64,000 bases of DNA, from positions 10,329 through 74,328 of IMG/VR virus record IMGVR_UViG_3300035034_001349, one strand, 5' to 3'. Positions within the stretch are counted from its first letter, which is position 1, and every line of letters starts with the position of its first letter. This document shows positions 1 through 64,000 of this stretch, piece by piece. The position numbers were made by a program, and so were the translations under genes. The stretch is from a virus. The notes below the pieces were generated by a model. That model was not told the DNA's origin. It saw only the letters and a list, made by a program, of their open reading frames with translations, and made no database searches.

Positions 1-209
1 TTGATACTAGTTTAAAGTCAATTATAGGTAAGACAATTGATAGTAGTAAAGCACCAACAACTGTTAGAAACACAGATGAGGAGATTTCAGCAATAGTATC
101 GCCTTTGTCTATAGTTTCACGTATGACAACAGATGTATATTCTAAGTTATATTTAAATAAGGTGCTTATAGAACTGAAGGATGAAGTTAGAAAGATAGTT
201 GAAGAATAA
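1..209 (+). CDS. rpoB: C-terminal end of a split RNA polymerase beta subunit (C-half), truncated by the window edge
   Basis: The frame from nt 3 reads DTSLKSIIGKTIDSSKAPTTVRNTDEEISAIVSPLSIVSRMTTD...EE*, which resembles the beta motif K-G-V-I...P...D-I-V-L-N-P-L-G-V-P-S-R-M. Not in the ORF track. Confidence 0.7.
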   Translation, partial: DTSLKSIIGKTIDSSKAPTTVRNTDEEISAIVSPLSIVSRMTTDVYSKLYLNKVLIELKDEVRKIVEE

Positions 210-215
210 AAAAAA

Positions 216-241
216 AAGAATATACTTAATTGTATATTCTT
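216..241. terminator. Bidirectional intrinsic terminator
   Basis: AAGAATATAC-TTAATT-GTATATTCTT, flanked by A and T runs, between convergent genes. Confidence 0.8.
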
Positions 242-251
242 TTTATTCTTA

Positions 252-878
252 CTATGCTAACTCTTCTTCGTTATTAGGTGTTGAGAATAATGAAGAAAAC
301 ATTTCAATGTAATCTGAATAGTGTTTAACAATTTCTCCCTCAGAATCATCTAATAGACCTCTAATTTCATCATATAATTCAGGATCATAATAATCTCTAA
401 CAGACTCCATATATAAATTAGTTACTTCAACCATATTTTTAGCATCTATACCTAAGAAGAGATTATCAAATAAATTACCTAGTTCGTGTTTAATACCAGT
501 TGTATTAATCTTAAAAGCAGTACTATTTCTAAACTCTGATTCGTTTGTAGAGAATTCACCTAATAGTAATGAAGCAACTCTTAATGAACTATTGAATGCG
601 TCTACCATACTCCAATCGACTTCAATATGAATATTATTATCAATACGCTTAATTGAACCTTTGTTCATTAACTCGAGCATTTTACCCTGATCATCAACTA
701 GTTTGTTAAATACATCATCATCATTTTCAAAATCATACATTAATCTTTTGATATCAATTATTTCACTAATTTCATCAATATCTAGGTTTCCCAATAAACC
801 ATTGTTTAATAAATCATCCATCATTTCTCTGTTAATACTAATTAATTCCTGTTTTGTCATTTTCATTGTTACTTTCAT
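252..878 (-). CDS. Hypothetical early protein
   Basis: 208 aa ORF, AGGAGGT SD, early promoter at 923-942. Confidence 0.75.
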   Translation of the reverse strand: MKVTMKMTKQELISINREMMDDLLNNGLLGNLDIDEISEIIDIKRLMYDFENDDDVFNKLVDDQGKMLELMNKGSIKRIDNNIHIEVDWSMVDAFNSSLRVASLLLGEFSTNESEFRNSTAFKINTTGIKHELGNLFDNLFLGIDAKNMVEVTNLYMESVRDYYDPELYDEIRGLLDDSEGEIVKHYSDYIEMFSSLFSTPNNEEELA

Positions 879-922
879 AACAACCTCCTTTTAATCTTCT
901 AGTAATCTAAATAAACCTTTTT

Positions 923-942
923 AATCATTATTATAATATATA
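923..942 (-). promoter_or_regulatory. Early (virion RNAP-type) promoter motif
   Basis: Minus strand TATATATTATAATAATGATT; one of 14 intergenic copies. Confidence 0.75.
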
Positions 943-958
943 ACTATAAAACGTTTAT

Positions 959-1924
959 TTACATATTTTTAAATAGATTGCTTTTTATTCTATTCGTAAC
1001 CTTATCAGAATAAAATTTTTCATTGATGAATGGTAATGCTTCATGAATATTATCAGAGTGATCAATAAGTCTAAGTATAACTTTCTCAGTTATTTTATCG
1101 TACTGGAACATAGAAAATACTTCTAGTACATCCATAAAGTCGTAGGTGTCATTTACTCTTTGAAATGAATCCAATGAACTATATGTCTTAAATTCATCTA
1201 ATGCTTTAATCATAACATCTTCATCACTTATAGATATCTTTTTAACAATATCACTAGTTAAGCTATCTTTATTTTTAATTACCTCATTTATTAGATAATT
1301 ATCAATTAAATGATGACCTTTTAGCATAAAATCATCAAATTTACTAACTAGAACATCTTTTAAATCCTTACTAACTTGGTTGTCAAAGTTAAAATATATA
1401 CCATGTATATTATAAAACCAAGGATCTAACTTAATCAAATTACTAAAAACTTCTTCATGTAGATATACATAGTTTAATATAAATTTATTTTTTATGATCA
1501 TAGTCTTATCCTTTTTGAGTATAAACATTACTAAGTCAGTATTTAAATATGCTCCATATTTGAATGACATATTTATATCATTTCTTATTAAGTCACTTAT
1601 TAAATCCATACTCACTGGATTAGAATTACTTATTACTATATTCATAACCATTGAGTCTACATCTTTTAGTGCCCCCTTTAAAGACTTTGTATATGCTTTA
1701 TTGTCTTTAGTTCTTTTTTCACTATACTCACCATATTCTCTAAGTATTTTACACTCATACTCATTTATATCTTCTAGTCTTACTATATTTTTAACAGATT
1801 CAATACTCTTTAAAAATGTATCATTTCTCTCAGATGGTAGTATTGTAGTAGTATCCTCTAAGTTCAGTTCAGATAATACTTTTCTTATTTCATTTAGGTT
1901 TTTGTTCATATATTTACTACACAC
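959..1924 (-). CDS. Hypothetical alpha-helical repeat protein (probable paralog of 15582-17009)
   Basis: 321 aa; helical repeat character; C-terminus IKSNLFKNM resembles VKKDVFTKFY. Confidence 0.65.
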   Translation of the reverse strand: MCSKYMNKNLNEIRKVLSELNLEDTTTILPSERNDTFLKSIESVKNIVRLEDINEYECKILREYGEYSEKRTKDNKAYTKSLKGALKDVDSMVMNIVISNSNPVSMDLISDLIRNDINMSFKYGAYLNTDLVMFILKKDKTMIIKNKFILNYVYLHEEVFSNLIKLDPWFYNIHGIYFNFDNQVSKDLKDVLVSKFDDFMLKGHHLIDNYLINEVIKNKDSLTSDIVKKISISDEDVMIKALDEFKTYSSLDSFQRVNDTYDFMDVLEVFSMFQYDKITEKVILRLIDHSDNIHEALPFINEKFYSDKVTNRIKSNLFKNM

Positions 1925-1977
1925 TCCTTTATTGTATAAGTCAAGTCCAATAGTATATCATTATAATTACAAAACTA

Positions 1978-2418
1978 TTACCTCATAAATTTAAATTCAA
2001 GTATTCTTCTTAATGTCTCTGAGTACTCATGAAAATCATTAGACGATGAACCCATAATTATTGTTATAGACACATATCCAAGATGCTCATAAACAAATTC
2101 CTCACTCATCCTTTGATTCTTACATAAATAGAACCAGTCTAGTTTATCCTTATGTTTTCTCATGAAATCTTCACTCAGTGTCTGAAAAAATGATGTTGAT
2201 GGATAATTAAAACACTCAGGATTATCCTCTATGAATTTCTCACTCACTACTTGACTAGATAGAACATAATTCAAGGGTACATATTCTATATATTCATTTA
2301 TAATTTCTTCAGGGAATTCATAGTCTACTAAAATAACCTTCCACTCACTCTTACTGTTTACATCTAACTCATCTAATATATCTCTGGTTATTTTTCCTTG
2401 TTTATCACGAATAATCAG
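1978..2418 (-). CDS. Trp-repeat (LSEDF...LDW) protein; probable non-canonical CTG/ATT start
   Basis: The frame stays open 48 codons upstream of the tracked TTG, reaching CTG(2418)/ATT(2415) just after a GAGGAG SD; repeats LSEDFMRKHKDKLDW and MSEEFVYEH. Confidence 0.6.
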   Translation of the reverse strand: MIIRDKQGKITRDILDELDVNSKSEWKVILVDYEFPEEIINEYIEYVPLNYVLSSQVVSEKFIEDNPECFNYPSTSFFQTLSEDFMRKHKDKLDWFYLCKNQRMSEEFVYEHLGYVSITIIMGSSSNDFHEYSETLRRILEFKFMR

Positions 2419-2462
2419 TCAGCTCCTCTCTATTAATAATAAAATATTACTTAAATCCTTCT

Positions 2463-2482
2463 AATCACTATTATAATATATA
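2463..2482 (-). promoter_or_regulatory. Early promoter motif
   Basis: TATATATTATAATAGTGATT. Confidence 0.75.
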
Positions 2483-2500
2483 TTTAGAAAAAAATATAGA

Positions 2501-2512
2501 AACATTATATTA
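2501..2512 (+). promoter_or_regulatory. Late promoter AACA-N6-TA
   Basis: AACA-TTATAT-TA upstream of a structural-type gene. Confidence 0.7.
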
Positions 2513-2544
2513 ATCACTGAATATAAAATGAAAGGAAGGTTATA

Positions 2545-3744
2545 ATGGGTAGATTAGTAAATGATGAGCAAGAAATAATCAGTAAAAATATAGATAACTA
2601 CTTAGATGCTTCAACCTCAGAGTACAGTAAGTACCTCAATGGAGTACCAACATTTACAACTTATTATCATAAAAATGTAAATGCATCACACCAAGATGTA
2701 GGTCTAGAACAAGTGCAGGAAGTCATAGGAAGTGAGTCTCCTATACGATATGATAAAATAGATGACCTATCGTTATACGGAATATCACAGGCGGATTTAC
2801 AATATGTTGTAGATGAAAATTATGGAGTGGAAAGTGAAGTTGAAGGTGATGCTATTGTACTACCAGATACAATTAAGCCATTACCAGATGATTTCTTCTT
2901 AGTTAATTACAATGATACTGATTTATTATTCAGAGTAACTAATGTAAATATAGACAAAATGAATGGTAAAAAGTATTATAAGATAGACTTTGTATTATCT
3001 ACTTATGACGTAGCACTAATAGAAGAACAAATTGAAGGCAACTATACACAATTCTTCGAAAATATAGGTACTGAAAAGAATACTATAGTTGAAAATAAAG
3101 ATGGTCTTATAATCCAATATATAGACAAACTATTAGACTCTTTAACTACGAACTATTTAGAAGACTATATGAATAAAAAAATTGATATATTGACTTATAC
3201 ATTTAACGACAAGATTCTTTATAACGAATTCCTAATAGAGTTTATAACTGACAATAATGTAATGTCTGAGAATAATAATGTATTCTCCCAATATGTAATA
3301 GACAGTATTTTTGAGACAAATGATCGTAATTTTAACAATATGTATGATAAGACTATATATAGTGCATTAGAATTAAATAACACTGATGATTTAGTGCCAA
3401 ATAACTTGGTTGCTACTGAAATAACTAATGTAAATACTGTATTCTATTATGATATTAATACTTACTACTTTTTACAACATACTATTACAGAGAATGAAGA
3501 AGAAATAGTTATACCTTATAGTATGGATTTAGTAGATAATATTAAGAATAATACAACTTATACAGATGTCGAATTATATTTTATAGAGAATATATTAGTT
3601 AATCACTTTAATGATAGTCTAGTTATTGATGAAGAATTCTTGGATACTATTAACAATCATGATTTTTCCATAGGTCTTTCAAACTTCTTACTTATTCCAG
3701 CATTAATGTTTGTATTACAACTTTATAAGAAAAAACTATTATAA
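2545..3744 (+). CDS. Virion structural protein (possibly neck/head completion)
   Basis: 399 aa, late promoter, AGGAAGG SD, beta-rich N-terminal half. Confidence 0.5.
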   Translation: MGRLVNDEQEIISKNIDNYLDASTSEYSKYLNGVPTFTTYYHKNVNASHQDVGLEQVQEVIGSESPIRYDKIDDLSLYGISQADLQYVVDENYGVESEVEGDAIVLPDTIKPLPDDFFLVNYNDTDLLFRVTNVNIDKMNGKKYYKIDFVLSTYDVALIEEQIEGNYTQFFENIGTEKNTIVENKDGLIIQYIDKLLDSLTTNYLEDYMNKKIDILTYTFNDKILYNEFLIEFITDNNVMSENNNVFSQYVIDSIFETNDRNFNNMYDKTIYSALELNNTDDLVPNNLVATEITNVNTVFYYDINTYYFLQHTITENEEEIVIPYSMDLVDNIKNNTTYTDVELYFIENILVNHFNDSLVIDEEFLDTINNHDFSIGLSNFLLIPALMFVLQLYKKKLL

Positions 3745-3800
3745 ATTAACATTTAATTAATCAATACTAATATAACAATAGAAGGGAACAGGTGGTTTTC

Positions 3801-3929
3801 TTGCTACAAGAATTTATTAAGATATTTAATGAGCAGAAAAAGGTTAACTTAAATGAGTCAAATCAAAATCTAGATGAAGAAAATATGAAAGTTCTAAAGG
3901 AAGAAGATAAAGGAAGAGTTTTATTATAA
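3801..3929 (+). CDS. Small late protein (42 aa) rich in L-x-E motifs
   Basis: TTG start after AGGTGG; MLQEFIKIFNEQKKVNLNESNQNLDEENMKVLKEEDKGRVLL; late promoter at 3748-3759; below the ORF-track cutoff. Confidence 0.55.
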   Translation: MLQEFIKIFNEQKKVNLNESNQNLDEENMKVLKEEDKGRVLL

Positions 3930-3951
3930 TTTAGAAGGGAGAAATGTTTAT

Positions 3952-4386
3952 ATGAAAAAAGTAAAAGTAATTGTTAAGCATAGGGGTCATGTACCATTTA
4001 TCGGTCATGGACCAGTTACTAAGCCAATTTTTATTAATGATTCACAATTCAAAGTGTTGAAAAAGGGTGGCTATGATGTTGAAAAGGTAGAAGAGCCAAA
4101 AATTAAGGAAGTAGAAGTAGCCGAAGTAGTTGAGGAAGAGATCGTTGAAGAGCAGGTAGAAGTAGAAGAAGTTACTGAGCCTGAAGAAGAAATCATTGAA
4201 GAAGTAGAAGAAGAAATTCTTATGGATGATGAAAACTTAAGTGCTGAAGCTTTTTATAATAGAGACTTCTTAACAGTTTCAAAGTCAAAAGAAATATTAG
4301 ATGCTAGAGGCATTGAATATTCTCATGATGAAAAAGCTAGTCCTTTAAAGGATAAGGTTGAAGAATCTAATCCTGAAACAGTATAG
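3952..4386 (+). CDS. Acidic hypothetical late protein
   Basis: 144 aa with a Glu/Val-rich linker between two small domains. Confidence 0.7.
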   Translation: MKKVKVIVKHRGHVPFIGHGPVTKPIFINDSQFKVLKKGGYDVEKVEEPKIKEVEVAEVVEEEIVEEQVEVEEVTEPEEEIIEEVEEEILMDDENLSAEAFYNRDFLTVSKSKEILDARGIEYSHDEKASPLKDKVEESNPETV

Positions 4387-4397
4387 CAAAAAAAAAA

Positions 4398-4423
4398 CAG
4401 TAATAGCTTAATTGCTATTACTG
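4398..4423. terminator. Bidirectional intrinsic terminator
   Basis: CAGTAATAGC-TTAATT-GCTATTACTG with A and T tails. Confidence 0.8.
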
Positions 4424-4821
4424 TTTTTATTTCCTTTATCAACTAGACTGAGTTCTACATTAAGAATTTCAAACCAGCGTTTAAGTGTGGTAGTTGACAT
4501 TGATGGTCTTGTTGCTAAACCGTAAAATAAATTGTATCCATCATGACCTTTTTCATCAGCATAATCATAGATATCATTTAACGTTATTTGTTTTTTATTA
4601 ACTTCACTCTTGATTACAGTTACTATTTCATCATCAGTGTCAAAATGTTCCATCACAATTATTTCATCTTTAGATGTTCTATCCCCACCTTTAGTTCTTT
4701 TTAATGTAGATTTCTTAGATTTGGTACTCTTAACTTCTTTATTCTTATTTTTATCTATTCTGTCCTTTAATTTTTCATTACTATTTAAATATTCTTCATA
4801 TAATCCGCCTACGTCTGACAT
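4408..4821 (-). CDS. Hypothetical protein, possible C-terminal HTH-like domain
   Basis: 137 aa; GYNLFYGLATRPSMSTTTLKRWFEIL resembles Cro/C1-type helices. Confidence 0.5.
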   Translation of the reverse strand: MSDVGGLYEEYLNSNEKLKDRIDKNKNKEVKSTKSKKSTLKRTKGGDRTSKDEIIVMEHFDTDDEIVTVIKSEVNKKQITLNDIYDYADEKGHDGYNLFYGLATRPSMSTTTLKRWFEILNVELSLVDKGNKNSNSN

Positions 4822-4829
4822 AACTCCTC

Positions 4830-5912
4830 CTATTCTGAATATTTTGCAATAGAACTAAGGTTAACTATAGTATCAGTCTCATCTTCATATTCTGAATTAC
4901 CTTTAACCATATCATCTAAACCATTAAATTCACCATCTTCTTTATCGGCTACTTCCTCAGTTTCTTCATCGTCATCACCTTTAAGCCATTCAGGTATTTC
5001 TTCTTCACTCTCTTTTTGTTCTTCATCAGTTAATTTGTATTCCTCTTCCTCTTCACTTTCTTCAAATGGTAAATCTTCTTCATCATCACTTGAACTGCCA
5101 AACATATCATTTATCGGAGTACTATAACTGCTATTATTCTTAAATTTTCGTGTTATCTTTTTCTTAGTACTCTTAACTTTACTCTTAACTGTATTTGGAA
5201 CTCTATTTGATTCTGAGCTACTCTCTGATTTATGTGATGATAGAGTTAATAACGCAGTATTATATATAAGTTCACTACTAGTTACTAAGTTAAATCTATC
5301 AAGGAAATAAACTAATCCATCCAACATCATTTCAGAAACTTCAGCACCATATCCACTATCATTCATATAAAATATAGCACCCTTACTCTCGTTCATACCC
5401 TCTCTATCATGAACGATAACATCAAATTCAATTGATATAACTTTATCGAATATAAGTCTATCTATATTAACACGTAAGTCCTCATACTCTCTATTTAGAA
5501 ATATACCCTCATCAGTTTCAAAGAAGACTTCTACTGGCTCATCATCATGCACTACTTCATTTTTAATTATACTTTGTGCAAATTTAAGTTGTTTAATCAA
5601 GTGTGGTATATGTGGATAGCTTAGATAGATTTCCTCATAATTCTTATTTTTTCTATCACTATACTTAAATACTAGGTAATCTTGTGTATCTATAGATATT
5701 TGACTCAATTTACTGTAATTACTATACTTACTTGAGTCATAACTTCTTTCATAATGAGGTTCAATCTTCTCATCTCTACTGTTCTTTTTACCTAATAGAA
5801 CTACATTCTTAACTTCTAGATTCTTTGATATGCGTAGTAATGATCTTTCTATTTTTTCATAATTATTGAACTGAAACATAAAACGTTTGCCTACCTTTCT
5901 ATATATACTCAC
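4830..5912 (-). CDS. Hypothetical protein with long acidic C-terminal tail (possible ssDNA-binding or replication factor)
   Basis: 360 aa, folded N-terminal domain plus D/E-rich tail, next to the helicase. Confidence 0.55.
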   Translation of the reverse strand: MSIYRKVGKRFMFQFNNYEKIERSLLRISKNLEVKNVVLLGKKNSRDEKIEPHYERSYDSSKYSNYSKLSQISIDTQDYLVFKYSDRKNKNYEEIYLSYPHIPHLIKQLKFAQSIIKNEVVHDDEPVEVFFETDEGIFLNREYEDLRVNIDRLIFDKVISIEFDVIVHDREGMNESKGAIFYMNDSGYGAEVSEMMLDGLVYFLDRFNLVTSSELIYNTALLTLSSHKSESSSESNRVPNTVKSKVKSTKKKITRKFKNNSSYSTPINDMFGSSSDDEEDLPFEESEEEEEYKLTDEEQKESEEEIPEWLKGDDDEETEEVADKEDGEFNGLDDMVKGNSEYEDETDTIVNLSSIAKYSE

Positions 5913-5927
5913 TACTATAATATATTA

Positions 5928-7382
5928 TTATAATTCTATTTCAAATGCTTCTTTTGCTATTTTATTTAGTGTTCTACGCTTGTAGGTCAATTGTTTCTTA
6001 CACTCATCGAATCCCATATCAGTTATATCAAAATATACTGATGGTTTATCTTCACCTCTAAATCTTAATCTACCTATTATTTGCTTGAGAAGAGCAGATG
6101 AAGACATAGGTACAGTATTAATTAATGCACTAACATTATCCACATGAACTGCTTTATTAAAACTTTTAACAGTAGTTATTACAATATCTTTATCTAATTC
6201 TTTATCTCTTTTATCTCTCTTAACAAGTCCACAAAATCTACCTATATTCTTACTCTCAAAATCTTCATCTAATTTTTTATATAATTTTTGTATAAGGTCA
6301 TTCTTCTGTATCATAATAAATACTCGATTACTATTTTCCTCAGGCTTACTCTTTAGAACCATATCATTGACTATATTGAATAGAATGCCATAAAACTGTT
6401 CGAATTTATCATCTTTTAAATAATCTGAAAATGCATTAGCACTAAATCCATAATTCCCTGATACCATACTTGCTTGTTGCTTTACATTAGGTTTTGTATT
6501 TATTTTAGTGTAAACAACTGTATGATATCTCTCATCATCATGTATATGAAGACCATGTACCACTACTGTCTCATACATGCGTTGATAAATATAATCTTCT
6601 TTATAGTCACTTCTTTCAGGAGTAGCTGTAAGATATAAGGTTTCAGATATATCAGTTAATGCATCTATATAGAATATATTCATCCATTCTACATGTGCTT
6701 CATCATAAATCTTGATACCTACACCTAAGTTTCTCATTAAATCTCTAAATTTATTAGGCTTATCTGTTAGAAAGTTTGACACAGTTCTATGCATTGCAAT
6801 TATAAATTTATAGTCATGGTCATGATATTTTATTTCCATAAGCTCTTCAATTGTTTCTTTACCAGATATAATGAATATTTCATCTTCAGTTACATCAGTG
6901 AACTTCAATACTGAGTCCTTCCATTGTTGTGCAACTCTATCTAAGTCAACAAATACCATTGGCAACTTCTTTACTGTAGATATATAATTTATAGCACAAT
7001 ATGTTTTACCATCACCTGGTTTCAATGCTAATATCTTTTGAGTTTCATTATCTAAATCATCAAACTCCTTTCGTTCATTTAGGAAGTCTAATGCCCTCTC
7101 TTGTATATTGTCTCTAGGTTGTGATATCATATTATATCTAATACTCATATACTTAGAGTGGGACATAGATAAATCTACTATATCATCCATATTTTTGTCA
7201 AGATGTTGTAAAAGTTTATTTATGTTATATCCTCTAGGAATGAGTAATGAACCGTCTTCCTTAATCATTGCACTAAAATCTACACTGAAGGTAGCTGGAT
7301 TCCATAAGTTTAATGAATATTCCAGCTTCTTAACAGTCTTATAATTTTCTATTTCTATATGACTTGGTTTTAATTTAATCAT
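5928..7382 (-). CDS. Superfamily 2 DNA helicase (UvsW/DEAH-like)
   Basis: Motifs PGDGKT, DEAH, TATP, QIIGRLR. Confidence 0.9.
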   Translation of the reverse strand: MIKLKPSHIEIENYKTVKKLEYSLNLWNPATFSVDFSAMIKEDGSLLIPRGYNINKLLQHLDKNMDDIVDLSMSHSKYMSIRYNMISQPRDNIQERALDFLNERKEFDDLDNETQKILALKPGDGKTYCAINYISTVKKLPMVFVDLDRVAQQWKDSVLKFTDVTEDEIFIISGKETIEELMEIKYHDHDYKFIIAMHRTVSNFLTDKPNKFRDLMRNLGVGIKIYDEAHVEWMNIFYIDALTDISETLYLTATPERSDYKEDYIYQRMYETVVVHGLHIHDDERYHTVVYTKINTKPNVKQQASMVSGNYGFSANAFSDYLKDDKFEQFYGILFNIVNDMVLKSKPEENSNRVFIMIQKNDLIQKLYKKLDEDFESKNIGRFCGLVKRDKRDKELDKDIVITTVKSFNKAVHVDNVSALINTVPMSSSALLKQIIGRLRFRGEDKPSVYFDITDMGFDECKKQLTYKRRTLNKIAKEAFEIEL

Positions 7383-7397
7383 TCAATTTTCACCTCT

Positions 7398-9664
7398 CTA
7401 AATAAATACATTATCTATTATAGATGTACCATCCTTTTGATATAGTAATGGTGATAAGAATTGCCCTTTGAGTCTCTCAAATGCTAAACTAACTGAAGGA
7501 CTCTTACTATTCTGTATTGCTGATGACACACGTAATACCTTGTATGGTGGAATCTTTTCACCAAGGAAATTAGGTTTATTTAATAAATTATCTGTATCTC
7601 TAATTAATTTACTTACAATTAACTCTGCATGAACACTATCTAAATTAATACCACTCTCTTGTATTAACTCTATAAATTTATTATGAATATCATTAAAATT
7701 ACTTAAACCTAAGTGATCTTTATTCTCAATTAATTTAAGTATTTTCTTTAATGGTTTAGATAGTTCATTGTTCTCCATTATAAACTTGAATAGAACATCC
7801 ATATCTGAGTACTTGATAGTGTTTATTTTAATAATACCGTCTACATTTACACTATTGATTCTTTCAAGTAATAATTCTGATGGGAAGAATGTTATAGGTA
7901 ACTCAATTAATTTTTCATCACCATCATCATTCTCTATATACATTTTATCGATAGCATAACTACTATGCTCATCATCCATGTATAAATCTTCTTCCTTTAT
8001 AATTATACTTACATCTTTTGTTATATTATCTCTGTTAATAAATACCATATTTCTATCTACAACAAAATACTTAGTAAACGTATTACTCCAATCAAGTTCA
8101 TCTGATACTGCTTGCAATAAGTGTTTAGCAGATAGTAATCTTTGTGTTATCTGTTCTGTTAAGAATAGCACTGCTATTATACCAATATGAAGGTTTCTAT
8201 TTATCTTAGCCATTTTACCATAGCAAATATCACATGCACCTTCATCTTCATTACAAGTAATAGGACTCCTAAGTTTTATAGTCTTGCCAATTAAATGATA
8301 ATAATCTTTATCAATTATTTTTAGACCACTATCTGTTATATGGTAACGTCCTAATACTTTCTTCAATGTGTCTTCATTAGTCACATCATATTTTAAATAA
8401 TGTTTAGTCTCACAATCTTCAATATCACTAAGTTTAGTATCAATCATTAAGAGTGATAACTTTCTGGTTAGATCGCTTACATTCATGTGAATTCGTTAGA
8501 CTCACACAGTTCTTTTATGAACTTCTATATGTTTCCATATAGGCTAGACTATATCTTTTCACAATATGAGATATTGTTTATTCTCCGTTTCGATTTAAGG
8601 GATTCTCACCCACGCCAATAACTTGCGTCCTACTCCTAATGCATCATATGATGCCAATGGGATAGTCGTTGAACCTTACTCTTATAAAAGAGTCTTGGAT
8701 GCTGATTGTCTTCACCACCATGTGTTAAGATTTCCCAGCAGTTAAAAGAATTTATTCTGAGCTATAAATCTAAAAAGTTTAGTATCTTATCTTCTCTAAA
8801 CTTTATATCTTTATTATTCATATTATATCTCCTCTAGATAATAATACGTGCGGTTAAGTTTAACCCAGATTTCCTTACTTGCTTATAATTTGTTATGATA
8901 GCCTTTCTAGCACCTGAAGCGTTTATAACAAAATCATCTACATTTCTCATTCCATTTATAAGACTAGTATTTACAATCTTCTCTAATATACTTCCATCTA
9001 ATCCTGGTTTAGCTCCAACTGCAATGGCATACTGTCTTAACTGTTTAACATTAACACCAGTACCACTATTTAGATAATTTTTCATTACATTATCTTCAGT
9101 CCTTAATATCTCTAATAATTCATCCAACTTACGATTACCCATATCTTCAATCTCTTTATATTCGATATTAGGTGGGAATTTGAAGTTTAATAAATTATAA
9201 AGGTCTTCATTCTTATTTGATAACTCTATTAGAGAGTATAGATTCATACTATTTCCATACAACACGTTGTATGTGCCTGAGATATCATCTAGTGTATTAG
9301 TAATATCTGAAATTATACCATTAATCTTTATGAATCCTTCTTCACTTTTACCGAACTTATCAATAATACGATTGTAATATTTCTCTAGATTACTTGATTT
9401 AAAGTTATTTGGGTCTGTTATAATAAAGTTATCATCTATACTATTACATTCAAATGTAAAGAAAGGTTTGAGTAATATTACATTAGTTACAAAATTTGCA
9501 AAAGGCATTTCATATGTTTTATCACCATTTATAACCTTTACCTTATCCTTTCTGTCACTAAATTTTTCTATAGACTCATCTACTATATGTTCAAGATTTG
9601 TTTCATAGTTATTGAGTACTAACTCCTCTAAGTTATATATCTTCAAAAAATCATCTCCATTCAT
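7398..9664 (-). CDS. rpoC: Non-virion RNA polymerase beta' subunit, C-half; spliced from exons 9664-8863 and 8473-7398 (625 aa)
   Basis: Splicing rebuilds the bridge-helix motif KSG-Y-LTRKL; also RSPITC...CDICYG zinc site, EQITQRLLSAKH trigger loop, SLAFE. Confidence 0.92.
8474..8862 (-). ncRNA. Group I self-splicing intron (389 nt)
   Basis: 5' exon ends in U and the intron ends in G. Core elements: P AACTGCTGGGAA, Q AATCAGCATCCAAG, R GTTCAACGACTA, S AAGATATAGTCT. P1 UCUGGGU/GCUCAGA has the U.G splice pair; P10 is TTAGAT/ATCTAA. Confidence 0.95.
8762..8821 (-). pseudogene. Intron L1 mini-ORF (19 aa), probable remnant of a homing endonuclease
   Basis: AGAGGAG SD then MNNKDIKFREDKILNFLDL*; the stop codon overlaps the internal guide sequence. 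Confidence 0.55.
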
Positions 9665-9673
9665 GTTATAAAC

Positions 9674-9964
9674 TTAAACTGCTAAATTCAATACTGCCGA
9701 TACTAATAGTCCTCCTAGAACTGTTCCTAGTAACATAGTTAATAATAATGATACGCTAAAACTTGAGAGCAATGACATATCTGTTCTAAGACATCCTATA
9801 ACTGTAAGTAAGCTATAAATTAGAAAAACTGTAAATGATGATATTATTACGTTTATAGAAGGCATTGCAGAGAAAATTAAAATCATCACTGATGCAATCA
9901 AAGTAAACATAAGAGTCCATTCTATTAATAATTTTGTCATTGCTATTTTCTTACTTTTCTTCAT
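9674..9964 (-). CDS. Small membrane protein (about 3 TM), array member 5
   Basis: 96 aa, basic N-terminus, three hydrophobic segments, own SD. Confidence 0.75.
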   Translation of the reverse strand: MKKSKKIAMTKLLIEWTLMFTLIASVMILIFSAMPSINVIISSFTVFLIYSLLTVIGCLRTDMSLLSSFSVSLLLTMLLGTVLGGLLVSAVLNLAV

Positions 9965-9975
9965 TGGTATTCCTC

Positions 9976-10266
9976 CTATATAATATTATACCCTGATATA
10001 CTAAATATCATTCTGACTACAACGTTTCCAATTAGTGCACTTGATATAAGGCAAACTAATACTAAACCGTTTTCTTTTGTAAATAAAGTCCCACTATTAG
10101 AAGCACCAGTTGTTGTTAATACTACTGTAAAAATTAAACCTGATATGAATGTAGCAAGTATAATATTAATAATGGGTAAACTTGTAAGTATCAATATTAT
10201 GATTGTTTGATATATTGAAAGTAACCATACACCCTCTAGAAACCACATTAAGCCATCTTTTTTCAT
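9976..10266 (-). CDS. Small membrane protein (about 3 TM), array member 4
   Basis: 96 aa; LPIINIILATF resembles MPSINVIISSF in the neighbour. Confidence 0.75.
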   Translation of the reverse strand: MKKDGLMWFLEGVWLLSIYQTIIILILTSLPIINIILATFISGLIFTVVLTTTGASNSGTLFTKENGLVLVCLISSALIGNVVVRMIFSISGYNII

Positions 10267-10278
10267 TATCTTATCTCC

Positions 10279-10524
10279 CTAGTTAAATAAAATTACAACT
10301 ACTGCAATTATTATACCTATTAAATTAAACTTTATATCGCTTGGTATCTTTATATAATCTTCACTAACCATACTTTTAAATACTTCAGATAATACACTTA
10401 CAATCACTACATTTAGTACACTCAAACCCATACCAAAATACGGTATTACATAATATGAAATTACCATAAATGTTGATGATATAGTCATGCGATAGAAATT
10501 ACTAATTTTTGGTTTTTTACTCAT
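10279..10524 (-). CDS. Small membrane protein (about 3 TM), array member 3
   Basis: 81 aa, hydrophobic, AGGGG SD. Confidence 0.75.
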   Translation of the reverse strand: MSKKPKISNFYRMTISSTFMVISYYVIPYFGMGLSVLNVVIVSVLSEVFKSMVSEDYIKIPSDIKFNLIGIIIAVVVILFN

Positions 10525-10543
10525 TTGATTTCCCCTTACTTTT

Positions 10544-10801
10544 TTATATAGTTATTGCCAGCATTGCCAATAGTGTAGATACTGTAAACATTAATGCACT
10601 CGACCAAAAATTTGAAGTAAAATATTTAGGATCAAAATATCTAAAGGCAAAATATGCATCTATCGATAATATCAAAATAACTGTTGATATACCAGACCAA
10701 ACTAATGTTAAACCCACTAAAGTATTAAACATAAATATGCTTAAGAGTGATGGGAATATAAGTACAAGTGTCTGATAATATTTGTTAGTTAATACTTTCA
10801 T
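10544..10801 (-). CDS. Small membrane protein (about 3 TM), array member 2
   Basis: 85 aa, hydrophobic, ATGA-coupled to the upstream gene. Confidence 0.75.
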   Translation of the reverse strand: MKVLTNKYYQTLVLIFPSLLSIFMFNTLVGLTLVWSGISTVILILSIDAYFAFRYFDPKYFTSNFWSSALMFTVSTLLAMLAITI

Positions 10802-11076
10802 ATTATACTAATCACCTGCATTCCAACTAAATACAGTACTAAGAAATTTAAACTACCTATTAACATAGATATGTATATAAGTAATAAATTCTTAGTTGTA
10901 GTATCAAAGTTCTTCAATGAATATATAGTAAATCCAAGACCTGCAGAGTTTACTGTAATTAAAAACGTGGAAAATATACCTAAGTCAAATATTAATTTAC
11001 CTAGTACTAATGTTATAGCATGAATTACAAACATAACTGCAACTATCAGTGGTGTATTCGTTTTATCATATGTCAT
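10798..11076 (-). CDS. Small membrane protein (about 3 TM), array member 1
   Basis: 92 aa, hydrophobic, GGAGG SD, early promoter at 11138-11156. Confidence 0.75.
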   Translation of the reverse strand: MTYDKTNTPLIVAVMFVIHAITLVLGKLIFDLGIFSTFLITVNSAGLGFTIYSLKNFDTTTKNLLLIYISMLIGSLNFLVLYLVGMQVISII

Positions 11077-11137
11077 TTATTCCCTCCATTTATTTTATTA
11101 ACTAAATAATAGATGTCCTCCCTTCAAAAATATATAC

Positions 11138-11156
11138 ATCATGTTTATAATATATA
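11138..11156 (-). promoter_or_regulatory. Early promoter motif
   Basis: TATATATTATAAACATGAT. Confidence 0.7.
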
Positions 11157-11295
11157 ATTGGTATACTAACTAAAATTTACTCTTTTTTACTTTAAAAAAG
11201 ATATTAAATTGTTATAATTTTTTATTTAAAAAATTATTTTTTGTTGATTAATTAATATATTCATAACATTTTATTAATAAAATAGATGGAGGAGT

Positions 11296-12024
11296 GTGAA
11301 TATGAGTATTAAAGAAGAAGAAGTAAAAGATAATAATCTGGAGAAATATGAAGAAGTATTTAAAGATGAAATAGAAATGATACAAGAAGAAATGAGTGAG
11401 ATGGATAGTCTGTATGAAGAAACTAAGAAACATTTTGATGAGGTTAAAGGTAACCCTCAACGTGCTACTCTACGCTTCATCCAAGAACAAACTTCAAATT
11501 TAATAAGTATGAAGGATAGTAAGATAAAGATGATAAAAAGTAGTGTAGATGTCAAGAAAATAATATCCGACTTTGCATATAAATATGATAAAATGGAAAA
11601 TAATGATAGACTTGATACTGACTTATCATTGCAATTATTTGAAAGAATGATGGAAAGTCAAAAGAGAGAAGGAGTAAGTCTAAGTTCAGATGATAAAGAT
11701 GATTCTATGGATGATGAAGAATTAAATGGAAGAATTGAGGACTTAATTGCTAATGATGAAGAAATAGCAGATGAAATAAATACTATAGTTGAAGGACTTA
11801 AGGATGAAATAGATAGTGATGATGAGGAATCTTCTGAATCAATCGTTTCAGATTTATATGGAACATTATATGTATATGATAGTGATACTAATGAAATAAC
11901 TAAAGAAGGTGTTCCTGAGGGTCTAGAAGTTATAGATATAACCATAGATGAAGAAAATGACGAGTATTATGTAGAATGTAGTGATGGTAATAAATATGAA
12001 ATAGTTGAAATAGACTTATCATAA
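11296..12024 (+). CDS. Acidic coiled-coil late protein
   Basis: 242 aa, GGAGG SD, late promoter at 11265-11276. Confidence 0.7.
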   Translation: MNMSIKEEEVKDNNLEKYEEVFKDEIEMIQEEMSEMDSLYEETKKHFDEVKGNPQRATLRFIQEQTSNLISMKDSKIKMIKSSVDVKKIISDFAYKYDKMENNDRLDTDLSLQLFERMMESQKREGVSLSSDDKDDSMDDEELNGRIEDLIANDEEIADEINTIVEGLKDEIDSDDEESSESIVSDLYGTLYVYDSDTNEITKEGVPEGLEVIDITIDEENDEYYVECSDGNKYEIVEIDLS

Positions 12025-12037
12025 AAAAAAAAATAAA

Positions 12038-12067
12038 AAGACTTAAGGAGAATTCTCCTTAAGTCTT
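12038..12067. terminator. Perfect 30-bp palindrome, bidirectional terminator
   Basis: AAGACTTAAGGAGAA|TTCTCCTTAAGTCTT between convergent genes. Confidence 0.75.
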
Positions 12068-12132
12068 GCTTATTATTTAATGGATGATGATTATTTATGC
12101 CTTATAAAATTGTTTAATTTAAATATTTAAAA

Positions 12133-14868
12133 CTACGATACACTGAATAGAACATTCTTATCAGACATGAAGTCTTCATCTTCAATATCAACTCCACTAT
12201 CTCGTAATAATATCATATCAATAGGTTGACTAAAGAATTCTTGATTATGCGAGATAATAAATGTCTGTTCAGAATTTAATTCATTCATTTGTTTCTCAAT
12301 CATAGTAATAAATGAACGTCTATTCTTAGTATCTAATGGACCATCTATCTCATCAAGATATAAAATATTGTACTTTGTTGTAGCCTTCTTAATCATAGCT
12401 AATGAAATTGAAACAGTAGTTAATGCTGTCTCACCCTGTGATGCTATATTAATATCCTCAAGAACATCACCATTATCCTTATATACATGGATGTAGAAGT
12501 TCTTATCATCAATATCAAATAATATTCTAAATCTACCATCTTGTGATATATCTAATAATTGGTTAGCACTATCTTGAATATCAACTAAATAGTCTCCAAT
12601 AAAGTGTAAAGGTATTCCCTTCTTAGGGTCTAATGAGTCTTTAACTAATTCATCAAACTTAAAGTTATCATCAAGGTCTAATTTACGTTTTTCATAGTCA
12701 TTAAGTCGGTTAATACTATACTTTATAGAATCTAAAGATTCATCTAATGGAGTTAATTCTTTTTCTAGACGTTTGACATCTTTATCTAATTCGTCTATTT
12801 CATCATTAATAGTATCTACAGTGGTAGATTTTTCTAATAACTCTGTATACTTCTTTTCAGCAGAGTCCATTTCCTTCTTAGCTTCATCCACATTCGTAGT
12901 ACTTTCTAATAATGTTTCTAATATATTAAGCTTACTTTCATTATCAGATATATCATTCTTTAATTTAGGCATTGATTCCATCTTAGTATCTATAAAATCA
13001 TTCAATACCTTCTTCTCATCATTAAGGGTTTCTATATCCTTCTTGATCATTTCAATTACTTCCTGATTATTTAGTATATTCTTACGCTTTTCTTCAAGAG
13101 AGGTAATTTTATCTTCCAATAGTTCTATATTATCATTTAATTTAACAAATTTAATTTCATCACTAATATCAAATAATTCATCTAATTCTTTTTTAGTACC
13201 ATCTATTAGAGATATAAAGTCATCTTGATTAGCTATACTTCTATCTTTTAGTAGTGTACTAGTATTTCCACTAAAGTGCTTATCATATACATTAACAGTT
13301 GAATTAGCATGACGAACTACATTTTCAATAGTATCCTTCTGATACTCTAATTCTTTTAACTCTTTCTTATATTCATCCTTCTTAACATTAAGTTTTTTTA
13401 TATCTTCTTCAGCATTTTCAAACTTAAGTGCATTCTTAATAAACCCACAATCATCTATTGTGCATAATTCAGGTCGTTTAGATAATATACTAGACTGCTC
13501 ATGAAAGTTCTTAGTCAGATAATTTATCTCATCATTAACATCTTGCACTTTATCATTAATAGTATTAATATCAGTATTTAGTGTAGTTAACATATTTTCT
13601 AAATCCGAAATATCGTTATCTCCATTAATAACTGTATCAAATATTGTCTTCTCTTGAGTATTTATACCGTAAATTACGTTATTAATAGCTTCCTCAAGTA
13701 ACCCAATTGAGACTTCCATAGTCTTAAGTTCTGTTTCTGTAAAATTACAATTTGTAATTTCAGTTTCTTCTAATGCATCTTTATATGACATTAATTCTTT
13801 CTTCTTATTACCTATTGTAGTATTAATTTTATCAATAGTTACATCACTATCATATTTACTAAGTTGAACTTCTTTAGATTTAATTGCTTTGGATTTATTA
13901 TTGACTTCTACACGCTTACTATCTACAGTACTCTTAAGATCTTTAACTTTCTCATTCAAGGACTCTATTTTAGATTGTGCATTTGCTATTCCCTTATTCA
14001 TACGCTTAATATCATATTCTTTTAAACTAGGATATGATTCAAGATATTCATCAATAGTAGTCTTCATTTTTTTATATTCTTTCATAGCTGTTGAAAACTC
14101 TTTCTTAAGCTCAAGAACTCTCATATCGATATTATTATCAGGGTCAAGATTACTTACTTTGCCTCGCTTTTTATTAATAGTTGCATTCGTACTTTCTATG
14201 TTCCTTTGTTTAATATTAATTCTTTCTTGAGTAGACTCAAGGCGATTATTAAGTACTTCTCTATCCTCAATTTTATCTAATTGATCTGCAACATACTTAA
14301 TTTGTTTCTTATGTGCTAGATACTTAGTATTAACGATAGAGTACTTCTGAAGAAATTCATCAATATTTGGTAAGAAGTTTCCCATAAATTTCTTTCTCTG
14401 TGCAGTCTTAAGGTCAATAAAGTTAGTAACATTACTCCCTATTCTAGATAATTTGAAGAACTCCGTATCAACATTTAAGTGTTCACTAACCAAGTCTTCA
14501 AAACTTCTAACACCACCATTTTCATTTAGTTCTACACCATTCTTTTTTATAAAACACTTATTAGATGATTTATAATGATGTTCAATTTCATAAAGATCTT
14601 CACCATCTTGAATATGAATTTCTTTATAACCATCTTTTCCTTCAATGATCAAATCTTTACGCTCATCATTATTGGAATCTTTGAATGGTGTTAATGTACT
14701 TAGGATAGTACTTTTACCACTACCATTAGCACCGAATAACATAACTATGTTATTAGACTCTACATCTTCTCCTAGATGATTTTTAGTAAAGTCAATTTCA
14801 ATTTCCGTTCTATCCATTCCTGCATAAACCCCTGCAAAGTTTATAAGTTTAAGATAAGTTATCTTCAT
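12133..14868 (-). CDS. sbcC: SbcC/Rad50-like SMC ATPase
   Basis: Walker A GANGSGKS, long coiled coil with a central Cys pair (CTIDDC), signature ASQGE, Walker B LYLDEID, ISH. Confidence 0.9.
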   Translation of the reverse strand: MKITYLKLINFAGVYAGMDRTEIEIDFTKNHLGEDVESNNIVMLFGANGSGKSTILSTLTPFKDSNNDERKDLIIEGKDGYKEIHIQDGEDLYEIEHHYKSSNKCFIKKNGVELNENGGVRSFEDLVSEHLNVDTEFFKLSRIGSNVTNFIDLKTAQRKKFMGNFLPNIDEFLQKYSIVNTKYLAHKKQIKYVADQLDKIEDREVLNNRLESTQERINIKQRNIESTNATINKKRGKVSNLDPDNNIDMRVLELKKEFSTAMKEYKKMKTTIDEYLESYPSLKEYDIKRMNKGIANAQSKIESLNEKVKDLKSTVDSKRVEVNNKSKAIKSKEVQLSKYDSDVTIDKINTTIGNKKKELMSYKDALEETEITNCNFTETELKTMEVSIGLLEEAINNVIYGINTQEKTIFDTVINGDNDISDLENMLTTLNTDINTINDKVQDVNDEINYLTKNFHEQSSILSKRPELCTIDDCGFIKNALKFENAEEDIKKLNVKKDEYKKELKELEYQKDTIENVVRHANSTVNVYDKHFSGNTSTLLKDRSIANQDDFISLIDGTKKELDELFDISDEIKFVKLNDNIELLEDKITSLEEKRKNILNNQEVIEMIKKDIETLNDEKKVLNDFIDTKMESMPKLKNDISDNESKLNILETLLESTTNVDEAKKEMDSAEKKYTELLEKSTTVDTINDEIDELDKDVKRLEKELTPLDESLDSIKYSINRLNDYEKRKLDLDDNFKFDELVKDSLDPKKGIPLHFIGDYLVDIQDSANQLLDISQDGRFRILFDIDDKNFYIHVYKDNGDVLEDINIASQGETALTTVSISLAMIKKATTKYNILYLDEIDGPLDTKNRRSFITMIEKQMNELNSEQTFIISHNQEFFSQPIDMILLRDSGVDIEDEDFMSDKNVLFSVS

Positions 14869-14911
14869 TAATACACTTCCTCTCTATACATTTATTTTAA
14901 ATTATTATTAT

Positions 14912-14930
14912 ATCATCATTATAATATATG
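14912..14930 (-). promoter_or_regulatory. Early promoter motif
   Basis: CATATATTATAATGATGAT. Confidence 0.7.
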
Positions 14931-14982
14931 ATTAAGGTATTGTTTTAATTAATCAAAAAAAAAACACTTACGTAAATGAGTG

Positions 14983-15147
14983 TTATTTTCTTCTTGCTTC
15001 ACGTACTTCTTCAATCGTTCTATCAGCATCCTCATAATTTTTTATATTTGTTGAAGTAATTCTTTCATCATCTAGTTTACGCTGTATAGCATTTTTTAAT
15101 TCTTTATTAATTCCCTCAAATACTCTCCCATTGAATCCCTTAAACAT
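14983..15147 (-). CDS. Small hypothetical protein (54 aa)
   Basis: AAGGAGAG SD; MFKGFNGRVFEGINKELKNAIQRKLDDERITSTNIKNYEDADRTIEEVREARRK; followed by a terminator; below the track cutoff. Confidence 0.65.
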   Translation of the reverse strand: MFKGFNGRVFEGINKELKNAIQRKLDDERITSTNIKNYEDADRTIEEVREARRK

Positions 15148-15283
15148 AACAACTCTCCTTTCTAATAATTAATTTAAGAGGTCAACATAGATTGTTGACC
15201 TCAATACAATGTGTTTGATACTAATCTTCAGTAACAACTTCAGGCACCGTACCACCTCCTTGAGAGGTTCTATAATAGTACAT

Positions 15284-15505
15284 TTATGCTAAACTCTTCT
15301 TTATCATTCTTATTAATTTATCAGGTTTTGATGAATGTCTAATTAGACCAAATTTAACAACTCTAAATTCATTATCAATAAAGGCTATTGAGCTCTTATC
15401 AGTAATTCCTCTTTTCTTTCTATTTTCTAAAATTGCTACACATCGTTCTAATGACTCTCTTTTATTTTTTAGCTCTGTACTAGTGAATGACATAATTGAC
15501 TTCAT
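15284..15505 (-). CDS. Small basic early protein
   Basis: 73 aa, AAGGAG SD, early promoter at 15540-15558. Confidence 0.7.
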   Translation of the reverse strand: MKSIMSFTSTELKNKRESLERCVAILENRKKRGITDKSSIAFIDNEFRVVKFGLIRHSSKPDKLIRMIKKSLA

Positions 15506-15581
15506 GTTATCTCTCCTTTTATATGATTAGTTTATATTTATCATTATTATAATATATGATTACATACTAATTTACTACAAT

Positions 15582-17009
15582 TTAATAGAATTTAGTAAAT
15601 ACATCTTTCTTAACAGATGAGATAGTATCTTTAGATATATAATCTGTAAAGTGAATTAATTCTGTAACTAAATATGGGAACTTTACTATCAAGTCATTAA
15701 CTAGACCGTTATCTAAATCATCAAAACAGCATATATAGTTTATATTACGCATTAATATCTTTCTCTGAGTTCTTTCTTCAATTAATAATTCAGATGGGAT
15801 ACACTTCATATATGCATTAGTTCTTACAACACTTTCATAAACCTGGTCAAGTGTAGGATTATCTATATATAATATAGACTCTGCAGACTTACTAACTGCA
15901 TAATCCGCCATTTTTTCACTAATCTCATTAAAGAATCTAAGAACTGATACATTTGTGTTTATTGCAATTTTCTTAATTTCATCATCAGTGTGTCTTAGGT
16001 ACCTATAATTAGTATATGTAGCCCTTTCTATAACTTGTTTCTCAAACTCCTTACTTACGGGGTGTATAACTTGAGTAAGTATATCAGAATTAATCTTATA
16101 ATTATCATCTGTAAGATATAATTCAGCTATATAGTCATTGAGAATAGTTGGTATATTTGTCACTCCACTATTATCCCTGATGTTCTTGATATCATCCTTA
16201 GTCAATAATAGTCCGTTAGATAGTGTACTTTTACTACTTGCATTTCCAGATGCTTGCCCTATAATTGCATTTAAGTTTTCAATGAAGTATTTCTTAGTAT
16301 CATCACTTATAACCCCTGATATATCCTTTAAGAAATTACTATCCAATACTAACCCAAAATCATTTTTAGTAGCATACTCAATAAACTTAAATGCAAGTTT
16401 ATCTGCATCAATTTTATCATTTAGTTGATGTATAAATTGTATAGGGTAAAATGAACTGTAATTACATTTTATGAATACTTTAAATACCTTATCTGCATTA
16501 AGATTCTCACTTTTCTTTACACAAGGCAATAATCTAAATATATCAATTTTAGTAGTTGCATAATCATGTGTACCATTCTCGTTCATTAGTTCAATTAGAT
16601 CATCTATATCTACCCTATTTTTAAATCTTAGATACACACCATCATGCGTCATTCTATCATTACTATATAATTCAACTCTTTCTTCAGGACTATATAATTT
16701 TCTAATAAATTCTCTACTCACATGATTACCATACTTGAGTAACATATTTAATAAATATTTTTGTGAATTACCATTCTCCATACCCTTAATGCCCTCAGAG
16801 TAATCAGGGAATCTCTTTTTATTTGCAAATATACCAACTGCATTATTGATGATGTCATTATTATCTTTTATTTTATCCATTACATCTAATTGTTTTTCAT
16901 AAGTAGCACTATCAAATACACCATTCGAATCAACTGATATAAATTTTGTATCTTTATTATCTTCTATAAATTCTTTTAGTTCATCATAATAATTCTTATC
17001 TACATTCAT
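15582..17009 (-). CDS. Hypothetical protein with C-terminal alpha-solenoid repeats
   Basis: 475 aa; repeats such as EIKKIAINTNVSVLRFF and KMADYAVSKSAESILYI. Confidence 0.65.
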   Translation of the reverse strand: MNVDKNYYDELKEFIEDNKDTKFISVDSNGVFDSATYEKQLDVMDKIKDNNDIINNAVGIFANKKRFPDYSEGIKGMENGNSQKYLLNMLLKYGNHVSREFIRKLYSPEERVELYSNDRMTHDGVYLRFKNRVDIDDLIELMNENGTHDYATTKIDIFRLLPCVKKSENLNADKVFKVFIKCNYSSFYPIQFIHQLNDKIDADKLAFKFIEYATKNDFGLVLDSNFLKDISGVISDDTKKYFIENLNAIIGQASGNASSKSTLSNGLLLTKDDIKNIRDNSGVTNIPTILNDYIAELYLTDDNYKINSDILTQVIHPVSKEFEKQVIERATYTNYRYLRHTDDEIKKIAINTNVSVLRFFNEISEKMADYAVSKSAESILYIDNPTLDQVYESVVRTNAYMKCIPSELLIEERTQRKILMRNINYICCFDDLDNGLVNDLIVKFPYLVTELIHFTDYISKDTISSVKKDVFTKFY

Positions 17010-17451
17010 TTATTATATTCTCCTTTGATTTGCTTCTAAAGAAGTTACTTATCTTATTAAGAAGTAACTCCTTATCACTTACATTAGTAAATACAATTTT
17101 ATAATCTGCCATACATTCATTAGGGTCACACCCTGGATAATTAAGCAATGATGCTGAATATACTCTGAATATTTGCATTTCTATTTCTAGAGTTAACTCC
17201 ATTACCATCTGTTCCACTTCATCCTCATAACCTTCTAAAACGCCAAACAAAATATAACTAATAGGTGCATGACCGCCAGAGTAACCGTCTCCTCCCCCTT
17301 GACAACAATTTAGAGATACGACACGTGTACCATATGAGTTTATAGCATCAATAGTATCCTTCAGCATAGGATCTATCTCTATTTCCCCACTAATTATATT
17401 TCGTGTGATATCAGTTTTATATTCTTTAGAATGATAATTTTTAAACATCAT
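16996..17451 (-). CDS. Hypothetical protein, weakly TYW3-like N-terminus
   Basis: IDPMLKDTIDAIN...SLNCCQG resembles the D..I..IN...TxSCxG pattern. Confidence 0.4.
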   Translation of the reverse strand: MMFKNYHSKEYKTDITRNIISGEIEIDPMLKDTIDAINSYGTRVVSLNCCQGGGDGYSGGHAPISYILFGVLEGYEDEVEQMVMELTLEIEMQIFRVYSASLLNYPGCDPNECMADYKIVFTNVSDKELLLNKISNFFRSKSKENIINECR

Positions 17452-17971
17452 ATCGTGTCCCTATTAGATTACTTATCTTTCTATCACATTCAGAACAATA
17501 ACCAATCTCATCATGGTTATCAATAGTATCAAAACAACAAGATGTTTTGGATTCTTCATCTGACTTAACTATACCTGTCTGACCTTGAGGTAACGCATAC
17601 TTAAATTTATATGTTGGAGTACCTTCATATTTTTCTCCATTTATATATTCTTTACTCCGTAAGAAATACTTATATTCACACTCATATAACGGTGTATATA
17701 AATAAAATTCTTTCATTGTTGCACCTATTACATTATGATGTACAGCACCTGTAGTATTGTGTATAGGTATTAGAATACTGTTTGTACATATAACATAATC
17801 TTTAGATTTAAAATGTTCCCTAACTTCTAGTGACACACCACTCCATCCATCTAGTAGCTCATGAACAACACTCATGAATTCATTAGTTGAATCGTAGTTA
17901 ATTAAATCAAACTCCTCATCTTCACCATTAAAATCATTGATAAGTAACACAGTTTCATTCTTCATCTTCAT
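17441..17971 (-). CDS. Hypothetical early protein, Cys/His-rich C-terminus
   Basis: 176 aa, GGGAGG SD, early promoter at 17997-18015. Confidence 0.65.
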   Translation of the reverse strand: MKMKNETVLLINDFNGEDEEFDLINYDSTNEFMSVVHELLDGWSGVSLEVREHFKSKDYVICTNSILIPIHNTTGAVHHNVIGATMKEFYLYTPLYECEYKYFLRSKEYINGEKYEGTPTYKFKYALPQGQTGIVKSDEESKTSCCFDTIDNHDEIGYCSECDRKISNLIGTRYDV

Positions 17972-18042
17972 CCTCCCTAAAATCTACAATTTTATCTTCA
18001 ATAGTATAATATATGCTTAGATAGATAATTAGAGAAATACAA

Positions 18043-18072
18043 ATAAGCATAACCAATTAAGGTTATGCTTAT
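18043..18072 (-). terminator. Intrinsic terminator
   Basis: ATAAGCATAACC-AATTAA-GGTTATGCTTAT. Confidence 0.75.
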
Positions 18073-18089
18073 AATGATTAATATTGAAC

Positions 18090-18350
18090 TTACCTCTGTA
18101 AGTATAAATATAATTCAGTAATCCTTTTATATCTTTGAATTCTTTCATTCTTATAAAACTGCATTGTTTGAATTAGCCATTCTTCACAATCATCAAAGTT
18201 CTCAAATGGTTCTACTACAAATATAGATGATATACTCTCATTGGTTATATTATCAATTAGAGTACATGTGAATGTATAATCTAATTCCATGGTATAAAAC
18301 TCAAAGTTGTTAGAGAGTACTTTAGTATTTGATAATTCCATACTCACCAC
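18090..18350 (-). CDS. Hypothetical protein
   Basis: 86 aa, AAGGAG SD. Confidence 0.6.
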   Translation of the reverse strand: MVSMELSNTKVLSNNFEFYTMELDYTFTCTLIDNITNESISSIFVVEPFENFDDCEEWLIQTMQFYKNERIQRYKRITELYLYLQR

Positions 18351-18379
18351 TCCTTCTTAAATTGTTAGCGTTAATATTA

Positions 18380-18733
18380 TTATCTTAGTCTATTAGCACT
18401 ATTTTCTAATTCATCCTTATAGTCAGTCTTTAAGAATTCTATATGTTGTTCTATTTCTTTATAGTTAGGACTATCTTCTAAATAATTGCCCAACATCTCG
18501 TCCAGTTGAGTTATAAATACTTCCCTATCTCTCATTAGTAAATCTACTTCCCCTATACTTGTTGCACTTTTAGCCATCTTTATTAATATAGGTTCGTTTT
18601 TATTTAATTCTAGTCTCATATAGTTTCTTCTAAGACTTTTACCGTCTCTTTTTCTCATTATCTTAAATGTATTATATAAGTCGGGTATTATACCTTCTAA
18701 GAATAGACATTCATTATACATTTCTCTTTTCAC
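18380..18733 (-). CDS. Hypothetical protein (possibly virion-associated)
   Basis: 117 aa, AGGAGGT SD, downstream of the late RNAP gene. Confidence 0.65.
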   Translation of the reverse strand: MKREMYNECLFLEGIIPDLYNTFKIMRKRDGKSLRRNYMRLELNKNEPILIKMAKSATSIGEVDLLMRDREVFITQLDEMLGNYLEDSPNYKEIEQHIEFLKTDYKDELENSANRLR

Positions 18734-18743
18734 TCCAAACCTC

Positions 18744-20252
18744 CTAATTTTTAGTTAATGTAAATATTGTCTGTACTGCTTCATTTCCTATAGTTCTATT
18801 AAAATTACCAGATGGATCTAAGAAATTCCTTAAACTATTTATAGTATCTTCAGCTTCAATATTTGCTTCATTACTCCATACTGCTCTTAATGATACTGTA
18901 TCACCATCATAATCACCACCAAGGGCATCCAAAACTGCATTACCTACAACAATAGTATCTATAAATTCATTTTCTTTAGCTATATCAGTTATGATAGGAT
19001 AATCTTCAAATAATGTATTTTGTACCTCAACATTTTTATCTACTTCCTTGGTAGTCATAACTTTTATCCTAGCAGGATATATATTATTAAAAGTTTCGAC
19101 TGGATATCTAGTTACATATACATGTTTACCCTCTACTACTTTTGTAGCAATTATATACAGTAAATCAGTAAGTGTAAATATTCTAGGTTCTCCATCTACA
19201 ATTATATTAAGTTTCTTTTTACCTTTTTCAGTATTAACTTCAATAGGCATAAATCTTTTATCAGGACTCTTAATATATAGGTTAAGTAGCTTCTTAAATT
19301 TATCAGGCGTAAAGTCATCCATAGGATTTTCTAACATATACTGTTTGCCTGACTTAGTCTTTATATACTTAGTAACTGAAAATATTTCTTCGAAATAACC
19401 AGTTAAATGGTATATAAAAAAAGGAAAGAATAGATTTATTACATGACTTAAAGGAACACCACAATAACCAAACTTTATATTACTGCTTTCCCAACTATTA
19501 GAATCATACGTATTGGCACTTATAACCCCACGTGTAGCATAATCAATAGCCTTTCCCATTAAACCTTGTCTTATTATTCCTGTCTTCTTACTAACACTAT
19601 CCTTAAATAAATTATATATATCCATGATAGTCTGTTGAAGTTTATATTCAGTTAAATTACCCATAAAACTAAAGTCACTACCTTGGTCTATTGATTTAGA
19701 TAAATTTATTAATTTTGAGTATAGACTATTTATCTCATCTACACTTAATTTACCAGAACCTGACTTAGTCATATTTATATCTCTATAAAATGCAGGTATC
19801 ACTAACCATTTAGACTGAAATGCTTCAGTTCTCTTGACAGTATTGAACACATCAATCTTTTCATTTCTCTTTCTACTCTCATTCTTTTTAAAATCCATTT
19901 TATAAAAGTTCTTATATAGAAATGATAAACCAGTTCCCCCATTTTCATCATCTTCTACAAGATAACCATTCTCATCAAGACTTACAAACTTCTCACCACT
20001 TATTACTTGTACTATACTTCTATCAATAGTGGTTAAGATTTTATATACTACTGGATGAAGAAAGTTATGTTTTAAATCTACATACCCAAATATAGTCTTT
20101 CTATCATAACTACCAACTGGTCCAAATAAAGAATATGAAAATAAACCATCTTCAGTAGGATGCCTAGATTTATCTAAAAATATAGGATTCTCTACTTCTG
20201 GACATTCATTGATTTCTATAAATTTATTCACATCAAAAATATCATTTTTCAT
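18744..20252 (-). CDS. rpoC: RNA polymerase beta' subunit N-part with catalytic motif (probably virion RNAP)
   Basis: DGLFS...FGYVDL...HP, VIPAFYR, KKTGIIRQGLMGKAIDYATRGVI, RYP, GGDYDGD (DxDGD); late promoter at 20288-20299. Confidence 0.92.
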   Translation of the reverse strand: MKNDIFDVNKFIEINECPEVENPIFLDKSRHPTEDGLFSYSLFGPVGSYDRKTIFGYVDLKHNFLHPVVYKILTTIDRSIVQVISGEKFVSLDENGYLVEDDENGGTGLSFLYKNFYKMDFKKNESRKRNEKIDVFNTVKRTEAFQSKWLVIPAFYRDINMTKSGSGKLSVDEINSLYSKLINLSKSIDQGSDFSFMGNLTEYKLQQTIMDIYNLFKDSVSKKTGIIRQGLMGKAIDYATRGVISANTYDSNSWESSNIKFGYCGVPLSHVINLFFPFFIYHLTGYFEEIFSVTKYIKTKSGKQYMLENPMDDFTPDKFKKLLNLYIKSPDKRFMPIEVNTEKGKKKLNIIVDGEPRIFTLTDLLYIIATKVVEGKHVYVTRYPVETFNNIYPARIKVMTTKEVDKNVEVQNTLFEDYPIITDIAKENEFIDTIVVGNAVLDALGGDYDGDTVSLRAVWSNEANIEAEDTINSLRNFLDPSGNFNRTIGNEAVQTIFTLTKN

Positions 20253-20353
20253 TTATTATACATTGCTCCTTTCTTAAAATTAACTATTAATGTAATGTTA
20301 AAGACAATGCAAAAAAAAAACATTATATAGAGTTAACTATATAATGTCTTATT

Positions 20354-20629
20354 CTAATATATTTTAACAACAAAACTCTTTTTATTAGATACCATAATAT
20401 TAGCACTAGTTCTACCAAATGGTATTTCATTATTGCCATTATTTATTATAATATTCTTATATATTTCTCTTATAATGGTTTGTATATCATTATCATCTTT
20501 TATAATAGATTCATCATTAAGAAGAGTACATGATATTCTCTCATGCTTCGTTGGAACATCTATCATAAATCTATCTAGAAACTTGAACTTAACCTCTCCA
20601 AACCCCTCTACATTTCTGTTATCTTTCAT
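20354..20629 (-). CDS. Hypothetical protein
   Basis: 91 aa, AGGAGGT SD. Confidence 0.65.
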   Translation of the reverse strand: MKDNRNVEGFGEVKFKFLDRFMIDVPTKHERISCTLLNDESIIKDDNDIQTIIREIYKNIIINNGNNEIPFGRTSANIMVSNKKSFVVKIY

Positions 20630-20638
20630 AACTACCTC

Positions 20639-20827
20639 CTAGGAGTATTGATCCTCTAAATCTAGAAATTCTTCTAATGAATTTTGTCCTTTTTCACACT
20701 TCTCTGAACAACATCCATCATGTAACTCTAATTGTTCTGTAGATGACTTCTTATTACAGTATCTACAATACCCACCTTCTGTACTACAATACTTTTCAGC
20801 CATGTCTTCATATCCGTCCATTGTCAA
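20639..20827 (-). CDS. Small Cys-rich zinc-finger-like protein
   Basis: CRYC...CCSEKC pattern (TRASH-like). Confidence 0.55.
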   Translation of the reverse strand: MTMDGYEDMAEKYCSTEGGYCRYCNKKSSTEQLELHDGCCSEKCEKGQNSLEEFLDLEDQYS

Positions 20828-21520
20828 CTATTCACCTTCCCTAAATATTCTACTTTCATAAAGGTATACAGTTGAAAGATTATTAGTTGCTAGAGAAGAA
20901 ATTTTCTCTCTCATTTCTTCATCCTTGTTGTATCCATACTTAGGTATAAAGAATGACTTATTATAAGAATTAGTATTCTTAAGTACATCATATATGTTAT
21001 CCAAACAGTCATCAATAAATAAATCATATTCAATACCTAACTCATTTATAGCTTCAGACTTTTTAGTATCTCCATCTACTGAAATAAAGGTTATATTCTC
21101 AGTACCTAAATATTTAGCAACCCATCTTTTCTTATAATCTTCTGTACCTTCTATTACTTTAGTCACTATATAGATATGTTCAATCTCACCTCTATCAAGT
21201 AGTATTTTCAGAGTCATTCCGAAATTAGTTATTCTACAATTAGAGTAAAATTTATCATTATCTTTATATAACCCTAAGAATAAGTCAAATACTTCTTCAG
21301 GCAATTCTTTACCATTTGATAGCCAATTATTTAGATAATATTCATCTCTGTTTAAGACGTGCATCATACTATAATCAAAATCTAAGTCCATATATTCTGA
21401 AAAATGTGTCTTATTTTCCAATAATAAATATGTCCACAATGGGGATATAAGAGTTAATACCTCATCCATATCAGTTGCTATTTTCTTTTTATTTTTAAGA
21501 TTTGAAAGTTTCTCTAACAA
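20828..21520 (-). CDS. HAD-family 5'(3')-deoxyribonucleotidase-like phosphatase
   Basis: Motif I DMDEVL, motif II VTK, KKS, motif IV LFIDD, YGYN. Confidence 0.8.
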   Translation of the reverse strand: MLEKLSNLKNKKKIATDMDEVLTLISPLWTYLLLENKTHFSEYMDLDFDYSMMHVLNRDEYYLNNWLSNGKELPEEVFDLFLGLYKDNDKFYSNCRITNFGMTLKILLDRGEIEHIYIVTKVIEGTEDYKKRWVAKYLGTENITFISVDGDTKKSEAINELGIEYDLFIDDCLDNIYDVLKNTNSYNKSFFIPKYGYNKDEEMREKISSLATNNLSTVYLYESRIFREGE

Positions 21521-21595
21521 TTAAAATTCCTCCTCAATTCAAAAAAATTAATCAATATTATATTGTGAGTATAATATTGATTAACTTATATTTAT

Positions 21596-22381
21596 TTAGT
21601 CATTAAACATTCCTTTAATAGTACTCTTTTCAACTTTCTGTGTTTCTACAGACTCAGCTTCTTCATTCTTTTGCTTCTTATTACTTCTTGAAGAAATACC
21701 ACGTGTCTTCTTACTTCTAGAACCTTTAGCAATTCCGCCACGTACATTTCTTGAACTTGTTGATGCTTTTAAACTATAGTGTGAGTTGAATAAACCACCA
21801 GCAAATGAAATAGATGTCTTGATTACTTCATAGAATGATAAGAATTCTACATTAATTGCTAACTCATTACCTTCGCCAGTCTCTGGATCTACGTCTGTCA
21901 TTATTGTTTGGATTCTATTTAATTGGTGAGTATATTGGCTTTTAATTTCACCATTTTCATATACATAAATATTAATAATAATAATAGTGTTACCCTTTTC
22001 ATCAAGGTCAGATACAATTTCAAGTAATGAACCTGTCATATCTTCTTGATTTACATGGTTCAGTTCAGTCTGAGATATTTTACCCAAGAACATTAGGTTC
22101 AATGCCTTCTCTAATCTGATTAACTCAAATTGTGTTAATGAAAAGAAACCTTCATCATAAATTGTTGTACTACCCTTTTTCTCTAATTCAATCTTCTTAC
22201 CACTATCACTTAATGGAATAATTTTAATTAAAGTATTAATGTAGCCTTTGTCTTTATCTTCTCTTACGCCTACACTTAAAATCTGCTTATTATCATCACT
22301 ATATTCCCAATATGTTACATCATCCCTGCTGTATTTATAGTTTGGCTTATCGCTTTTTGTACCTTTTCCTTTTCTTGCCAT
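21596..22381 (-). CDS. Hypothetical protein (possible nucleic-acid binding)
   Basis: 261 aa, AGGAGG SD, basic tail; promoter variant AACT-ATTTAT-TA upstream. Confidence 0.65.
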   Translation of the reverse strand: MARKGKGTKSDKPNYKYSRDDVTYWEYSDDNKQILSVGVREDKDKGYINTLIKIIPLSDSGKKIELEKKGSTTIYDEGFFSLTQFELIRLEKALNLMFLGKISQTELNHVNQEDMTGSLLEIVSDLDEKGNTIIIINIYVYENGEIKSQYTHQLNRIQTIMTDVDPETGEGNELAINVEFLSFYEVIKTSISFAGGLFNSHYSLKASTSSRNVRGGIAKGSRSKKTRGISSRSNKKQKNEEAESVETQKVEKSTIKGMFND

Positions 22382-22439
22382 TGTTAAATTCCTCCTTAGA
22401 ATATTCTTCTCATTTGTAATAAATAGTTTAAATTAAATA

Positions 22440-22695
22440 AAAAATATGGGAACGCTACTTCCCATAATAAAGCTCTAAAGCTTTTTAAGATCTAAGTCTT
22501 AGCTAGTCATCACTCCCTAATAGTATGCCAAACACTTGCAATACTATAAAACGACTTAATCCCGCACTAGGCTTGGTGACTGCATAATTACATAAAACGG
22601 TTGGCGTGTACTCCACCAGTTTTACTATATACAGTTCTTAGGAGTGTAGCAATAGCAAGGTTTATAGCGGTGACTACTTAACCTTTATCTATCAT
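22440..22695 (-). ncRNA. Candidate structured non-coding RNA (about 250 nt)
   Basis: ORF-free and GC-enriched; early promoter at 22691-22709; nested stems; terminator ATGGGAAGTAGCGTTCCCAT-ATTTTT. Confidence 0.65.
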
Positions 22696-22711
22696 AATAA
22701 TAATATATATT

Positions 22712-24691
22712 TTAAAAGTCTATTATATTCGAGTAATATGTTTTCTGGTCTGTTAACTTTAGTTCTTTGAATCCTAGTGATTTAAGTATTATTAAACCAT
22801 GTCTAATATTATCCCCTACAATTTCATTAACTGCAATATAAGGTCTAATCCATTCAGGAATATTATCTACATTCTTTGGGAATGCAATAGTTGTAAAACC
22901 AAATCTACTTACATCAAAGCTAGGTTCACCTGGGAGTGGCTTTATACCATTCTCATCTAAATGGAATACTTCTTTCATTAATATCTTATATTCTTCTTCA
23001 TGACCATTTTCTAATAAATCTTTTAAGTCTTCTGGATTACCAGCATTCAATTTTAACAAGTTAATTTTCTCTGGTGGTGCGATTGGATCATTAGGGAATA
23101 ACTCATTATGAATGATAGTACCACGTAATTGAGCCATTCTATCAGGAAATGCATAATTGCTTGATGGATTAACTTTAAATGGTGTAGTAAACGTCATTTC
23201 ACCTTTAGCAAGACTCTCATTAACTTCAGCTTCAAATGCCTTAAATTCTTTTAGTACTCTAGATAGTGATATATCATCACTGCCTAATATTTCATCTTCA
23301 ATAACTTTTGTTAATACTTCTTCAACTCGCTTACTAACATTAGATTTCTTAATCGATAAGCCTTTCATATCAGTTATAGGTGGGTCTAACATAACACCTT
23401 CTCGTGATAATAGTCTACCTACATACTGTTTCTTATTTTCAGTAGACATAAACTTCTCGTATAAATACTCATTCTTCATATTTATTATGGGTTGCTTTTC
23501 TTCACTTAAGTTACAATTCTCTGTTAATCTCTTTAGTGATGCTTCTATAAAGTGAGTTAAGAAGTATACACCTATGTTAACTACACTTATAGTATCTTCT
23601 TTAGTATCTTCTACTTCAAATCTTTCAGATATAAATTCATAGAATGGATTCATATAGATAAAGTTAGAATCTGTATCTACTGTTAATATAGACTCTCTTT
23701 TATCTTTGATAGCACGTTCATATCTATCATATATACTATGGTCATGATATACAAATTCTTCAAGTAAATCCCATAGTAAATCAAGATTAGTAGATATTTC
23801 CTCATTAGCATCACCTGCATCAAGGAACTCTGTTCCGACTACATTACTTAAACAATTCATAGCCATATCACATGCATCAAGAAATTTATATATTTGATTC
23901 TTATAGTAAATTACATTACGTTGTTCTTGATTAAGTAGTGACACTAAATTCCGAACTTCCTCAAATCCTTCAGTATCTTTTACCATACCCTCTAGATAAA
24001 CTAATAACTCATCTTCATCTATGAATGAATCTTCTCTTATAATCTCACTAATTATAAATTCAGAGTCTATGATAACATCAGTCATAAATTGAAGCATTTC
24101 AGATACATTATTTAGTTTTATATTATTACTTAGAAATCTCTCAAAACTCAACATACTGTGTGTAATAATCTGAACTCCCGTATATGTTACTGAAGCCGCA
24201 ACTCTATTATTATAGAACTGACTTGTAGGCATACCTGATGCACCGTAGTATGAGTTTGCAAGTAATTTAAGCACTGAGCCTTGGAGTCTGTCTAACGCTT
24301 TTGCTAATTCTTCATTACCATCTTTCTTAGCTTCAAACATTCTCTGCTTGGCATCATTACGTTCACTAAGTAAATAGTCAAGCATGCTTGTTATTAAGTT
24401 ATTTGTTTCATCATGTTGCTTATAGAATACCCCGAAACCTGTTAGGATATCACCTTTCTTCATAAAATTATCAAGTAAATCTAGTAACTTGAATTTACCT
24501 TCTTTTTGTTTATAATCATTACTGAAGATAGCATCAGGTGATTCAAGCCTCTCATCAATTATAACATCTACTTGTCTACTTAATTCATCTTCATCTATAT
24601 CTGGTTTGCTTAGACGAAGACCATTCATTATTTGCTCCTTGTATTCATTAATAAATATTGAATCTTTATTCTCCATTGACACTCCTTTCAT
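22712..24691 (-). CDS. Family B DNA polymerase, polymerase (C-terminal) subunit
   Basis: Motif B KLLANSYYG, VTYTG, motif C VDTDS, KKQY, KGLSIKKS. Confidence 0.9.
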   Translation of the reverse strand: MKGVSMENKDSIFINEYKEQIMNGLRLSKPDIDEDELSRQVDVIIDERLESPDAIFSNDYKQKEGKFKLLDLLDNFMKKGDILTGFGVFYKQHDETNNLITSMLDYLLSERNDAKQRMFEAKKDGNEELAKALDRLQGSVLKLLANSYYGASGMPTSQFYNNRVAASVTYTGVQIITHSMLSFERFLSNNIKLNNVSEMLQFMTDVIIDSEFIISEIIREDSFIDEDELLVYLEGMVKDTEGFEEVRNLVSLLNQEQRNVIYYKNQIYKFLDACDMAMNCLSNVVGTEFLDAGDANEEISTNLDLLWDLLEEFVYHDHSIYDRYERAIKDKRESILTVDTDSNFIYMNPFYEFISERFEVEDTKEDTISVVNIGVYFLTHFIEASLKRLTENCNLSEEKQPIINMKNEYLYEKFMSTENKKQYVGRLLSREGVMLDPPITDMKGLSIKKSNVSKRVEEVLTKVIEDEILGSDDISLSRVLKEFKAFEAEVNESLAKGEMTFTTPFKVNPSSNYAFPDRMAQLRGTIIHNELFPNDPIAPPEKINLLKLNAGNPEDLKDLLENGHEEEYKILMKEVFHLDENGIKPLPGEPSFDVSRFGFTTIAFPKNVDNIPEWIRPYIAVNEIVGDNIRHGLIILKSLGFKELKLTDQKTYYSNIIDF

Positions 24692-24725
24692 AAAATATAA
24701 TCATGTGTTATTTTTAAACCAAAAA

Positions 24726-25147
24726 TTAGATAGATACATCCCACGATTTACCAGTAAACTTATTCTTAGTATCACATATCTCACACTTTGTTTTACTAAG
24801 TATAAATACTGTTATAGTATCACCCTTTATTATATTACCACACTTGATATGTTTTAGGGTAAAAGGTCTGTCATATGATAACGCTGTTAGTGGTTCGTAT
24901 TCGTCGCTATCTAACATTTCTAATAAGAATTTATGCTCATTAGTCCTCTTTAATCTTGAACACTCTGGACACCGTCCACCTGAGAATAAGAAACTATTAG
25001 GTATAACTTTCCAAGAATGACCACAGTAATTATGTCTTACCATTAATTTTGTATGTGAATTAGTGTATGAATCAATGACACTATATTCATCCCAGCTAAT
25101 TCTTCAACTTCATTTTCAAATTCTTCTTGTGTTTTAGCTCTGCTCAT
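24726..25147 (-). pseudogene. Zinc-ribbon repeat protein (homing-endonuclease DNA-binding repeat-like), frameshifted
   Basis: MSRAKTQEEFENEVEELAG, then a frameshift at GGG (25091-25093), then DEYSVIDSYTNSHTKLMVRHNYCGHSW...CPEC and a second repeat HIKCG...CEIC; no nuclease domain seen. Confidence 0.6.
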
Positions 25148-26108
25148 ATCTTCTAACTTCTAAACCTTTTTCTCCATATAATAAATGAATTAATAGGTTA
25201 TCTATATCCTCTTTTTCATTTTCTTCAATAGTATTACCTTCCACTAATAGATTTAATACAAGTTTACGTATCCTTAAATTATTGTAATATCTATCAGTAT
25301 TAAAGTCTACATTCGCTAGAAGGTGCTCTAGTACCTCAGATACAATTTCTGAAGTACTAGTAATATTTGGTAATTTATCCACAGGAGTATCTATAAATGC
25401 AAGTAAATGAGATTCAATAGCAGTACTAAGCCCATCATCTCGTTGCATTTTAGAAATGATTTCATTAATTTCATCGGTTCTTTCTAACCTTCTATTGAAA
25501 TTGAACTCATCATCAGTTTTTTCTAAATTATTATAAGGATTATATTCATCTTCTTCATTATTATCTTCATTTATTATAACAAATTCAACCATATCACTTG
25601 TCTTAGCATGCTCAATCATTGCACTTTCCCTAAACTTTTTATCAGATACTACACGCTTAATACCAGCTGATATCAAAGCCTTAGCACAGTCATTACATGG
25701 ACTATGAGTTGTATATGCAGTAGCACCATTTATACCTATATTATTCTTACTTGCCTTAGTGATGGCATTTATTTCCGCATGTACTTCATACATTTTAGAC
25801 CATTCTCTATGTGCAAGAGGAATTGAATTCCCTCCATATAGTTCTAACCACTTATCACTATTTACTTTGTTTTCACCATCTTCATGTGTATACAATTCAT
25901 TACAATTTACATCACCTGATATAGTTCCATTTAATCCTATTGAAAGAATATTATTATCTCTAACTATAATGCATGCTACCTGCTTGCTAGCACATTTACT
26001 ATGTGTAGCCATTAATTTAGCCATACTTAAATAGGTTTTATCCCACTCTCTATTATCTGTATTATAACTATTAACCAATTTCATTGTAGTTACTGTCATA
26101 TATTTCAC
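25134..26108 (-). CDS. dCMP deaminase with an extra C-terminal domain
   Basis: SKC...QVAC, GLNG, HAEINAI, SPCNDCAK. Confidence 0.88.
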   Translation of the reverse strand: MKYMTVTTMKLVNSYNTDNREWDKTYLSMAKLMATHSKCASKQVACIIVRDNNILSIGLNGTISGDVNCNELYTHEDGENKVNSDKWLELYGGNSIPLAHREWSKMYEVHAEINAITKASKNNIGINGATAYTTHSPCNDCAKALISAGIKRVVSDKKFRESAMIEHAKTSDMVEFVIINEDNNEEDEYNPYNNLEKTDDEFNFNRRLERTDEINEIISKMQRDDGLSTAIESHLLAFIDTPVDKLPNITSTSEIVSEVLEHLLANVDFNTDRYYNNLRIRKLVLNLLVEGNTIEENEKEDIDNLLIHLLYGEKGLEVRRYEQS

Positions 26109-26165
26109 CCCTTTATATTAAAAAAAGATAGGAACATAGAAAATGTCCTATCTTTATAATTTACT

Positions 26166-26942
26166 CTAATCAACCTTAACAATTCGTCCGTAATCAATAA
26201 TACTTAACACTGATTTATTATCTAAGCTATTATCTTCTGTTGTAAAGATAGTTAACTTACCGTTAATATTTGATTTATTAAACATTTTTAAAGCTTGAAC
26301 CATTGAATTTCTAGCTGAATCCATATTGCCGTCAGATGCAACATTATAACCAGTGGATACAATAGTGTTATCTATTGTAAAGACTGTTGCATCATTTCCA
26401 AATTCACTTAATTTTCTTAATTCTTTAGTTAAGTTAACTACAATTTCTTCAAATTCTTTACTCTTATCATACTTATATGACTCTTTAATGTTTGATATAT
26501 CTAAGTCCTGAATAAAAGTTGAACTTTGACTTTTCATTCTCCGTTCTATAATAAATTCACTAACATCAGATGTAAATTCAATATCAACATTTGTCACATC
26601 ATTTTCCCAAGATTGCATTTCAATTGCACCACTACCTAAAGTAATTACTGCAAAGCTCTTAGTGTTAATAAATTCTTCCTTATCTGGTGCTAGGATTAAA
26701 CCATACTCTCCAGTCTTCTCATTAAGAGCAATAGAACCTATATAATTAGACAGCTCACCTATATTGTCTTCGTTTTTTAAATACTCCTTAGAAAACTCAG
26801 TGACCATCTCTATATGCTTTTCTAATAGTTCATTCAGATTATCAAAGTCCTTATCAGTTATACATTCAATTAAATCTATTAATACAATAGTTACATTGTT
26901 CTCTAATTCCTTATCTTTAATCAGTCCTAAAGTGTTCTCCAT
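26166..26942 (-). CDS. Hypothetical protein
   Basis: 258 aa ORF with SD. Confidence 0.7.
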   Translation of the reverse strand: MENTLGLIKDKELENNVTIVLIDLIECITDKDFDNLNELLEKHIEMVTEFSKEYLKNEDNIGELSNYIGSIALNEKTGEYGLILAPDKEEFINTKSFAVITLGSGAIEMQSWENDVTNVDIEFTSDVSEFIIERRMKSQSSTFIQDLDISNIKESYKYDKSKEFEEIVVNLTKELRKLSEFGNDATVFTIDNTIVSTGYNVASDGNMDSARNSMVQALKMFNKSNINGKLTIFTTEDNSLDNKSVLSIIDYGRIVKVD

Positions 26943-26965
26943 AAATAATCATCACTCCCACTCTT

Positions 26966-27766
26966 TTAAAAATCTACAACATTGAAAAATTGACTATACT
27001 TATACCTATTTCTAATCTCTATATTTATCTCTATAGTATAGATATCATTATCAAGGTCAGTGAAATATAACGCTACATAACCTTTACCCTTTTTAGTAAA
27101 TTTACTAAAGTATCTATAATTAAACTTAACTAATAAAAAGTTCTCATCCAAAGGCTTTTTGAAAGTTAGTTTTTTACTGTCTAAATTAATATAGATATTA
27201 GCATCATCTCTAAGGTCTTTCATTTCCTGAAATTGGTCATAGTCTATAGGCATTTTAAATATAATTACATCATCAATACTTTTTCTAAAATTTTTAAGTA
27301 ACTCCATATCATCCCTATACTTATCTTTATCTACAATAGTTTCATAGAACTCACCATCTTCAGTTTCAATTCTAAATAATCCCTTGTCATGATTATAGAT
27401 TATTCTAGACATAATATCTTTTCTCTTAACTTTATTATCATTCTTCTTATTGTAAAAATCATAAAATGACATTTTATCGTCATCATATTCATCTTCATTA
27501 AAGGTTCTCATCATCACTAACTTACCCTTGAAGAACTCAATAAAATCATCTTTTCTACTGTATTTCTTTTCATATGGAACACCTGTGATTATTGGTGTAA
27601 TTTGTTCATCATCAATAGCAATCACTTCATTGTCATCAATAAAATAATAATACCCTGATGAGTCAAAATTCTTTTTGAATCCTTGATTCAGATGATGTAG
27701 AAACCATAGTATTGAATCTACTTTTTCTTTATCATCAATTATTATATCATCTGACATCTTTATCAC
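26966..27766 (-). CDS. Hypothetical early protein
   Basis: 266 aa, GAGGGG SD, early promoter at 27796-27814. Confidence 0.7.
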   Translation of the reverse strand: MIKMSDDIIIDDKEKVDSILWFLHHLNQGFKKNFDSSGYYYFIDDNEVIAIDDEQITPIITGVPYEKKYSRKDDFIEFFKGKLVMMRTFNEDEYDDDKMSFYDFYNKKNDNKVKRKDIMSRIIYNHDKGLFRIETEDGEFYETIVDKDKYRDDMELLKNFRKSIDDVIIFKMPIDYDQFQEMKDLRDDANIYINLDSKKLTFKKPLDENFLLVKFNYRYFSKFTKKGKGYVALYFTDLDNDIYTIEINIEIRNRYKYSQFFNVVDF

Positions 27767-27819
27767 CCCTCTCTAGTTATATAAAATATCACTCAACCAA
27801 TTTTATAATATATACTTTA

Positions 27820-29688
27820 TTATGAGACTAATTCTATCATTTCTTTTAGGTTAGGTAAGTTGAAGTACTCTTTACCTAAACTTATATAATCTCTACTGGA
27901 TAATTTATCAACAAAGTCATAACCTTTATCCTCTGATAATAATCCCTCTTTACGTATCTTTCTATATACATCTGGATATTCTTTCTTACATGCTTCTATC
28001 CATAGATCACTACCAATACCATACTTATCAATATCATCTAAGAATATTTGTTTTTCATCTAATAATTCAATTATATCATTTTTCTTATTTTCAAGTTCTA
28101 AACTATCATATAGAATGATCTTACCACGTTGTGTAGTAATATCTATATTAAATGCAGATAGTATAGATGGGTATAATGAAGATAAGTCCATATCGATAAC
28201 TAAATCAAATACAAATTTAGAGTTTTTACCATTAATCTTAACCCCCACATTCTTATTTAACTTAGGATTAGCCACATACGCACCACGGAACTTACCACTT
28301 ATAGGTCTAACTCCTCCATAATTTTTATTTCTATTATTACTAAGAATGTAGTCTTGTTGGAAATAGTATTTAATAGCTAGGTTCTTAAGACAAATAGTCT
28401 TTTTTAGTGCTTTAATATTTCTAGTATTTGTCATAGAAGCAATCATATCTAAAGTTTCTATATCTTCATTATTATCTTCAAGTAAACCCAATAGCATAAC
28501 ATCATGAATATTGTATTCAACAAAACGTTCATAATTTTTATATGGGAAATTCTTTATATCAATTCCTTCATTATTAGGATCTATTGGTAACTTTTGTTCA
28601 TTTATTTCTTCTTCAACAATAGCATCTAATTTATATGATTCTTTTTGTCCACTTACCTTACGTAAGTTTGCATATAAAAGTAGTAAATCATTATATTGAG
28701 TATATGAAGCACATTTAAAGTAGTCACCTTTATCAGTAAATTTATTATTGTAATCATCATCATAATAGTATGCCATCTTATAGGGCATATCTGGATGACT
28801 AACTAATTCATCAGCTTCTATTCCACCTTGATTTTTAGCACGATTAATTAACGTAAGAATATCAAACTTCATATTCCACGCATTGTTAAAATCAGGTTTA
28901 GTGATATTGACTATATTGAAGTAATCTTTAATTAACTCAACCTCATCATCATAGAATTTAGTCTTAAATGTAATATCTAAACCATATTGGTCTTTATACT
29001 TCTTGTTCATTCTCTTATTAAATTCATCTATATTCTTTTCAAACTCAGGAATTTGTGGATTTGGTCTAGAAGCATGTCTTAATAGCAATGTGAATGATGT
29101 TTCACTTTCTCTATCCCAATGTGTTATAGCATTTACTGGAGCTTCAGCTTTAGATTCTTCTGGGAATCCATCTACATCAATACCATCTACCTCGATATCA
29201 AAATATGCCTTAGTTGGTTTGTAATCGCTTTCTTCCATAGGATTATCTAACATATGCTTTGATATATAATAATCTTCTATATTCATATCACTTCTATGAA
29301 CATTTGGGTCTAAATGTAATTTTCTTGCATGACCTGCATTGCCACTCTTTAAGCAGTCATAAAAGAATGAGGTATTGTAGTTAACTTCTTCCTCATATAC
29401 CCTAGATTCTAATTCATCTAGTTCATTAGCTACACTTTTTAATAAATCCCTATTATTAACCTCTACAAAATTTACCTTCTCAGGTTCTATATGTGCAGTA
29501 GGTATTTCTTGGTAATGCTCTGGTTTATTTATGAAATATAACATCTTTGGATCACTTACTAACTCAAAATACTTCTCTCCAGTTTCCTCATTTCTAAGTA
29601 TCTTAATTAGTTTATCATTAAACTTATTTCCTTTTCCATACTTCTGTGGGAAGTATATTGTATTAATTAATTTTATTCTATCTCCCAT
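27820..29688 (-). CDS. Family B DNA polymerase, 3'-5' exonuclease/N-terminal subunit
   Basis: ExoI FDIE, ExoII WNMKFD, SYKLD, ExoIII YNIHD, GAYV, palm motif A DLSSLYPS. Confidence 0.9.
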   Translation of the reverse strand: MGDRIKLINTIYFPQKYGKGNKFNDKLIKILRNEETGEKYFELVSDPKMLYFINKPEHYQEIPTAHIEPEKVNFVEVNNRDLLKSVANELDELESRVYEEEVNYNTSFFYDCLKSGNAGHARKLHLDPNVHRSDMNIEDYYISKHMLDNPMEESDYKPTKAYFDIEVDGIDVDGFPEESKAEAPVNAITHWDRESETSFTLLLRHASRPNPQIPEFEKNIDEFNKRMNKKYKDQYGLDITFKTKFYDDEVELIKDYFNIVNITKPDFNNAWNMKFDILTLINRAKNQGGIEADELVSHPDMPYKMAYYYDDDYNNKFTDKGDYFKCASYTQYNDLLLLYANLRKVSGQKESYKLDAIVEEEINEQKLPIDPNNEGIDIKNFPYKNYERFVEYNIHDVMLLGLLEDNNEDIETLDMIASMTNTRNIKALKKTICLKNLAIKYYFQQDYILSNNRNKNYGGVRPISGKFRGAYVANPKLNKNVGVKINGKNSKFVFDLVIDMDLSSLYPSILSAFNIDITTQRGKIILYDSLELENKKNDIIELLDEKQIFLDDIDKYGIGSDLWIEACKKEYPDVYRKIRKEGLLSEDKGYDFVDKLSSRDYISLGKEYFNLPNLKEMIELVS

Positions 29689-29771
29689 GAACTTTCAACC
29701 GCCCTTTCATTTATTTTCTCTTAAAGTTTATTGATTTGTTAATAGTTATTTTATGCAAAAAAATAGTGAAA

Positions 29772-30263
29772 TTATTCCTGACTTGCAGATATAATCCCAC
29801 TGATTTTTGCAGTCTTAAAGAAGCCTTCTTCATAGACATAACTTGTTGAAAAAGATAGTTCTACAGAAAGGATTCCATTGTAATCACCTGTCATTATTTT
29901 AAACAAGTCTGTCTTAAATTCATTAGCGAAGTTGTTTTCAAGTGTATATTCATTTATTAGTCTATAATCGATGTGTTTCTTTATATCATTCTCTTTTTCT
30001 TTAAATATTAATATACTGCCATTCTCATACATAATAAATATAAAATTCATATTATCTATTTCAAGTTTTATAAAATTTGAGTATGTCTTATTGATTTCTA
30101 CATCCATTCTAAGTTCACTAGTTACGATTTCTAATATAGTATACAACTTATCTATATTCACTAAGATCTTCATTTTTTCATAATAATCAGTAGGTGACAA
30201 ATCTAAAAATTCACTCTTAATTTTATTATATTTACTAGAAACTTTATTAAGATTCATATTCAC
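29772..30263 (-). CDS. Paralog-array protein (FKxxLFK family)
   Basis: 163 aa; NEFKTDLFKIMTG. Confidence 0.7.
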   Translation of the reverse strand: MNMNLNKVSSKYNKIKSEFLDLSPTDYYEKMKILVNIDKLYTILEIVTSELRMDVEINKTYSNFIKLEIDNMNFIFIMYENGSILIFKEKENDIKKHIDYRLINEYTLENNFANEFKTDLFKIMTGDYNGILSVELSFSTSYVYEEGFFKTAKISGIISASQE

Positions 30264-30735
30264 CTAATTCCTTTATAAAATTGCTAATACCTTCATTAAT
30301 ATCTATAACGGATAAACTAAACATAAAATCTCTTGTGAGTTTATCAACTCTAAGATTGAAAGTCGCATAGAATATAGGGGATCTATCAGGGATTCCATTC
30401 ATATGAAGTTTAAGTAATTCAATTATTATACTATCTCTTAATTCATCTGATAATATACTGCTTTTTCCACTACATATATTTAACAATAGAGCAATAGACT
30501 GTGTATCATCATCAATTGATAATAATTCCAACTTATTATCATGTGTAATCAATATACCTAATTCAGTACCATTAAGTGAAAATTTAACTATATTACTTCT
30601 ATGGTCATTAATAAACAACTCATGAACACTTACTTTCATTCCTGATTCTATTCTAAGGTCTACTAGTATTTTCCTTATACTTTTCTGGACTTGATTGGAG
30701 TAAAGATACCGTGCAATGGATAATTTATTTTTCAT
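30247..30735 (-). CDS. Paralog-array protein (divergent)
   Basis: 162 aa; IIIELLKLHMNG. Confidence 0.65.
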   Translation of the reverse strand: MKNKLSIARYLYSNQVQKSIRKILVDLRIESGMKVSVHELFINDHRSNIVKFSLNGTELGILITHDNKLELLSIDDDTQSIALLLNICSGKSSILSDELRDSIIIELLKLHMNGIPDRSPIFYATFNLRVDKLTRDFMFSLSVIDINEGISNFIKELGEYES

Positions 30736-30908
30736 ATTATATTACCTCCTTAATCGCCATAATATACACTTGCATTCATAACTATCTTTTCATGTATTTT
30801 CTTATTTAGGTTGTCAATATTTGTTATATTGAATCTTCTATGCTTATCATATTGCTTTTCAAGTGCATATAAAATCTTAAAATCCACTAATGGTTTTACC
30901 CTTTCATT

Positions 30909-31361
30909 TTATACTGCAGTCAAAGAATAACCTAGTATTGATGGATGCTTACTTAGTCTATATGTGTTTCCATGATCTTCAGTAAATATACATGTTTGCA
31001 AATTATCCATTCCAATTTCATTACCTACAAATATCTTAAATAGCTCAGATTTAAAAGAGGCTAGATCAGTATAATTATATTCCCCAATGACTTTATAAAT
31101 GTTGGACCAACTTACATTAACAGTAAGTGTTACGTTATCCCTAATTAATATTGCATATTCCGTTCCCCACACTCTTAAACGTATTACATTGCACCTCGAC
31201 TCTATAAGCTGATCTAAAGTGTCATAATAATATTTAGTATCACCAGATTTAGGTATACCAAATATACTGTAAAGTATATTATATACAACATCAAGCGATT
31301 CTATTAAGTTATAGTCAGGTTTTCCAGGTTTACTTACTTTAACTTTCTTTCTATAATGCAA
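30909..31361 (-). CDS. Paralog-array protein
   Basis: 150 aa; SFKSELFKIFVG; AGGAGGT SD. Confidence 0.7.
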   Translation of the reverse strand: MHYRKKVKVSKPGKPDYNLIESLDVVYNILYSIFGIPKSGDTKYYYDTLDQLIESRCNVIRLRVWGTEYAILIRDNVTLTVNVSWSNIYKVIGEYNYTDLASFKSELFKIFVGNEIGMDNLQTCIFTEDHGNTYRLSKHPSILGYSLTAV

Positions 31362-31382
31362 CAGTACGCACCTCCTTTAATA

Positions 31383-31949
31383 TTATATTATATCGCTAAT
31401 TGAATTATCACAATCACCATAGTTGTATCTTTTAACACTATAATTATTTTCCCTTAGTTCATCTATATTATCAAACTTTTTATATAAACCTAGAAATAAA
31501 CCTACTCCTGATGCCTTAGTATATCCTCGTATATTATTAAGTGTATAATATGAATCTGATACGTTATATAAAGGGTCTATAATCCCTAGGCTGGTAAATA
31601 TCTTAAATAAATCTGGCTTTAATTTACTTATACCATCCTCATCTAGACTATATTCACCTACTACTAACACGCATTGATTCTCACTAGCTTTCACACTTCT
31701 TGGGTTTGATTGTATACCATGCATGTTTATAGCTAAATTATTAGTCACTATTACTGCAAAGCAATCCAATATAACCATTGTAAAATCTGGACTTAATTTT
31801 ATGATATTGTCTGAATTTGGACTGGATACTTTATCTTTATGCTTTAGTCCTGGTATAACTTGTTCTATTTTCGTATTGAATATCTTAGTTGTGTTAGCTA
31901 TTTTATCATATTCATAGATTTTTTCGTCTTCAAATATAAGTCCTCTCAT
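31383..31949 (-). CDS. Paralog-array protein
   Basis: 188 aa; KLKPDLFKIFTS. Confidence 0.7.
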   Translation of the reverse strand: MRGLIFEDEKIYEYDKIANTTKIFNTKIEQVIPGLKHKDKVSSPNSDNIIKLSPDFTMVILDCFAVIVTNNLAINMHGIQSNPRSVKASENQCVLVVGEYSLDEDGISKLKPDLFKIFTSLGIIDPLYNVSDSYYTLNNIRGYTKASGVGLFLGLYKKFDNIDELRENNYSVKRYNYGDCDNSISDII

Positions 31950-31961
31950 TTTATCACCTCA

Positions 31962-32366
31962 TTATCTATTTTCAGAATGTAATAATCTTACATAGTCACC
32001 ATTATTTTCAATGACTGTTTCAACTACACATCCACTTGATTTATTACTAATATCGACACCATAATCTCCATCTGTAAACATTTTAAATACATGTGATTTG
32101 AATTTAGTAATTCTTTCATCATCTATATCCATTGTATCAATTAGGTATATAGGTCCTTTATGTTTAAAATATAAAGCTAAGTCGAAAGTGTTAGAATACA
32201 CAACTATTAATATTCTTCTATCTGTACTCGTTGTAATAGTTAGTGTATTCTTAAATATACTCACACTAGTCTCCCCAAATGTTTCATCTATAATAGATTT
32301 AAATAACTTTTTAAATCTATCAAGACCTCTAAGAACCGCTAACTCACTTTTTAAAGGGAAGATCAT
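31962..32366 (-). CDS. Paralog-array protein
   Basis: 134 aa; KFKSHVFKMFTDG. Confidence 0.7.
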   Translation of the reverse strand: MIFPLKSELAVLRGLDRFKKLFKSIIDETFGETSVSIFKNTLTITTSTDRRILIVVYSNTFDLALYFKHKGPIYLIDTMDIDDERITKFKSHVFKMFTDGDYGVDISNKSSGCVVETVIENNGDYVRLLHSENR

Positions 32367-32746
32367 AAGTTGGATACCGTATTGATCATATTATATTTTC
32401 TAGAACCATACTCTTTTACTGTAAATTCCACTATTTTAACATCTTTAGTAAATACAACAGTATCATGAACAAGTTCAAATAAATAATGTCTAAAATCTTC
32501 GACCTCATCAATTGGTATACTATAAAATAATGCATTATCCTTTGGTCTTACTATGTTAACACACTTATCATCCCAATTGAATATTACATATGGTTCATCA
32601 TCTCTTAATTTAGTCACTTTCATTTCATTAGAGTAATCCATAGAACTTTTAATTCCATTAATAAATGTATCACATATGATTGGAAAAAAATCACTCATAA
32701 ATTTTGAACCTAGTAAATTAATATCATTAGCATAATTATGTTTCAT
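32363..32746 (-). CDS. Paralog-array protein
   Basis: 127 aa; DFRHYLFELVHD. Confidence 0.7.
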   Translation of the reverse strand: MKHNYANDINLLGSKFMSDFFPIICDTFINGIKSSMDYSNEMKVTKLRDDEPYVIFNWDDKCVNIVRPKDNALFYSIPIDEVEDFRHYLFELVHDTVVFTKDVKIVEFTVKEYGSRKYNMINTVSNL

Positions 32747-32747
32747 A

Positions 32748-33203
32748 TTATCTCTCCTTTAACTCAACTTCTCCCACTTTAATTTTATAATGTTCTGTAT
32801 TTCCCGACTCAAGCACTAACGTATCTGTATTAAATTTAGTAACAATGTCTCCATCTTTTGTTTCAGGTGTACCATTGTTAAATAATTTAAACAAAGCTGA
32901 CTTGAATTTATTAATGTCATCTAATTTTATTTCATCTATCTGTAGGTCATATACAGAGTCTACAATAGTTACAGAATCCTCACCTATGATAAAATCTATA
33001 AATCTATTCCAATCACTTTCCATTTTTGGTTCTATTAATATTAATATTGATAGTGAATTTTTATATTCCCATGATGTTACATATTGTGAATTGTCATTAA
33101 GGAATAATTCATTTATAACAGGTTTAAAGTTTATAATGAATAAATCTATATTTTTGTTAATCTTATCTACATCATATGAAAATTTTTCTTTACTAGCCCT
33201 CAA
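32748..33203 (-). CDS. Paralog-array protein
   Basis: 151 aa; KFKSALFKLFNNG. Confidence 0.7.
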   Translation of the reverse strand: MRASKEKFSYDVDKINKNIDLFIINFKPVINELFLNDNSQYVTSWEYKNSLSILILIEPKMESDWNRFIDFIIGEDSVTIVDSVYDLQIDEIKLDDINKFKSALFKLFNNGTPETKDGDIVTKFNTDTLVLESGNTEHYKIKVGEVELKER

Positions 33204-33208
33204 TTACA

Positions 33209-33428
33209 TCATCCTCCCATACTAAATATTAAACCTAAGCCACCATTGTCTATATAATCACCCTTTACAGACTCAGTCGTTTCTATACTATCTTTCTCAG
33301 TCTTTATTCCGAATAATGTTAACTTAAACTTATTTATCAAATTCTCATCAGAGAAATTTATTATATTGATCGCCATGTGATGTTTGAAGTATAAATGGTT
33401 TTAAATCTTCTGAATTTTTATTATTCAT
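33209..33428 (-). pseudogene. Internally deleted, frameshifted paralog remnant
   Basis: TAATG-coupled start MNNKNSEDLKPF... is out of frame with MAINIINFSDENLINKFKLTLFGIK...GG*, which carries the family motif. Confidence 0.5.
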
Positions 33429-33906
33429 TATTCAACCTCCATTACATAACTATCATATCCAGTATTAATAATCTCTTTGAGTTCAACTAAGTTATATATC
33501 TCATTTTCAAAACCTAAATTAATACCATACATTTTGTCATAATCATCAACATCAATCATACTGCTATTAATTCTAAATACTACATTTTTCCAGTTATTTA
33601 AGGAGTTGGTATCATTAGGTATACTTTTAATTCTCCTATACGTATCAATGAATCCAAGGTCACTCATATCTTTTATAAGTATAGATGCTCTTCCATTAAT
33701 CATAACCTCAATACATTCATCAGATAATAATACACACAACTTCTTATTTATAGCTCTATGGCTTATCATTATTGTGTTTAATTTAATATCACAATGTATA
33801 TCTAATATACTTTCATATACAGGTAAATACTCTTTAATAAATGTTTCCATATTTTTTTTTCTCTAATACTTTCTTTATTCATAGTAGGTTCTTTTATATT
33901 AATCAT
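33428..33906 (-). CDS. Paralog-array protein; N-terminus frameshifted at an A9 run
   Basis: NWKNVVFRINS; upstream MINIKEPTMNKEVLEK joins METF... if the A9 run (33852-33860) were A8. Confidence 0.6.
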
Positions 33907-34356
33907 TATCTTGTCTTACTCCTCTCATATTCATAAACATTAAAGTGACTATTGTCACCATCATCTACTTTTTTTTTAATATAAATACTTCTCCTTCTTC
34001 CATATTCTCATTACACCTTAGTTTAAATATAAATTTTTCCAATTTGAAGTATAAAATTTATCGTTAGCTATGTGCTCAATCTCGGTATATTCTGTTACAA
34101 TACTATGCTTATACATTCTCCCCAAGTCTTTATCTACGTACTTCTTTCTTCTTACTCCTGTAGATTTATGTCTAAGTATATATGTTGCATCTTTCTTAAA
34201 TACTGCCTTAACACTTTTAATATCTTCACTTAGTTTAAAATATAGGACTACGGAATTTAAATCAACCGAATGATTTGAGAGTATAAATAATTCTTTAAAT
34301 ATAGGTAGTATATTCTTATTGAATCTGTCGACTTGACTTAATTCATCATCATACAT
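33906..34356 (-). CDS. Paralog-array protein; two A-run frameshifts in the C-terminus
   Basis: Correcting A5 (about 34034-34038) and A9 (33969-33977) gives NWKKFIFKLRCNE...HFNVYEYE, matching the neighbour's NWRKFIFNLNS...RFNVSEY. Confidence 0.6.
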
Positions 34357-34886
34357 TAGATTAAATCCTCCTCAAATATATACTCTGAGACATTGAAGCG
34401 TTTACGTATTACACCTCTACTTCTTCTACTTATACTATATGACCTAACCTCATTATATGACACATTATCACTATTCAGATTAAATATAAATTTCCTCCAA
34501 TTAGTATTATAATTATAGTCATATTTAATATACTCTAGTTTTAAATATGCTTGGAATTGTTCTTTAGTATTATAATTATAGTCATATTTAATATACTCTA
34601 GTTTTAAATATGCTTGGAATTGTTCTCCAGGCTTATCTCCTCCAGCATGTCTAAAACTATGATACTCTATCGGTGCTCTTATGACTAAGGTATCCTGTTT
34701 CATTATGTAGACTCCACTAGGTTCAAATACAAGATATAATGGCTCTATTTGAGCAAATTCCAGATTAATCACATTAGACATTTGACCATTTCTTAATACT
34801 TTGAATACTGATTCAAATTCATTAAGAGTATACTCAATAAAATCACTTATTTTTGTTGAAATTATATTATTTTCTTTTTTATCCAT
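34356..34886 (-). CDS. Paralog-array protein with an internal 21-aa duplication; first gene of the array
   Basis: 176 aa; NWRKFIFNLNS; early promoter at 34937-34955. Confidence 0.7.
   Translation of the reverse strand: MDKKENNIISTKISDFIEYTLNEFESVFKVLRNGQMSNVINLEFAQIEPLYLVFEPSGVYIMKQDTLVIRAPIEYHSFRHAGGDKPGEQFQAYLKLEYIKYDYNYNTKEQFQAYLKLEYIKYDYNYNTNWRKFIFNLNSDNVSYNEVRSYSISRRSRGVIRKRFNVSEYIFEEDLI
34501..34626. repeat. Perfect 63-bp tandem duplication
   Basis: 34501-34563 is identical to 34564-34626 (EQFQAYLKLEYIKYDYNYNT twice). Confidence 0.95.
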
Positions 34887-34936
34887 CCAATCATCCTTTC
34901 ATTATTAAAATAAAAACCTTAACAAATTATTAATTA

Positions 34937-34955
34937 ATCAATATTATAATATATA
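34937..34955 (-). promoter_or_regulatory. Early promoter of the paralog array (faces the late portal promoter at 34921-34932, + strand)
   Basis: TATATATTATAATATTGAT; AACA-AATTAT-TA on the + strand. Confidence 0.7.
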
Positions 34956-35015
34956 TTTAAATTTAAAACATAAATTAGGAGGTGTGGTAAGTCTAATAAC
35001 TTAGACTTGTATAAT

Positions 35016-37295
35016 ATGGCTAAAAAGAAGAACAATAAGATACTAGATACTTTAAATCGTTTAACAACGGGTGCTATATATGGAACAGATCAAGATGTTC
35101 ATGATTCCAATAAAGCAGATATAACCGAGATTAAGGGTATCATAAACAAAATTAATGGTAAGTATAAGCAGAATACTGGCTCAGAAATGATGGACTTTTT
35201 CAATAGTGTTAGTAATAATGAAAACCGCAAGAAGAAGGATGAAGATAGTAAGAAGAATAAGAAGAAAGAACTTATAAAATTAGATGATATAGTCAAGACT
35301 GATGAATATCAGAATGCTATAAGTGATATATTCTTCTCAGAGAAAGATAGATTTAATCTTTATCATAACTTCGACTTAATCTATAATAATATACCACAGA
35401 TGGGACAAGCTTTAGATACATATGTGGATAATATATTATCACCAGATGATTTCACTAAGAACATATTTAATGTAAAATATAATGATATAGCTTCAGAAGT
35501 GACTAAGGATATTGTAATGTCTAATTTAAATAGGATAAAAAAGAATTACAATATTAAGTATAATGCTAAGAAGTATATTAAGAATGCTTTAAAGAATGGT
35601 GATGAATTTGTCGCAGTACTAAAGATAAGTAAAGAGATTGATAGATTACTTGTAGAAGATGAAGATGAAGAACTTTTCTTTGATAGAAGTAATGATGATG
35701 GAAAGAAGTTAGGTACTGAAGATATACGTTTAACTAATGAAGAATTATCAGTGCTTGAATCAATGAATAAGCAGTCTAAAGGTGATAAAGTACTAAACTT
35801 ACAAGAGAGTATGAAAGGTAATGATTACAAACAGTTAAAAGAAAACTGGCAAAGTTATATATCTGAGATATTAAATGAAAATATTGAAGTTGAATATGAT
35901 AGTAAGTCATTAACAAATAAGATAAAACAAGTACAAAAGGACTTTGCATCTGATAAAAGTACTACTATTGGAGACAATATTGGGGGAGATAATAATAAGT
36001 CTAAAGATGATAAGAATAATGCAATTGAACTTAATGGTTCTATAGTAAAGAGGTTAGAACCTGAGAATGTTATAAAACTAGAAGTAGAAGGCGTTAACTA
36101 TGGTTATTATTATATTGAAAAGAGAGATGAAAGATTTGGTGAATCTAAGAGTACTAATCAAGCTATAACTGATATAGACTTAAGTTTCTCAAATGGTGAC
36201 CTTGACGATAATACAAATAAAAAAGTAAAACTTGTAAATGATATATTTGCTAAGAATATAGCTAGTAAAATAGATAAGACGTTTATAAAAGATAATCCTG
36301 AATTCAAGAATATTATTCATAACCTTTTAAGAAATAACTATATAACAAATGGTAAGGTAAAAATTATATATCTACAACCAGATGAGGTAGTACATTTCAA
36401 AGGTGATGATGATGGGTCTGTTTACGGGGAGTCTTTATATAAAAATATACTATTTACAGCTAAAATGTACTTAACTGTTTTAACTAGTGATTTAATGAGT
36501 AAATTAGTTAGAAGTCCAGATAAGAGAACTTTTTATATAGAAGTTGGGTTAGATGAAGATAGCGAAGCAGCTGTAGAGAGTTTTGTAAGAGATATTAAGA
36601 CTAAAGATATAACTATGGATAACCTTAAAGATATAGATACTGCTATGAATTCAGTTGGTACGTTCCAGGATTACTATATTCCAGTAGTTAATGGAGAAAA
36701 ACCAGTTGAAATTGATAGAACTGATGGTCTTGACACTGATATTAAGAATGACTTCTCTGAGTATCTACTTGAAGCTATGATTTCAGGCGTAGGTATACCT
36801 AAAGATTTCCTTTCTTATAGTGATACTGAGTTTGTACGTTCGTTAGCAATGCAGAATGGTAAATTCATTAGAAGCATTATAGTAAAGCAATCTATGATGG
36901 CAGAAGGATTCAATAAGTTGATTAGAATGATTTATAAGAATGAATTTGATCATAAAGGTAAACAAGGTGAAGACTTTGATGTTAGAAGTATACTTCAGAA
37001 TATATCTGTAGAATTCCCACCACCATCATCACTTAATGTAAGTAACTTAAGTGAACAGATACGTAATAGTGGTGACGTTATAAATTTCATAGTTGAAACT
37101 TATATGGGTGATAGAACAGAAGATGAAGAATTAAAGAGAAGATTTAAGAAGACAGTTACTAAAGAATTTATTCCATCAATTGAATGGAGTAGATATGATA
37201 CTATTTATGAAAATGCTATTAAAGGTAAAACAAAGGATGAATTACTTGTAGACGGAGGAGAAGACGAAGATTCAGGTGGAGGAAGTTCTTGGTAA
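35016..37295 (+). CDS. Portal protein (T4 gp20-like)
   Basis: RSPDKRTFYIEVG, QDYYIPV and SGVGIPKDFL match T4 gp20-type motifs; ATG at 35016. Confidence 0.85.
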   Translation: MAKKKNNKILDTLNRLTTGAIYGTDQDVHDSNKADITEIKGIINKINGKYKQNTGSEMMDFFNSVSNNENRKKKDEDSKKNKKKELIKLDDIVKTDEYQNAISDIFFSEKDRFNLYHNFDLIYNNIPQMGQALDTYVDNILSPDDFTKNIFNVKYNDIASEVTKDIVMSNLNRIKKNYNIKYNAKKYIKNALKNGDEFVAVLKISKEIDRLLVEDEDEELFFDRSNDDGKKLGTEDIRLTNEELSVLESMNKQSKGDKVLNLQESMKGNDYKQLKENWQSYISEILNENIEVEYDSKSLTNKIKQVQKDFASDKSTTIGDNIGGDNNKSKDDKNNAIELNGSIVKRLEPENVIKLEVEGVNYGYYYIEKRDERFGESKSTNQAITDIDLSFSNGDLDDNTNKKVKLVNDIFAKNIASKIDKTFIKDNPEFKNIIHNLLRNNYITNGKVKIIYLQPDEVVHFKGDDDGSVYGESLYKNILFTAKMYLTVLTSDLMSKLVRSPDKRTFYIEVGLDEDSEAAVESFVRDIKTKDITMDNLKDIDTAMNSVGTFQDYYIPVVNGEKPVEIDRTDGLDTDIKNDFSEYLLEAMISGVGIPKDFLSYSDTEFVRSLAMQNGKFIRSIIVKQSMMAEGFNKLIRMIYKNEFDHKGKQGEDFDVRSILQNISVEFPPPSSLNVSNLSEQIRNSGDVINFIVETYMGDRTEDEELKRRFKKTVTKEFIPSIEWSRYDTIYENAIKGKTKDELLVDGGEDEDSGGGSSW

Positions 37296-37310
37296 TATAA
37301 TAAAAATAAA

Positions 37311-37340
37311 AAGACTATAACCAATTAAGGTTATAGTCTT
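37311..37340. terminator. Bidirectional terminator
   Basis: AAGACTATAACC-AATTAA-GGTTATAGTCTT. Confidence 0.8.
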
Positions 37341-37356
37341 ATTTTTATTATTTATA

Positions 37357-38178
37357 CTAACCAGCACTACCATGAGCTGATCTGTCAATTTCAGTGGATG
37401 TAATATCTTTAGATTCATCATATGAATCAGAAATATTATCGCTTCCGTTATCTCCTGTAGGATCAAACGCACCCATTTCTTTGAAACCATATTTATTTTT
37501 CTTAAGTAATTCTTTAGCAAACTCATCAACTTTAGCTGAAAGATTCAAATCACCAGTGAATGATTGTTCATATTCAACTTGGTCATGTGTACCTTGAGTG
37601 TAGTTGAAGTGGCTTAATCTAATTGCCTTAGGCATTACATTAGTATAATAAGCCGCAAATTCAATATTGTTTTTATCAACGTTGTTCGCATCAGGTCTAG
37701 TAACAATGTAAATTAGTTCTCCAGTATGATTAGCAGATGCATAATCGATATCATGAATCTTTGGATAAGTTGCAAGACCAGTTTCAGGGTCTCTAATTCC
37801 AGTTACCCAATACTGATACATATTCTTCATTGGTGAACCACTGAATTCTTGGTGCTTAATTGTAAATTCAGTATTTTGCTTCTTAATTCCACCTGCAATA
37901 TGGTACTCATTTGCATTGAAGCCATGTGTAACAGAGATTGTTTCTAATTCAATGTCACTTAAACCGCCAAATTCTTTGAAATTCTTTTCAGTCATTACTG
38001 CAAAATCAGGATAAGTATCTGTTACCCACTTAGGTAGTGTTACCCAAATGAAGAACGCATAACCTGTAACAAGATTATCATATTCCATCTTTTGTAAGTC
38101 GAATGAACCTGTAAAGAAATTCGAATTGGAAGCATTTTTAACGTTAAAGCTATTTATAGACGCTCCAGGTTTAATCAT
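37357..38178 (-). CDS. Tail tube protein
   Basis: 273 aa downstream of the sheath; W...I.DP.TG and YYTNVMP tube-like motifs; late promoter at 38214-38225. Confidence 0.75.
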   Translation of the reverse strand: MIKPGASINSFNVKNASNSNFFTGSFDLQKMEYDNLVTGYAFFIWVTLPKWVTDTYPDFAVMTEKNFKEFGGLSDIELETISVTHGFNANEYHIAGGIKKQNTEFTIKHQEFSGSPMKNMYQYWVTGIRDPETGLATYPKIHDIDYASANHTGELIYIVTRPDANNVDKNNIEFAAYYTNVMPKAIRLSHFNYTQGTHDQVEYEQSFTGDLNLSAKVDEFAKELLKKNKYGFKEMGAFDPTGDNGSDNISDSYDESKDITSTEIDRSAHGSAG

Positions 38179-38283
38179 ATATTCCCATTCCTTTCTTTAT
38201 ATTCAAATTATATTAATTATTTGTTAGTTATATAAAATAAAGGGAGAGTTTATAGTAAACTCAACCCCTTAGTCTAATTATTA

Positions 38284-41136
38284 TTAATTAACAGTTAAGC
38301 TAATGAAAATTCTTTCGATTGTTGAGTTAAACTCTAACTCAATTCTTACTCTAGCTACTTTCTGCTTTCTATCATACTCAGACGCATATACAGTACCACT
38401 AATTGAAGTACAAGCTTTATTAGTAACCCACTTCTGAAGATATCCATTTAAATTGCTTTGTGCAATTGTTAATGTATTAGGATCATTAAATTCAAATTGA
38501 TAATCTTCCATCATTAATTCAGCATCTCTCTGAATCTTAAGCAATACACGTACATTATTAATGTTACTTAATGCAGATGTTGCTTTCTGAGAAGTTAATT
38601 GAGTACCAAATCTAGTACGTCTATTATCAGACTCTATATAGTTAAGCTGATTTTTATATAACTGTGTCTTCCAAGGTTCATTAGGGTTATAAGATAACTT
38701 CTTAAATCCTGATACTATACCTCTTCTATTTCCTGCTAATGGGTATTGAATACCATTAGAATCATCATTAGTAGGAATCATTCCCGCTAACATATACGTA
38801 GGTGTTACTTTAATATCTTTACCAGTATATTCTGCATCACTAACAATTAAGTCTTGTGTATATACTGCAAGTCTAAAGTCACTAACGTTATTAGCTTTTC
38901 TATAATCAATAGACTGCTTTGGTGTTGCTTGGAATCCAGTATCAAGGAAACCCATAAAGTCACGTCTAATGTCTTTAACTAATTCAGAAATTGCATCTTT
39001 AACTGATTGTGTGTAATTTGCATCTAATACTAAGTCAACAGGTATTAATTTCTTATTAAGAATATTATCATCTACTAGACCAGTATAAGCACGAACTAAT
39101 AACGACTCAACAGTTTGTGATCTTAATGCTGAATCTGATACATCTAAATCTCCATCAGAACCATTAACTAAGAATGTTCCAGTTGGTAAATCTTCTAATG
39201 TATATTCGTGTGCATTACTTTCAATATCTACTAATTCTAATTGATAATCTGCAATTTTACCTTCAACGATATCAACTATAGCAGGTATATCAGAGCCATT
39301 TACATTTCCTTCTGCAGATGTAGCAACTGCATTTGCATATGTGAAAGCATCATCAATTCTAATAATTAGTGAATCAACGATATCAATTCCATTTTCAACT
39401 CTTACTTTTTCTATTGCATCTAATAGAGTATCTGTTAAACCAGCATAGCCAGTTGTAATAGCTTCTAATGCAACAGTTTTATCAGACTCAATAGCAAATG
39501 AATTTATAACTTCATTATATTCAGTCTGTAATGTGGCTAATGTGCTCTCTGCAGAAGTAATATCATCATCAGCATAAGTATTAGTGTCGCCATCATTTAT
39601 CTTTAAGAATGTGATTAATTCATCAGCAGTTCCTAAGTAATCATAAATAGAAGTAACTAATGATGTTGAAGTAATATCATCACCATACTTAGCATATTCA
39701 GTGTCTACATTCTTATCAGCATCTTCTAAAAGACCCTTGTATTTACCCAATTTTATATTAACGATATCATAATCAACGATTTCATTTCTGATAGCATCGA
39801 TTTCATTATTTAAATTAGTTGTTTCAGCTATGCTCTCGATTGTCTCACTATAATCACGTATTTCTTCATATAATGGAACAATATTTCTAGAACCAGTAAC
39901 TAACTGTTTAGCTGAGGCTAGTACAGATGAAGCATCAGATTGGTCTGTGTCATAAGTAGACTTAACAGATTCATATGTTGTCATAACAGATTCTGTCACA
40001 CCAACTAAGTCATCATGTGCTACATATAAAGTACCATCAGTAGTATTAACTAATTCAGTGGTTAATGTATCAAAGCTACCTGCTTTAACGTTAGAAAGAA
40101 CTAACTTAGCATTATCAATTGTATTATTCATAGCATCTAAATCATGACTACGATAATTATTATCTGCAGTTACGATGAATTTTTCAATACTATCGTCAAC
40201 ATCTACTAGGTTATTAGAACCTGTAGCGTTTCCATTACTATCATATTCATTAATAGCAATTAATAAATCTTCTTCAGAACCAGTAATGCTATCTGCATAT
40301 ACTTGTTCCATACTATCAAATGTGATCATGTCTAATTTCTTAGGATGAACATTAGGATTAATGATTTCTCCTATCTTACCATATGCGTCTTCATTGAAGA
40401 TAACATTAGCAATATTAGAATACTTATCAACCATATATTTTATGAACATTGACTCTCCACTAATACTTTGTGCATCAGGGTCAAGTGAAACATTGAAAGG
40501 ACCTTCAATACTCTCAATAGAACCTGAAGAACTAATTTGTGTAATTTCTAATGAATAAACATTGAAATCATATGTCTCTTTGAACTCATCATTAAGATAC
40601 ATTTTGAATCCTAATTTGTAACTAGTACCTCTACCTTTTGGATATAAACCGAAAAGCATATTTGTTTCAAATCCATCAACTGTCACGTCACGTTCCTTAG
40701 TCAATTCATTAACTAAAGCACCATCACTAACATTATTAACTTCAGTAGTATTAACGACTGTTTTAACTTCAACGTCATCAAAACTAACTAATGTACCAGA
40801 TGAATCTTTTACTTGTTTACTACCTATTTTAGTCTGAAGACCGAACATTGTATGTGAGTAACCTGCATTATCAGGCATTACTCTTAATCCGTAAAGTCCT
40901 CCACCACTTTGAAGCCAGTTCATTATATTGTATAATGATTGTCCATGCTTACGCATATTAGGCTCACCATACTCGAATAAGAACTCAGACGGTGATGTAA
41001 TCATTTTAATTACATTATCCTCACCCTTATCAGAAGTGAAAGCGGCAAATAATTGTGTTGTACCTTCAGATGTTAAAAAGGTAATAGAATTATCAACTAT
41101 TGTACTTTCTACACTTGGATGTAAATATTTCGCCAT
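38284..41136 (-). CDS. Contractile tail sheath protein with a large helical insertion
   Basis: N-terminal YLHPSV, FLFEYGEP, AGNRRG, LYKNQLNYI, NVRVLL, FEFND; late promoter at 41227-41238. Confidence 0.88.
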   Translation of the reverse strand: MAKYLHPSVESTIVDNSITFLTSEGTTQLFAAFTSDKGEDNVIKMITSPSEFLFEYGEPNMRKHGQSLYNIMNWLQSGGGLYGLRVMPDNAGYSHTMFGLQTKIGSKQVKDSSGTLVSFDDVEVKTVVNTTEVNNVSDGALVNELTKERDVTVDGFETNMLFGLYPKGRGTSYKLGFKMYLNDEFKETYDFNVYSLEITQISSSGSIESIEGPFNVSLDPDAQSISGESMFIKYMVDKYSNIANVIFNEDAYGKIGEIINPNVHPKKLDMITFDSMEQVYADSITGSEEDLLIAINEYDSNGNATGSNNLVDVDDSIEKFIVTADNNYRSHDLDAMNNTIDNAKLVLSNVKAGSFDTLTTELVNTTDGTLYVAHDDLVGVTESVMTTYESVKSTYDTDQSDASSVLASAKQLVTGSRNIVPLYEEIRDYSETIESIAETTNLNNEIDAIRNEIVDYDIVNIKLGKYKGLLEDADKNVDTEYAKYGDDITSTSLVTSIYDYLGTADELITFLKINDGDTNTYADDDITSAESTLATLQTEYNEVINSFAIESDKTVALEAITTGYAGLTDTLLDAIEKVRVENGIDIVDSLIIRIDDAFTYANAVATSAEGNVNGSDIPAIVDIVEGKIADYQLELVDIESNAHEYTLEDLPTGTFLVNGSDGDLDVSDSALRSQTVESLLVRAYTGLVDDNILNKKLIPVDLVLDANYTQSVKDAISELVKDIRRDFMGFLDTGFQATPKQSIDYRKANNVSDFRLAVYTQDLIVSDAEYTGKDIKVTPTYMLAGMIPTNDDSNGIQYPLAGNRRGIVSGFKKLSYNPNEPWKTQLYKNQLNYIESDNRRTRFGTQLTSQKATSALSNINNVRVLLKIQRDAELMMEDYQFEFNDPNTLTIAQSNLNGYLQKWVTNKACTSISGTVYASEYDRKQKVARVRIELEFNSTIERIFISLTVN

Positions 41137-41306
41137 AATAACTCTCCTTTTCTTGTAATTTTATTAATAAAATTGAATTAAATATAATTCTTAATATAAG
41201 TTGTTTAACAACTATTATCATTTATTTAATTATTTGTTTTGTTATAATATCAGAAAATTGTTGAGTTAATGTCCCATTACCCTTAATAGGTAATGGGATT
41301 TTGTGT

Positions 41307-41708
41307 CTATTTAACTAAATCTACACTACTTTCAATTATGATATCAATAAAGTTATCTAAATCACCATACATATCTGTAATATATTTCTTAGTTTCATTA
41401 TTTATAGTTGTTTTAAATTCCTCAGTAACATCCTCTTTAATTTTTATACCTTCTTCTTTACTTAGTTTACCCTCAGAATCTCTAAGAGACTTAACTATAC
41501 TACTTTCTGTAGCCATCATGATTTCGAATAATACATCTTTACCAATAGTGATGTATTTAGCCTTAAGTTCGTAGTACTTGTCATCTTTTTCACTTTCAAT
41601 TAACTTAATCTTTGATGTTAGATATACTTGTAATAATCTAACCACAAAGGTGAATAAACCTGTTATCAATACCACCAATACATTTGTAATAATTTCATTA
41701 AAATCCAT
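41307..41708 (-). CDS. Holin-like protein (single N-terminal TM, LL-H type)
   Basis: N-terminal TM, then a helical domain ending IDIIIESSV. Confidence 0.55.
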   Translation of the reverse strand: MDFNEIITNVLVVLITGLFTFVVRLLQVYLTSKIKLIESEKDDKYYELKAKYITIGKDVLFEIMMATESSIVKSLRDSEGKLSKEEGIKIKEDVTEEFKTTINNETKKYITDMYGDLDNFIDIIIESSVDLVK

Positions 41709-41723
41709 TATTTAACATCCTCT

Positions 41724-42467
41724 CTAGTATTTCATAGTTTTCTCTAACGGAGATTCATTTTCATCCGCACCAGTTCTTGTTTTGTTTACACTTGATATTA
41801 TAGCTTGGTTCATGTCTTCAAATGTAATATCTGTAAATTGTGAGTTTAAGTTTGCAAGACTCTTTAAACTAACAGTTGCATAATCATACTCAGTTGCTTT
41901 AGAATTTTCTTTACCTATAGTTCTTCTAAAAGGTTTATCTAAACTATCCTTATTACGGTATAATTCAGCTACTATAAATTCTAGTATAAATGAGGGAACA
42001 CCTACATTTACGTCATTTATATCTAAATTACTATGATATAAATCAATTACCTCACTATATGGTATAGTATTAGCTAATTTACCACCATGAAGCAGTTTAA
42101 CGAAGTTCTCTGTACTAGTTGCTGATTCTTCTATACTGTCCGAGTTTAAGAATATATCACCTTTATATAACTGAAATATTCTATATTTTTCTTCTCCATC
42201 TGACTTAATCTTTAATTTATCCTTAAAGCTAGACGAAAAGTTTATTGTGATATCCACTGGTAAGTCTAAACTAAATATCTCACCTTTTTTATCTTTACTA
42301 TCGCTAACCATAAAGTAGAACAGTCCTATGGTATTCAACTTATCTGATGTTATCTTAGAAATTCCTTTTTTAAAGTAGAATTCGGGTATATATACTTCCA
42401 TATACTCTTCATCAAAAAAGACTTTATTATTTTCTTCTTTCAAGAATGTAAAACCCATCAATATCAC
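41724..42467 (-). CDS. rpoC: RNA polymerase beta' extreme C-terminal fragment (probably virion RNAP)
   Basis: DVNVGVPSFILEFIVAELYR...SQFTDITFED parallels GINLDSVHAELIVSKLIR...SPSVSLAFER in the beta' C-half at 7398; late promoter at 42484-42495. Confidence 0.65.
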   Translation of the reverse strand: MILMGFTFLKEENNKVFFDEEYMEVYIPEFYFKKGISKITSDKLNTIGLFYFMVSDSKDKKGEIFSLDLPVDITINFSSSFKDKLKIKSDGEEKYRIFQLYKGDIFLNSDSIEESATSTENFVKLLHGGKLANTIPYSEVIDLYHSNLDINDVNVGVPSFILEFIVAELYRNKDSLDKPFRRTIGKENSKATEYDYATVSLKSLANLNSQFTDITFEDMNQAIISSVNKTRTGADENESPLEKTMKY

Positions 42468-42493
42468 TCCTTTCTTAGATTATTAATAGATTG

Positions 42494-43138
42494 TTATAAG
42501 TTATCAACGAACTCGATATGTTCATTTATTTTCTCAACTAAATCGAATTCTGATTCTATACGGTCTAACCTATCAATTAGCTTGGAAATAAATACTGAGT
42601 TTCTGTTGATATCACATTCAACGATAAATTTAAAAAAAGTGTAAATAAAATATCTCTTATTCTTTCTATTCATACCATTCAGTACTTTATTTAACTTAGT
42701 AAATAAGAATCTAGGATTTTTGAAAGTATACATACTATTGCCTAATATATGGATAACTTTTTCTGTAATAATTTTCATTTCACCATTAGATAAATCTTCT
42801 TTAACATCCTTAGCCAGTTCCTTATCAAATAGAGGCTCAATACTGTATATAAATTTAAATTGATTCATTAAGTAGTCAACTTCAATTATTTTCTCAGTAT
42901 CACTCTCATCTAATGTATCTCTCAACTTCTTTAACTTATATAAATAAATCTTTTCATCATCTAATAAATTAGATAAGTCAAAACCATCAATCTCTTCTTC
43001 TAGATCTTTATTTAGATTATCTATCTGATTGATTATTTTATCTAATTCTTTTAATTCTTTCTTATCACTCTTATCTAACTCATCAAAACCTTTAAAGGCT
43101 TCTACTAAATCTTTCATAGTATCTGTTTGCATGTCCAT
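42494..43138 (-). CDS. Hypothetical protein
   Basis: 214 aa, AGGAGG SD. Confidence 0.7.
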   Translation of the reverse strand: MDMQTDTMKDLVEAFKGFDELDKSDKKELKELDKIINQIDNLNKDLEEEIDGFDLSNLLDDEKIYLYKLKKLRDTLDESDTEKIIEVDYLMNQFKFIYSIEPLFDKELAKDVKEDLSNGEMKIITEKVIHILGNSMYTFKNPRFLFTKLNKVLNGMNRKNKRYFIYTFFKFIVECDINRNSVFISKLIDRLDRIESEFDLVEKINEHIEFVDNL

Positions 43139-43156
43139 CCTCCTATTATTATATTA

Positions 43157-43915
43157 TTAATCATCACTCTTTGGTAACATTTTAGTCACTTCATTAGTTA
43201 TTTGTATTATCAAATCATTTCTATTTTCAGACTCTGATTGTAGTGGTTTAAAAAAGTTAGTATAGAATTCTGGTCCTACCATTCCCATTAACTCATTTTC
43301 CTCAAAGAATATTTCATTGATTAGAGCTAATGACGATTCCATTTCATCAGTAGATATAATACTTTTCATAATATTCTCTGAATTAGTATTAGTATTGATT
43401 ATACCGTTTACTATATCTCTTACAGATACTATAATAACAACCTCATCAATAGACTTAAATACACGTTTTAATGACTTCACTTGAATTGATTTCCTATTTA
43501 AATCAGATTTAAAGTTTTCTATATAGTCTTCTTTATTCTCATTAATATCAGACACAATGAAATCTATTAATTTTTCCTTATAATCTAATATAAATGCTTT
43601 GTATAGAGCATCAATATATAGGAAAAAGTCATCATCTAATATTTCATGTCTCCCAATATTTGTAGTTAAGTCAAATTTAGTCTCTATGTCTTCTAATAAA
43701 CTCTCGTATATAGAGAATTTTTCTTCTAATATTTTTTCCATTACTTCATCATCTTCAGAGTACTTAAGCTTAATTAAATTGTACCTATCTTTGAATATCT
43801 CTAGTACATTTGAAGGACTATATGACATTAAAATCTGCTCATCAACCTGTTCTCTTAGGTTTTCATACAATATACTGTCTGATAACCTACTGACTACTTC
43901 ATCTACATAGTACAT
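43157..43915 (-). CDS. Hypothetical protein
   Basis: 252 aa, helical and acidic. Confidence 0.7.
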   Translation of the reverse strand: MYYVDEVVSRLSDSILYENLREQVDEQILMSYSPSNVLEIFKDRYNLIKLKYSEDDEVMEKILEEKFSIYESLLEDIETKFDLTTNIGRHEILDDDFFLYIDALYKAFILDYKEKLIDFIVSDINENKEDYIENFKSDLNRKSIQVKSLKRVFKSIDEVVIIVSVRDIVNGIINTNTNSENIMKSIISTDEMESSLALINEIFFEENELMGMVGPEFYTNFFKPLQSESENRNDLIIQITNEVTKMLPKSDD

Positions 43916-43929
43916 TATCTCACCCTTTC

Positions 43930-44184
43930 CTATTCTTCAATTGTAGCAATTATGTCTCTAGTCGTTATTGCTAAAATATCTTTTTTATGAAACTTTATCT
44001 TTGTTTTCATAGTCATTTGTTGTACAATTAGCTTAGTGCCTTTAGTATACTTAGCACTATCTTCTATTACTTCACATACTAAATATCCATCATGATTATT
44101 TGTAATTAAAGAATCACTACCATCTAGTATATCGCTACTTATTTCCTTTACTAATACATTATCTCCAACTGGAATTAATTTCAT
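43930..44184 (-). CDS. groES: GroES-like co-chaperonin
   Basis: MKLIPVGDNVLVK N-terminus and ...RDIIATIEE C-terminus are typical of Cpn10; late promoter at 44221-44232. Confidence 0.75.
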   Translation of the reverse strand: MKLIPVGDNVLVKEISSDILDGSDSLITNNHDGYLVCEVIEDSAKYTKGTKLIVQQMTMKTKIKFHKKDILAITTRDIIATIEE

Positions 44185-44252
44185 TATAACACTCCTTTTT
44201 TACGCTATACATTCATTCTATATTGAGTTGTTAATATTAAATAAAAAAAAAA

Positions 44253-46199
44253 TTACTTATTTAGAGACAGTATTCTACTTATTCCATTCGTCTTTCTAAC
44301 TTTCTTATTTAATTGGTCATTTATAACCTTATCCATTAATTCATTTTCACTATTGCTAAATGAACTATTATTATAACTAGATACCTTAGAAAAGTCTCTA
44401 GCCTTACTTCTATTTTGTTTCTCAAATTCTTTAGTACTATCAAATCCTGGAACTATCCATTTATTTAAGTCCTCACCATATGATAACACGTAACGCCCTA
44501 TTAAATAAGCCATAACACTATCATCATGTTCACCATTTCTATGCTCTATTTTCCCTCTGCTATTTCGCTCTAATGTCTTAATCTCATTATATAAAGTAGT
44601 TGTTGCCACTTCTTCAGGATTATTTTTCACAACATCTGTTAGGATTTCTAACATTAATGGACGAGTCTTTTTATTAGTAGGAACTCCATACTCTAATGTT
44701 TGAGTTCTATTTTTAATATGTCTTGATTTCTTTACATCCTTAACTTTACGTTTACCTTTAGTTCTTCTCTTAGTGTAGTATAAATTCTTCCTTATATCTG
44801 TCTTCATAAGATTATCAAGAATATTTTTACCATAACTATTAGATTCTATAGCTAATAATGAGTTTGTAAAATAATTCTTTATTAATTTGTATAGTAATAT
44901 ATTAAATTCAGCAGTATCTATAACATTATTACTGAACTCAGCAGCTGTTTTCATTGTATTAGGGTGGATTACTTGAATAGTAGAGGAGTCTCTTGATAGA
45001 CCTCCTGCCACATCGACACCTATTACATAAGGATATTCAAAATTGAGTTCTTCATATACGTCAATTCTATAATGGTCAATAAAGAATTTACCTATTGGTG
45101 TTCTCTCTAAGTCCTTCAATGTTGTTAACTGTTCCTCTGTGTATATTGAATTATCTGTGGAGTATAACCATTCAAGAAGTATCTCTCTCTTTACCTTAAA
45201 CATATCACCTTGTAGGGTACGTATTTGAGATTTCAACCATTTTTCATTATGACCTAGTTCCTTATAGGTAAATTTTATATAGATAAAGTCATTCTTAGAA
45301 TTCTTGAGTATATACCTATCTACATCACTATCACTCCAGTCATACATTTCTTCAACAAAGTCACACGAATCCTCAATCATATCATGACAATGCTTCCCTT
45401 CATCAATATCTAAGTTATTTGGAGTGGTTGTTATTATACGTCCATATGGTCTATTAGCTTCTCTAGCTAACTCCATAGCCTTAGATGTCGCTGGTGCACC
45501 TGACTGAATCATTATTTCATTATATTTAATCCATGCGTACTCATCAAGCCATTGACATGCAGTAGTATTACCTCTACCCTTCTTATCAGCGGCACTAACA
45601 CTGCTTGCAGGTGATACAGCTTTTATAGTATTATTATTTTTAGTACTTGATATTGACTCCTTCTTATTAGTATCATCCTTAGAACGGAACTGTAAATAAT
45701 CAGGTAAATTCTCATATATATCTTTGAATCTCTTTAAGTTCAGTTTAGAGTCTGATGCTTCCTTATTGAAAAATAGTATCTCATTATTTCTTGATGCAAA
45801 GTTATAGATATAAATATAATTACACACAGTTGAAATAGTCTTACCATGCTGACGTGGTAGTAATAATATTAAACTTTTATTATTAAACATTGCCCATGAT
45901 AGTGCCAGATTTCCTCTATGTAGCTTATATTGGATATCTCCTGCAACAGTTGGTATTCTTATTACTTCACGTAATAAATACCATGGATTCTTCATACATT
46001 CATTTGCGATTCTAGTTTTTTGTTCTAATGTAAGATCTTCAGAATGAGGGTTGACCCCTTTTAAACTCTTATCATATAGTCTTAAAAAAAATTTATTATT
46101 CTTGACTCCTAACTTTTTGAGTATAATTGCCATTGATAAAAATGATTTATTCTTTGTAGAAAGATCAATAACATATTTATCACTACTCATATTAATCAT
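44253..46199 (-). CDS. terL: Terminase large subunit
   Basis: PRQHGKT Walker A, WLDEYA Walker B, ITTTP, nuclease motifs GVDVAGG and HDDSVMA. Confidence 0.9.
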   Translation of the reverse strand: MINMSSDKYVIDLSTKNKSFLSMAIILKKLGVKNNKFFLRLYDKSLKGVNPHSEDLTLEQKTRIANECMKNPWYLLREVIRIPTVAGDIQYKLHRGNLALSWAMFNNKSLILLLPRQHGKTISTVCNYIYIYNFASRNNEILFFNKEASDSKLNLKRFKDIYENLPDYLQFRSKDDTNKKESISSTKNNNTIKAVSPASSVSAADKKGRGNTTACQWLDEYAWIKYNEIMIQSGAPATSKAMELAREANRPYGRIITTTPNNLDIDEGKHCHDMIEDSCDFVEEMYDWSDSDVDRYILKNSKNDFIYIKFTYKELGHNEKWLKSQIRTLQGDMFKVKREILLEWLYSTDNSIYTEEQLTTLKDLERTPIGKFFIDHYRIDVYEELNFEYPYVIGVDVAGGLSRDSSTIQVIHPNTMKTAAEFSNNVIDTAEFNILLYKLIKNYFTNSLLAIESNSYGKNILDNLMKTDIRKNLYYTKRRTKGKRKVKDVKKSRHIKNRTQTLEYGVPTNKKTRPLMLEILTDVVKNNPEEVATTTLYNEIKTLERNSRGKIEHRNGEHDDSVMAYLIGRYVLSYGEDLNKWIVPGFDSTKEFEKQNRSKARDFSKVSSYNNSSFSNSENELMDKVINDQLNKKVRKTNGISRILSLNK

Positions 46200-46251
46200 C
46201 CCCTTATATTATTACACCTAACAACAATTAAGTTATTAGGTGTAAGTTAAT

Positions 46252-47112
46252 TTAATTCTTCTCTAAAAATCTTATTTGAGATTTTAGTAATTCACGTTCA
46301 TATGGACTATCAGCCATATCAAGATTCTTTTTTATATCCTTAAGAATTCTACGTCTTCGTTGTAGAAAATTATCACCTAAATCTAACATAAATCCTATAA
46401 ATGAATCTCTATCTTCATCATCTAATTGTTGTCCCTTAACAAATGCTCTAACTTTTAGTAATGCTTCAGATAAAGCCTGACCGTACCCATACTTAACTGC
46501 AAATGAGTCTGCTCTTACCTCAGTTTTATTCTTACCCAACAATAAATCACTAGGCATAGAGAATAATGTTGCAAATGTCATCTTAGTAAATGAACCTACT
46601 CTACCCATTTCTTTATAGTTGCTTGAGTTTAAATCCTTTACAGGTTCAGATATTGCAGACATCTTTCTGGTATATACATTATTTATCTCATCTGCTATCT
46701 TTGAGTTTTCAGCTTTATGACCAATCTCATGTAATAATACCGCTACAATTTGTCTTGTACTAAAGCTCTCGATTAATTGTGAATCAATTTCAATAACTAC
46801 TTCATTGCAATCCTTAAATACATATCCATCATCGTTGTTCATTATTTCCATAGTCTTATTTTGTAGCTCTTCCTTAGATGGGAATATTCTCATTCCAAAG
46901 AAATGCTTATGTGCCTTAACTATGTAGATATCAGATACATACATATTGAATTCATCATATATAATACTAGATAACTCATCATTGTGAGTATCCATTGTTT
47001 TATACATATCTGAACTACTCTTAATATCTTTAAAAAATAACTCCATTTCTTGAATATTTTCTTTGATATATAATTTCTCATTGACTATCATACCATTCAT
47101 CATATAAATCAA
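46252..47112 (-). CDS. Zinc metallopeptidase-like (HExxH) late protein
   Basis: AVLLHEIGH...EVRADSFAVKYGYG..L..AL (M48-like); late promoter at 47167-47178. Confidence 0.7.
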   Translation of the reverse strand: MIYMMNGMIVNEKLYIKENIQEMELFFKDIKSSSDMYKTMDTHNDELSSIIYDEFNMYVSDIYIVKAHKHFFGMRIFPSKEELQNKTMEIMNNDDGYVFKDCNEVVIEIDSQLIESFSTRQIVAVLLHEIGHKAENSKIADEINNVYTRKMSAISEPVKDLNSSNYKEMGRVGSFTKMTFATLFSMPSDLLLGKNKTEVRADSFAVKYGYGQALSEALLKVRAFVKGQQLDDEDRDSFIGFMLDLGDNFLQRRRRILKDIKKNLDMADSPYERELLKSQIRFLEKN

Positions 47113-47248
47113 CCTTTCTGTTTTTATTGTAAAAATCCTATTTTTCTATGTTCCTGTAACGTTAATTAATATTATGTTAATTTCTTTATCATATGTATAT
47201 ATACAAAAAAAAAATATTCACCTATAATTAAATAGGTGAATACTTCTA

Positions 47249-47557
47249 TTAATTTACTTTTATATGAACTATAGTATTGATTAATTCACTACTACCTAGT
47301 CCTAAACTATTTGACTTTAATATTCTTTCTATTTCTTCAACAATGTCTGCTTCACAATTATCTGGTTGTTCACTTGCATTATGGTAGATAAATCCATCTT
47401 TAATAAATACTAAATTACAACTTACCATTGCAAGTAATGCTTCAGATATAGTAGACTTACTATAACCTTCATTGATAAATTGAATAAAGAAATTCTCTTT
47501 CTTTACTATCTTTTCTTCTACCACCATATCAAACATTGTCTCTTGTACATTTGTCAT
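47249..47557 (-). CDS. Small early protein (possible winged helix)
   Basis: 102 aa, AGGAGGT SD, early promoter at 47603-47621, own terminator. Confidence 0.65.
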   Translation of the reverse strand: MTNVQETMFDMVVEEKIVKKENFFIQFINEGYSKSTISEALLAMVSCNLVFIKDGFIYHNASEQPDNCEADIVEEIERILKSNSLGLGSSELINTIVHIKVN

Positions 47558-47671
47558 AATTAAATGACCTCCTTTAATTAATCTATACTATTATTGATAC
47601 CTATCACTTTTATAATATATAAGTGAATATTCAATATATACGATTTTTTTTTAATAAAAAAATATTATATT

Positions 47672-47961
47672 AACAGATAATTACATAAAATATTTATATT
47701 AATTATTAATTATAAGGGGATTAGGGGTTTAATATTATTATTTATTTTATTATTAAATTTTATATATTATAATTAATTATATATTTATTATTATTATTTT
47801 ATTATTAAATTTTATATATTATATATTTATTATATTAATTTATATATTATGTATTTTATATTATTTTTAATTAATTATATTATATATTTATTATTAAATT
47901 TATATAGTATGTAAAAATATTAAGAATATCTCTATATCTAATAATAGATATAGAGATATTC
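47672..47961. repeat. Extremely AT-rich repeat region, candidate replication origin
   Basis: Near-pure A/T; repeated TTATTAAATTTTATATA units (about 47749, 47801, 47891); a lone GGGGATTAGGGG tract; adjacent to HU. Confidence 0.5.
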
Positions 47962-47968
47962 ATTTGTA

Positions 47969-48247
47969 TTACTTATTAACTAAATTCTTTAGAGTCTTTC
48001 CAGCTCTAAATGTTACTTGTTCTCTTTTACCAATATCGTAAGTCTCATCAGGATTTCTAGGATTTCTACCTTTTCTAGCCTTCATAGTCTTAACGTTGAA
48101 AGATCCAAAACCTGTTAGTTGACATCTTCCTTCTTCCTTTAAGCCTTCACTGATAACCTTGATTACAGCATCAACAGCTTTCTTTCCATCTTTCTTAGTA
48201 CAGTTAAGTTCATTTGAAACTTCCTCTGTGATTTGTCTTAAATTCAT
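47969..48247 (-). CDS. hup: HU/IHF-family DNA-binding protein
   Basis: GFGSF...ARKGRNPR...FRAGKTLKNLV. Confidence 0.92.
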   Translation of the reverse strand: MNLRQITEEVSNELNCTKKDGKKAVDAVIKVISEGLKEEGRCQLTGFGSFNVKTMKARKGRNPRNPDETYDIGKREQVTFRAGKTLKNLVNK

Positions 48248-48483
48248 AATCCACCTCTCTTAAATTCATTTTTTAATTTTTTAAACATTAATTTTAACAA
48301 AGTTATTAATAGTATAAATTTTCAGTTTTACTATGTTAATTTAACTTTATTATTAAATTGTTTATTGACTCTTATGTAGTTATTTAATTTTTTATTTAAA
48401 CAACCAATAGATAGTATATAAAAATATTATCTTAATATAATGTTACATAAATTACTATGAAAATTATTATTTTTTTATTTAAA

Positions 48484-48502
48484 TATATATTATAACAATG
48501 AT
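48484..48502 (+). promoter_or_regulatory. Early promoter motif
   Basis: TATATATTATAACAATGAT upstream of the RNAP beta N-half. Confidence 0.75.
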
Positions 48503-48550
48503 ACAATATGATTAAATTTTATTAAATACTATATTAAGTATTGAGAGGAG

Positions 48551-50026
48551 ATGTTAGTATTGAAGAAACATTTGTCAGTATATGGTAAAGAAAACAAAGA
48601 GAGGTTTAATGAAGATTTCATATATATGAAAAGAACTGATAACGTTCTTGATTATATTAATGATGTATGTAAAGCATTAGAAGTTATTGAGGGGGTAAAA
48701 TTTATAGGTTCTGAGATATCCCATGATGAAAGTGAAATAAAGACCAGAGGTAAGAAAAATAATAAGTGGATATCATTAGACGAATCAAGACTTGATTTAA
48801 TTAAGCTACACTTTGAAGTAACTGGTATAGCAGGGAGAAAAAGAGTTACTAAAACAGAGACAGTTGAGAAGACTATTTTATATCCTAAGTTAATTGATGA
48901 TTTCTATTTCTTAATAGACGGAGTTACTTACTTCCCTATATATCAGATAATAGACTTAGCGACGTATAATACACCAAAGTCATTAAGACTTAAGACATTG
49001 TTAATGCCTATGGTACTAAGAGAGAAAGAATTGAAGTTTACAAGTGTTGATGACACTGAATTTATTGAATCAACGTATCTAGTAGATCTATTCAAGTATA
49101 AGTTAAATGTATTATTCTATTATTTTGCTGAGTTTGGATATGATATAGCTGATAAGTTTGGATATTCTGAAGATGATATAGGTCTAATGAATATTAATGA
49201 AGATGAGCTTACTAATAGAGACGAATACTTCCTATTTGAAGTGAATAAGAAAGGTCTTCATGTATATATTCATGAGGGTATGCTGGAAGAAGGAACTTTT
49301 AAAAGAAAGTTCTCAATGATGTATTTGGATATGATTAATTTCAATAGTAGAATGACAATTGATAAGATAGCTAACAATGATTATTGGAAAAAGAGATTAG
49401 GTGCTACATTCACATCTAACCCTAATTCTCAAATTGAGAAATCAGATAAGATTTTATTATCATTCAAGAGAATACTGGATGAGAGAACGAAGAAGATACT
49501 AAGAATTAAGGAAGAATACAAGGAAGATACATTTACTATAATTCAGTGGATGATGCGTAATTATGACAGATTCATGGAGAAAGATAATATGGACTTATCA
49601 AATAAACGTATAAGATTACATGAGTATTTAATATATCCACTACTGACTAGATTCTCAAGTATAACTTATAGATTATTGAATAAGACTACACCTACACTTA
49701 ATCAGAAGATGCAACTATTTAGTACTCTTGGACCTGGCTTTATTATAAAGAAGCTTAAGAAGAATGAGTTACTTAGATATAATAACTGTGTTAATGGTTT
49801 AGATTTAATTAATGGAGGTCTTAAGTTTACACAATCTGGTCCTCAAAGTCTTGGGGATGGTAATAAAAATATTAAAGTAAGATATAGAGGTATACATTCT
49901 AGTTATGTTGGACGTATTGGACTTACAGCATCATCAAGTTCAGACCCAGGGATTTCTGGAACATTTGTGCCATTTATTGAAACACAAGGTTTATATTTCA
50001 CAGACCCTGAACCTGAAGATAATTAA
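48551..50026 (+). CDS. rpoB: Non-virion RNA polymerase beta subunit, N-half
   Basis: P...YFLIDG, MDLSNKRIR, GPQSL, YRGIHSSYVGRI...SSSDPG (fork/rif region); early promoter. Confidence 0.88.
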   Translation: MLVLKKHLSVYGKENKERFNEDFIYMKRTDNVLDYINDVCKALEVIEGVKFIGSEISHDESEIKTRGKKNNKWISLDESRLDLIKLHFEVTGIAGRKRVTKTETVEKTILYPKLIDDFYFLIDGVTYFPIYQIIDLATYNTPKSLRLKTLLMPMVLREKELKFTSVDDTEFIESTYLVDLFKYKLNVLFYYFAEFGYDIADKFGYSEDDIGLMNINEDELTNRDEYFLFEVNKKGLHVYIHEGMLEEGTFKRKFSMMYLDMINFNSRMTIDKIANNDYWKKRLGATFTSNPNSQIEKSDKILLSFKRILDERTKKILRIKEEYKEDTFTIIQWMMRNYDRFMEKDNMDLSNKRIRLHEYLIYPLLTRFSSITYRLLNKTTPTLNQKMQLFSTLGPGFIIKKLKKNELLRYNNCVNGLDLINGGLKFTQSGPQSLGDGNKNIKVRYRGIHSSYVGRIGLTASSSSDPGISGTFVPFIETQGLYFTDPEPEDN

Positions 50027-50039
50027 GGAGCTGTTATAA

Positions 50040-50411
50040 ATGATAAAAACTGTATATAAAGTAAAATCACATTCAGAAGAGGAAGTTATATTCATTGAGA
50101 GAGAATTTAATTTCCTTGGATTATTTAAGATACCGTATATTAAGAAGTTGGAGAGTCCTGAGTATGTATATTGGATAGAACATAGAATAGATGAGGGAAG
50201 GTACTGGTACTGCGAATATAAACCAGTTCTTAAACGTATTCATAAAGGTAAAGAAGTATATGAATATAAACTTCACCAACATCATTCTAAACAAAAAACA
50301 GAGAAGAGTGCTACAAAAATAGTTGAAGACATTGAATTAAGATCTGAGAAGAATGGCTATATTAGTGATGTGATTACAGACTCTAGGAGTTTAAGGGGAT
50401 TATATCTATAG
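50040..50411 (+). CDS. Hypothetical protein
   Basis: 123 aa, AAGGAG SD. Confidence 0.65.
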   Translation: MIKTVYKVKSHSEEEVIFIEREFNFLGLFKIPYIKKLESPEYVYWIEHRIDEGRYWYCEYKPVLKRIHKGKEVYEYKLHQHHSKQKTEKSATKIVEDIELRSEKNGYISDVITDSRSLRGLYL

Positions 50412-50420
50412 GAGGAGTTA

Positions 50421-50900
50421 ATGAATAACGGTACAGTGGTTAAGGACTTTAAAGTGTATGAATTGGAGAATGTAATAGAATCATTAGGTGTTAAGCCTAA
50501 TGATACAATTATAATAAAGAGTAAAGTAAACAATCCACATTATATTAGTGACGATTGTAAAAAAATAATAAATTGTAATGATTCTGAATTGAGTATATTA
50601 TCATTAATTGGCGAGGAATATATTATATTGCATGGTTATGAACATATAAGTAATGCAATGAGATTAATCAGATGTATCAATAATGATATACCTTTGTTTT
50701 GCATGATTATTGAACACGGAGAAGTAAAAAATAAATTAAAGCTTCATCCAGTTAAGTATATCAAAAATAATGCTATTAATTTAGAGGGTTTAGCCATATA
50801 TCCTCATGATGATATAGAGACTATGAGTAAGCATATTAGTTTCTTAGAGTTTGAAGATTATAAGTTCTTTAGACGTAAGAAAGAACGAAGAGCGACATAA
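50421..50900 (+). CDS. Hypothetical protein
   Basis: 159 aa, AGGAGG SD. Confidence 0.65.
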   Translation: MNNGTVVKDFKVYELENVIESLGVKPNDTIIIKSKVNNPHYISDDCKKIINCNDSELSILSLIGEEYIILHGYEHISNAMRLIRCINNDIPLFCMIIEHGEVKNKLKLHPVKYIKNNAINLEGLAIYPHDDIETMSKHISFLEFEDYKFFRRKKERRAT

Positions 50901-50952
50901 TAAGTAATAAATATTCCATTAACCTTATGGGTTAATGGAATTTATTTTTTTT

Positions 50953-51642
50953 TTATCTTATAAATATCTTTCGTCTATTAGCACTTTTATGAGAATGTTG
51001 TCTGAATGTTTCCAGTATATCTTTTCTATCATCTTCAGCACCCTCAAGTTTATTCATGAATAGTTCTATACTCCCATATAAAGTTTCGATATTATTGAAC
51101 CTAAATCTTATAGGATATAAGAACTTCCTAACATCACAAATAGCTAGCTCATAGAATTGATCCTTAAGAGAAATAGGGATAGTCGAAAAATGGTCAGGAT
51201 GAACTGCTTTTATTTGAACTGTGAATTTACTTACTAAACTTTTTTTTGGAAATATTTCTATAAGTGATGGTGGATGAAATTGATGTGTTACTGGTTGCAT
51301 CATCATAGAAGATGCATTACTAGCGGCTTGTCTATCTAAAGGACTTCTAGATAATAATCCACTGTTATATGCACCATTACCAGTGTTGCCATAACTTAAA
51401 ATTACCTTAGAAACAGATAATATATCGTAATCAGTATCTAAGAAATACATTTCTTCAGCACCATGCTTGTCTTTATCAGGTGTAACAATTACCTCCGCAT
51501 AATGAGGAAAGTATTTACTAAATGTAGGTAAAGTTTCTTCCCTTATTATATCAAGTATTTCTTCTTTACTTATTTCTAATACTTGATGAGTCACACCTAA
51601 CATACCATCTATATGTCTAATAACTTTGGTAGGTGTTAACAA
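50953..51642 (-). CDS. Head completion/neck protein (T4 gp13-like, tentative)
   Basis: 229 aa; I...LG....LEI..E.I.D.I.......F.KY pattern; downstream of the prohead protease. Confidence 0.5.
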   Translation of the reverse strand: MLTPTKVIRHIDGMLGVTHQVLEISKEEILDIIREETLPTFSKYFPHYAEVIVTPDKDKHGAEEMYFLDTDYDILSVSKVILSYGNTGNGAYNSGLLSRSPLDRQAASNASSMMMQPVTHQFHPPSLIEIFPKKSLVSKFTVQIKAVHPDHFSTIPISLKDQFYELAICDVRKFLYPIRFRFNNIETLYGSIELFMNKLEGAEDDRKDILETFRQHSHKSANRRKIFIR

Positions 51643-51658
51643 ATTGGATCACCTCCGT

Positions 51659-52507
51659 TTATTTAAAAATCTCTATTAAATCAGTATCTAATTGTTTCTT
51701 AGCATAATCTTCAATACGAACTTTAAATTTCTTACTACCTTCTTTAACATCTAAAAATCTAGCATCTTCATTCAAAGTAATATGAGATTCATTCATGGCT
51801 AAGTCAAACTTCTTAATTATGTCTTCCATGTCATTATCTTCATCACATATGAAGTCTGTCATATCTTCATTCTCAGTTAATGGTATTATTGAACCTTCTG
51901 ATAACAACTTTAAATCAGCATTTTTATTAGGTAAAAGACTATCCATAGTTGACTCAGATAAGAATTTTTCCATATATGCTATCTCATGAGATGGATGAAT
52001 AACCCAGTCATAAGTAAATATTTTAATAGGGTCTTTAACATATAGTATATTACCTTGTTGTTCAGTTTTACTACCTAGACCTCTCATTGAAAATGCAACT
52101 TCAGAACCTTGACGAATTAGTCCCATCATATCTCTACCACTTCTTGTATTAGCAGTCTCTATAAGACCTTTAACTACATTACCTTCAAACCATACCTCAC
52201 GAATAATATGAGATATTCTAGTCTGATCTATATGTAATTGTCGTTTAACATCATTTGATAAAGGATGTCCACATTCACCATACCATGCTTTTCTTTCTAA
52301 GCGTTCTTGAATATAATCACTATTTAGTGCATTCTTTAAACCTTTATACTGATAAGATCTTCTATTTCTATTAGGAGTATCTGCATCTTGTAATACTGCT
52401 TTAAATGTAACAGAATTAGTAGCTTCGTTATATCCTACAATTTCAGGTTTAGAAGTAATTGTACTTTCAGAAATTAAAAAGGCATTATTTTTTTCCATAA
52501 TCATCAT
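51659..52507 (-). CDS. Prohead core protease (T4 gp21-like)
   Basis: NRNRRSY, GECGHP, ISHII, FSMRGLG, TYDWVIHPS; late promoter at 52545-52556. Confidence 0.88.
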   Translation of the reverse strand: MMIMEKNNAFLISESTITSKPEIVGYNEATNSVTFKAVLQDADTPNRNRRSYQYKGLKNALNSDYIQERLERKAWYGECGHPLSNDVKRQLHIDQTRISHIIREVWFEGNVVKGLIETANTRSGRDMMGLIRQGSEVAFSMRGLGSKTEQQGNILYVKDPIKIFTYDWVIHPSHEIAYMEKFLSESTMDSLLPNKNADLKLLSEGSIIPLTENEDMTDFICDEDNDMEDIIKKFDLAMNESHITLNEDARFLDVKEGSKKFKVRIEDYAKKQLDTDLIEIFK

Positions 52508-52580
52508 TCCTTTCTTTATATTTAATTAATTTATCTCTTTATTATAATAGAATGTTTAATAATGATAACAAAATATTAAT

Positions 52581-53099
52581 ATGAATTTAGATAAGTCAAC
52601 GAAAGGTGGTAGGAATAGAATGGATAAATATACAAGTAAACAGAAGATAATAACTGAGGGTGCATTATTTCTTAATGAAGATACTTCCTCAGAGGTACTA
52701 AATGAAAAAGTTACCAAAGAAGATGTCAAAGATAAGATGATTAAAGCTAAGGGTCTAATTAAGAAATTAATGGGTTTAAAGCCTGAAGACTTGGTTAAAG
52801 AAAGAAGTTCTATAACTGAAATATTTAAATTAGTACTAGGTACAACAGCATTACTATTAGTACTGAATAGTGCTTTAATAGCTTTATTAGGCTCATTAAC
52901 AGCATCTTTCATTAATAATAAGGTTAAAGACAGTGAAAGAAAGAAACTAAAAAGTTCATATGAAACACAACTGAAGATTGTTAAAGAAAAGTTAGAAGAT
53001 GCAAAAAAGGAAGATAATAAAAAAGAGAAATACAAGTTAATGAAGCTAGAATCAGAGTTAGAAAATAATATTAAGAAGTTAGAAAAAGCGGGTATTTAA
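52581..53099 (+). CDS. Virion/inner-head protein with a hydrophobic hairpin
   Basis: Late promoter at 52567-52578; N-terminal IITE/FLNE/VLNE motifs; the real start is probably M14. Confidence 0.6.
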   Translation: MNLDKSTKGGRNRMDKYTSKQKIITEGALFLNEDTSSEVLNEKVTKEDVKDKMIKAKGLIKKLMGLKPEDLVKERSSITEIFKLVLGTTALLLVLNSALIALLGSLTASFINNKVKDSERKKLKSSYETQLKIVKEKLEDAKKEDNKKEKYKLMKLESELENNIKKLEKAGI

Positions 53100-53117
53100 T
53101 AGAAAAGAGGTGTTTAA

Positions 53118-53660
53118 ATGGGTCTTAAAGGAATGTTTCTTATACAAGAAGCACCTAATGAGGTTGATGAAACTATTCATGAACCAACAGAAGATGATGC
53201 TGAAGTTAAATCTGATAAAAAAGATGATGAAGAAGAGGAACAAATTAATAATAATGATTCAGATGACAATGAAGATGACGTAGATGATGAAGAAATAGAC
53301 TCTGATGACAATGAAGATGATGAAGAATCTGACGATGAAATTGATGATCCTGAAATTGAAAAGTCTGACGATGAGAATACAAAAAAATATAAATTATATG
53401 AAGACTATGAGAAACTGTTAGTTATCGCAGAGGAACTAAATGAGTCATTGACTCACATAGATATTTCTAGTGATGAGAAAATAGGTAATGAAGTATTGAA
53501 TACGCTATCTAGTAAGATAGATGATAATGTTGACAAAATGAACTTTGTCCTAGTTAACAGTTTTGATGACTTTTCATATAAGAAACTACTCACTATATAT
53601 TTGTATTGCAAGAACTCTTTATCGCTCATATCAGAATTGTTAAATGAGTTGTTAAAATAA
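53118..53660 (+). CDS. Acidic head/scaffold-like protein
   Basis: 180 aa, LIQE followed by a D/E-rich tract, immediately upstream of the capsid gene. Confidence 0.6.
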   Translation: MGLKGMFLIQEAPNEVDETIHEPTEDDAEVKSDKKDDEEEEQINNNDSDDNEDDVDDEEIDSDDNEDDEESDDEIDDPEIEKSDDENTKKYKLYEDYEKLLVIAEELNESLTHIDISSDEKIGNEVLNTLSSKIDDNVDKMNFVLVNSFDDFSYKKLLTIYLYCKNSLSLISELLNELLK

Positions 53661-53732
53661 TAAACATATTAATAATAAAAATATTAAAATAATATTTAAT
53701 TAAATTTAATTAGAGAAAAGGAGAGATCACTT

Positions 53733-55325
53733 ATGATTAATTACAGAAGTACTGAAAATACTGTGACTAATGATGGCTTTTCTTCTGTTTTAAAAGAAAC
53801 TGAAGAATATTTCGCTAAGAATCAATGCCACATTATAGGAGAAAGCTTTAAAACAATCTTAACTGAGAATGCTTATTTCGAGGAGTATTCACGAAGATTA
53901 TCTGAAGGTCTTAATGCAAATGATGCAAAAGACTTTGTACAATTACTAGAAAATACACGTTTAGATGTATTAACTGAAGGTTCGTTAGCAGGGTTACAAG
54001 ATTTATCATCTTTAGCTATGCCAACAATTAGAAAAATGTGGGCTAAATTAGCACTTAAAAATGCAATTCCTACTCAACCAGTTAAAAAGCCTAGATTTGC
54101 AATTTCTTACACTAAGGCATATTTAATTGATGGTAACGGAGACAAGCATGAATTACCTGCTGGTTTAAATAAAGACACAGGTGGATCATTAGTTTCTTTA
54201 AAGAAATTAGATACTACACCAATCGCTATTCCTGCTACAGATACAGACCTTTTGGGTCCTGTTTCAGCATCAACTGAATTAGGCGATACTATTGATAAGA
54301 ACTTTAGAATTTCAAGTGTTAATATGACTGTTACATTAGCTGATGATACAACTACTGAAGATTATGATGTAGATGTAAATATTGTTGCTGATATCCGTTC
54401 TGGATTATTTGGTACAGTTAGTGTTACAGACTCTGAAGACACTGTTCATACAGATCAAGTATTAGGTCACGTTGACTTTAAGAAAGGTACTATTACTATT
54501 ACATCTGTTGCTGGTTTAGTAAATACAGTTGTAGTTGATGGTGCATTAACGTCAGAAAAGAATAACAGAGGTGAATCAATTGAATTTGATATCGACTCTA
54601 AAGATGTAACTATTGGTGCTGGAGAACACTTAAATGCTTCATTACCGTTAGAATGGTTACAAGATACAAAGGCATTATATAATATTGATGGTGCTACTGA
54701 ATTAGTTGACTTAATGTCAAAAGTAATGGGTCAGAAAATTGACTTAGAAATCTTTGACTTCTTAGTAGACAGTTCTACTAAAGTTTCTCAAGCAAAAGGT
54801 GCTGACGCTTATGATTATACATTTGATGTTAAACCACCAGCGGCTTTCGATAAAGGAAGAATCGCATGGAGAGAAGAAATTAAAGCAGTAATTCAACATG
54901 GTGCTAATAGAATGAAAAGAGATAGTAACATTTCAGGCGGTAAATTCGTATTAGTTGGTTCTCCAATTGATTTAGAAATTATACCAAATGTAGATTGGAC
55001 TTTCTCTAGTTCTCAAGAACAAGGTGGAGTTAATGTTCCTTATTCTTTAGGTGCTATGGCTGGTCATAATAGATTCGATTTAGTTAGTTCAGATTTAATT
55101 CCTGATGGAGAAATCTACATGGTTTTCTTACCTAAATCTTCTAAGTTAATGACTTACAAGTACTTCCCTTATAGCTACAATGTAGTTAAAGGTGGAGGAT
55201 ACAGAGATCCTAACGCTCCTATGGTACCTAGTATCATGATGACTAAGCGTTCTGCTATGGAAGAATTCTTACCATTAATTGGTAAAATTACTATCACGAA
55301 CAATGATGGATCTACAGCTTATTAA
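53733..55325 (+). CDS. Major capsid protein precursor (T4 gp23-like)
   Basis: 530 aa; EWLQDTKALYNIDG...L......ID.EI and MTYKYFPY...SIMMTKR; strong codon bias; late promoter at 53663-53674. Confidence 0.85.
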   Translation: MINYRSTENTVTNDGFSSVLKETEEYFAKNQCHIIGESFKTILTENAYFEEYSRRLSEGLNANDAKDFVQLLENTRLDVLTEGSLAGLQDLSSLAMPTIRKMWAKLALKNAIPTQPVKKPRFAISYTKAYLIDGNGDKHELPAGLNKDTGGSLVSLKKLDTTPIAIPATDTDLLGPVSASTELGDTIDKNFRISSVNMTVTLADDTTTEDYDVDVNIVADIRSGLFGTVSVTDSEDTVHTDQVLGHVDFKKGTITITSVAGLVNTVVVDGALTSEKNNRGESIEFDIDSKDVTIGAGEHLNASLPLEWLQDTKALYNIDGATELVDLMSKVMGQKIDLEIFDFLVDSSTKVSQAKGADAYDYTFDVKPPAAFDKGRIAWREEIKAVIQHGANRMKRDSNISGGKFVLVGSPIDLEIIPNVDWTFSSSQEQGGVNVPYSLGAMAGHNRFDLVSSDLIPDGEIYMVFLPKSSKLMTYKYFPYSYNVVKGGGYRDPNAPMVPSIMMTKRSAMEEFLPLIGKITITNNDGSTAY

Positions 55326-55350
55326 TAAGGTTAAATAATATATAAAACTA

Positions 55351-55430
55351 ATAGAACTATATCTTAACTGATATAGTTCTATTTTATATATAAAAAAAAA
55401 ACAACTATATCATAATTGATATAGTTGTTT
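55351..55430. terminator. Two back-to-back related terminators
   Basis: ATAGAACTATATC-TTAACT-GATATAGTTCTAT and AACAACTATATC-ATAATT-GATATAGTTGTT. Confidence 0.8.
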
Positions 55431-55438
55431 TAAATTTA

Positions 55439-55906
55439 TTAGAATGCATTATCTAAGTATTCTGGGAATAGCTCATTAAGTAATTCACTTTCTTCTTCAG
55501 TACATTCTCTAGCATTACCTACAGCTACACGATTATTATCTTTATATTTAATAACTCTCATAGTTGTCCATATAAAGTTATCTTTTTCATTCTTGTCTAC
55601 GGAACATAGATAATTTCCTTCAGTACCTTCTAGACATGATAAATCAGTTACATCTTTTTCTGAATCGTAATGGGTTAGTTCCTCACCATCAGAATTATAT
55701 ATAACCCATATTTTATAACCAGTCTGTTCAATTAACCTTCCAGTATCTCCCAATTCTAGAAATTCCCTTACTTTACCCCCAAGCTTACCCTCAATCTTCT
55801 CATATATCAAGATATTTGATTTCTGCATGGGAATTTGTCTTACTTCATCATCTAAAAAATGTAATTTTTCAGTCTTTTCAGTTTCTCGTTTATTTACTAA
55901 TTCCAT
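55439..55906 (-). CDS. Hypothetical protein
   Basis: 155 aa. Confidence 0.65.
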   Translation of the reverse strand: MELVNKRETEKTEKLHFLDDEVRQIPMQKSNILIYEKIEGKLGGKVREFLELGDTGRLIEQTGYKIWVIYNSDGEELTHYDSEKDVTDLSCLEGTEGNYLCSVDKNEKDNFIWTTMRVIKYKDNNRVAVGNARECTEEESELLNELFPEYLDNAF

Positions 55907-56600
55907 TAACTAACACCCTTTCATTGATAATTTCCTTATATATCGTATTGAATACTACATCAAACTTAGAATCATTCTTAAATAAATCCCTATTAAATTC
56001 CAATTTAGGATTAAATATCATTTTAGTATAATCATAATAGAATTTATTATATCCATTGTCTGAGTACTTATTATTAAAATGCTCCTTAGTTAATAATTTA
56101 ATATCTTCTTTAGACTTACCTAGGTTAAATAGTACTATACGTTTAATAGGCGAATAATTAGTTTTGAATGATGTGTAACCATCTGCATCACTTATAATTC
56201 TACCTATCATTGATTTAGTTCCTTTATAACTCGATCTATGTTCTTCAATTCCTTTAAGTATCTCATCTTTCTCAAAAGGTTTTATATTCATCTTGAATAG
56301 ATGATTTGTTTTATAATACTCATTGAATATCTTAATGCTATGTTGTTCATGGTTATCTCTTTCAACTGATAATCCTATGTCATGGAAGCATGATGCAATA
56401 AATGCAACTTTAGATATATTTACTTCCTCTCTGTCATATGTTAAATCTTCGTTACTAATTATTTCTAATGAGAACTTTATAACATCTTTGACATGATTTT
56501 CCTTATGTGCATTATCAAAATTCTTATATTGACTTATAATATCACTTATAAGGAATGCCATAAACTCAGAAGTTACTCCAATGTCATTATTATCAATCAT
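55890..56600 (-). CDS. HD-domain phosphohydrolase
   Basis: AHKENH, FHDIG, HEQHS, EEHRSS, SDAD. Confidence 0.85.
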   Translation of the reverse strand: MIDNNDIGVTSEFMAFLISDIISQYKNFDNAHKENHVKDVIKFSLEIISNEDLTYDREEVNISKVAFIASCFHDIGLSVERDNHEQHSIKIFNEYYKTNHLFKMNIKPFEKDEILKGIEEHRSSYKGTKSMIGRIISDADGYTSFKTNYSPIKRIVLFNLGKSKEDIKLLTKEHFNNKYSDNGYNKFYYDYTKMIFNPKLEFNRDLFKNDSKFDVVFNTIYKEIINERVLVNGISK

Positions 56601-56611
56601 ATAAACTCCTT

Positions 56612-56851
56612 CTATTCATTCCGCATACTATTATTAAAATCAAGTATTTTCTGTCTACTCTCTAACAATACTTTCAAATCTATATTTTCAGGAGAATCCT
56701 TAAACGTTAATACACTATTCCCATCTATCTCATTCATATCTTTATCAAATAATCTTTTCTCACCATCAACAATTATAAGTATACCTGCATATGTGTCAAT
56801 GTCATCTTTAACAGTGTAATCTACTACTTCAAATTCAAGCATATAATTCAC
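56612..56851 (-). CDS. Small acidic hypothetical protein
   Basis: 79 aa, AAGGAAG SD. Confidence 0.6.
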   Translation of the reverse strand: MNYMLEFEVVDYTVKDDIDTYAGILIIVDGEKRLFDKDMNEIDGNSVLTFKDSPENIDLKVLLESRQKILDFNNSMRNE

Positions 56852-57284
56852 TTCCTTTCTATAATTAAATTGTTACCAATCTACTACCTTCAAAAAAATA
56901 TAACGGGATAATACCATATTAGTATTATCCCACTATGAACTCAATATCTTTTTTTTCTAAAGGAGTGATATTAAGATGAATATTATCATAGGGTAGTACA
57001 ACAAAACAAGACAGCGTAAATAAAACTCTTCTAGATAGGTATAAAAGAAAAACCAACAAAATTACCTATTAAATTGAAATTATTTACTTCATGAATATAT
57101 AATAATAATCTATACGGGAAACATGAAAACCCTCTGAATTATGTACTATATATTTATACGTGTCTATAACCATTATAATATCCTATAAAATATTAATAAA
57201 TAGTTATCTTTAGAATAAAAATAGCACTGTTGATATTTATTATCTAACAGTGCTACATACCTATATTATTCTAAAAACTTATCT

Positions 57285-57303
57285 ATCATTATTATAATAT
57301 ATG
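57285..57303 (-). promoter_or_regulatory. Early promoter motif facing a non-coding region
   Basis: CATATATTATAATAATGAT. Confidence 0.7.
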
Positions 57304-57313
57304 CTTGTTCATA

Positions 57314-57487
57314 TTATAAGTAAACAAATTCGTTCTCACCTGTAATCAAGAACTTGGTATTACAATTGTTACACTGTGCATGATTCTTTTCATCATGAAT
57401 TAATTTACCCTTCATACACTCTATACATAATATCTTAGTATTTTCACCATTGTCATAGTATACATTATCAACATTTTTATTACTCAT
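57314..57487 (-). CDS. Small zinc-ribbon protein
   Basis: CIEC...CNNC; probable start MSNKN after a GGAGG SD. Confidence 0.6.
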   Translation of the reverse strand: MSNKNVDNVYYDNGENTKILCIECMKGKLIHDEKNHAQCNNCNTKFLITGENEFVYL

Positions 57488-57497
57488 TTTATTCCTC

Positions 57498-59495
57498 CTA
57501 ATTATATCCAAATCTACTTTTAAATTCATCAATGCTTATTACTTCTTTTTCATACTTATTAGCAGTTGTTATTTTTTTACTAGAACCATTAGGATTCTTA
57601 GCAACTAAAATATCAACTTTCTTACTCATACCTTTCTTAATAGTATGACCTTTACTTTCCATATCTTCTTGAATAGTTTTATCTCTGAACCCTGTAAAAC
57701 ATAATGTGTAAACTTCATCAAAGCTATTTACAAATTCCTTATATGACTTAATAGGAAGATTATCCTTTAACCATTTAAGTTCGTCAATATATAGATTCAT
57801 ATATTTATTGAACTTATCATAAGTTATATCTGCAAATCCTTCAATCTTAACAAATTCATCACCCATAGTATCATAGTTCTCAATAATAAAATCTAAATCA
57901 TAAACCTCCGTAAGTAATTTAGATGATGTTCTACCAAACCCTTCAATACCAAGTCCCGCAAGCACCTCAAAATCATATAAGTCTTTATTCTTATACTCTA
58001 TGGCTTCCTTAATTAGATCTGCTGACCTCTCTCCTAAGCCATCGATGTGTGAAACTTTAGTATAGTCGAGAGTATATAAACTCTTAATGTCTTCAATTAA
58101 ACCTGCATTGAATAATTTTGATAATGTAGACTCCTTTACACCTTTAACATCTAATTTAGTTAGATATCTTTCGAGTCTACCAACCACTTTATTAGGACAT
58201 AACTCATTATTGCAAAATGCAAATGTCCTATTGTCATTAATCTCAACACTCTCTTCTCCACAAGCAGGACATATCTTAGTGAATTCATAAGGCTCAATAT
58301 TATCATTCTCAGGCACATTTAAATCCTCTACATAACTAAGGGTATCATTTCTATACTGAACTAAGACCTTACTACCAATACCTAGACCAAGCTCTTTAAA
58401 TCTATCATAATTTGCAAGTGACACCTTCTCTTGAGTAGCACCATTGAATTTAACTTTATCAAACCATACTCTAGGTGTTATTCTAGACGTTGGACCAATA
58501 GTGAAATCAAAGTCGTTTACTGTAGATTCAGCTTCCATGTAAGGGAACTTTAGTGCAGTTGCAAACTTGGGTTTAGTACTAACTATTCCAAGACTTTCAT
58601 ACTTCTTATCATAGAATCTAACCACAATTCCATCAATCATATAATCTAAATCTAACCTATTCGTAGATAATTTATTGTACATTTCTTCTACGTTATCTAT
58701 AATACCATCTATGGTTCCGTTGTATATAGTTATATTATCTATAATAGTATACATACATACACTTCTAAAGTTTTCATGTATAAATTGGAGTTGTTGGTCT
58801 CTGTTTATATCTTCGCCCTCGATTTCGATAGATAGTGGAACCACATCTAAGTAAGGATAAATATCTGTATTATCATCAGAACCTAAAACTCCTCCAATAA
58901 CAGAGCGTGGACTTACATATTCATTTCCAGTAATACGATTTACTTCATCTAGATTTTCCCAAGTCATAATAATCTCAGTTTGTACTCCAACATTACGTTT
59001 ATCTTCAATAGTCATATTCTTAAATACATGAGTGACATCCTTGCCTTTACCATGTCTTCCTCTTGTCAATGCCTTTACTAACTTGCCATCTTCAAATTCC
59101 ATAGCAACAGAATTACCATCATACTTATATGATGTTTCTATTCTTACAGAATTATTAAGATTTTCATCCATTTCATTCATTCTTGACTTCACAAGTTCAC
59201 GAAGTTCTTCAATATTATTTACTTTACTTAATGAACCTACAATATTCTTAAACTTGTGTTCAACAGACACAGTTCCTTTTGGTGGTTTTGCACCCTCAAT
59301 AACTCCACCATGCTCCATGTAGATAGTTTTCAATATATCAAACTTGGTATCTGACATAATCTTACCAGATTTATTATAGTATTCATTACTAGCCTCATCT
59401 AGTACTAGTCCTATATTAATCATTTCATCCTTGTTTTCAATAGTCCTATTATCAATTACTCTCTCAATTAGTTTTTCATTCATGGGTATATTCAC
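57498..59495 (-). CDS. ligA: NAD-dependent DNA ligase
   Basis: KYDG adenylation motif, LTRG, DGIV, ALKF, zinc finger CPAC...C...C, HhH repeats, BRCT. Confidence 0.95.
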   Translation of the reverse strand: MNIPMNEKLIERVIDNRTIENKDEMINIGLVLDEASNEYYNKSGKIMSDTKFDILKTIYMEHGGVIEGAKPPKGTVSVEHKFKNIVGSLSKVNNIEELRELVKSRMNEMDENLNNSVRIETSYKYDGNSVAMEFEDGKLVKALTRGRHGKGKDVTHVFKNMTIEDKRNVGVQTEIIMTWENLDEVNRITGNEYVSPRSVIGGVLGSDDNTDIYPYLDVVPLSIEIEGEDINRDQQLQFIHENFRSVCMYTIIDNITIYNGTIDGIIDNVEEMYNKLSTNRLDLDYMIDGIVVRFYDKKYESLGIVSTKPKFATALKFPYMEAESTVNDFDFTIGPTSRITPRVWFDKVKFNGATQEKVSLANYDRFKELGLGIGSKVLVQYRNDTLSYVEDLNVPENDNIEPYEFTKICPACGEESVEINDNRTFAFCNNELCPNKVVGRLERYLTKLDVKGVKESTLSKLFNAGLIEDIKSLYTLDYTKVSHIDGLGERSADLIKEAIEYKNKDLYDFEVLAGLGIEGFGRTSSKLLTEVYDLDFIIENYDTMGDEFVKIEGFADITYDKFNKYMNLYIDELKWLKDNLPIKSYKEFVNSFDEVYTLCFTGFRDKTIQEDMESKGHTIKKGMSKKVDILVAKNPNGSSKKITTANKYEKEVISIDEFKSRFGYN

Positions 59496-59498
59496 TCC

Positions 59499-59903
59499 TT
59501 ATAATTCTGTACGATATTCTGATAAATTCTTTACACCGCTTGTATGACCTGAACTCTTTTCTATTATTAATTTGTGTATATCTTCTAAGCATGTAAATTC
59601 CTCGTCTTTTAAAAAATCAGTGATAACTAGTACTTCATGCTGACTATAATCACAGAAATTAATTACTAGTTTCTTAGGTATATACCTAAACTCATCATTA
59701 TATATAGGATTAGTAATATCTGTGAATTCATCTATAGAAAATGAATACTTACCTTCAGGTGTGAAAAATTCTTTACCATCACTAGTATATGCAATCTCAC
59801 TACTGATAGATTCTAATCTAATCTTACATCTTGGGTTAACAATATCTTCATGATTTTTAACTGGAATAGTTTCTAGCTTCCTAACTTCAACAAGTGTTAT
59901 CAT
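59499..59903 (-). CDS. Hypothetical early protein
   Basis: 134 aa, early promoter at 59938-59956. Confidence 0.65.
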   Translation of the reverse strand: MITLVEVRKLETIPVKNHEDIVNPRCKIRLESISSEIAYTSDGKEFFTPEGKYSFSIDEFTDITNPIYNDEFRYIPKKLVINFCDYSQHEVLVITDFLKDEEFTCLEDIHKLIIEKSSGHTSGVKNLSEYRTEL

Positions 59904-60008
59904 ATCAACTCTCCTTTAAATAAACTTACCAATAACTATCACTATTATAATATATGGTTATAAAAAAAGTTATACACCAAAAAGGTTGTATAACTTAAAT
60001 AATTAATA

Positions 60009-60341
60009 CTACGCAACTAAATCTGATAGATCCTTATATACATTAATATCAACCATAACACTACATGATTCGATAATCCAATCAGATTCAGTGCCAAGTT
60101 TAGTATTCATTGCATGGTCTACTATTCTAACTTTAAATCTGATATATTTACCATCATTTCCAGCATAAACGCCTATTACCCTACCTTCATCACTAGTCTT
60201 GTTATTACGCACCTTATATCCCACTAAGAACCTAGGATTCAATTTACGACCAACTATCGCATGTTCACCTTCGCACACCACATCGTTATACCTTTCAACT
60301 TCAGTGCTACCAAGAATATTACTTCTTGTCATTAGTATCAT
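60009..60341 (-). CDS. Hypothetical protein (SH3/KOW-like beta barrel possible)
   Basis: 110 aa; VGYKVR...GRVIGV pattern. Confidence 0.55.
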   Translation of the reverse strand: MILMTRSNILGSTEVERYNDVVCEGEHAIVGRKLNPRFLVGYKVRNNKTSDEGRVIGVYAGNDGKYIRFKVRIVDHAMNTKLGTESDWIIESCSVMVDINVYKDLSDLVA

Positions 60342-62145
60342 CTCCTTTTCTAAATTTATCTAATTTTAATTTATTCTTAATCACGTTTAATGAATCGAAA
60401 AACTTTTCCTTAGTCTTAGTAACCTTGGTTTTAATTTCATGCTTTATCATTTGCTTTTTAATTTTATCCTTATTTAAATATAATATTAAACCGACAAATA
60501 ATACTGCAGTAAAGACATGTCTTCGTTCTATATCCGAGCCTTTAATACCATTCTTGATTTCATCCATTGACATATTTAATAAGTTTATATCATTCTTATT
60601 CAATTCATATGCAATCAAACCAATAGGAAGTAGCATTTTAAATTCCCTTGAATTAAGAATACTCTTATAATCAATATCACCTAATTTAGAATTTAATAAA
60701 TGATAGTTATCAGATATAGCTTTATCAAGTCCACCCTCTTTGAATGTCTTATAAAAAGATATAGGAATATTAAGAACTGGATTTATTCCACCATCATAAT
60801 TAAATGGAGTAAGCAACTTATGAAAAATCTGATTACCTAATAAGTCTTGTGAAGATTGTATTATCTTAATAGTATTATTCTCATATGAAGATACTCTTAA
60901 CTGTCTTTTACCCTCTTTACCCTCAACTCTAAGAAGATTACCTTCATTATCTCTAACAGTATCATTTATATTAACATTCTTAATGTCTGTTGGAATGATA
61001 ATTCCTACTGGAATGTTACTAATGATTTCAGTATTTTTAACATCAATATATCCTTCAGCTTTACCAGAGTATGATTTACCATAAAATGAAAGTCCAGTAG
61101 GTGTTAATGCTATATTTTTATCTTTAACTATATAATCTTCTAACTTTCCTGCAATAGTTGAAACCATAATAGCTATATCACTTTTTGTATTACTGTCAAA
61201 TCCATTAATATTATTTGCATCTGTCATTCTTATTTCATCTCCTTTTATTCTATTTAATGACGCATTATCCGATAATTCGGTCCCACCAATCTCATTATTA
61301 TTTTCTCTAATAGTTATTACTTTTTCACCATAAATAAGTGCACTTAATATTTCAGAATATTCATTAGAAGCGTAAGACACCTTGAAATGGTCTACCCCAT
61401 CGATAAACTTATTATTATGAATTATATCACCAAGTTCTACTTTTCCATCTCCCTTAAACTTAAGTATATAATCCTGAAATGTACTAGTATTATTAAGTTT
61501 TGAGGTAGCGTTTAGTCTTACAGATACCAAATCTTTTTCAATCTTATAAATGGAATATTTTGAAGGTGTTCTATCACCCCAATCATGAATTTTAACTGCC
61601 TTTTCCAAATCAGTATTAGACTCTACAAACTCAGAACTGTCCACAATATCGTCAATTATATAAGAATTCACTACTTTCCCCCTATTATTTATACCTAAAG
61701 TGTTATTTCTAATATCATCATCCATCTCATCTAGTCTAATGTCATCTACTCTATCTTTATGTTCTTGTTCAATTTCATAATGTGATTTTATAGAAAATAT
61801 ACTCTGATATTCTATAAGATCTTTTCCAACAATTTCTAAATCATTAGTTATGGATGATACCATTAATAACCGTGGAGTATATCCCCCGTCATTTAAAAAA
61901 TCGGTTGTAATAATATCTCCAACTTCTAAGTCTTTAGCATCATCTACATGTATTATACAAACTCTTTTATATGGAGAATTATTAATATGCATAGTTGGAT
62001 CAATAAATCTTTTATCTTTAACTACCTCAACAGACATATAGTTTGTTAAATTCTCCACAGTGTAGTCACCTAGTGTAACTTCATTAGTATTCCTATCTAT
62101 ACTCCTATAATATACCTTATTTGTTATTGCGTAATCTGTACTCAC
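60319..62145 (-). CDS. Large hypothetical protein with C-terminal hydrophobic segments
   Basis: 608 aa; repeated xGD-I-I/V small-barrel motifs; TM-like VFTAVLFVGLILYL. Confidence 0.7.
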   Translation of the reverse strand: MSTDYAITNKVYYRSIDRNTNEVTLGDYTVENLTNYMSVEVVKDKRFIDPTMHINNSPYKRVCIIHVDDAKDLEVGDIITTDFLNDGGYTPRLLMVSSITNDLEIVGKDLIEYQSIFSIKSHYEIEQEHKDRVDDIRLDEMDDDIRNNTLGINNRGKVVNSYIIDDIVDSSEFVESNTDLEKAVKIHDWGDRTPSKYSIYKIEKDLVSVRLNATSKLNNTSTFQDYILKFKGDGKVELGDIIHNNKFIDGVDHFKVSYASNEYSEILSALIYGEKVITIRENNNEIGGTELSDNASLNRIKGDEIRMTDANNINGFDSNTKSDIAIMVSTIAGKLEDYIVKDKNIALTPTGLSFYGKSYSGKAEGYIDVKNTEIISNIPVGIIIPTDIKNVNINDTVRDNEGNLLRVEGKEGKRQLRVSSYENNTIKIIQSSQDLLGNQIFHKLLTPFNYDGGINPVLNIPISFYKTFKEGGLDKAISDNYHLLNSKLGDIDYKSILNSREFKMLLPIGLIAYELNKNDINLLNMSMDEIKNGIKGSDIERRHVFTAVLFVGLILYLNKDKIKKQMIKHEIKTKVTKTKEKFFDSLNVIKNKLKLDKFRKGDDTNDKK

Positions 62146-62157
62146 TCATCAATCCTC

Positions 62158-62715
62158 CTATTTTAATTTATTCTCTACATATGCAAACCATTGAATTTCA
62201 TTAATAAAGTTGAAGAAATCATGCCTCATATAAATTTTAAACCTAGAATCAGTAATATTATTTTTATTAGTCTCTATAATATACATATAACCCAGCTTAA
62301 TCCATTTATTTATATTTTCCAAGTCAATATCATCTATTCTATCTGGATCTACAACTCCTTCATTAATAGATGTATATTTTAAATAAACTAATATAGACAA
62401 TTCCTTAGTACTAATATAATGACCTAAAAACTCTTTAGATATTATATTAACACGTTCAGTAACTCTACCTCTATTAAAGTTTTCTCCATACTCATTATTT
62501 TTATAAATTATATCATGGCTAGCATACTTATTATCCCTAGTGATTATATAGTAAAATAGCATCCATATAGTCAATGCTAAAATAGTTTCAATAGAGTTTC
62601 CTATAATTACTATAGTTATCAATAATACTGTGGGAATAACCATATACAAAATTATAGGAAGAACCCTATATAATAAGGATTCTCCCAAATTCATATCTTT
62701 AAATACTCTTTTCAT
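62158..62715 (-). CDS. Membrane protein (2 N-terminal TM)
   Basis: 185 aa, AGGAGGT SD. Confidence 0.7.
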   Translation of the reverse strand: MKRVFKDMNLGESLLYRVLPIILYMVIPTVLLITIVIIGNSIETILALTIWMLFYYIITRDNKYASHDIIYKNNEYGENFNRGRVTERVNIISKEFLGHYISTKELSILVYLKYTSINEGVVDPDRIDDIDLENINKWIKLGYMYIIETNKNNITDSRFKIYMRHDFFNFINEIQWFAYVENKLK

Positions 62716-62732
62716 TTATAAACCTCCTAAAT

Positions 62733-63461
62733 CTAGAGTCTTAAATATTGTTGTAATTCATCATTGAACTCAATACCCTGTAAGATTAGATTGGTCTTTA
62801 ATTCTGAATCATTCATATCACCAATATATTCATATCTAAAATTATCATCAGTTCTAATAAAATTATTTTTAGATATAAATGAATATATTAATTCTAATGG
62901 ACTTTTTAATACATCTATTTCTTCTGCTAGTTTCTTCTCCTCACTAGTAAAACTTATTTCATCACTGACAAACTTATTTTCTTTCCAAAACTCTTTATCA
63001 CATACAGTTATATATGTCTTATCTAAATTTTCTATGTCATAATCAAATGCAAAATATAACTTCTTTCTAAGCTTAAGTCTAGGAATGAATTTAGTATCTG
63101 TTCTCTCATATACACTCCTTGTAAATGAATAATTTATACTAAATGTATTTGTAAGTGTTAATGGTGTAATGATAGACATAACATCTCTTATGGATACAAA
63201 TTTACTTACATCTAGGTGTGGACCAACTATATCATCTTCACCATCATTGTATATAAACATAGGTTCTTTTTCATATAATATTTCTTCCATATCATCTATT
63301 ACACTATTTTGAACATTCTCATAACTTAATAACATATCTGATGTTAAAATACTACTTACTGAACTATCCCATACATCACAATCAATCAAGTACACTTTCT
63401 TAATATTATTACGTATAACTAATGACACGTAGTATCTTACCTCATTACTCATTATTTTCAA
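62733..63461 (-). CDS. Hypothetical protein
   Basis: 242 aa. Confidence 0.65.
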   Translation of the reverse strand: MKIMSNEVRYYVSLVIRNNIKKVYLIDCDVWDSSVSSILTSDMLLSYENVQNSVIDDMEEILYEKEPMFIYNDGEDDIVGPHLDVSKFVSIRDVMSIITPLTLTNTFSINYSFTRSVYERTDTKFIPRLKLRKKLYFAFDYDIENLDKTYITVCDKEFWKENKFVSDEISFTSEEKKLAEEIDVLKSPLELIYSFISKNNFIRTDDNFRYEYIGDMNDSELKTNLILQGIEFNDELQQYLRL

Positions 63462-63464
63462 CTC

Positions 63465-63656
63465 CTATAATCTTCTATAAAGTTCACCATAAGGTGGTGT
63501 TGCAAATGTAGTTCCACACCTACAATTAAAAACCTTCTCACTAACTAAACTAGTTATGTCTACTGGTACTTTCGAATTGATACTTACTAACCGTGATATC
63601 TCATTTCCACAGTCTGGACACTTATAATAAATTGTAAATGATACTTTATTCTCCAT
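63465..63656 (-). CDS. Small zinc-ribbon protein
   Basis: CPDCG...CRCG; AAGGAG SD. Confidence 0.65.
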   Translation of the reverse strand: MENKVSFTIYYKCPDCGNEISRLVSINSKVPVDITSLVSEKVFNCRCGTTFATPPYGELYRRL

Positions 63657-63659
63657 TAT

Positions 63660-64000
63660 TTATCTCTCCTTATACTGATTAATTTCTGAAATAACCTTAG
63701 GTAGTTTAAATGATGTTCTATACAAGTAAATTAATAATCCAACAATTTCAACTATGACAGCAAATGATACCATAAACGTGTGTAGATTATTGGTTGGTAA
63801 ACTCCTTGCATATGCTATGTGTAACAAGATTACTATATGATTGGATACAAGTAAAAATATTGACTTTCTTCGTATATCTAAGACCTCAGCCTTATTCACT
63901 CTCATTAAATCCATCATATATGTTACATTGTATCTGACTGCAATTCTTGAAATCGGTATTGCTATTAATACCACTACTAAATATTGATTAATGATACTGC
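63660..64000 (-). CDS. Membrane protein, probably 5'-truncated by the window edge
   Basis: Hydrophobic ORF whose frame appears open to the window end. Confidence 0.55.
   Translation of the reverse strand, partial: SIINQYLVVVLIAIPISRIAVRYNVTYMMDLMRVNKAEVLDIRRKSIFLLVSNHIVILLHIAYARSLPTNNLHTFMVSFAVIVEIVGLLIYLYRTSFKLPKVISEINQYKER

Follow-up and report, generated by a model that had tools for sequence, protein, structure and literature searches.

Jumbo phages are known to produce small RNAs (sRNAs) from the 5'UTRs of their genes. The described cases include sRNA001-011 of phage 201phi2-1 and the sRNA upstream of gp182 in phiKZ, and one of these RNAs is conserved across genera (PMC11512511). In 201phi2-1, premature termination within 5'UTRs accounts for eight of the 11 sRNAs that were mapped by ONT-cappable-seq (PMC11512511). 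For phages of the AR9 type, the early promoter consensus was experimentally defined in AR9 as AAATATATATTAT-(6N)-G(+1) and is thought to be recognized by the virion RNA polymerase, and the late promoter consensus is AACA-N6-TA (PMC5312081).

The window analyzed in this study, a stretch of 64,000 nucleotides, comes from a viral contig of 74 kb in IMG/VR and represents a fragment of an uncultured jumbo phage related to the Bacillus phages AR9 and PBS1. Thirteen DNA runs from metagenomes of lakes and salt lakes contained its sequence, and no RNA run containing the stretch was found among the sequencing runs listed. When contigs from four DNA runs were compared with the stretch, the RNA region described below was covered in one run only, where it was identical and free of variants, and the diverged contigs from the same four runs overlapped the polymerase gene only. 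The DNA polymerase of the window shares 38% identity with the AR9/PBS1 polymerase over 98% of its length and aligns with it through to its own last residue. Among the viral and metagenome contigs in the collections read, the best polymerase identity was 44-47%, with no close relative there, and the closest relative, P0002 on a 5 kb contig from ENA, shares 66% identity. Directly upstream of the polymerase gene, a 105-aa ORF (24726-25043, minus strand) partially matches an HNH endonuclease (positions 217-308 of 607 in phrog_559), and it may represent the remnant of a homing endonuclease.

The features that follow one another on the minus strand at this locus are listed below in the order in which they would be transcribed.

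22712-24691, minus strand: divergent family B DNA polymerase gene, 659 aa (Pfam PF20286, 4.6e-39, and PF00136), with the stop codon TAA at 22714-22712
22700-22712, minus strand: core AAATATATATTAT of an early promoter of the AR9 type (for the virion RNA polymerase), which overlaps the stop codon of the polymerase gene
22693, minus strand: predicted transcription start (+1), a G, six bases past the promoter core as in the AR9 consensus
22467-22692, minus strand: ORF-free, GC-enriched body of the predicted leader RNA (six-frame stops; GC content; no Rfam match)
22439-22466, minus strand: intrinsic terminator with the stem UAUGGGAA/UUCCCAUA, the loop GUAGCG, and six U, found by a terminator scan
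22417-22428, minus strand: near-consensus late promoter AACT-ATTTAT-TA with one mismatch, in the AACA tetranucleotide, found by a scan for motifs upstream of all genes
22391-22397, minus strand: Shine-Dalgarno sequence AAGGAGG of the next gene
21596-22381, minus strand: conserved 261-aa gene with a Whirly/PUR-alpha-like fold, assigned from orthologs, AlphaFold2, and Foldseek
20828-21520, minus strand: ortholog of AR9 g151, a 5'(3')-deoxyribonucleotidase (BLASTP E 2e-30, 33% identity; phrog_20022)

The initial annotation of this DNA had described a stand-alone, structured RNA of about 250 nt, with an early promoter immediately past the stop codon of the DNA polymerase gene, a GC-enriched body devoid of ORFs, and a terminator of its own. 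These sequence elements were borne out. The core at 22712-22700 matches the AR9 early consensus at 13 of 13 positions and is followed by G22693 at the +1 position, as an AR9-type early promoter is defined. About 12 other genes in the window are preceded by the same core motif, which is far more often than in shuffled sequences. These other early promoters lie almost always 28-64 nt from the start of their gene, compared with 312 nt between the leader promoter and the next ATG. Late-type motifs of the form AACA-N6-TA, usually AACA-N4-WW-TA, were observed 30-75 nt upstream of many genes in the window, and the polymerase gene carries AACACATGATTA at -33. Since the early and the late motifs both recur before the genes of the window, the two AR9 promoter classes are conserved in this distant lake phage.

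The terminator is formed by a hairpin at 22466-22445 with an 8-bp stem that includes three G-C pairs, a 6-nt loop, and a following UUUUUU tract. In a scan of the whole window, its stem was the shortest among 10 minus-strand terminators, the other nine having stems of 10-12 bp or more, with stem length serving here as the sole measure of terminator strength. It is the only strong terminator on the minus strand between 20 and 26 kb, and hence it would be expected to end the transcripts of the polymerase operon as well. From 22693 to about 22440, the predicted transcript is an RNA of ~250 nt (253 nt). The locus therefore has the layout of a 5'UTR-derived sRNA, with a promoter, a terminator within ~250 nt, and a position upstream of a coding sequence: the start is at 22693, the terminator at 22466-22439, and the ATG at 22381.

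The body of this predicted RNA contains stop codons in all six frames. Its longest ORF encodes 37 aa from a GTG start, and the mini-ORFs in it have a poorly spaced Shine-Dalgarno sequence; no protein homolog was found for its longest open stretch of 44 aa. With a GC content of 0.39 against a mean of 0.284 in the window, the body lies at the 99.8th percentile of 200-nt windows, at the level of a true group I intron found elsewhere in the window. Neither terminal inverted repeats nor direct repeats, as signs of a mobile element, were found at the element, and no second copy of it was found in the 74-kb record.

Comparison with related phages showed how this arrangement departs from theirs. In the relative L004, an early promoter located right after the polymerase stop codon drives an ortholog of the 261-aa gene through a UTR of ~43 nt, and the same layout was observed in L013, L086, L087, and L101, with UTRs of 40-61 nt. 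Hence at least five relatives, L004 included, share the post-polymerase early promoter. The gap after the polymerase gene was mostly shorter than 120 nt among 85 relatives, compared with 330 nt here, and the element was absent from the same position in the relatives. Since the promoter of the relatives drives the next gene through a short UTR, the promoter at 22712-22700 is, on this sequence comparison, the ancestral promoter of the downstream gene. By the same layout, the body of ~225 nt together with the terminator (~250 nt in all) is a lineage-specific insertion into the leader of that gene. In another lineage, represented by L109, L110, and L151, a distant homolog of this gene is immediately preceded by a long structured element. 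The AR9 counterpart of the second downstream gene, g151, directly follows the AR9 polymerase gene, and it is this polymerase gene that has an annotated early promoter.

The 261-aa gene itself has no Pfam or PHROG match. Its ortholog lies directly after the polymerase gene in L004 (43% identity) and in the complete relatives L007 and L011 of ~300 kb. An AlphaFold2 model built from a 16-sequence alignment reached a pLDDT of 78.6, and a Foldseek search with this model retrieved WHY1/2/3, PBF-2, PUR-alpha, and MRP1/2 at E values of 1e-4 to 1e-3, in addition to phage proteins named Whirly. Past the folded domain, the protein continues with a disordered, basic linker rich in G, S, and K and ends in a C-terminal helix. 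Because of its Whirly/PUR-like fold, the modeled protein is probably a single-stranded DNA- or RNA-binding protein (SSB) of the replication module, and it is referred to here as SSB-like. As an ORFan conserved beside the polymerase gene in several uncultured jumbo phages, it is a candidate for the replication SSB of this clade.

The reading that we favor, at a probability of roughly 45%, is that the element is a leaky, attenuating 5' leader RNA, bounded by the terminator and placed between the early promoter and the SSB-like gene. Transcription of the unit, partial termination, and any regulatory effect are predictions from the DNA. The injected virion RNA polymerase would start at G22693, and most of the resulting transcripts, together with those arriving from the polymerase operon, would stop at the comparatively weak hairpin at 22466-22445 and yield an early RNA of ~250 nt. 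The fraction that reads through would supply early mRNA for the SSB-like and deoxyribonucleotidase genes, and both genes would be fed later by the near-consensus late promoter at 22428-22417. The main action of the element would be in cis: as an attenuator or insulator, it would determine how strongly the polymerase is expressed relative to the SSB-like gene, and the terminated RNA would be either a by-product or a 5'UTR-derived small RNA.

Two observations point to partial rather than complete termination. Downstream of the terminator, no early promoter was found before 17999, and between the terminator and the SSB-like gene no consensus promoter was found, the AACT-N6-TA sequence being the only promoter-like motif there. 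The ortholog is under an early promoter in L004, and AR9 g151 directly follows a polymerase gene with an early promoter. Early expression of the SSB-like and deoxyribonucleotidase genes in this phage would thus require read-through. Additionally, a stem of 8 bp, the shortest in the window scan, fits a leaky stop.

The predicted fold was examined next to this arrangement. The whole transcript folds at -68.3 kcal/mol (z -2.41), a value equaled by 3 of 200 dinucleotide shuffles. For the 186-nt core (22680-22495), z was -0.46 and 55 of 200 shuffles folded equally well, which is no better than chance. The difference between the two values indicates that much of the fold signal comes from the terminator and small flanking hairpins. 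One domain stands out in the predicted fold:

22511-22646, minus strand: domain closed by CACUCC (22646-22641) pairing with GGGAGUG (22517-22511)

The closing helix of this domain has pairing probabilities of 0.89-0.99. The domain encloses a long arm (22635-22579) in the minimum-energy fold, as well as a hairpin at 22546-22520 that was seen in alternative folds only; a 12-nt inverted repeat was also noted in this domain. Of the nested helices proposed in the initial annotation, CACUCC/GGGAGUG and the long arm were thus recovered, but the outermost closing helix, UAGUCA/UGACUA, reached a probability of only about 2%. The wider claim of a structured RNA fared poorly, with a core that folds like shuffled sequence and a whole transcript at z -2.4.

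Membership in a known RNA family was addressed with Rfam 15. A permissive scan of 22300-22850 (551 nt) gave a single match at noise level, snoR116 (18.9 bits against a gathering score of 47, E 0.65), and with nothing near a gathering score the initial statement that the RNA could not be assigned to a known family stands. This negative can be trusted, as the same mode of search recovers the group I intron at 8525-8808 on the minus strand (RF00028, 74.2 bits, E 6e-19, when a 700-nt stretch is scanned). Both Rfam scans of the whole window missed that intron owing to their speed filters, and whole-window negatives are therefore unreliable in this AT-rich genome. A group I intron was also considered for the element itself and rejected: the sensitive scan gave no match to RF00028, by which the conserved P3-P8 core is recognized, and the element starts only once the polymerase reading frame has closed, the alignment of the polymerase with its AR9 counterpart extending to its last residue. 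In the related phage L110, located on the same contig as L067, the polymerase gene is split by two group I introns (968-1178 and 2020-2305; 57.2 and 74.6 bits). ARAGORN found no tRNA or tmRNA genes (0) in the window.

Searches for homologs of the RNA went against the initial annotation. No homolog was found among GenBank phages by blastn and megablast, among 81 loci of relatives by nhmmer and blastn, or among exact k-mers of the element, three of which were compared with IMG/VR and one with 185k prokaryote genomes. BLAST against the full records of five relatives likewise showed the element to be absent, and across the homolog searches the promoter motif alone was matched. A single-sequence covariance model of the 149-nt core (R1) had no match outside the window itself. 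As no RNA homolog was found, there is no sign of selection on either the sequence or the structure.

These results bear on the original proposal that the RNA is a dedicated product in its own right. In this reading, an early noncoding RNA would work in trans on a partner from the host or the phage, whether as a decoy, scaffold, ribozyme, or base-pairing regulator, and the next gene would have a late-type promoter to itself. An ORF-free unit is indeed flanked by a promoter of perfect consensus and by a canonical terminator, its GC content is exceptional for noncoding DNA of a 28% GC genome (99.8th percentile), and the helix that closes the core domain has a predicted probability above 0.9. A separate promoter for the next gene had also been proposed, and a late-type motif is indeed present at 22428-22417, from which the UTR would be 36 nt; it is, however, only near-consensus, with AACT in place of AACA. 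Should the AACT motif be a working promoter, the downstream gene could be independent and the RNA truly stand-alone. Yet the core fold equals shuffled sequence, no Rfam family was matched, no homolog was found in GenBank phages, in IMG/VR, in the metagenome loci, or in five relatives searched over their full records, and relatives lack the element at the same position. Antisense targets in the window do not exceed 14 nt of complementarity, an AT-rich match at chance level. We consider a stand-alone trans-acting RNA rather improbable on this balance. What stood of the original proposal is a discrete early unit of ~250 nt, a sound prediction, without an Rfam family; what counts against its independence is that the unit sits in the leader of a conserved gene.

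The insertion may alternatively have no function at all, being foreign or decayed DNA in the SSB-like leader that brought or created a hairpin downstream of the old promoter of that gene, so that any RNA made from it would be without a role. Its lineage-specific and single-copy occurrence, the lack of any conservation found, and a core folding energy at chance are consistent with such a spacer, and the high GC content could mark a recent foreign origin rather than selection. The same high GC content also sits oddly with a decayed spacer, and a terminator placed among replication genes would carry a cost if it were neither tolerated nor put to use. The perfect consensus of the promoter has moreover been maintained, nothing resembling a decayed gene was seen (stops in all frames, no protein homolog), and the k-mers tried were unmatched in bacterial genomes or viral contigs. 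A functionless insertion is unlikely in our view, though a quarter or so of the weight would not be misplaced on it, and the leaky attenuating leader is preferred.

A leader that responds to a signal was considered as well, in which a ligand or the Whirly-like protein binds the leader RNA and modulates termination in the manner of a riboswitch or an operator. In phage T4, the SSB encoded by gene 32, an OB-fold protein, autoregulates through the leader of its own mRNA, acting on translation without a terminator. The order of elements at our locus would suit such control, as a promoter, a body of ~225 nt, a terminator, and a spacing given in this layout as 59 nt precede the RBS of a gene for a nucleic-acid-binding protein. 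In the fold of bases 1-240, the loop and the 5' half of the terminator are paired with RNA bases 44-55 at -12.5 kcal/mol, an arrangement mutually exclusive with the terminator hairpin. However, this pairing was matched by 17% of dinucleotide shuffles and by 6% of windows from the genome, and the antiterminator is a putative one that does not rise above the shuffles. The other lineage with a conserved structured element before the distant homolog of the SSB-like gene lends some plausibility to the idea, but the leader showed no conserved aptamer, and neither a riboswitch nor a T-box of Rfam matched it. A conserved sensor domain with covariation, by which a riboswitch or attenuator is recognized, was not found either, as the element has no homolog and is absent at the syntenic site in relatives. 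The parallel with T4 itself depends on a protein assignment made only at the level of the fold. A responsive leader is improbable and the least favored of the readings considered.

The initial annotation had ranked this element as the best candidate for an undescribed system in the window, and this ranking was not upheld: the promoter in relatives belongs to the downstream gene, the element is absent from the records of five relatives, and the core fold is at chance. The feature is real as a predicted unit of transcription, and a new structured-RNA system is unsupported by the evidence. That the locus represents a new class of early phage regulatory RNA is a long shot, whether as an attenuator that responds to a ligand or protein and gates a Whirly-like SSB or as a decoy acting in trans, which the injected virion RNA polymerase of a jumbo phage of the uracil-DNA type would make abundantly within minutes of infection.

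Other RNAs were encountered in the window and in its relatives. A second early promoter with a predicted start at 57287 on the minus strand has the same initial bases, GATAGATAA, and opens a stretch of 445 nt without a long ORF. Close to the promoter of this unit (57287-56895), at a distance of ~30-75 nt from the start, lies a hairpin with a U-run, and a strong terminator at 56932-56904 precedes a gene at 56842. Its 393-nt RNA folds at -99.4 kcal/mol (z -6.4; none of 100 shuffles), which is far more convincing than the leader, and it includes two small ORFs of 29 and 44 aa.

In five phage contigs, an 84-nt cloverleaf resembling a tRNA was found in this analysis:

L110, 3196-3279: tRNA-like cloverleaf
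L109, 1405-1488: tRNA-like cloverleaf
L151, 5715-5798: tRNA-like cloverleaf
L143, 875-958: tRNA-like cloverleaf
L148, 12910-12993: tRNA-like cloverleaf

This element consists of an 8-bp acceptor-like stem, three hairpins, the conserved loops CGUAU and UAAYCAAU, and a 3' (C/U)CCA end, with compensatory changes at nine of its 21 pairs across the five contigs. Rfam did not call it, and neither did ARAGORN, which was applied to L109 and L110 only. In L109, L110, and L151 it is located directly before the RBS of the distant SSB-like homolog (hhalign probability 64%, E 7e-5), behind a late-type promoter. Kinship of the leader with the post-polymerase element of L109 and L110 was rejected, as the two show no similarity and the covariance model of the relatives' element (R2), run with filters off, had no match in the leader region or anywhere in the window.

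If made as predicted, the leader would be an AR9/PBS1-group example of the promoter-proximal terminated leader RNAs that have so far been mapped in phiKZ-like phages, and it would show that an inserted leader can throttle the transcription that enters a replication gene. At present, the element is one sequence from an uncultured phage, with no conservation. Its main value is that of a clean, testable transcription unit with a perfect promoter and a simple terminator, and of a pointer to the Whirly-like gene adjacent to the polymerase. As RNA leads, the more strongly structured unit at 57287-56895 and the covarying tRNA-like element of the related phages seem more promising than the leader itself.

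Among known systems, the leader resembles a group I intron in being ORF-free, GC-enriched, and of similar size, the true intron at 8525-8808 having a GC content of ~0.34-0.40, but it is located after a stop codon rather than within a gene. Like the tRNA-like element of the relatives, it lies upstream of an SSB-like gene, and in L109 and L110/L067 that element also occupies the post-polymerase gap; the leader nevertheless has no similarity to it in sequence or structure, and the compensatory changes belong to the relatives' element. The comparison with T4 gene 32 holds insofar as both are leaders upstream of a gene for a phage single-stranded nucleic-acid-binding protein in a replication module, whereas the leader here has a terminator, the protein is Whirly-like, and its binding to the leader is putative. 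The order of promoter, leader, intrinsic terminator, short spacer, RBS, and gene is that of the attenuator and riboswitch platforms of Bacillota, from which the locus differs in lacking a conserved sensor, a significant antiterminator, and an Rfam cis-regulatory match. Compared with the sRNAs of 201phi2-1 and phiKZ, which were mapped experimentally, the leader is predicted only, has no homolog, belongs to an AR9-like phage, and is at the upper size limit of that study. It shares with them a phage promoter, a terminator within ~250 nt, a position upstream of a gene, and a giant phage with multisubunit RNA polymerases of its own, and it is best filed as an unconserved case of a promoter-proximal terminated leader or 5'UTR-derived phage sRNA.
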